DNA of 28,025 nt from Alphaproteobacteria bacterium (GTDB taxonomy: Bacteria; Pseudomonadota; Alphaproteobacteria; UBA6615), in assembly GCA_036445355.1 (NCBI GenBank), contig JAZFQY010000151.1, positions 1-28,025 on the forward strand, in the 5' to 3' direction. The notes under the pieces are model-generated. The model was not told where the DNA came from. It was given only the letters and a program-made list of their open reading frames with translations, and ran no database searches. Below are positions 1 to 28,025 of the stretch, in pieces. Numbering within the stretch: position 1 is the stretch's first letter; each line of letters starts with the position of its first letter. The position numbers and the translations under genes were made by a program.

Positions 1-831
1 GCCGGCGCCCGAGACGTCGAAGACCTCGAGCGCCATGGTCGGCAGGTGGGTGGCCTCGCCGGTCGCCGGGACCAGGGTCATGCCCTCGCCGCCGCGAGTG
101 GCGAGCACGCCGCCGACGCCGCACTCGGCGATCACCTTCCGCGCCGCGGCGATGAGCCCGGCGACATCGGAAACCTCCATGCCGGCGGCGCGCTGCAGCT
201 CCCGACGATTGGGGGTCAATAGGTCGGCGCCTCGATAGACGCCGTAATCCTCGCCCATGGGGTCGACGATGACCGGGGTGTCGCGCTTGCCGGCGGCGGC
301 GATCAGCGCCGACAGCACCGGTCCGCCGAGCACGCCCTTGCCGTAGTCGGAGAGGACCACCGCCGCCGCGCCCTCGAGCGCCGCCGTCGCCGCTTCGATG
401 AGCGCCCGCTGGTGCGCGCCCGTCAGGGCCTGGCCGTCTTCGGCATCGGCGCGCAGCAACTGCTGGCGCTCGGCGATGTAGCGCGTCTTTACCGTCGTCG
501 GACGGCCCGGCACCCGCACCAGATCGGCGGTCATGTCGGCTACGAGCGATCCCAGCTCGCGCCCCGCCGCGTCGTCGCCCACCGCGGCGACGAGATGGGG
601 CCGGCCACCGAGCGCGGCGAGGTTGCGCGCGACATTGCCGGCGCCGCCCGGCATCGCCGTCTCGCGTGCCACGCGCAAGACCGGTATCGGCGCCTCGGGC
701 GAGATGCGCTCGACGTCGCCATAGACATAGCGGTCGAGCATGACGTCGCCGACGACGAGCACCGAGGCGCCCGCCAGGGCCTCGACAAGACCCGCCAGCC
801 GGGTGGCGCGCGCACCGGGCGCCTGGTTCAT
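1..831 (-). CDS. hldE: D-glycero-beta-D-manno-heptose 7-phosphate kinase / bifunctional HldE (RfaE), 3' part runs off the window
   Basis: My minus-strand translation from ATG 831 (alternative in-frame ATG 843) gives MNQAPG...VLVVGDVMLDRYVYGDVERISPEAPIPVLR and ends at the window edge with EVFDVSGAG(D), both typical HldE/PfkB motifs. It is absent from the ORF track because it has no stop in the window. Confidence 0.92.
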   Translation of the reverse strand, partial: MNQAPGARATRLAGLVEALAGASVLVVGDVMLDRYVYGDVERISPEAPIPVLRVARETAMPGGAGNVARNLAALGGRPHLVAAVGDDAAGRELGSLVADMTADLVRVPGRPTTVKTRYIAERQQLLRADAEDGQALTGAHQRALIEAATAALEGAAAVVLSDYGKGVLGGPVLSALIAAAGKRDTPVIVDPMGEDYGVYRGADLLTPNRRELQRAAGMEVSDVAGLIAAARKVIAECGVGGVLATRGGEGMTLVPATGEATHLPTMALEVFDVSGAG

Positions 832-910
832 GGCGCTGCCCATCCCATGGCCGACTGGCTACTGCATCGCCGTGGCGCATTCAACCGCAATTCCCGGCCA
901 CGGGGCCCAC

Positions 911-951
911 TTAATCAAACCGTAATCCGGTTGCGTTATGGATTTGGTAAC
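911..951. promoter_or_regulatory. Two imperfect CtrA-like boxes in the divergent hldE / EAL-gene intergenic region
   Basis: TTAA-N7-GTAA at 911-925 (1 mismatch to TTAA-N7-TTAA) and TTAT-N7-GTAAC at 936-951 (2 mismatches), in an AT-richer patch. Confidence 0.3.
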
Positions 952-1041
952 GATCGCGCGCAGCAATGCCCGGATGGCATCGACGACACCGATCCGCCAC
1001 ACGGGCGCGCGCGGGCAGACGGACGACTGGCGGCAGATCAC

Positions 1042-2340
1042 ATGGCGTTCGCCGAAGACCAAATGAATACACCGCAGAGCCCCGAGGTCATGCTGCTCGA
1101 GTTCACGGAACGGCTCGAGCGGCATCGCCAGGGCCGACGCGCGGTCCACATTCATCTGTCGCGACTCAGGCCCCACAATCGTCGCGAGCACCACATTCGC
1201 ATCGCCGCCAATTCGTTCGAAAACCTGGCCAGGGCGCATGACGGCCGGATCTTCATGTTGTCCAATTCCGACATTCTGTTCGCATGCAAGGAAGTCAAGA
1301 TCTCTGACATCGACCAGAGTGTGGTCAATGTCCGCTACTTGTTCAGCGAGGATCCGCTGACGCAGATCGACGACGAAATTCAGGATGCCCAGTTCTGCAC
1401 CTGGTACGACATTGAAGTCGAGTATCGAGAATTCCGGCAATTGGCCGAGCGGCTCAATGCGGAGCAGCAGCGCCGGGAACGCCTCATCGAGAAGGAAAAG
1501 CAAAATCAGACGTCAGACAAGGCGAGGCCGCGGGCGGCGCCGCTTCAGCCGGCGCAGCTGGGGCAGGTCGAGGACATCCTGGCGCGCGCCGAAATGTCGA
1601 ACCTGATGCGCCGCCAGCCGGTGTGCGCGATTTCCGGCGATGCGCCGCCGCATGTCGTGTTTTACGAGCTCTATGTGTCGATCTCGGAGTTGCAGGCGCA
1701 ACTGACACCCGAGTTCAGCCTGGTCTCCGACCGCTGGCTGTTTCAGCGGCTGACCCAGACCCTGGACCGGCGCATGCTGACCCTAGTTGCAAACCACGAT
1801 GATACGACCATCGCCGCCTACTACTCGATCAATCTCAACGTCTCGACCCTGTTGTCGCCGGATTTCCTGGTCTTCGACTCCAACCTGCGTTCCGGCTCAC
1901 GCGGCACGATCGTGCTCGAACTGCCCGTGGTCGACGTCTTCAGCGACATGGGTGCCTTTATTTTCGCCCGCAATTTCGTGCGCGAGCGCGGCTACCGTGT
2001 TTGCCTGGACGGCCTGACGCACCTGACGGCACCGTTCATCGACCGCGAAAGGCTGGGGCTCGACTTGATAAAGGTGTATTGGAGCCAGGAGATGCTCTAC
2101 GACCCCAGCGGCCTCCGGCGCGAGACGTTCCGCGAAATGATCGGGCAGTCCGGTCCGACGCGCGTCATCCTGTGCCGCTGCGGCAGCGAGGAGGCGATCG
2201 AGTACGGCCGGGCGCTCGGCATCTCGTTGTTCCAGGGCAATGCCGTCGACGCCCGCCTCGCCGCCATGGAGCGCAACGGGGGCGCCAAAATGACCGTCAA
2301 GGAGGCGCACGCCCTGGGCGCCGAGCGCATTCGTCGCTGA
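1042..2340 (+). CDS. Degenerate EAL-domain protein (probably catalytically inactive) with an uncharacterised N-terminal domain
   Basis: C-terminal half follows EAL motif order: RRQPVC..ELYVS, SINLN, IVLELP, VCLDGLT (for DDFG), DLIKV, LFQG. Start placed at ATG 1042 or 1063 because the ORF-track start (412) lies inside hldE. Confidence 0.75.
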   Translation: MAFAEDQMNTPQSPEVMLLEFTERLERHRQGRRAVHIHLSRLRPHNRREHHIRIAANSFENLARAHDGRIFMLSNSDILFACKEVKISDIDQSVVNVRYLFSEDPLTQIDDEIQDAQFCTWYDIEVEYREFRQLAERLNAEQQRRERLIEKEKQNQTSDKARPRAAPLQPAQLGQVEDILARAEMSNLMRRQPVCAISGDAPPHVVFYELYVSISELQAQLTPEFSLVSDRWLFQRLTQTLDRRMLTLVANHDDTTIAAYYSINLNVSTLLSPDFLVFDSNLRSGSRGTIVLELPVVDVFSDMGAFIFARNFVRERGYRVCLDGLTHLTAPFIDRERLGLDLIKVYWSQEMLYDPSGLRRETFREMIGQSGPTRVILCRCGSEEAIEYGRALGISLFQGNAVDARLAAMERNGGAKMTVKEAHALGAERIRR

Positions 2341-2366
2341 GCCACCGCGGCAACACCGATAGGACA

Positions 2367-2441
2367 CTATTCGCGCGGCGCCCGCTTGGCGAGGATGCGC
2401 TGCAGGGTGCGGTGATGCATGTTGAGGCGCCGCCGCCGCGC
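2367..2441 (-). pseudogene. regA: 3'-terminal remnant of a RegA/PrrA/ActR response regulator (Fis-type HTH end)
   Basis: Minus strand reads ARRRRLNMHHRTLQRILAKRAPRE*, closely matching the conserved RegA C-terminus (A)RRLNMHRRTLQRILAKR(A/S)PR. There is an in-frame TGA at 2478-2480 upstream and no receiver domain. Confidence 0.8.
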
Positions 2442-2565
2442 CCGGCGGCTTGCCCGCGCCCGTCGGGCCCTATAGCTTCATCGTCCCGCAAGGCGCACCT
2501 ACCGCCCGGCGCCGCGTTCCGCCGCCTGCATGGCAAGGGCGCCGTTGCGGTCCCACCATGGTGTC

Positions 2566-3309
2566 ATGGCCGAGCCGGTTGTCAAAGTCGAGAAGGTGAG
2601 CAAGCGCTACGAGCAAGTGCTCGCCGTGGACGCCATCTCCTTCACCGTCGACGCCGGTCGCACGGCGGCGCTCCTGGGCGGTAACGGCGCCGGCAAGACG
2701 ACCACCATCGCCATGCTGCTGGGTCTCTTGCTGCCCAGCGCCGGGCGCATCACCGTGCTCGGCGAGGACGTGCTGCGCCACCGCTACCGGGTGCTGCCGC
2801 GCATGAACTTCGCCTCGCCCTATTTGGAGCTGCCGCACCGGTTGACGGTGCGCGAGAACCTGGCGGTCTATGCGCGCCTCTATGGCGTCGCCGATATTGG
2901 CCGGCGCATCGAGCGGCTGGCCGAGGCACTCGACCTGACGCAGTTGCTGCGCCGCCCGACGGGCAAGCTGTCGGCGGGGCAGCGGACGCGGGTGGCGTTG
3001 GCCAAGGCGCTGCTCAACGAGCCGACGCTGTTGCTCCTGGACGAGCCGACGGCGAGCCTCGATCCCGACACCGCCGACTGGGTGCGCGGCTTCCTGGAGC
3101 GCTACCGGGCCGAGACCGGCGCCACCATCTTGATGGCCAGCCACAACATGGTCGAGGTGGAGCGGCTGTGCGACGACGTGCTGATAATGCGCGAGGGGCG
3201 CATCGTCGACCGCGGCGCGCCGGCGGCGCTCATCGCGCGCTATGGCCGCGCCACTTTGGAGCAGGTGTTCCTCGACATCGCCCGCGGTACCGCCGAGGCG
3301 GCGCAATGA
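2566..3309 (+). CDS. ABC transporter ATP-binding protein (ABC-2/NodI/DrrA-like exporter)
   Basis: Walker A GGNGAGKTT, signature LSAGQ, Walker B LLLLDEPT, H-loop SHNM. Start taken at ATG 2566 (ATG 2530 also in frame). Confidence 0.93.
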   Translation: MAEPVVKVEKVSKRYEQVLAVDAISFTVDAGRTAALLGGNGAGKTTTIAMLLGLLLPSAGRITVLGEDVLRHRYRVLPRMNFASPYLELPHRLTVRENLAVYARLYGVADIGRRIERLAEALDLTQLLRRPTGKLSAGQRTRVALAKALLNEPTLLLLDEPTASLDPDTADWVRGFLERYRAETGATILMASHNMVEVERLCDDVLIMREGRIVDRGAPAALIARYGRATLEQVFLDIARGTAEAAQ

Positions 3310-4112
3310 CGGGCGTGGCCCGGTCCGCCAACCGGCTCGCCGCCATGGTGCTGCGTTACTGGTACTTGTTGCGCAGCTCCTGGGCGCGGGTGTTCGAGCT
3401 CATTTACTGGCCGTCCATCATGATGGTGCTGTGGGGCTTCATCACCCAGCACTTCCTCACTCACTCGAGCTGGGTGGCGACGGCTGCGGGGGTACTCCTG
3501 TCAGGGGTGATGCTGTGGGACGTCCTGTTCCGCGGCCAGCTCGGTTTCTCGATCTCCTTCCTCGAGGAGATGTGGTCGCGCAATCTGGGCCACCTGTTCG
3601 TGAGCCCTTTGCGGCCGATGGAGCTGGTGCTCGCCCTCATGTGCATCAGCATTATCCGCACGGTGATCGGCATCGTGCCCGCGGTGCTGCTGGCGATTCC
3701 GCTCTACGCCTACAACATCTTCGAAATCGGCCTGCCGCTGATCGCCTTCTTCGTCAATCTCTTGGTCATGGGCTGGGCAGTCGGCGCGCTGGTGACGGCA
3801 CTGCTCTTGCGCATCGGGCTCGGCGCCGAGAGCCTGGCCTGGCTCGCCATCTTCATGTTGGCGCCGGTGAGCTGCATTTACTATCCGGTGGAGGTCCTGC
3901 CCGCCTGGCTGCAGCTCGTGGCCTGGGCCTTGCCCATGGCGCACGTCTTCGAGGGCATGCGCGCGGTGCTGTTCGACCAGGTCTTCCGCTGGGATCTGCT
4001 GGCCGGCGCGGCGGCGCTGAACGTCCTCTATCTCACCCTCGGCATCCTCGCCTTCCTGTGGAGCTTCCGCGCCGCCCGGCGCTCCGGCGCCCTGTTGCAG
4101 ACGGGGGAGTAG
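3306..4112 (+). CDS. ABC-2 type transporter permease
   Basis: Starts at ATG 3306 in an ATGA overlap with the ATPase stop. About six hydrophobic helices and the C-terminal YYPVEVLPAWLQLVAWALPMAH motif of ABC-2 permeases. Confidence 0.92.
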   Translation: MTGVARSANRLAAMVLRYWYLLRSSWARVFELIYWPSIMMVLWGFITQHFLTHSSWVATAAGVLLSGVMLWDVLFRGQLGFSISFLEEMWSRNLGHLFVSPLRPMELVLALMCISIIRTVIGIVPAVLLAIPLYAYNIFEIGLPLIAFFVNLLVMGWAVGALVTALLLRIGLGAESLAWLAIFMLAPVSCIYYPVEVLPAWLQLVAWALPMAHVFEGMRAVLFDQVFRWDLLAGAAALNVLYLTLGILAFLWSFRAARRSGALLQTGE

Positions 4113-4120
4113 GGGCGTCC

Positions 4121-5143
4121 CTATTCATCCTTGTCCGCGACCCCGGCCTCGGCGAAGGTTGCCATGCCCGTATGGCACTCGGCGGCGGCGCGCACGAGCG
4201 CGATCGCCAGCGCCGCGCCGGTCGCCTCGCCCAGGCGCATGCCGAGGTCGAGCAAGGGCTCCTGCCCCAGCTTTTCCAGGAGCCGCCGGTGCGCCGGCTC
4301 GGCCGAACAATGCGCGGCGACGCAGTGGTCCAGCGCGCCTGGATCCAGCGCATGCAGGACCGAAGCCGCCGCGCCCGTCACATACCCGTCCAGGAGCACC
4401 GGCACGCGCCCGAGCCGCGCCGCCAGGATCGCGCCGGTCATGGCGGCGATCTCGCGCCCGCCCAGGCAGCGCAGCACCTGAAGCGGGTCGCCGAGCGCCG
4501 TCCGGTTGACGGCGACACCCTCGGCGACGGCCGCCACCTTGCGCGCCAGCGCCGCGCCCGCGACGCCGGTGCCGGGACCGGTCCAGTCCGCCGCCTCGCC
4601 CCCGAATAGCGCGTGGCAGATGGCGGCGGCGGCGGCGGTGTTGCCGATCCCCATCTCGCCGACCGCGAGGAGGTCGATCCCGTCCTCCACCGCCGCCATG
4701 CCGGCCGCCACCGCCGCGGCGCACGCGGCCTCGTCCATCGCCGGGCCTTGGGTGAAGTCGCGCGTCGGCGTCTCGGCCAGGTCGACGACACGCAGCTCGG
4801 CGCCGACGGCGCGGCAGATCTGGTTGATGGCCGCACCGCCCGCCTCGAAATTGCGCACCATCTGTGCCGTCACCGTGGCCGGATAGGCGGAGACGCCCTG
4901 GCCGGTGACGCCGTGACTGCCGGCGAAGACCACCACGAGCGCGCGCGCAACCCGCGGCGGCTGGCGCCCCTGCCAGGTGGCGAGCCATTGGGCCAGGCGC
5001 TCGAGCCGGCCGAGGGCGCCCGGCGGCTTGGTGAGCCGCACCTCGCGCTGCGCCGCGGCACTGGCGTTGGCGCCATCCGGCCCCGGCATGGCGGCCACGA
5101 GGGCGCCAATGTCTGCGAGGGTGTCGGGCTGCGGGAAGGGCAC
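4121..5143 (-). CDS. cobT: Nicotinate-nucleotide:dimethylbenzimidazole phosphoribosyltransferase
   Basis: LTKPPGALGRLE, VFAGSHGV, GEMGIGNT, GTG, GGREIAA, LGMRLGEATGA motifs. Start inferred at GTG 5143 (about 340 aa); the ORF-track start 5407 overlaps cobS. Confidence 0.95.
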   Translation of the reverse strand: MPFPQPDTLADIGALVAAMPGPDGANASAAAQREVRLTKPPGALGRLERLAQWLATWQGRQPPRVARALVVVFAGSHGVTGQGVSAYPATVTAQMVRNFEAGGAAINQICRAVGAELRVVDLAETPTRDFTQGPAMDEAACAAAVAAGMAAVEDGIDLLAVGEMGIGNTAAAAAICHALFGGEAADWTGPGTGVAGAALARKVAAVAEGVAVNRTALGDPLQVLRCLGGREIAAMTGAILAARLGRVPVLLDGYVTGAAASVLHALDPGALDHCVAAHCSAEPAHRRLLEKLGQEPLLDLGMRLGEATGAALAIALVRAAAECHTGMATFAEAGVADKDE

Positions 5144-5196
5144 GGCGTCGGGCTGGGCTGGTCGCGGATATGCGGCACTTGTCCTATAACCGGCCC

Positions 5197-6024
5197 ATGG
5201 ACACCAGGGAAAATCCGGGCGAAACGCCGGCGCCGACAGGCGGCCCGGGGGGCGGCCCGGGGGGCGGCCTTGGCGCCGAGCTGAGGCTGGCGGTCGCGTT
5301 CCTGACACAATTGCCGACCGAGGCCGTAAACGGAGCCGGCATCGCGGCGGCGGTCTGGGCCTTCCCGGTCGTCGGTGCCGCCCTCGGCCTCGCCGGTGGC
5401 CTCGCATATCTAGGTGCCGCGGCGCTCGGTCTGCCGGCGCTTGCGGCGGCGTTCATCGCCCTAGGCGTCGTCATCCTGGCGACGGGCGCCCTGCACGAGG
5501 ACGGCCTGGCCGATCTGGCCGACGGGCTGGGTGGCGGGCGCGACCGTGCCGCCAAGCTCGCGATCATGCGCGACAGCCGCATCGGCGCCTATGGCGCCCT
5601 GGCGATCGTCCTCGTCGTCGGGCTCAAGGCCGCCGCGCTCGCCGCCATCGGCGGCGCGGGGCCCCTCGCCGCAATGGCAGCGCTCGCCGCCACCGGTGCG
5701 GCCAGCCGCGCCGCGATGCCCCTGGTGATGCTGCAACTGCCGCCGGCGCGCGCCGACGGACTGGGTGCCGATGCCGGGCGACCGAAGCCCGCCGCCGCCG
5801 CCGTCGCCGTGATCCTGGCGCTGGCGCTCGCCGCCTCGCTCCTGGGCGCCTACGGCTGGCCGGCGGTGGTCCTGGCCCTCGCCGTCGGGGCGCTCGCCGC
5901 CGGCGCAATCGCCGCGCTGGCGGCGCGGCAGCTCGGCGGGCACACGGGCGACATGCTTGGCGCCGTACAGCAGGCGGCCGAGACCGCCATGCTGCTCGCC
6001 CTCTCCGCGCTGCTGGCGCCGTGA
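5197..6024 (+). CDS. cobS: Adenosylcobinamide-GDP ribazoletransferase (cobalamin synthase)
   Basis: AVAFLTQLP, TGALHEDGLADLADG, IMRDSRIGAYG, GGHTGDMLGA motifs; hydrophobic. Start at ATG 5197. Confidence 0.95.
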   Translation: MDTRENPGETPAPTGGPGGGPGGGLGAELRLAVAFLTQLPTEAVNGAGIAAAVWAFPVVGAALGLAGGLAYLGAAALGLPALAAAFIALGVVILATGALHEDGLADLADGLGGGRDRAAKLAIMRDSRIGAYGALAIVLVVGLKAAALAAIGGAGPLAAMAALAATGAASRAAMPLVMLQLPPARADGLGADAGRPKPAAAAVAVILALALAASLLGAYGWPAVVLALAVGALAAGAIAALAARQLGGHTGDMLGAVQQAAETAMLLALSALLAP

Positions 6025-6644
6025 CCACCACCCGCTGGTGGTGGGTGCGCCACGCACCGGTGACGGCGACGGGCGGGCGCATCTACGGCCAGGACGACCC
6101 GCCTTGCGACACGAGCGACCGGACGACCTTCTCCGCCCTCGCCGCCCTGCTGCCGAAGCGCGCGGTGCTCGTCACCAGCCACCTCCAACGCACACGTCAG
6201 ACCGCCGACGCCATCCGCGCCGCCGGGCGCGACCTGCCCGAGCCCATCGTCGAGCCCGCCGTCGCCGAGCAGAATTTCGGCGACTGGCAGGGCCGGACGC
6301 GCGCCGAGGTATTCGCCGAGCTCGGCGCGCGCCACGCATTCTGGCTGGCGCCGGCGCACAGCCGGCCCCCCGGCGGCGAGACCTTCGCCGAGCTCATCCA
6401 GCGGGTGCGGGCGGCGGTGACGCGCCTGACGCGCGACAATCGCGGGCGCGACATCGTCTGCGTCGCCCATGGCGGCAGCATCCGCGCCGCCCTCGGTCTC
6501 GCCTTGGGGCTCGACCCGGAGCAGGCGTTCGCGTTTGCCATCGACAACTGCTCCCTCACCCGCATCGACCACCTCGAAGGCACCGCCGACGACCCGCGCG
6601 ACCACTGGATCGTGGTCCGGGTCAATCAGGTGGCGACGGCCTGA
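6021..6644 (+). CDS. cobC: Histidine phosphatase family protein, probable alpha-ribazole-5'-phosphate phosphatase
   Basis: RHA (RHG-type) motif, SHLQRTRQTA, EQNFGDWQG, PPGGETF, VAHGGSIR. GTGA overlap with cobS; the CobC call rests on context. Confidence 0.8.
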   Translation: MTTTRWWWVRHAPVTATGGRIYGQDDPPCDTSDRTTFSALAALLPKRAVLVTSHLQRTRQTADAIRAAGRDLPEPIVEPAVAEQNFGDWQGRTRAEVFAELGARHAFWLAPAHSRPPGGETFAELIQRVRAAVTRLTRDNRGRDIVCVAHGGSIRAALGLALGLDPEQAFAFAIDNCSLTRIDHLEGTADDPRDHWIVVRVNQVATA

Positions 6645-6649
6645 CGCAA

Positions 6650-6658
6650 TTATCCACA
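6650..6658 (+). promoter_or_regulatory. Perfect DnaA-box sequence upstream of the riboswitch
   Basis: TTATCCACA, single copy; function unproven. Confidence 0.3.
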
Positions 6659-6684
6659 GCGCGGACGGTGACGGACGCGTGGCG

Positions 6685-6875
6685 GGCGTGATAGGGTCGC
6701 GCCCGCGTCGAGACAGGGAAGACCGGTGCGGCGAGTCGTTCTCGCCAATCCCGGCGCTGCCCCCGCAACTGTGAGCGGCGAGGTCCCGGCACCAACGCCA
6801 CTGGCCTCGGCATCATGCCGAAGCCGGGAAGGCTGCCGCGGACCGATGACCCCGAGCCAGGAGACCTCCTCGACG
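6685..6875 (+). ncRNA. Cobalamin (B12-element) riboswitch
   Basis: Conserved blocks in order: AGGGAA..CCGGTG, AATCCCGG, CTGCCCCCGCAACTGT, GCCACTG, CGGGAAGG, GAGCCAGGAGACC. Internal hairpins GGCGAG/CTCGCC and TCGGCAT/ATGCCGA. CCTCC (6865-6869) is complementary to the cobU SD GGAGG (6903-6907). Boundaries approximate. Confidence 0.95.
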
Positions 6876-6915
6876 CAAAGGTCGTGACTGCGCACCTCGG
6901 GCGGAGGGGAGTGTC

Positions 6916-7515
6916 ATGTCAACAAGTGTGCCAGTGCTTCCGAAAATCACCCTGGTGTTGGGCGGCGCGCGCTCGGGCAAGAGCGCCTATGCCCAGGACA
7001 TTGCCGCGGCCGGCGCCCGGGCGCGCCCGGTCTACATCGCCACCGCCCAGGCCGGCGACGCCGAGATGGCGGCGCGAATCGCGGAGCATTGCGCCCGGCG
7101 CGGCGATGCTTGGCGCACCGTCGAGGAGCCCCTCGACCTCGCCGGAGCGCTTGCCGGCCAATCCCACGCCCATGTGCCGGTGGTCGTCGACTGCCTCACC
7201 CTTTGGCTCAGCAACCTCATGGCCGACGGCCGCGACCCGGAGGCGGAGACGGCGCATCTCATCGATGCCCTCGCGCGCACGCCTGGCCCGGTGGTGCTGG
7301 TGGCCAACGAGGTCGGGCTGGGCATCGTGCCCGAGAACAAGCTGGCGCGCGATTTTCGTGACGCCCACGGACGGCTCAACCAGGCCGTGGCCGCCGCCGC
7401 CGGGCGCGTCGTCTTCCTCGCCGCCGGCCTGCCCATGGTGATGAAGGACCAAGAGCCTAATCCGGCCAGATTGAAACAATTCTGTTTCTCAACCGGCGCG
7501 GCGGTCCAGCGGTGA
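6916..7515 (+). CDS. cobU: Bifunctional adenosylcobinamide kinase / phosphate guanylyltransferase (CobU/CobP); last ~20 aa derive from an inserted element
   Basis: LGGARSGKSAYA, YIATA, WRTVEEP, VVDCLTLW, VANEVGLGIVP, AAGLP motifs. Confidence 0.95.
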   Translation: MSTSVPVLPKITLVLGGARSGKSAYAQDIAAAGARARPVYIATAQAGDAEMAARIAEHCARRGDAWRTVEEPLDLAGALAGQSHAHVPVVVDCLTLWLSNLMADGRDPEAETAHLIDALARTPGPVVLVANEVGLGIVPENKLARDFRDAHGRLNQAVAAAAGRVVFLAAGLPMVMKDQEPNPARLKQFCFSTGAAVQR

Positions 7516-7723
7516 GGCGCGCGCCGGGCGATGTGGGGCATCGGCCAAGAGCGTCTCGCCGTTGGGCGCCCGCCGGTCGAAAACCCGAAGGGACGGAGCG
7601 CTTTTGCGCCCATGCCGGCGTACAGCCGCTCGGCCGTATTGCCGATACGCCCTTCGCGCCTGTGCTTGGTCTGGGCGCAAAATCGCTCCGTCAGAGTGGT
7701 TCAATCTGGCCGGACAAGGCTCT
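7452..7723. mobile_element. 272-bp MITE-like element with 24-bp terminal inverted repeats and a nested 21-bp inverted repeat
   Basis: TIRs 7452-7475 AGAGCCTAATCCGGCCAGATTGAA and 7700-7723 match at 22/24. Inner IR 7592-7612 / 7672-7692 matches at 20/21. Removing the element restores a cobU-stop/cobW-start ATGA overlap. Confidence 0.85.
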
Positions 7724-7729
7724 AACCGC

Positions 7730-8752
7730 ATGAGAAGGATCCCGGCCACGGTCGTCACCGGCTTCCTGGGCGCCGGCAAGACCAGCCTCATCCGCCATCT
7801 CTTGGCGCACGCGAACGGATACCGGCTGGCGCTGGTGATCAATGAGTTCGGCGAGCTGGGGGTCGACCGCGAGCTGCTGCTCGGCTGCGGCGGCTGCGGC
7901 GAGGACGAGGTGGTGGAGCTCGCCAATGGCTGCCTGTGCTGCACCGTCGCCGACGAATTCCTGCCGACCATCGAGATGCTGCTCGCGCGCAGCGCGCCGC
8001 CCGAGCACATCATCATCGAGACCTCGGGCCTGGCCCTGCCCAAGCCCCTGATCAAGGCCTTCGCCTGGCCGGAGGTGAGGAGCAGGGTCACGGTCGACGG
8101 CGTCATCGCGGTCATCGACGCCGAGGCCGTCGCCCAGGGACGCTTCGCCCCGGACCCGGAGGCGACGGCCCGCGCACGCGCCGCCGACCCGGCGCTCGAT
8201 CACGAGAGTCCCCTGGAGGAGCTGTTCGAGGACCAACTCACCGCCGCCGACCTGGTGGTGTTGAACAAGACCGACCTGGTCGACGGCGCGGCCCTGGGCG
8301 CCGTACAAGAAACAGTCGCCGCGCATCTGCGCCCGGCGGTCAAGACCCTGGGCGCCGTGCATGGCGCGGTGCCGCCTTCCGTCCTGCTGGGGCTCGATGC
8401 CGCGGCGGAGGACGACCTCGGCACCCGCCCAAGCCACCACGACGGCAAGACCGAGCACGACCACGACGACTTCACGAGCTTCACCCTGGCGCCGGGCCCG
8501 GTGGCCGACCCGGCGGCGCTGGTGGCGCGCCTGACCGCGGCGGCGCGGGCGCACGACATCCTGCGCGTCAAGGGCTTCCTCGACGTGCCCGGCAAGCCCA
8601 TGCGCCAAGTGGTGCAGGGAGTAGGCGAGCGCATGCAGCACTACTTCGATCGGCCCTGGGCGCCGGGCGAGGCGCGGCGATCGCGGCTGGTGGTGATCGG
8701 GCGCGCCGGGCTCGACCGGGCGGCGGTCGCCGCCGCCATCGAAGCGACTTAG
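7730..8752 (+). CDS. cobW: CobW, COG0523-family GTPase cobalt chaperone
   Basis: VVTGFLGAGKT, NEFGELGVD, GCLCC, IETSGLA, LNKTD, His/Asp-rich linker SHHDGKTEHDHDD, RVKG. Start at ATG 7730. Confidence 0.96.
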   Translation: MRRIPATVVTGFLGAGKTSLIRHLLAHANGYRLALVINEFGELGVDRELLLGCGGCGEDEVVELANGCLCCTVADEFLPTIEMLLARSAPPEHIIIETSGLALPKPLIKAFAWPEVRSRVTVDGVIAVIDAEAVAQGRFAPDPEATARARAADPALDHESPLEELFEDQLTAADLVVLNKTDLVDGAALGAVQETVAAHLRPAVKTLGAVHGAVPPSVLLGLDAAAEDDLGTRPSHHDGKTEHDHDDFTSFTLAPGPVADPAALVARLTAAARAHDILRVKGFLDVPGKPMRQVVQGVGERMQHYFDRPWAPGEARRSRLVVIGRAGLDRAAVAAAIEAT

Positions 8753-8762
8753 GCACACGCCG

Positions 8763-11700
8763 ATGCATCTGCTGGCGACCAAGCCTGGCGAGATACGCGA
8801 CGGCAGCGCGGCTGTCGACCTCGCCCAGACGCCGGGCGACATCGTCGTGCTCAGCGCCGCCGATACGGAGATCGCCTGCCTCGCCACCGCTCAGCGCGCA
8901 CGGGTCGAGACGGCGGCGGCCGTACCCAGCCTGCGCCTCGCCAATCTGATGCGCCTCGGCCACAATCTGTCGGTCGATCTCTATGTCGAAAAAACGGTGC
9001 GCCACGCAAGGCTCGTGGTGGTGCGCGTGCTCGGCGGGCGCGGCTACTGGCCCTACGGCGTCGACCAGATCGCCGCCACCTGTCGCACGGAAAACATCCC
9101 GGTCGCCTTCCTGCCCGGCGACGACCAGCCCGACGCCGAGCTGGACGGCTTCACCACCCTATCGCGCGACGCGGCGCACCGTCTGTGGCAGTTCCTGGTC
9201 AATGGCGGCGTCGACAACGCGGCCAGCTTTCTCGCCTATGCGGCGACGCTCAACGGCCGCAAGGGCGAATGGCGCGAACCGGCGCCGCTCCTGCGCGCCG
9301 GGCTCCACTGGCCGGACGTGGCGCAGCCGGATTTGGACGGACTCGAGGCGGAATGGCGCGCGCGGGGCCTGGACACGGCACCGCTGGCGGCAATTGTTTT
9401 CTACCGGGCGCTCAAGCAGGCGGGAAACCTGGCGGCGGTGGACGCGCTGGTGGCGGCGCTCATGGAGGCCGGGCTCAGGCCTCTGCCCATCTTCGCCGCC
9501 AGCCTGCGCGATGGGCCGGCGGCGGCGACCATCCGCGAGCTCCTTGCCGCAGCACCGCCGGACATCATCCTCAACACCACCGGCTTCGCGGTCGCGCGTC
9601 CCGGCGCGCCGGGCGCGGCGTCGCCCCTCGACGGCAGCGACTGCCCGGTGCTGCAGGTCGTCTTCTCCGGCGGTAGCGAGGAACAGTGGCGTTCGACGAC
9701 GAACGGCCTGTCGCCGCGCGACATCGCCATGAACGTCGCCCTGCCGGAGGTGGACGGGCGGGTGCTCGCCCGCGCCGTCTCCTTCAAGGGGGTGACGCGG
9801 CGCGACGTCCTCACCGAGGCCGACATCGTCGCCTACGACCCGGTGCCCGACCGCATCGAATTCACCGCGCGCCTCGCCGCCAACTGGTGTCGCCTGCGGG
9901 CGACGCCGGCGGTACAGCGCCGGGTGGCCTTGGTGCTCGCCAACTACCCCAACCGCGACGGCCGCATGGGCAATGGCGTAGGCCTCGACACCCCCGCCGC
10001 CACCGTGACCGTCCTGCGTGCCCTCGAGGCGGCAGGATACGCGGTGGCGGACGTGCCGGCGGACGGCGATGCGCTGGTGCGCCGCCTCGGCGCCGGCCCC
10101 ACCAACGCGACCGTCGCCGGGCGCGCCGTGCGCGAGACCCTGCCGCGCGCCCGATACGATGCGTTTTTCGCGGCGCTGCCCGACGCGGTGCAGGCGCAAG
10201 TGCGCGCGCGCTGGGGCGAGCCCCATTCCGATCCGCTCTACATGAAGGACAAGGAAGCGTTCGCCATCCCGGCCTTTCGCTGCGGCCACGTCGTCATCGG
10301 CCTGCAGCCGGCGCGCGGCTACAACATCGACCCGGCGGCGAGCTACCACGACCCGGCGCTGACGCCGCCGCACGGCTACTTCGCCTTTTATGCCTGGCTG
10401 CGCCACGCCTTCGCCGCCCACGCCATCGTCCATATGGGCAAGCACGGCAATCTGGAATGGCTGCCCGGCAAGGCGTGTGCGCTCTCCGAGGAATGCTTCC
10501 CGGAGGCGGCCCTGGGCCCCATGCCCCACCTCTACCCCTTCATCGTCAACGACCCCGGCGAGGGCAGCCAGGCGAAGCGCCGGGCGCAAGCGGTGATCGT
10601 CGACCATCTGACGCCGCCCTTGACCCGCGCCGAGAGCTACGGGCCCTTGAAGGATCTGGAACTGCTCGTCGACGAGTACTACGAAGCGGCGACCCTCGAC
10701 CCGCGGCGCCTACCCGTGTTGCGCCGCGACATCCTGGAGCTCGTGCAGTCCACCCACCTCGACCGCGAGCTGGGCATCGTCCGCATCGACGACGAGGACG
10801 CGGCGCTTTCCAAGCTCGACGCCTATCTGTGCGAGCTGAAGGAGATGCAGATCCGCGACGGTCTGCACGTCTTCGGCGTCTCGCCGGCGGGCGACCAGCT
10901 GACCGACCTGCTGGTGGCGCTGGCGCGCCTGCCGCGCGGCACGGCACCCAGCGACGCCTCCCTTAACCGCGCACTGGCCGCCGACCTGGGGCTCGACCTC
11001 GATCCCCTGGACTGCGACTTGGCTGCGCCTTGGAACGGCCCGCAGCCGGCGCCGCTGATGAACGGCGCCGCGTGGCGCAGCACCGGGGATACGGTGGAAC
11101 GCCTGGAGCAGCTGGCGCGCGGTCTGGTCGCCGGCGATACCCGACCGGACCCGGCCTGGACGTGCACCGGCGCCGTTCTCGAGGAGGTGGAGACGCGCCT
11201 GCGCCCCGCCGTGGCGGCGTGCGGCGCGGAGGAGATGGCGGGACTCCTCGCCGGGCTCGACGGGCGCTTTGTCGCTCCCGGATCCAGCGGCGCGCCGACC
11301 CGCGGCCGGCCCGACGTGCTGCCCACAGGGCGCAACTTCTATTCCATCGACACGCGCACCGTGCCCACCCCGGCGGCCTGGCAACTCGGCTGGAAATCGG
11401 CTGCGCTGCTGGTCGAGCGCTACGCCCAGGACCACGGCGACTGGCCGCGGGCGATGGCGCTTACCGCCTGGGGCACCAGCAACATGCGCACCGGCGGCGA
11501 CGACGTGGCGCAGGCCCTGGCACTCATCGGCTGCCGCCCCACATGGGACGCGGCATCGCGCCGGGTGACGGGGTTCGAGGTGCTGCCGGTGTCGGTCCTC
11601 GACCGGCCGCGGGTGGACGTGACCTTGCGCGTCTCCGGCTTCTTCCGCGATGCGTTTTCCAATCTCATCGACCTGTTCGATTCGGCGGTGTGTGCGGTGG

Positions 11701-12518
11701 CTGCACTGGAGGATGAGGGCCCGGACGACAACCCCATCGCCCAGCGCGTCACCGCCGACGAGGCGGCGTTGATCGAGGCCGGCGTCGCGCCACCGGATGC
11801 CCTACGCCGCGCCACCTGGCGGATCTTCGGCTCCAAGCCCGGCGCCTATGGGGCGGGCCTGCAGGCGCTCATCGACGAGCACGGCTGGCGGGACGACGCC
11901 GACCTCGCCCGCGCCTACATCGCCTGGGGCGGTTACGCCTATGGCGCCGGCGCAGAGGGCGTCGCCGCCCATTCGAGCTTCGAGCGCCGGCTGAAGGCGG
12001 TCCAGGCCGTGGTCCACAATCAGGACAACCGGGAGCACGACCTCCTCGACAGCGACGACTATTACCAGTTCGAAGGCGGGCTCGTGGCGGCGGTGCGTAA
12101 CCTCAAAGGCGACCAGCCCGCCGCCTATCACAACGACCATTCGCGTCCCTTCGCGCCCAAGGTGCGCGCGTTGGAGGACGAGGTGGCGCGCGTGGTGCGC
12201 GCGCGGGTGGTCAATCCGAAATGGATCGAAGGCGTCATGCGCCACGGCTACAAGGGCGCCTTCGAGATGGCGGCGACCGTGGATTACCTGTTCGCCTTCG
12301 CCGCCACGGCGCGCTGCGTGAAGGACCATCAGTTCGACCTGGTCTACGACGCCTATATTGGCGACGCGGCGGTGCGCGGCTTCATCGCCCGACACAACCC
12401 CGCGGCGCTCGCCGAGATGGCGGCGCGCCTCCTGGAGGCGGAGGAGCGCGGCCTGTGGCGGCCACGCTCCAACAGCGCCCATGGCGACTTGATACGGCTT
12501 GCCGGTGAAGCGTCATGA
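8763..12518 (+). CDS. cobN: Cobaltochelatase subunit CobN
   Basis: 1251 aa; LPEVDGR, NYPNRDGRMGNGVGLD, HMGKHGNLEWLPGK, LPTGRNFYS, RVVNPKWIEG motifs. Confidence 0.97.
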   Translation: MHLLATKPGEIRDGSAAVDLAQTPGDIVVLSAADTEIACLATAQRARVETAAAVPSLRLANLMRLGHNLSVDLYVEKTVRHARLVVVRVLGGRGYWPYGVDQIAATCRTENIPVAFLPGDDQPDAELDGFTTLSRDAAHRLWQFLVNGGVDNAASFLAYAATLNGRKGEWREPAPLLRAGLHWPDVAQPDLDGLEAEWRARGLDTAPLAAIVFYRALKQAGNLAAVDALVAALMEAGLRPLPIFAASLRDGPAAATIRELLAAAPPDIILNTTGFAVARPGAPGAASPLDGSDCPVLQVVFSGGSEEQWRSTTNGLSPRDIAMNVALPEVDGRVLARAVSFKGVTRRDVLTEADIVAYDPVPDRIEFTARLAANWCRLRATPAVQRRVALVLANYPNRDGRMGNGVGLDTPAATVTVLRALEAAGYAVADVPADGDALVRRLGAGPTNATVAGRAVRETLPRARYDAFFAALPDAVQAQVRARWGEPHSDPLYMKDKEAFAIPAFRCGHVVIGLQPARGYNIDPAASYHDPALTPPHGYFAFYAWLRHAFAAHAIVHMGKHGNLEWLPGKACALSEECFPEAALGPMPHLYPFIVNDPGEGSQAKRRAQAVIVDHLTPPLTRAESYGPLKDLELLVDEYYEAATLDPRRLPVLRRDILELVQSTHLDRELGIVRIDDEDAALSKLDAYLCELKEMQIRDGLHVFGVSPAGDQLTDLLVALARLPRGTAPSDASLNRALAADLGLDLDPLDCDLAAPWNGPQPAPLMNGAAWRSTGDTVERLEQLARGLVAGDTRPDPAWTCTGAVLEEVETRLRPAVAACGAEEMAGLLAGLDGRFVAPGSSGAPTRGRPDVLPTGRNFYSIDTRTVPTPAAWQLGWKSAALLVERYAQDHGDWPRAMALTAWGTSNMRTGGDDVAQALALIGCRPTWDAASRRVTGFEVLPVSVLDRPRVDVTLRVSGFFRDAFSNLIDLFDSAVCAVAALEDEGPDDNPIAQRVTADEAALIEAGVAPPDALRRATWRIFGSKPGAYGAGLQALIDEHGWRDDADLARAYIAWGGYAYGAGAEGVAAHSSFERRLKAVQAVVHNQDNREHDLLDSDDYYQFEGGLVAAVRNLKGDQPAAYHNDHSRPFAPKVRALEDEVARVVRARVVNPKWIEGVMRHGYKGAFEMAATVDYLFAFAATARCVKDHQFDLVYDAYIGDAAVRGFIARHNPAALAEMAARLLEAEERGLWRPRSNSAHGDLIRLAGEAS

Positions 12519-13123
12519 TCGACACCGACGTAAATGCCCGCCATGCAGAGAAAAAGCGCAAGCAAAAGGCGGCGCGCGACCGCATGCTCGCTACCAAGAC
12601 CATGGAGAAGGGCCTCCTCATCGTCCACACCGGCAAGGGCAAGGGCAAGACGACGGCGGCGATGGGCCTAGCCCTGCGTGCGCTCGGCCACGGCCAAAAG
12701 GTGGGCATGGTGCAATTCGTGAAGGGCGCTTGGGCGTCCGGCGAGCGCGACGCCCTGGCCCGTTTTGACGACCTGATCACGATCAGGGTGATGGGCGAGG
12801 GCTTCACCTGGGAGACCCAGGATCGCGACCGCGACATCGCCGCCGCCGGTGCCGCCTGGCAGGCGGCGCTGGACATGCTCGCCGATCCGTCCTATCGGCT
12901 GGTGATACTGGACGAGCTCAATATCGTGCTGCGCTACGACTACCTGCCGCTCGCCGAGGTGCTGGCCGGCCTGTCGGCCAAGCCGCCCGACCAGCATGTC
13001 GTAGTCACCGGGCGCAACGCGTCGCCGGCGCTGATCGAGGCCGCCGACCTGGTGACGGAGATGACCCTGGTCAAGCATCCGTTCCGCGCCGGCATCAAGG
13101 CGCAGCCCGGCATCGAGTTCTAA
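12515..13123 (+). CDS. cobO: Cob(I)yrinic acid a,c-diamide adenosyltransferase
   Basis: HTGKGKGKTTAAMG, QFVKG, GEGFTW, LDELN, TGRNA, KHPF..GIKAQPGIEF; ATGA overlap with cobN. Confidence 0.97.
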   Translation: MIDTDVNARHAEKKRKQKAARDRMLATKTMEKGLLIVHTGKGKGKTTAAMGLALRALGHGQKVGMVQFVKGAWASGERDALARFDDLITIRVMGEGFTWETQDRDRDIAAAGAAWQAALDMLADPSYRLVILDELNIVLRYDYLPLAEVLAGLSAKPPDQHVVVTGRNASPALIEAADLVTEMTLVKHPFRAGIKAQPGIEF

Positions 13124-13187
13124 CCGCCCAATGGAGGCGACGCATTCGGGAGGACCGCAGCCCGTGCAACACAGGAGAGATGGAATC

Positions 13188-13871
13188 ATGACTATGAGAC
13201 TCACGCCCTTCATCGCACTTGCGCTTCTCGCCGCCGGCACGGCGCCCGCCGCCGCCGTCGAGGCCGACAAGCCGCACCAGCTGGTGGACGAGGCCGTCGT
13301 CACCGTCGAAACCCTGCTTAGGGACAAGCAGATCGGACCCAACCTGGCCAGCGCCTTGGCGAAGGCGCGCGGCGTGCTCATCGTCCCGGCCCTGATCAAG
13401 GGCGGCTTTATCGTCGGCGCCGCTGGCGGCAGCGGCGTGCTGCTGGCGCGCATGGCCGACGGGGGCTGGAGCTCGCCCGCCTTCATCACCATTGGCGAGG
13501 CCTCGATCGGATTGCAGATCGGCGGCTCCGTCTCGGAAGTGATGCTGGTGGTCAATACGGAGAAGGGACTCGACTCGATTTTGCGCCGCAAGTTGACATT
13601 GGGCGCCGAAGTAGAGATCGCCGTCGGCCCTATCGGCGCCGGCTTGGGCGCGCAGACCACCGCCGCGGTCGGGGCCGATGTTTGGACCTACGCGCGCAGC
13701 CGTGGCCTGTTCGCCGGCGGCGCCTTCGACGGTGCCTATATCGAGCCGCGCGACGACTGGAACCTGATCTACTACGGCCAGCGCCTCGGCTCCAAGGACA
13801 TCACCACCAACCCGAGCATCAACAACCCCCACGCCAAATCCCTGCGCGATGCCCTTGCCAGACCGCGATGA
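13188..13871 (+). CDS. Exported SYLF/Ysc84-like (lipid-binding family) protein
   Basis: SD AGGAGA upstream. Signal-peptide-like [27 protein letters not shown] motifs [45 protein letters not shown]. Confidence 0.88.
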
Positions 13872-15399
13872 CATAAGCGCCACCCCGGCCCTGATGATCC
13901 AGGGCACCGGCTCCCATGTCGGCAAGTCGCTGATCGTCGCCGGCTTGTGCCGGGCCTTTGCGCGACGGGGGCTGACGGTGCGGCCGTTCAAGCCGCAGAA
14001 CATGTCCAACAACGCCGCCGTCGCGGCGGGCGGCGAGATCGGCCGGGCACAGGCGCTGCAGGCGCGCGCCTGCGGCACCGCGCCCACGGTCGACATGAAC
14101 CCGGTGCTCCTGAAGCCCGAGGGCGAGACCGGCAGCCAGGTCGTGGTCCAGGGAAGGGTCGAGGGTCGCGCCGGCGCCCGTGACTACCACGCGCTGAAGC
14201 CGCGCCTGATGCCGCGGGTGTTGGAGAGCTTCGCCCGCCTCTCGGAGGACGCCGAGTTGATCCTGGTCGAGGGCGCGGGCAGCCCGGCCGAAGTCAATCT
14301 GCGCGCCGGCGACATCGCCAATATGGGCTTCGCCGTCGCGGCGCGGGTACCCGTGTTGATCGTTGCCGACGTCGAGCGTGGCGGCGCGCTGGCGAGTCTC
14401 ATCGGCACCTGGGACCTGTTGGAGGCATCCGAGCGGCGACTGGTGCACGGCTACCTCGTCAACAAGTTCCGCGGCGATGTATCCCTGTTCGACGACGCGC
14501 TCGGCGTCATCGGCGTCCGCACCGGGCTCGACTGCCTGGGCGTCGTCCCCCACTTCGCCGCGGCAGGGCGGCTGCCGGCCGAGGATTCGGTGGCGCTCGA
14601 TTCCCGGGCCCAAGCCGGCGCGAACGCCGGCGCGATCCACGTCGCCGTGCCGCGACTGCCGCGCATCGCCAACTTCGATGATCTCGATCCCCTCGCCGCC
14701 GAGCCGGGGGTGCAGTTGGAGATCGTGCCGCCGGGCCGGCCGCTGCCGGTCACGGCCGACCTGATCATCCTGCCGGGATCGAAGGCGAGCCTCGCCGACC
14801 TCGAATTCCTCAGGCGCGAGGGCTGGAACATCGACATCCGCGCCGCGTACCGGCGCGGCACGCGGGTGATCGGCCTATGCGCCGGATACCAGATGCTCGG
14901 GCGGCGCATCGCAGACCCGGACGGTATCGAGGGCACGCCCGGTGCCGCGGACGGGCTCGGCCTGCTGGACGTGGAAACGGTGATCACCGGCGACAAGACC
15001 CTGGCCGAGGCGCGCGGCAAGGACATCGCCAGCGGTGCCGCGGTCTCCGGATACGAGATGCATATGGGCCGCACCACCGGCCCGGACCTGGCGCGGCCCA
15101 TGCTGGAGCTGGCGGGCCGGCCGGAGGGTGCGCGCTCGGCCGATGGTCTCGCCGCCGGCACGAACTTGCACGGCCTATTCGCATCGGACGAATTCCGGCG
15201 CGCGCTTCTTGCCGAGCTCGGTGCGGCGCGCGCCGGCGATCGATCCTACGAGGCGATCATCGACGACACGCTCGACCGGCTGGCCGACCATTTGCAGCGC
15301 CACCTGGATCTGGACCGGCTGTTCGCCATCGCGCGCGGCCGCCCGCTCACAGGCCCAGCCGCAGGGCGAACAGGATCGCAACCATCGCGAAGTCCATGA
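13849..15399 (+). CDS. cobQ: Cobyric acid synthase (start uncertain: 13849 or 13894)
   Basis: [61 protein letters not shown] motifs. Confidence 0.95.
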
Positions 15400-16351
15400 G
15401 ACATGCGACGATGAAGAGGTAGAGCGCACGATGGATGTCCCAGACGCCGGCGCGGGCGTCAAATTCGTCGCCGATCCAGGGGTCGGCGACCGCCTCGCCG
15501 CCATAGCGGCGCGGGCCGGCGAGGGCGACGCCCAGGGCGCCGGCCATGGCCGCCTCGGGCCAGCCGGCATTGAAGGAGCGGTGCTTGCCCGCGTCGCGCA
15601 GCATCACCTTGAACGCCCGCGCCGGCCGGACGGCGGGGGCGAAGGCCGCCGCGGCGGCGATGAGCACGCCGGCGAGGCGCGCCGGTATCGCGTTCACCGC
15701 GTCGTCGAGGCGCGCCGCAGTGGCGCCGAAGGCGGCGTGGCGCTCGGTTCGGTGGCCGATCATGCTGTCCATGGTATTGACGCACTTGTAGGCGACCAGC
15801 CCCGGCAGGCCGAGCAGCGCATACCAGAACACCGGCGCCACCACCCCGTCGGCGAAGTTCTCGGCCAGGCTCTCGATCGCCGCGCGGGCGACGCCGTGGC
15901 CATCGAGGCTCGCCGTGTCGCGGCCGACGATGTGGCGCACCGCCGCGCGGCCGCCGTCCGCGCCCTCCCGCACCAGGCCGCGCGCCACGGCGTGCACATG
16001 CACGAACAGGCTGCGCTGGGCGAGGAGGACCGTCACCACCAGGAGCTCCAGCAGCCAGCCATAGGGAAGCGCCCGGGCGAGCGCCGCCATGCCCCAGCCG
16101 GCGAGGATCGACAGACCCACCATGACCAAGGCGGCGACGGCGCCGCGTACGGCGCGCGCGCGCCAACTGCGCTTCTCGCGGTTGAGGCGGCGGTCGAACC
16201 AGCCGATGCCGGCGCCCATCACCGCCACCGGGTGGGGCAGGTAGCGAAAGACCGGCCGTATGCCGCCGAAAGCGGCGTCGAGGGCGAGCGCCAGCATCAA
16301 GACAAACAGCGGCGCCGCGCCGCCGGTGAGCTCGGGACCGGGGAGAGGCAT
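15347..16351 (-). CDS. cobD: Adenosylcobinamide-phosphate synthase CobD/CbiB
   Basis: [67 protein letters not shown]. Confidence 0.96.
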
Positions 16352-16416
16352 GCTGCGGCGAGGATGGCGGCCGAGCGCGGCATCGTCAATCGCCCGATAC
16401 CAGAGGAGGATCGCTC

Positions 16417-17415
16417 ATGGTCGCCAAGACCGGGGTGATGCTCTGCGGCCACGGCAGCCGCGACCCGCGCGCGATCGAGGAATTCGCCGCCGTCGCGGCG
16501 ACCCTGCGCCGCCGGCTGACGTCATACGAGACGGAATACGGATTCCTCGAATTCGCCACCCCAGTCATCCGCGGCGGGCTCGACCGCCTGCGCGCGCGCG
16601 GCGTCGGCCGGGTGCTGGCGGTGCCCGGCATGCTGTTCGCCGCCGGCCACACCAAGAACGACATCCCCTCGGTGCTCAACACATACGCCGCCCAACACCC
16701 CGAACTCGTGATTCAGTACGGCCGTGACCTCGGTCTCGATATCAAACTCATGCGCGCCGCCGGCGCGCGCATAACCGGTGCGGTCGCGACGGCCGACGCC
16801 GAGGGCGCGCCGATTGCGCGCTACGACACCCTCCTGCTCACGGTGGGGCGCGGCACCTCCGATCCCGATGCCAATGCCAACATCGCCAAGGTCGCGCGCA
16901 TGTTGTGGGAGGGGCTGGGCTTCGGCTGGGGCGAGACCGCCTATTCCGGCGTTACCTTTCCCCTCGTTCACCCGGCCTTGGCGTATGCGGCGAAGCTGGG
17001 CTTTCGGCGCATCGTCGTCTTTCCCTATTTCCTGTTCACCGGCGTCCTGGTGCGGCGCATCTACGCGCACACGGACCTGGCGGCGGCGGCGCATCCCGAA
17101 ATCCAGTTCGTCAAGGCGCCCTATCTGGGTGACCACAAACTGGTGCTCGACGCCCTCGTCGAGCGCGTGCAGGAGATACTAGACGGCGCCAACGTGATGA
17201 ACTGCCAGTTGTGCAAATACCGGGAGCAGGTGCTGGGCTTCGAGGACGAGGTGGGCCTCGCCCAACGCAGCCACCACCATCACGTCGAGGGAATCGGCGT
17301 CGGCCATGCCCACGACCACGGCGCCCACGGCCACCATCACCCCTACCCTCACGCCGACCATCCCTTGGGTCCCAAGACCCTGGCCGACGTTCCGGCCGAG
17401 GGTGCCGCCGAATGA
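16417..17415 (+). CDS. cbiX: Long-form CbiX sirohydrochlorin chelatase-like protein with MxCxxC motif and His-rich tail
   Basis: LCGHGSRD, GFLEFATP, PGMLFAAGHTKNDIP, GRGTSD, PYFLFTG, MNCQLCKYR, HHHHVEG...HAHDHGAHGHHHPYPH; SD GAGGAGG. Confidence 0.9.
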   Translation: MVAKTGVMLCGHGSRDPRAIEEFAAVAATLRRRLTSYETEYGFLEFATPVIRGGLDRLRARGVGRVLAVPGMLFAAGHTKNDIPSVLNTYAAQHPELVIQYGRDLGLDIKLMRAAGARITGAVATADAEGAPIARYDTLLLTVGRGTSDPDANANIAKVARMLWEGLGFGWGETAYSGVTFPLVHPALAYAAKLGFRRIVVFPYFLFTGVLVRRIYAHTDLAAAAHPEIQFVKAPYLGDHKLVLDALVERVQEILDGANVMNCQLCKYREQVLGFEDEVGLAQRSHHHHVEGIGVGHAHDHGAHGHHHPYPHADHPLGPKTLADVPAEGAAE

Positions 17416-18044
17416 GTCTTGGTGATGTACCCGCGATGAACCCCCGCTTCGACTATATCCGCGAGCCGCCGGCCATCTATGAGCGCTCGTTCGAGTTGGT
17501 GCGCGCCGCCATCGACCTGTCGGGGGTGCCGGCGGACCTGCACGCGGTGGCGCTGCGTATCGTCCACGCCTGTGGTCAGCCGGAGGTGATCCGCCACCTG
17601 CGCGCCTCCAACGGCGCCGGGGAGATCGGCCGTGGGGCGCTCGCCGGCGGCGCTCTCGTGCTCGCCGACACCCGCATGACCGCCGATGGCATCGGGCGCC
17701 TGCCGGCGGGCGGGCGCATCCTCTGCACCCTCGACCTCGCCGAGGCACGGCGCGGTATGACCCGCACGGCGGCGGCGGTGGAGCGTTGGCCGCCCTGGCT
17801 CGCGGGCGCGGTGGTCGCCATCGGCAACGCGCCCACCGCCCTGTTCCGCCTCTTGGAGGGGCTCGGATCCGGATGGCCGCGCCCGGCGCTGGTGCTGGGC
17901 TTTCCCGTCGGCTTCGTCGGCGCGGCGGAGGCAAAGGCGGCGCTCGCGGACTCGGACCTGCCCCATATCACGCTGGAGGGCCGCAGCGGCGGCAGCGCCA
18001 TGGCCGCGGCGGCGGTGAACGCGCTCGCGGGCGGAGCGCCGTGA
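17412..18044 (+). CDS. cobH: Precorrin-8X methylmutase
   Basis: IYERSF, RIVHACG, TRTAAA, IGNAPTALF, PVGFVGAAEAK, GRSGGSAMAAAAVNAL; ATGA overlap with cbiX. Confidence 0.96.
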   Translation: MSLGDVPAMNPRFDYIREPPAIYERSFELVRAAIDLSGVPADLHAVALRIVHACGQPEVIRHLRASNGAGEIGRGALAGGALVLADTRMTADGIGRLPAGGRILCTLDLAEARRGMTRTAAAVERWPPWLAGAVVAIGNAPTALFRLLEGLGSGWPRPALVLGFPVGFVGAAEAKAALADSDLPHITLEGRSGGSAMAAAAVNALAGGAP

Positions 18045-19288
18045 CCCCCTGGCTCAGCATCGTCGGATTGGGAGAGGACGGCCTCGACGCCCTCACCCCG
18101 GCGGCGCGCGCCCTGATCGAAGGCGCCGAGGTGCTGATCGGTGGCGAGCGCCATCTGGCGCTGGCCGCGGCGGCGGTGAACGGCGCCGAGACCCTGACCT
18201 GGCGTCAGCCGCTCGCCGACACGCTGGCCGACATTGAGGCACGGCGCGGCAAACGCGTGGTGGTGCTCGCCACCGGCGATCCCATGTCCTTCGGCATCGG
18301 TGTCACCCTGGGCCGGCATTTCCCCTGGGGCGAGATGTGTGTGCTGCCGGCACCCGGCGCCTTCAGCCTGGCCGCGGCGCGCATGGGCTGGCCGGTGCAG
18401 GAGGCGACCTGCCTCACCCTGCACGGGCGGCCCCTCGACCTCGTCAGGCTGCACGTGGCCCCCGGCGCACGCCTGTTGATCATGAGCGAGGATGGGCACA
18501 CGCCGGCGAGGGTGGCGGCGGTGCTGACGGACCTCGGCTATGGCCCCAGCGAGCTCACCGTCCACGAACACATGGACGGCGCCGCGGAAAGATACGTCAC
18601 AGCTATCGCCGAAGGCTGGGGCGAGCGCACCGTCGCCGACCTCAACACCATCGCCATGGAGTGCCGGGCGGGCCCGAACGCGCTTGTGCTGTCGCGCGCA
18701 TCGGGCCTGCCCGACGACGCGTTCGTGCATGACGGCCAGATCACCAAGCGCGTGGTGCGGGCCGCGACCCTGTCCGCCCTCGTGCCTTTGCCGGGGCAAT
18801 GCCTGTGGGATCTGGGCGCCGGATGCGGCTCGGTCGCCATCGAGTGGCTGCGCGCGGCACCCGGCAGCCACGCCCACGCCGTGGAGCGCGACCCGGCGCG
18901 CGCCGCCCTGATCGCCCAGAACGCCGCCGCCCTGGGCGTGCCCGACCTGCACGTCGTCATCGACGATGCGCTCGCGGCATTGCCCGCGCTCGACCCGCCT
19001 GACGCGATCTTCGTCGGCGGCGGCGTGGCCGCGCCCGGACTGGTCGAGGCCTGCTGGTCGGCGCTCGAGCCCGGCGGGCGCCTCGTCGCCAACGCAGTGA
19101 CCCTCGACAGCGAGGCGGCACTGCTCGCGGCACAGTCTCAATATGGCGGCGCGCTGACGCGCATCTCGGTTGCCGAGGTGGAAAAGCTGGGTACGAAACA
19201 TGCCTGGCGACCCAAGCTGCCGGTGACGCAATGGGCGGCATGTAAGCCGTTGGATGTCAGCAGTCGGCCGTCAGCCGTTAGCCGTTAG
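18041..19288 (+). CDS. cobL: Precorrin-6Y C5,15-methyltransferase (CbiE-CbiT fusion); tail runs into a heptamer array
   Basis: GTG start overlapping the cobH stop; LATGDPMSFGIG, GQITKRVVRA, WDLGAGCGSVAIEW, DAIFVGGG, GGRLVANAVT, LPVTQW. Confidence 0.95.
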   Translation: MTPWLSIVGLGEDGLDALTPAARALIEGAEVLIGGERHLALAAAAVNGAETLTWRQPLADTLADIEARRGKRVVVLATGDPMSFGIGVTLGRHFPWGEMCVLPAPGAFSLAAARMGWPVQEATCLTLHGRPLDLVRLHVAPGARLLIMSEDGHTPARVAAVLTDLGYGPSELTVHEHMDGAAERYVTAIAEGWGERTVADLNTIAMECRAGPNALVLSRASGLPDDAFVHDGQITKRVVRAATLSALVPLPGQCLWDLGAGCGSVAIEWLRAAPGSHAHAVERDPARAALIAQNAAALGVPDLHVVIDDALAALPALDPPDAIFVGGGVAAPGLVEACWSALEPGGRLVANAVTLDSEAALLAAQSQYGGALTRISVAEVEKLGTKHAWRPKLPVTQWAACKPLDVSSRPSAVSR

Positions 19289-19303
19289 CCGTTAGCTGTT
19301 AAA
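19241..19303 (+). repeat. Tandem heptamer array, consensus YGTYAGC (9 in-register units, some degenerate)
   Basis: tgtaagc cgttgga tgtcagc agtcggc cgtcagc cgttagc cgttagc cgttagc tgttaaa; contains the cobL TAG (19286-19288). Confidence 0.9.
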
Positions 19304-19329
19304 CGTGATTTTGAAGAGGAAAATCACTC

Positions 19330-19689
19330 TTGCGAGACTTCCGTACGATCAAGGCCTGGCACAAGGCACACGCGCTGGCTTTGGAGATTTATCGTGCGAC
19401 ACGTGGCTACCCGACCGACGAACGCTTCGCATTAATCAGTCAAACCCAGCGAGCTGCGATTTCTATTCCGGCGAATATCGCGGAAGGGTGTGGGCATGAC
19501 TCAGAACGCGAACTCGCGCGCTACTGTCAAATAGCGTCGGGTTCGGCCAGCGAGCTGGAGTATCTCCTACTGGCCGCGCGCGACCTAGAGTACATCTCGG
19601 AAGGTACGCACCAGACTCTCGACACCTCTGTGAATGAGGTCAAACGGATGCTGAACGCATTTGTGAAGACGCTGAAGGCTGATCGCTGA
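19330..19689 (+). CDS. Four-helix bundle protein (23S rRNA intervening-sequence protein / Avd-like family)
   Basis: FRTIKAWHKAH, YP.DERF.L.SQ..RAAISIPANIAEG, IASGSASELEY.LLLA.DL.YI, EVKRML pattern. TTG start with SD GAGGA. About 57% GC counted over 19381-19620, below the flanking cob genes. Confidence 0.93.
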   Translation: MRDFRTIKAWHKAHALALEIYRATRGYPTDERFALISQTQRAAISIPANIAEGCGHDSERELARYCQIASGSASELEYLLLAARDLEYISEGTHQTLDTSVNEVKRMLNAFVKTLKADR

Positions 19690-19719
19690 CAGCTAATGGC
19701 TAACTGCTAATGGCTAACA
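19671..19719 (+). repeat. Tandem heptamer array, consensus GCTRAYN (7 units), reverse complement of the left array
   Basis: gctgaag gctgatc gctgaca gctaatg gctaact gctaatg gctaaca; contains the four-helix gene stop (19687-19689) and the cobI ATG (19710-19712). Confidence 0.9.
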
Positions 19720-20426
19720 GCCCCAAGGGCACCGTCTACGGCATCGGCGTGGGTCCGGGCGATCCGGATCTCATTACTGTCAAAGCCCAAAGGCTTCTGC
19801 GTGAGGCGCCCGTCATCGCCTACCCGGCGCCGCCGGAGGGCGAAAGCCTGGCGCGGCGCATCGCGGCGCCGCACATTTCGCACGGCAAGACCGAGATCGC
19901 CATCCGCATGCCCCTGGACCGCCGGAACTTCCCCGCGCCCGAGATCTATGACCGCGCGGCGGAGGAGATCGGCGGCCATTTGGCGGCGGGCCGCGACGTG
20001 GCCGTTCTGTGCGAGGGCGACCCGTTCTTCTACGGCTCGTTCATGTATCTGTTCGCACGCCTGGCGCGCGATTGGCCGGTGGAGGTGGTGCCGGGGGTGT
20101 CTTCGCTCACCGCCGCGTCGGCGATGCTGGCCGCACCCCTGGCGGCGCGCGACGACGTGCTCATGGTGCTGCCGGCCACCCTCGACGAAGCGGAGCTGCG
20201 GGTGCGGCTGGCGGAAACGCAGGCGGCGGCGATCATCAAGCTCGGCCGCCATTTCGCCAAGGTGAAGCGCATTCTGGACAGGCTCGGGCTCGCCGCGCAC
20301 GCCCGCTACATCGAGCACGCCACCATGGACGGCCAGCGCATCCTGGCGTTGGACGAGGTCGAGGCCGACACGGTGCCCTATTTCTCCATGATCCTTATGC
20401 ACCGTCGCGGCGAGGCGTGGCTATGA
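19710..20426 (+). CDS. cobI: Precorrin-2 C20-methyltransferase
   Basis: YGIGVGPGDPDLITVKA, LCEGDPFFYGSF, VVPGVSS, VPYFSMIL. Confidence 0.96.
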   Translation: MANSPKGTVYGIGVGPGDPDLITVKAQRLLREAPVIAYPAPPEGESLARRIAAPHISHGKTEIAIRMPLDRRNFPAPEIYDRAAEEIGGHLAAGRDVAVLCEGDPFFYGSFMYLFARLARDWPVEVVPGVSSLTAASAMLAAPLAARDDVLMVLPATLDEAELRVRLAETQAAAIIKLGRHFAKVKRILDRLGLAAHARYIEHATMDGQRILALDEVEADTVPYFSMILMHRRGEAWL

Positions 20427-22237
20427 GCCAAGGCGTGCCAAGTGGTGCGGCGGTCGTCGTACTGAGTCCCGCCGGCCTGGACTTGGCGCGGCGCCTGCGC
20501 ACGGCCCTGCCCGACGCCCACATCCACGGTCTGGCGCATCGCGTCGACGGCGCCGACGTGCCGTACCGGGATGCCGCCGAGCACCTGCGCAGCCTGTTCG
20601 CGGCCGGCGTGCCCATCGTCGGCGTGTGCGCCGGCGGCATCCTCGTCCGCGCCCTGGCGCCGCTCCTCGGCGACAAGCACGCCGAGCCGCCGGTGGTCGC
20701 CGTGGCGGCGGACGGCACTTTCGCCGTGCCGCTCCTGGGCGGGCACCACGGAGCCAACGCCCTCGCCGAAGCGGTTGCCGATGCAACCGGCGGCATGGCA
20801 GCCGTCACTACGGCCAGCGAGGCGCGGCTCGGCCTCGCCCTCGACGCGCCGCCACCCGGTTGGACCGTCGCCGACCCGCCGGCAGCGAAGGCGGTGACGG
20901 CGGCGCTCCTAGCCGGCGAGCCGGTGCGTCTCGTGGTCGAGGCCGGCGATCCAACCTGGATCACCGACGCCGGTCCCGAGTTTTCCGACGACGCCCTGCT
21001 CGCGATCCGCGTCACCGATCGCGCGCGGTCGGCGGCAAGAAATGAATTGGTGTTGCACCCGCCGATCCTGGCACTGGGTGTGGGCTGCGAGCGCGACACC
21101 GAGCCGGCGGAGCTGGAGACACTCGCCCGCGCCACCCTGGCCGAGCACGGCCTCGCGCCGGCCTCTGTCGCCTGTGTGATATCCCTCGACCTCAAGGAGG
21201 ACGAGCCGGCGGTGGCGGCGCTGGCGGTGTCCCTGGGCGTACCGGCGCGATTTTTCGACGCCACACGCCTCGAGGCAGAGACGCCGCGCCTCGCCAACCC
21301 CTCCGAGGAGGTGTTCCGCGCCGTCGGTTGCCACGGCGTGGCCGAAGCATCCGCCCTTGCCGCCGCGGGTACCGACGGCGTGCTGGTGGTACCGAAGCGC
21401 AAATCGGCGCGCGCCACCTGCGCCGTCGCGCGGGCCAGGGCGATTGATCCCAAACGGGTCGGCCGCCCGCGCGGCAGCCTCACCATTATTGGCACCGGGC
21501 CGGGCCATGCAAACTGGCGCACGCGGGCGGCCGGCAGGGCGGCGACACGGGCGAGCGACGCCGTCGGCTACGGCCCCTATCTCGACCTCATGGGCGACGC
21601 GCTGGCCGGCGCCCGGCACCACGCCTTCGCCCTCGGCGAGGAGGAGGTGCGGGCGCGCCGGGCGCTGGAGCTGGCGGCCAAGGGAAAACGGGTGGTGCTG
21701 GTCGCCTCGGGCGACCCCGGCATCTACGCATTGGCGAGCCTGGTCATCGAGCTCATGGACCGGGAGCCGACCTGGCGGCGCCTTGCCGTCGCCGTGGAGC
21801 CGGGGGTCTCGGCGATGCAGATGGCCGCCGCGCGCGCCGGCGCGCCCCTGGGGCACGATTTCTGCGCCATCTCCCTCTCCGATCTGATGACGCCGTGGCC
21901 GGCGATCGAGCGGCGGCTCACCGCGGCGGCGGAAGCGGATTTCGTGGTCGCCCTCTACAATCCGCGCAGCCACCGGCGCACGCGCCAGCTTCCCGCCGCC
22001 CGTGACATCCTGCTCGCGCATCGCCCGCCATCGACGCCGGTGGTGGTGGCGCGCGCCATCGGACGCCAAGCAGAATCGGTCGATGTGGTGACGCTCGCCG
22101 AACTCGATCCGGAGGCGGTGGACATGCTGACGGTGCTGATCGTCGGCAACAGCGAGACCCGAGCCTTCTCCCATCGCGGGCGCGACTGGGTCTACACCCC
22201 TCGCGGCTACCCGACGGACCCGGGAGACGCGGCGTGA
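20423..22237 (+). CDS. cobJ: CbiG-CobJ fusion: cobalamin biosynthesis protein CbiG + precorrin-3B C17-methyltransferase
   Basis: N-part: PLLGGHHGAN, LGVGCER, GVAEASAL (CbiG). C-part: GTGPG, GYGPYLD, SGDPGIY, APLGHDFCAISLSDL, LYNPRS, YTPRGY (CobJ/CbiH). Start ATG 20423 overlapping the cobI stop. Confidence 0.93.
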   Translation: MSQGVPSGAAVVVLSPAGLDLARRLRTALPDAHIHGLAHRVDGADVPYRDAAEHLRSLFAAGVPIVGVCAGGILVRALAPLLGDKHAEPPVVAVAADGTFAVPLLGGHHGANALAEAVADATGGMAAVTTASEARLGLALDAPPPGWTVADPPAAKAVTAALLAGEPVRLVVEAGDPTWITDAGPEFSDDALLAIRVTDRARSAARNELVLHPPILALGVGCERDTEPAELETLARATLAEHGLAPASVACVISLDLKEDEPAVAALAVSLGVPARFFDATRLEAETPRLANPSEEVFRAVGCHGVAEASALAAAGTDGVLVVPKRKSARATCAVARARAIDPKRVGRPRGSLTIIGTGPGHANWRTRAAGRAATRASDAVGYGPYLDLMGDALAGARHHAFALGEEEVRARRALELAAKGKRVVLVASGDPGIYALASLVIELMDREPTWRRLAVAVEPGVSAMQMAAARAGAPLGHDFCAISLSDLMTPWPAIERRLTAAAEADFVVALYNPRSHRRTRQLPAARDILLAHRPPSTPVVVARAIGRQAESVDVVTLAELDPEAVDMLTVLIVGNSETRAFSHRGRDWVYTPRGYPTDPGDAA

Positions 22238-23055
22238 CCGTCTATTTCATCGGCGCCGGGCCGGGGGCGCCCGACCTGATCACCGTGCGCGGGCGCGAGC
22301 TCATCCAGCGCTGCCCGGTGTGCCTCTATGCCGGCAGCCTGGTGCCGCCGGAGCTGGTGGCGGCGGCGCCGGCGGGGGCACGGGTCCGCGACACCGCGTC
22401 CATGCATCTGGACGAGATCATCGCCGAGATCGAGACCGCGCACGCCGCCGGCCAGGACGTGGCCCGGGTTCATTCCGGCGATCCGTCGCTCTACGGCGCC
22501 ATCGGCGAGCAGCTGCGCCGGCTCGAGGCCATGGGCATCGCCACTGAAGTGGTGCCCGGCGTGCCCGCATACGCCGCCGCCGCCGCGGCGCTGAAGCAGG
22601 AGCTCACCCTGCCCGGGGTCAGCCAGACTGTGATCTTGACGCGCACCGCCGTGCGCGCCTCGGCCATGCCCGCGGGCGAGGAGCTAGATGAACTCGCGCA
22701 AAGCGGCGCCACCATGGCGATCCACCTGTCGATCAACAACCTGGCCAACGTGGTCCGCGCGCTGACGCCGCGCTATGGCGCCGACTGCCCGGTGGTGGTC
22801 GCCTATCGTGTCGGCTGGCCGGACGAGAGTTTCATTCATGGCACCCTCGCCGACATCCGAGAGAAAGTGAAGGCGAGCGGCATCACGCGCACGGCGCTGA
22901 TCCTGGTCGGGCGAGTGTTCGGCGCCGCCGCATTCGCCGACAGTCGGCTCTACGCCGCCGACCACCACCACCTGCTGCGCCCGCGTAGTGCGCTAGAGCG
23001 GATCCGGGTCGATGAATCGCCCAAGGCAATTCTCATCGACCCGGATCCGCTCTAG
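22234..23055 (+). CDS. cobM: Precorrin-4 C11-methyltransferase; last ~20 aa encoded by a palindromic repeat
   Basis: YFIGAGPGAPDLITVRG, YAGSLV, RVHSGDPSLYGA, QTVILTR, HLSI, SRLY. Confidence 0.96.
   Translation: MTVYFIGAGPGAPDLITVRGRELIQRCPVCLYAGSLVPPELVAAAPAGARVRDTASMHLDEIIAEIETAHAAGQDVARVHSGDPSLYGAIGEQLRRLEAMGIATEVVPGVPAYAAAAAALKQELTLPGVSQTVILTRTAVRASAMPAGEELDELAQSGATMAIHLSINNLANVVRALTPRYGADCPVVVAYRVGWPDESFIHGTLADIREKVKASGITRTALILVGRVFGAAAFADSRLYAADHHHLLRPRSALERIRVDESPKAILIDPDPL
22993..23055. repeat. 63-bp CTAG-bounded palindromic repeat (copy 1)
   Basis: Perfect 23-bp arms CTAGAGCGGATCCGGGTCGATGA / TCATCGACCCGGATCCGCTCTAG around a 17-nt centre. Confidence 0.92.
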
Positions 23056-23603
23056 CGTGCGCCGGCCTGTCGCAGCAGTCGCCCCAATCGAGACGCACTG
23101 CCGCCGCGCGCCCAGTCGAGCACGGTGCGGCCGGTGTAGTCGGTTTGGTTGACGTCGGCCCCGGCGTCGATCAGCAGCCGCGCCACGACCACGTGACCGT
23201 TGCGCGCCGCCGCCATAAGCGGCGCCATGCCCTGGCCGTTCTCGACGTTGGCGTCGGCGCCGGCCACGACGAGGCGCGCGACCACCCCCTCATGGCCCCG
23301 GTCGGCGGCGTAGAACAGCGCCGTGTTGCCCAGCTCGTCCTTGTGGTCGAGGCGCGGCTTGAACTCCAGGATCACGCCCACGGTGTCGACGTGGCCGACG
23401 ACCGACGCCCAGATGAGCGCCGTGCGCGCCTCGTTATCGGAGGTCTCGGTCGACCTTCCGGCCTTCAACAGGCGCTTTGTTTCCTCGGCGTCGCCCTTGT
23501 AGGCGGCGACCAGGAGCGGATTGCTGGCGAGCAGATTGACCTGCGCCAGGGCAGGCGCCGCCGCCATGCAGCATAGGAGCGCCAGGGTCGCGAGCAGGCG
23601 CAT
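23052..23603 (-). CDS. Exported ankyrin-repeat protein (about 183 aa)
   Basis: Strong SD AAGGAGGAG, then ATG 23603. Signal-peptide-like MRLLATLALLCCMAAAPALA. Repeats of G.TAL..A...GH..VV..L...GA..N. Confidence 0.9.
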   Translation of the reverse strand: MRLLATLALLCCMAAAPALAQVNLLASNPLLVAAYKGDAEETKRLLKAGRSTETSDNEARTALIWASVVGHVDTVGVILEFKPRLDHKDELGNTALFYAADRGHEGVVARLVVAGADANVENGQGMAPLMAAARNGHVVVARLLIDAGADVNQTDYTGRTVLDWARGGSASRLGRLLRQAGAR

Positions 23604-23650
23604 GGTCGTCTCCTCCTTTGGGTACAGGAAAAACGCGCAGGCGCGCGCCG

Positions 23651-24442
23651 TCAAGCTTTGGCCTCGGACAGATGCGCGGCAATCCAGCGCACCGCCGCCT
23701 CGACGCTGGCCACGTGCGGGCCCGGCTCGGGCGGCGGGCGGCGCACCATCACCACCGGCAGGCCGAGTCCGCGCGCCGCCGCCAGCTTCGCCGCGGTGGC
23801 GCCGCCGCCGCTGGCCTTCGTCACCAGCACCTCGATGCGGTGCCGGCGCATGAGTTCGGTCTCGGCGTCCACTGCGAACGGACCGCGGGCGATGATGAGT
23901 TCGTGCGCGGACTGGTGCAGCGGTGCGTTCGGCGCCTCGACCAGGCGCACCAGGAACCACATGCCCGGCAGGCGCCCAAAAGCGGCGAGCCCCTTCGACC
24001 CCACGGTAAGAAATGCGCGCCGCCCGAACTGGCGCAGACATGCCGCCGCCGCGTGCATGTCCGCGACCGCGTGCCACCGATCGTCGGGTTGCTTCCTCCA
24101 CGCCGGACGCGCAAGCACCAGACGAGGCACGCCGGATGTGTCGCAGGCGGCGCGGGCGTTGGCCGCGATGGCCGCGGCGAAGGGATGGGTGGCGTCGACG
24201 ACCAGATCCACGAACTCGGCGTCGAGATACTCGGCCAGCGCCCGCGCGCCGCCGAAGCCGCCGCTTCGCACCCGGCCCGGCACCGGCGCCGGCGCGCTCG
24301 TGCGCCCGGCGAGGGAGGTGACGATCTCGAGGCGATTGCCGAAGCGGGCGTCGATGGCCCGCGCCAGTGCGCGTGCCTCGCCGGTACCGCCCAGGATCAG
24401 GACCCGGGCGGGTGCCCGCTCGCGTGCGTCAGGGGCCGGCAC
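23651..24442 (-). CDS. cobK: Precorrin-6A/cobalt-precorrin-6A reductase (CobK/CbiJ)
   Basis: VLILGGTGEA, SLAGRT, GGFGG, DATHPFA, LTVGSK, RGPF, LVTKASGG, KLAAAR.LGLPVVMV.RP. Confidence 0.95.
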   Translation of the reverse strand: MPAPDARERAPARVLILGGTGEARALARAIDARFGNRLEIVTSLAGRTSAPAPVPGRVRSGGFGGARALAEYLDAEFVDLVVDATHPFAAAIAANARAACDTSGVPRLVLARPAWRKQPDDRWHAVADMHAAAACLRQFGRRAFLTVGSKGLAAFGRLPGMWFLVRLVEAPNAPLHQSAHELIIARGPFAVDAETELMRRHRIEVLVTKASGGGATAAKLAAARGLGLPVVMVRRPPPEPGPHVASVEAAVRWIAAHLSEAKA

Positions 24443-25517
24443 GCCCGGCGACTTCGCCCGACCGGTCGATTACGACCACGTCCACATCCGTGCCGCCGGC
24501 GAGCGCGGCCAGCACCGCCGCGCGCGCCTGAGCGGCTACCCGGTCGGCGAGGGGCAGCCCCGCCTCCCGCGCGAGCGCGAGCACACCGCCCGCACCCGTC
24601 GCCCGCCGCGCCGCCGCCACCGTGGCCGCATCGGCGCCGAGGGACGCCAACATGTCGGCTAGGCCGGCCACGTCCACCTGCGAGCGCTCGGAGTGCAGGT
24701 CCATGTGCCCCGCCGCCAGCTTCGATACCTTGCCGAAGCCGCCGGCGAGGGTGAGCCGCGGGATCGGGTGCCGGCGCAGATATTTGAGCGTGCCGCCGAC
24801 GAAGTCGCCCATGTCGATGAGGGCGGTGTCGGCGAGACCGTACAGTCGCTGCACCGTCGCCTCCGATGTCCGCCCGGTTGAGGCGGCGACGTGGTCGATG
24901 CCGGCGGCGCGCGCCACGTCGATGCCGCGATGGATGGAGTGAATCCACGACGAGCACGAATAGGGAATGACGATGCCGGTGGTGCCGAGGATCGAGATGC
25001 CGTCCTTGATGCCCAGGCGCGGGTTGCTGGTCCGCGCCGCCAGCGCCCTGCCGTCGGGCACAGATATGGTGACGCGCAGGTCGCTCGCCGCGCCATATTC
25101 CGATGCCACGTCGGCAACGGCGGCGCGCATCATTGCCCGCGGGCCGTCGGTGATCGCCGGCTCGCCCACGGCCAGGGGCAATCCGGGCAGGGTCACGGTG
25201 CCCACACCCTCGCCGGCGGCGAAGGTGACGCCGGCACCCGCCGCGCCCGGCTCCACCGTGGCGAGGACGAGCGCGCCGTTGGTCACGTCCGGATCGTCGC
25301 CGGCGTCCTTGACCACGCCCGCAGTGGCGCTGCCGTTTGCAAGTCTGCACCGGGTGAGGCCAAAGATGGCGCGCCCGCCCTTCGGCAGGCGAATCGATAC
25401 CGGATCCGGGAAGTGGCCGGTCAAGAGCGCCTCGGCGGCGGCGCGGGTTGCGGCGGCGGCGCAGGCGCCGGTGGTCCAGCCCTTGCGCAGGTCTCCATGT
25501 GGCTTGCGTGCCGCCAT
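24429..25517 (-). CDS. cbiD: Cobalt-precorrin-5B C1-methyltransferase CbiD
   Basis: LRKGWTTGACAAAA, VKDAGDDPDVT, GEGVG.VTLPGL, NPRLGI..GISILGTTG, GGFGKVSKLA.G..DLHS. Start ATG 25517 or 25526. Confidence 0.95.
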   Translation of the reverse strand: MAARKPHGDLRKGWTTGACAAAATRAAAEALLTGHFPDPVSIRLPKGGRAIFGLTRCRLANGSATAGVVKDAGDDPDVTNGALVLATVEPGAAGAGVTFAAGEGVGTVTLPGLPLAVGEPAITDGPRAMMRAAVADVASEYGAASDLRVTISVPDGRALAARTSNPRLGIKDGISILGTTGIVIPYSCSSWIHSIHRGIDVARAAGIDHVAASTGRTSEATVQRLYGLADTALIDMGDFVGGTLKYLRRHPIPRLTLAGGFGKVSKLAAGHMDLHSERSQVDVAGLADMLASLGADAATVAAARRATGAGGVLALAREAGLPLADRVAAQARAAVLAALAGGTDVDVVVIDRSGEVAGRAGP

Positions 25518-25563
25518 GGCGGCCATTCTATCGACGCCCGGCACCTGCCACCAGTCGGCGCCA

Positions 25564-25630
25564 CTAGAAAGGATCGTGATTGATCGAGGCCGCATCGCGG
25601 GACCCGATCAATCGCGTGAATCCGCCCTAT
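25564..25630. repeat. Degenerate CTAG-bounded hairpin repeat
   Basis: CTAG..GGAT CGTGATTGATCG ... CGATCAATCGCG ..ATCC..CTAT; similar length and terminal design to the neighbouring palindrome. Confidence 0.55.
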
Positions 25631-25639
25631 ATCAAATAC

Positions 25640-25705
25640 TTGGAGCAGATCCACCGGGTCGATGAATCGCCCAAGGCGGTTCTCATCGACCCGGATCTGC
25701 TCTAG
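25640..25705. repeat. Palindromic repeat (copy 2 of the 22993-23055 element)
   Basis: GAGCAGAT[CCA]CCGGGTCGATGAATCGCCCAAGGCGGTTCTCATCGACCCGGATCTGCTCTAG; near-identical to copy 1 with a 3-nt insertion. Confidence 0.9.
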
Positions 25706-25737
25706 CCAGCGCAGGAGGCGCCATGTAGCGTGCGGAC

Positions 25738-26565
25738 ATGGAGCGCCCACCCTTCGCGCTGCCCGAATTCGAGCCCGGCTGGGTGTGGCTGGTTGGCGCC
25801 GGGCCGGGCGACCCGGGCCTTCTCACCGTCCTCGCCCTGCACGCACTCGGGAACGCCGAAGCCGTGATCCATGATGCATTGGTGGACACGCGGATCCTGG
25901 AGCTCGCGCGCGGCGAGGCCGAAATGATCTTCGCCGGCAAACGCGGCGGCAAGCCCTCGCCCACCCAGCCGGACATCTCGGCGCGACTGGTGCGACTGGC
26001 GCGGGCGGGTCGGCGGGTGCTGCGCCTCAAGGGCGGCGATCCCTTCGTCTTCGGCCGCGGCGGCGAGGAGGCCCTGGCCTTGGCGGCGGCGCGGGTGCCG
26101 TTTCGCGTCGTCCCCGGCATCACCGCCGGCACCGGCGGCCTCGCCTATGCCGGCATCCCGGTCACCCACCGCGCCCTCAATTCCGCTGTCACTTTCCTCA
26201 CCGGCCACACCGCCGGCACCGGCGACGACCTCGACTGGGAAGCGATCGCCAGGGGATCGCCGGTGATCGTCGTCTACATGGCGCTGAAGCATTTGGGCGC
26301 GATCGCGGCGCGGCTGATGGCAAACGGCCGCGACGGGGCGGAGCCGGCGGCGATCGTCGCCGGCGCCGCGACGCCTCGCCAGCGCGTGGTGGAGACCACA
26401 TTGGGCGACGCCGCCGCGGCGGCCCGCAGGCACGCCATCGAACCCCCGGCTTTGGTGGTGATCGGCGAGGTGGTGCGCCTGCGTGCCGGCCTCGACTGGC
26501 TGGGGGCCCTGGCCGGCCGCGAGCTAGACCCCGACCCGCTCGGCCGCGACCGGGCGACGGGGTGA
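25738..26565 (+). CDS. cobA: Uroporphyrinogen-III C-methyltransferase (SUMT)
   Basis: WLVGAGPGDPGLLT, HDALV, GKRGGKPS, RLKGGDPFVFGRGGEE, PGITAG, GIPVTHR, TFLTGH. Confidence 0.96.
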   Translation: MERPPFALPEFEPGWVWLVGAGPGDPGLLTVLALHALGNAEAVIHDALVDTRILELARGEAEMIFAGKRGGKPSPTQPDISARLVRLARAGRRVLRLKGGDPFVFGRGGEEALALAAARVPFRVVPGITAGTGGLAYAGIPVTHRALNSAVTFLTGHTAGTGDDLDWEAIARGSPVIVVYMALKHLGAIAARLMANGRDGAEPAAIVAGAATPRQRVVETTLGDAAAAARRHAIEPPALVVIGEVVRLRAGLDWLGALAGRELDPDPLGRDRATG

Positions 26566-26572
26566 GCGACCC

Positions 26573-27012
26573 ATGACCTTCGACTGGCTGACCCTGCGCC
26601 TGCTGGCACTGGTGGCGACGGCGCTGATGGCCGGCGGCATGGTCTTCTTCAGCTTCATCTTCGCGCCGCTGGTGTTCGCCAAGCTGCCGCAACCGGAAGC
26701 CGGGCGCTTCATCCGCGAGGTGTTTCCCGTCTACCACCTGGCGGTCGGCGTCGCCGGGATCGTCGCGCTGGCGGCGTTGGCGGCATCGCCGTCACGCCAT
26801 GCGTCGAGTTCATCGTCATCACGGCGGTGGCCGTCGCGGCCATTTTGGCCCGCCGGGTGATGCTGCCGCGCGCGGGTGCCCTGCGCGACCGCGCAGAGGC
26901 CGGCGACGACGCCGCCAAGGCGCGCTTCCGCCGCCTGCACGGCGCCAGCACCGTGCTCAACCTGGCCCAACTCGCCGCCGTGCTGTTCGTGCTCGTCCGT
27001 CTCGGCGCCTGA
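26573..27012 (+). pseudogene. DUF4149/TMEM205-like small membrane protein interrupted by a frameshift near 26775-26805
   Basis: Frame 1 gives MTFDWLTLRLLALV...FFSFIFAPLVFAKLP...AGRFIREVFPVYH. The second frame continues VEFIVITAVAVAAILARRVMLP...RFRRLHGASTVLNLAQL*. Joined, they give about 146 aa with 4 helices. Confidence 0.75.
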
Positions 27013-27018
27013 GCCGCC

Positions 27019-28025
27019 GTGGCCCCCGCCCCCGGCCTGATCATTGCCGCGCCGGCCTCGGGCGCGGGCAAGACCACCCTCACCCTGGCGCTGCTGCGCC
27101 ACTTCGCGCGCGCCGGTGTCGCGGTCGCCGCCGCCAAGGCGGGGCCGGACTACATCGACCCGCCCTTCCACGCCGCCGCCTGCGGCCGCGGCTGCGTCAA
27201 TCTCGACCCTTGGGCCATGCGACACGAGACCCTGGCGGCGCTGGTGGCCGAGGCGTCCGAGGGCGCCGAGCTGGTGCTGTGCGAGGGTGTCATGGGCCTG
27301 TTCGACGGCGCACTCGCCGACGGGCGGGCCGATGCCGGCTCCACCGCCGACCTGGCGGCGATCACCGGCTGGCCGGTGGTGCTGGTGGTCGACGTTCGCG
27401 GCCAGGGGGCGAGCGCGGCGGCCCTCGTGCATGGCTTCGCCCGCCACCGGGCGGAGGTGCGCGTCGCCGGCGTCGTCTTCAACCGCATCGGCGGCGAGCG
27501 CCACGCTTCCATGCTGGCGGCGGCGATGGCGGCGGCGCTGCCCGAGTTGCCGTTATTGGGCCTGGTGCCGCGCCAGCCGGCGCTCGCCCTGCCCGAGCGG
27601 CATCTGGGGCTGGTGCAGGCCGGCGAACACCGGGAGCTCGACCAGTTTCTCGACCGGGCGGCCGAGCTCATCGCCGCCCATGTGGAGACGGAGCGTCTGC
27701 GCGCCCTCGCCGGGCCGCCGGCGGCCGCGGACGGCGTCGGGCCCCCGGTGCCCCTGGCGCCCCTGGGCCAGCGCATCGCCGTCGCCAGCGACGCGGCCTT
27801 CGCCTTCACCTACGCCTCGGTGCTGCGCGGCTGGCGACGCGCCGGCGCCGAGCTCGACTTCTTCTCGCCCCTCGCCGACGAGGCGCCGCCGGCGCACGCC
27901 GACGCCGTCTACCTGCCCGGCGGTTATCCCGAATTGCATGCCGGCAGGCTGGCGGCGAATATGCGCTTCCGCGACGGGCTCCGCGCCGCGGTGGCGCGGG
28001 GCGCGGCGGTCTATGGCGAGTGCGG
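27019..28025 (+). CDS. cobB: Cobyrinate/hydrogenobyrinate a,c-diamide synthase, runs off the window
   Basis: My translation from GTG 27019: PGLIIAAPASGAGKTT, KAGPDYIDP, NLDPW, EGVMGLFDG, FNRIG, LPERHLGLVQA, DAAFAFTY, YLPGGYPELH. Confidence 0.95.
   Translation, partial: MAPAPGLIIAAPASGAGKTTLTLALLRHFARAGVAVAAAKAGPDYIDPPFHAAACGRGCVNLDPWAMRHETLAALVAEASEGAELVLCEGVMGLFDGALADGRADAGSTADLAAITGWPVVLVVDVRGQGASAAALVHGFARHRAEVRVAGVVFNRIGGERHASMLAAAMAAALPELPLLGLVPRQPALALPERHLGLVQAGEHRELDQFLDRAAELIAAHVETERLRALAGPPAAADGVGPPVPLAPLGQRIAVASDAAFAFTYASVLRGWRRAGAELDFFSPLADEAPPAHADAVYLPGGYPELHAGRLAANMRFRDGLRAAVARGAAVYGEC

Follow-up and report, generated by a model that had tools for sequence, protein, structure and literature searches.

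Why does a small gene framed by two inverted arrays of heptamers lie between cobL and cobI, two genes that in most related genomes overlap by four nucleotides? We analyzed this question in a window of 28,025 nucleotides (the whole stretch of DNA studied here; contig JAZFQY010000151.1 of the alphaproteobacterial assembly GCA_036445355.1). Upstream lies cobL (18041-19288, forward strand), encoding precorrin-6Y C5,15-methyltransferase as a CbiE+CbiT fusion (Pfam, NCBIfam); its start is most likely the GTG at 18041, which overlaps the cobH TGA stop, rather than 17786. Downstream lies cobI (19710-20426, forward strand), encoding precorrin-2 C20-methyltransferase (TIGR01467, E 2e-63). The two are separated, at their usual overlap site, by an insert of about 470 bases (~19249-19718, forward strand) that consists of a left array, a four-helix-bundle (4HB) gene and a right array, and that replaces the native ATGA stop/start overlap. 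The GC content of this cassette is 54.5% compared with 71% across the window, and its GC3 is 63% compared with 83-88% for cobL and cobI. All genes within about 3 kb on either side are cob genes, no promoter-like site was found at 18800-20200, and the cassette is probably co-transcribed with the cob operon. The cassette has no match to any Rfam family, PADLOC gave no hits, and no rRNA match was found across the window. The sole Rfam match is a cobalamin riboswitch at 6715-6867.

The gene within the cassette (19330-19689, forward strand, TTG start) encodes a 119-aa protein that matches the 23S rRNA intervening sequence (IVS) protein family well above the curated cut-offs (PF05635: E 5e-35, 120.3 bits, cut-off 33.8; TIGR02436: E 2e-35, 121.1 bits, cut-off 24). 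These matches, together with the base composition, bear out the initial annotation, made from the sequence alone, of a lower-GC four-helix-bundle gene of this length between cobL and cobI. The conserved family motif G-x2-R-x3-S-x3-N-x2-E (PMC3936711) is present as R-A-A-I-S-I-P-A-N-I-A-E-G, and relatives of known structure include 2gsc (XCC0516, E 6e-16) and 2rld. A Shine-Dalgarno-like GAGG (19316-19319, forward strand) lies 10 nt upstream of the TTG; in the predicted ensemble it is mostly paired (P(unpaired) 0.19), with the spacer just after it (19319-19326) mostly unpaired. Comparison with an 86%-identical copy (L258) gave a dN of 0.077 and a dS of 1.32 (dN/dS of about 0.06), which indicates that the gene is under purifying selection. 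It occurs as a single copy in the genome.

To establish what the junction looks like in relatives, we compared cobL-cobI junctions in related alphaproteobacterial genomes. A plain 4-nt ATGA overlap was found at 99 out of 110 junctions (28 of the 30 loci from the same family and 71 of the 80 from other genomes), and the cassette is therefore an insertion, as had been proposed from this sequence alone. A clean empty site is also present in L133, the nearest relative of a second filled genome (G013). The closest 4HB proteins in public data are likewise located at this junction, in at least eight other diverged lineages (L258, L259-262, L263-265, L266, L268/269, L270/271, L273, and G013). In all nine filled lineages an array unit supplies the cobL stop, and in every filled lineage showing the start the cobI ATG sits in a GCTRATG unit; in L270 the cobL stop and cobI start overlap as TAATG. 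The repeat core of L268 is altered on both arms together (TAAGC/GCTTA), and the sequences indicate that the arms retain complementarity even where the core changes. As judged from these comparisons, at least nine diverged cob operons harbor the same cassette lineage between cobL and cobI.

The arrays themselves are period-7 repeats at 19241-19303 and 19671-19722 (sequence, Tandem Repeats Finder, repeat finder), and no other site in the window carries high-scoring period-7/14 arrays (scores of 54-56, Tandem Repeats Finder). Elsewhere in the 1.59-Mb assembly the heptamer unit is no more frequent than the control count. The left array (NGTYAGC, about 8 units, 19241-19305, forward strand) reads TGTAAGC, CGTTGGA, TGTCAGC, AGTCGGC, CGTCAGC, three times CGTTAGC, and TGTTAAA. 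It had been described as nine YGTYAGC units at 19241-19303; a period-7 array is indeed there, but its first unit, TGTAAGC, is mostly native cobL (Cys-Lys-Pro). The right array (GCTRAYN, 7 units, 19671-19722, forward strand) reads GCTGAAG, GCTGATC, GCTGACA, GCTAATG, GCTAACT, GCTAATG, and GCTAACA, and was correctly recognized as the inverse of the left.

Between them, the arrays are fused to coding sequence of all three genes, as the codon positions confirm. Native cobL ends near 19248 (...Q-W-A-A-C-K-P), the point at which relatives end with K-P/S-stop, and the final 12 cobL codons plus the TAG (19249-19288) are array-encoded. The last 4HB codons and their TGA fall inside the right array, and the first three cobI codons (M-A-N) derive from array units. 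Thus, the cobL TAG (19286-19288), the 4HB TGA (19687-19689) and the cobI ATG (19710-19712) all lie within array units, as the initial annotation had described. As had been noted, cobI has no Shine-Dalgarno sequence; the next in-frame start, GTG at 19749, would delete the conserved N-terminus G-T-V-Y-G-I-G-V-G-P-G-D. In the left array every frame contains a TAG (at 19279, 19286, and 19293), of which that at 19286 is the cobL stop. In the right array every frame contains TGA or TAA and two frames contain ATG, one of these being the cobI start at 19710. Because both arms carry stops in every frame and the right arm carries ATG, the repeats provide an end for cobL, an end for the 4HB gene and a new start for cobI whatever the frame. 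The best reading of the repeats is that they are frame-independent stop and start adaptors.

We then asked how the arms would pair. The best inverted repeat joins a left arm of 34 nt (19266-19299, forward strand) to a right arm (19689-19722, forward strand) at 85% complementarity, and alternative registers pair over 34-37 nt at 76%, in agreement with the proposal that several registers are available. The arm duplex is predicted at -59 kcal/mol with about 43 interrupted pairs (-26.8 ± 5.0 in shuffles), and a fold of 19225-19735 recovers the terminal stem (z = -3.3). The cobI ATG and the preceding 15 nt lie in the right arm and are all predicted to be paired, with P(unpaired) of 0 over 19695-19714 except for one base. 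In the predicted stem the cobL stop TAG pairs with 19700-19702, which places it 8 nt away from the cobI ATG, in line with the proposed proximity of stop and start. We suggest that the arms form an interrupted helix of about 34-43 bp in which the cobI start would be buried. The left arm forms the tail of cobL and the right arm the end of the 4HB gene; ribosomes completing either gene would open this helix, and cobI translation would thus be coupled to upstream translation, through unmasking and re-initiation 20 nt past the 4HB stop. By analogy with rRNA IVSs the helix is also a likely substrate of RNase III, the gene for which (rnc) is encoded in the genome, and the 4HB protein probably recognizes the repeated core on nucleic acid.

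The pairing shows no sign of having been shaped on one strand. The antisense arms fold comparably (-56 kcal/mol), and across 41 armed cassettes there was no sense-strand G-U bias (52 G-U versus 54 A-C mismatches, p = 0.92), so that wobble asymmetry gives no sign of selection on the sense-strand RNA. The pairing could therefore matter in the DNA, or simply follow from a protein-binding motif being present in inverted copies. Mismatches cluster in two of the seven phases (Watson-Crick fractions of 0.43 and 0.63, compared with 0.96-1.0 in the best four), a pattern that points to the core motif, more than the perfection of the helix, as the target of selection.

How the cassette came to occupy so many operons is less simply told by the trees. 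In the cob gene tree, filled operons lie dispersed among empty ones and do not form one clade: four changes are forced for four filled rows, and the AU test rejects a clade of this genome (G000) and G013 (p 8e-36). Array-derived junction codons (M-A-N-S in cobI and ...K-A-I-S in cobL) are shared across lineages distant on this tree, and the 4HB and CobI trees have the same deep split, with 4HB divergence about as deep as that of CobI. On these sequences the scatter is explained by neither simple vertical descent nor simple transposition. An independent de novo insertion in G013 was at first inferred from the rejection of the G000+G013 clade, but we dropped this reading because all of the closest 4HB proteins turned out to occupy this junction and to have array-derived codons in common there. 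Co-transfer of the flanks was also rejected, as CobL and CobI identity between G000 and G013 is not raised near the cassette (sliding window), as was precise excision restoring the ancestral site, since by sequence reasoning neither joining at AGCC repeats nor joining at the array ATG regenerates a stop/start overlap. At shorter range, the same cassette is found at the same site, with varying array lengths, in sediment metagenomes from at least three studies, and a strain of another metagenome has two additional right-array units after 19703. All close strains seen carry the cassette, and no recent polymorphism between filled and empty sites was observed. A search of RNA data returned two runs that were not usable (kind unrecorded, depth 2), no sign of processed, excised or circular products was seen, and read joints at 85% likeness with sides shorter than 30 nt are not trustworthy.

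We propose that the locus is probably a heptamer-armed 4HB cassette, the module known from 23S rRNA IVSs, lodged in mRNA at the cobL/cobI stop-start overlap as an old and stable resident. Other readings fit parts of the same evidence. The lack of strand asymmetry in the pairing, the scatter of filled among empty operons with its four forced changes, the array-derived junction sequences common to lineages far apart on the cob tree, and the recurrence of 23S rRNA IVSs at fixed helices would all suit an element that acts as DNA. Its inverted arrays would form hairpins or a cruciform in replication, recombination or uptake, with RNA folding incidental, and it would have spread among related cob operons by homologous recombination through the conserved cobL 3' and cobI 5' flanks or by site-specific homing. 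We consider this unlikely, given that flank similarity between filled operons is not raised beside the cassette, that neither a linked recombinase nor a recent filled/empty polymorphism was seen, and that the matching depths of 4HB and CobI divergence fit long co-descent.

A slightly less probable account is that the cassette is a domesticated component of the operon, kept because the host needs it. The 4HB protein would then have taken on a role in the cobalamin operon, for example by regulating or chaperoning cob mRNA or enzymes, and the arrays would serve as its cis sites. Such a role would agree with retention at one junction in nine diverged lineages and in every close strain, with the strong purifying selection on the gene, and with the split shared by the 4HB and CobI trees. 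However, about 90% of related cob operons are without the cassette and retain the ATGA overlap, the copy in G013 is a pseudogene (in-frame TGA, degraded motif), and equally similar 4HB genes with the same arms occur in unrelated contexts in other phyla. Finally, it is very hard to credit a MITE-like non-autonomous transposon with a passenger gene that a transposase elsewhere would mobilize in trans. The cassette recalls such elements in its terminal inverted repeats, its small size, its lower GC and its position between genes, but the gene is single-copy, the unit is not repeated elsewhere in the genome, no target duplication is present at the reconstructed junction, the arms consist of tandem heptamers that vary in number instead of fixed ends, and the conserved part is the gene and not the ends.

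Returning to the armed 4HB cassette in mRNA, this copy looks like an old resident, not an active parasite or mover. The initial annotation had suggested a compact mobile unit that parasitizes operon junctions; for this copy we doubt "mobile", because it is single-copy, stable in every close strain and confined to one junction through deep divergence, with no enzyme seen among the genes within about 3 kb and no sign of recent movement. The arms extend beyond this junction. Relatives from other phyla at about 50% identity or more mostly carry TTAGC/GCTAA arms as here, with inverted-repeat scores mostly of 14-40 compared with 6-10 in controls, whereas more distant 4HB clades have other cores or no arms. 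The expectation that homologues carry inverted arrays thus holds for most proteins at about 50% identity or more and fails in some distant clades. For the other-phyla cassettes, the relatives available reached at most 44% identity, too remote for an empty-site comparison. Literature searches returned no link between a PF05635/TIGR02436 gene outside rRNA and inverted heptamer arrays.

What rRNA IVSs and the S23p/PF05635 protein do has been an open question since the early 1990s, and the rRNA-borne ORF seems dispensable and is hard to study. Here the same module is found in an ordinary biosynthetic operon, where its gene is intact and subject to strong purifying selection and where outputs can be measured (the CobL tail, CobI translation, and cobalamin synthesis), so that hypotheses on the stem, RNase III and protein-repeat recognition can be tested with reporters. 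A period-7 array that holds TAG, TAA or TGA together with ATG would also offer a concrete explanation of why heptamer repeats are in excess in bacterial genomes, as has long been noted, and the nine lineages filled at one junction provide a natural experiment on accommodating an insert in a 4-nt gene overlap. More tentatively, we speculate that rRNA IVSs are only the best-known case of a wider class of "junction-adaptor" cassettes. In that case a 4HB gene would travel together with the 7-nt motif that its protein recognizes, set out in inverted arrays; because the period is not a multiple of three and the core is TRA/TYA, stops and starts would arise in every frame and neighbours would survive in the tightest junctions. 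The protein-plus-helix module might control coupling within the host transcript or its processing by RNase III, and the cassette might persist for very long and pass between related operons through conserved flanks.

Among known systems, the accessory protein Avd of diversity-generating retroelements (DGRs) belongs to the same four-helix-bundle fold family, but the weak profile matches (PF22296, E 6e-5, 24 bits, cut-off 40; NF033474, E 2e-6, 28 bits, cut-off 80) both fall below the cut-offs. There are no template/variable repeats here and no reverse transcriptase (RVT_1) match in the 74%-complete assembly, consistent with the earlier observation that none is adjacent. Intergenic heptamer repeats have been described as TAACTGA in Beggiatoaceae and cyanobacteria (MacGregor, 2015, PMC4679880), as GGGAATC in Xanthomonas and Nostoc (Rehm, 2015, PMC4692102), and as heptanucleotide palindrome sites in Geobacter metallireducens (Aklujkar, 2009, PMC2700814); term searches of these texts found the repeats alone described, with no mention of PF05635. 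Like the arrays here, they have a period of 7, stops in all three frames of one orientation and variable copy number, overlap the upstream gene's stop and finish just before a downstream start without a Shine-Dalgarno sequence. Unlike them, the two inverted arrays here enclose a conserved gene and are inherited with it as one unit. The closest likeness is to the 23S rRNA IVSs, which recur at fixed helices. The helix-45 IVS of Coxiella burnetii (428 nt) has a terminal stem of 28 bp, contains tandem heptamers and an S23p ORF that is reportedly decaying and not translated, and is cut mid-stem by RNase III (Warrier et al., 2016, PMC4990558); another ORF-bearing 23S rRNA IVS is that of Leptospira (Ralph and McClelland, 1993, as cited in PMC4990558). 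The cassette shares with these IVSs its size (428 nt versus about 470 nt), terminal inverted repeats with a stem of 28-34 bp, tandem heptamers inside the ends, a PF05635 ORF in the loop, the lack of a mobility enzyme (here among the genes within about 3 kb), and a patchy occurrence at a fixed site within a conserved region of host genes. It differs in that its host is the mRNA junction of two protein genes, that its repeats are translated and give the neighbours their stop and start codons, and that its ORF is intact and under purifying selection; RNase III, which cuts the Coxiella stem, may act here too. Together, these comparisons place the cassette in a heptamer-armed PF05635 class with the same build as the ORF-bearing 23S rRNA IVS, as the initial annotation had recognized.

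The window carries the aerobic-type cobalamin operon of a GC-rich alphaproteobacterium, whose MAG (1.59 Mb, 74% complete) derives from a sediment metagenome and whose closest CobI relatives are found in Kiloniellaceae, Pelagibius, and other Rhodospirillales-like MAGs. The gene order is cbiX, cobH, cobL, the insert, cobI, cbiG-cobJ, and cobM; a cobalamin riboswitch aptamer (RF00174, 83.8 bits) lies upstream in the same gene cluster (6715-6867, forward strand). Neighboring cob genes share 4-nt overlaps, namely GTGA at cobH/cobL (18041-18044, forward strand) and, by ORF coordinates, stop/start overlaps at cobI/cbiG-cobJ (20423-20426) and cobJ/cobM (22234-22237). The cobL/cobI junction is the sole one in this run that lacks such an overlap, and it is exactly the one occupied by the cassette. 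Here, a forward-strand gene of 119 codons (19330-19689; TTG start, GAGG 10 nt upstream) encodes a four-helix-bundle (4HB) protein that matches PF05635 (E = 5e-35) and TIGR02436 (E = 2e-35) and is related to the solved structures XCC0516 (2gsc, E = 6e-16) and 2rld. It is bracketed on the same strand by a left period-7 array of NGTYAGC units (19241-19305) and a right array of GCTRAYN units (19671-19722), the reverse complement of the left. The best inverted-repeat register joins 19266-19299 with 19689-19722 (34 nt at 85%), and further registers span 34-37 nt at 76%. The isolated arms form a duplex of -59 kcal/mol with approximately 43 interrupted pairs, compared to -26.8 ± 5.0 for shuffled right arms. 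Folding the whole 511-nt stretch, as had been proposed in the initial annotation, returned a terminal stem made of the arms (z = -3.3), and the gene and inverted arrays described there are thus confirmed.

To compare this junction with that of relatives, we fetched the cobI locus from 30 same-family genomes. In 28 of these, cobL and cobI meet in a plain ATGA overlap, with CobL ending in V-T-Q-W-x-x-x-K-P/S-stop and CobI beginning with M-S/T-G-T-V-Y-G-I-G. A tight ATGA-type junction was also present in 71 out of 80 further loci from other genomes, and none of these 80 carried a 4HB gene, so that empty sites, which had been suggested as a check, do exist in relatives. In the window, native cobL extends to TGT AAG CC (19248) and native cobI picks up again at AGC CCC AAG GGC ACC from 19719, which places the insert at approximately 19249-19718. 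Its GC content is 54.5% versus 71% for the window, and the GC3 of the 4HB gene is 63% versus 83-88% in cobL and cobI. Because the insert replaced the native junction, CobL acquired a tail of 12 array-encoded residues, ended by a TAG within a CGTTAGC unit (19286), and cobI starts at an ATG within a GCTAATG unit (19710), with M-A-N preceding the return to native sequence. We found no alternative in-frame cobI start that keeps the conserved N-terminus. At the cobL-cobI junction, two Inquilinus genomes have a palindromic, gene-free REP/MITE-like insert of ~218 nt (L171 983-1201 and L190 980-1201), and a gammaproteobacterial MAG has a ~440-nt insert that is GC-rich, contains internal direct repeats, and lacks a 4HB gene (L159 758-1201). 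In a Paracoccaceae MAG (L173, ~1165-1225), the CobI N-terminus consists of four in-frame tandem copies of the 12-mer GGCACGCTTTCT, just past the overlap.

The closest 4HB proteins in a large protein collection are 98%, 86%, 69%, 66%, and 58-62% identical to that of the window, and on all of their contigs (L258, L259-262, L263-265, L266, L268/269, L270/271, and L273) the gene lies between cobL and cobI. Counting G013, a second same-family genome with a filled junction, in which the copy is a pseudogene with an in-frame TGA, nine diverged lineages carry the cassette at this junction. All nine take the cobL stop from an array unit, as TAG or TAA, and every filled lineage in which the cobI start is visible takes it from the ATG of a GCTRATG unit. 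In four lineages CobI opens with M-A-N-S from the same array codons, three share an array-encoded CobL tail ending in K-A-I-S, and in L270 the sequence TAATG holds both the 4HB stop and the overlapping cobI start. The only member of the window's 4HB clade away from cobL-cobI is P0026, encoded on contig L267, which is weakly placed in the clade and has a different unit; its perfect 35-nt arms of CTATGAG / GCTCATA (2380-2500 and 2855-2900) stand in a non-cob context.

A pattern search using one genome per species yielded 80 loci encoding 4HB relatives. Most relatives of at least ~50% identity belong to Thermodesulfobacteriota, Myxococcota, Acidobacteriota, and others, and their arms have a TTAGC/GCTAA unit with inverted-repeat scores mostly of 14-40, versus 6-10 for the reversed control; more distant clades have TCAGT, TCAGC, or ATTAGT cores instead, and a Gemmatimonadota clade is mostly without arms. 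In Desulfobacterales and related MAGs (L045-L051, L054, L060, and L102), one cassette subfamily has an additional inverted repeat, ACCTGTGCG ... CGCACAGGT, enclosing the heptamer arrays; this subfamily has several copies per genome (a single MAG, for example, holds L046, L051, L113, and L122), and these frequently lie at contig ends. G062, G063, and G064 (genomes of L052, L058, and L057) each have 7-9 PF05635 matches, whereas the genome of the window has one copy. Judged by cob genes, the nearest relative with an empty site encodes a distant PF05635 protein elsewhere in its genome (G002:C16:38778-39098, L012 / L126; 30% identity, one in-frame TAG).

Since a period of seven is not divisible by three, the TAG of three consecutive units falls in all three frames: the left-array TAGs at 19279, 19286, and 19293 are each in a different frame, and in the right array every frame contains a TGA or TAA and two contain an ATG. 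MacGregor (2015; PMC4679880) makes the same stop-codon point for TAACTGA repeats and also describes repeats that overlap upstream stops and abut SD-less starts; a term search of the paper found no mention of the PF05635 family. Where cassettes have other neighbors, the stop codon of the upstream gene usually falls at or inside the first array units, and the downstream gene begins ~13-15 nt beyond the final unit and has an SD of its own. Use of the array ATG as a neighbor's start is therefore special to spacerless junctions.

No promoter-like site was found in or near the cassette, and it is therefore probably co-read as part of the cob operon transcript. In the predicted thermodynamic ensemble, full pairing extends over the cobI ATG together with the preceding 15 nt, and the partner of the cobL TAG is 19700-19702, which lies 8 nt from that ATG. 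A ribosome on the array-encoded cobL tail would have to melt the left arm, and one ending the 4HB gene would melt the inner right arm and terminate 20 nt before the cobI ATG; melting of either arm would expose the SD-less cobI start. In this model, the likeliest one, such opening would preserve the translational coupling once given by the lost ATGA overlap. By analogy with the Coxiella IVS, the predicted helix would be long enough for RNase III, which the window's genome encodes. Alternatively, the arms may act at the DNA level, as arm pairing in 41 cassettes had no excess of G-U over A-C (52 versus 54), and antisense arms fold as well as sense arms.

Comparison of the window's 4HB gene with an 86%-identical copy gave a dN of 0.077 and a dS of 1.32 (ratio ~0.06), indicating that the protein is functional while resident at this junction. 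All filled lineages except G013 kept an intact ORF and the motif R-x3-S-x3-N-x2-E. In L268 the core changed on both arms, from TTAGC/GCTAA to TAAGC/GCTTA, and the arms thus evolve in concert with complementarity kept. Across 28 periodic cassettes, arm mismatches fall in two of seven phases (Watson-Crick fractions of 0.43 and 0.63), and four phases have fractions of 0.96-1.0. The conserved element is a core of ~4-5 nt every 7 nt, in opposite orientation on the two arms, as would be expected if a multimeric protein recognized this sequence specifically; according to PMC4990558, XCC0516 forms a pentamer.

The 4HB tree divides the junction copies into two groups, one with the window, L259, and G013/L266 and the other with L263, L268, and L270, and the CobI tree of filled operons has a matching split. 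Because these splits agree and divergence is about equally deep (between-lineage identity of 55-66% for 4HB and 60-72% for CobI), the data fit a single old insertion that co-diverged with the operon. On the cob tree, however, filled operons lie interspersed with empty ones: the AU test rejects a clade of the window's genome (G000) and G013 (p = 8e-36), and the well-supported branches require four changes to account for four filled rows. L133, the nearest relative of G013 (84% CobI identity), has a clean ATGA overlap, free of any scar. We rejected simple deletion of the cassette as the source of empty sites, since it would not regenerate the overlap. It is therefore possible that filled alleles were repeatedly replaced by empty ones, that the filled allele spread by homologous recombination via the strongly conserved cobL 3' and cobI 5' blocks, or that the cassette homes site-specifically; no raised similarity was found in the flanks adjoining the cassette. 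The patchy distribution is not explained by simple descent. Among closely related strains the cassette is stable: sediment metagenomes from three or more studies contain contigs that carry it at this site with ~97-100% identity, and the sole structural differences among them are right-array gains of 14 nt (two units) and 2 nt. These gains, in runs X5 and X9, map to window 19700-19703; the shorter occurs in one contig and the longer in a ~97%-identical strain.

The Coxiella IVS is 428 nt long, has a 28-bp stem, GACAGAT heptamers, an S23p ORF, and no mobility gene, and is cut mid-stem by RNase III (PMC4990558). It is the same module as the cobL-cobI cassette in a different host molecule, and the cassette falls outside the rRNA IVS class by its location. 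Assignment to DGR Avd was rejected because profile scores did not reach the cut-off and the 74%-complete assembly yielded no reverse transcriptase, and assignment to MITEs because the cassette is present in a single copy and lacks a target duplication. Heptamer repeats on their own have been described (PMC4679880, PMC4692102, and PMC2700814), and PF05635 genes at non-rRNA loci have been mentioned in passing (PMC3936711); our literature searches found no published link between the two. The window adds the reconstructed insertion into a 4-nt overlap with arrays giving both neighbors' codons, the nine-lineage series at a single junction, the strong purifying selection on the 4HB gene, and the concerted core switch together with the patchy distribution.
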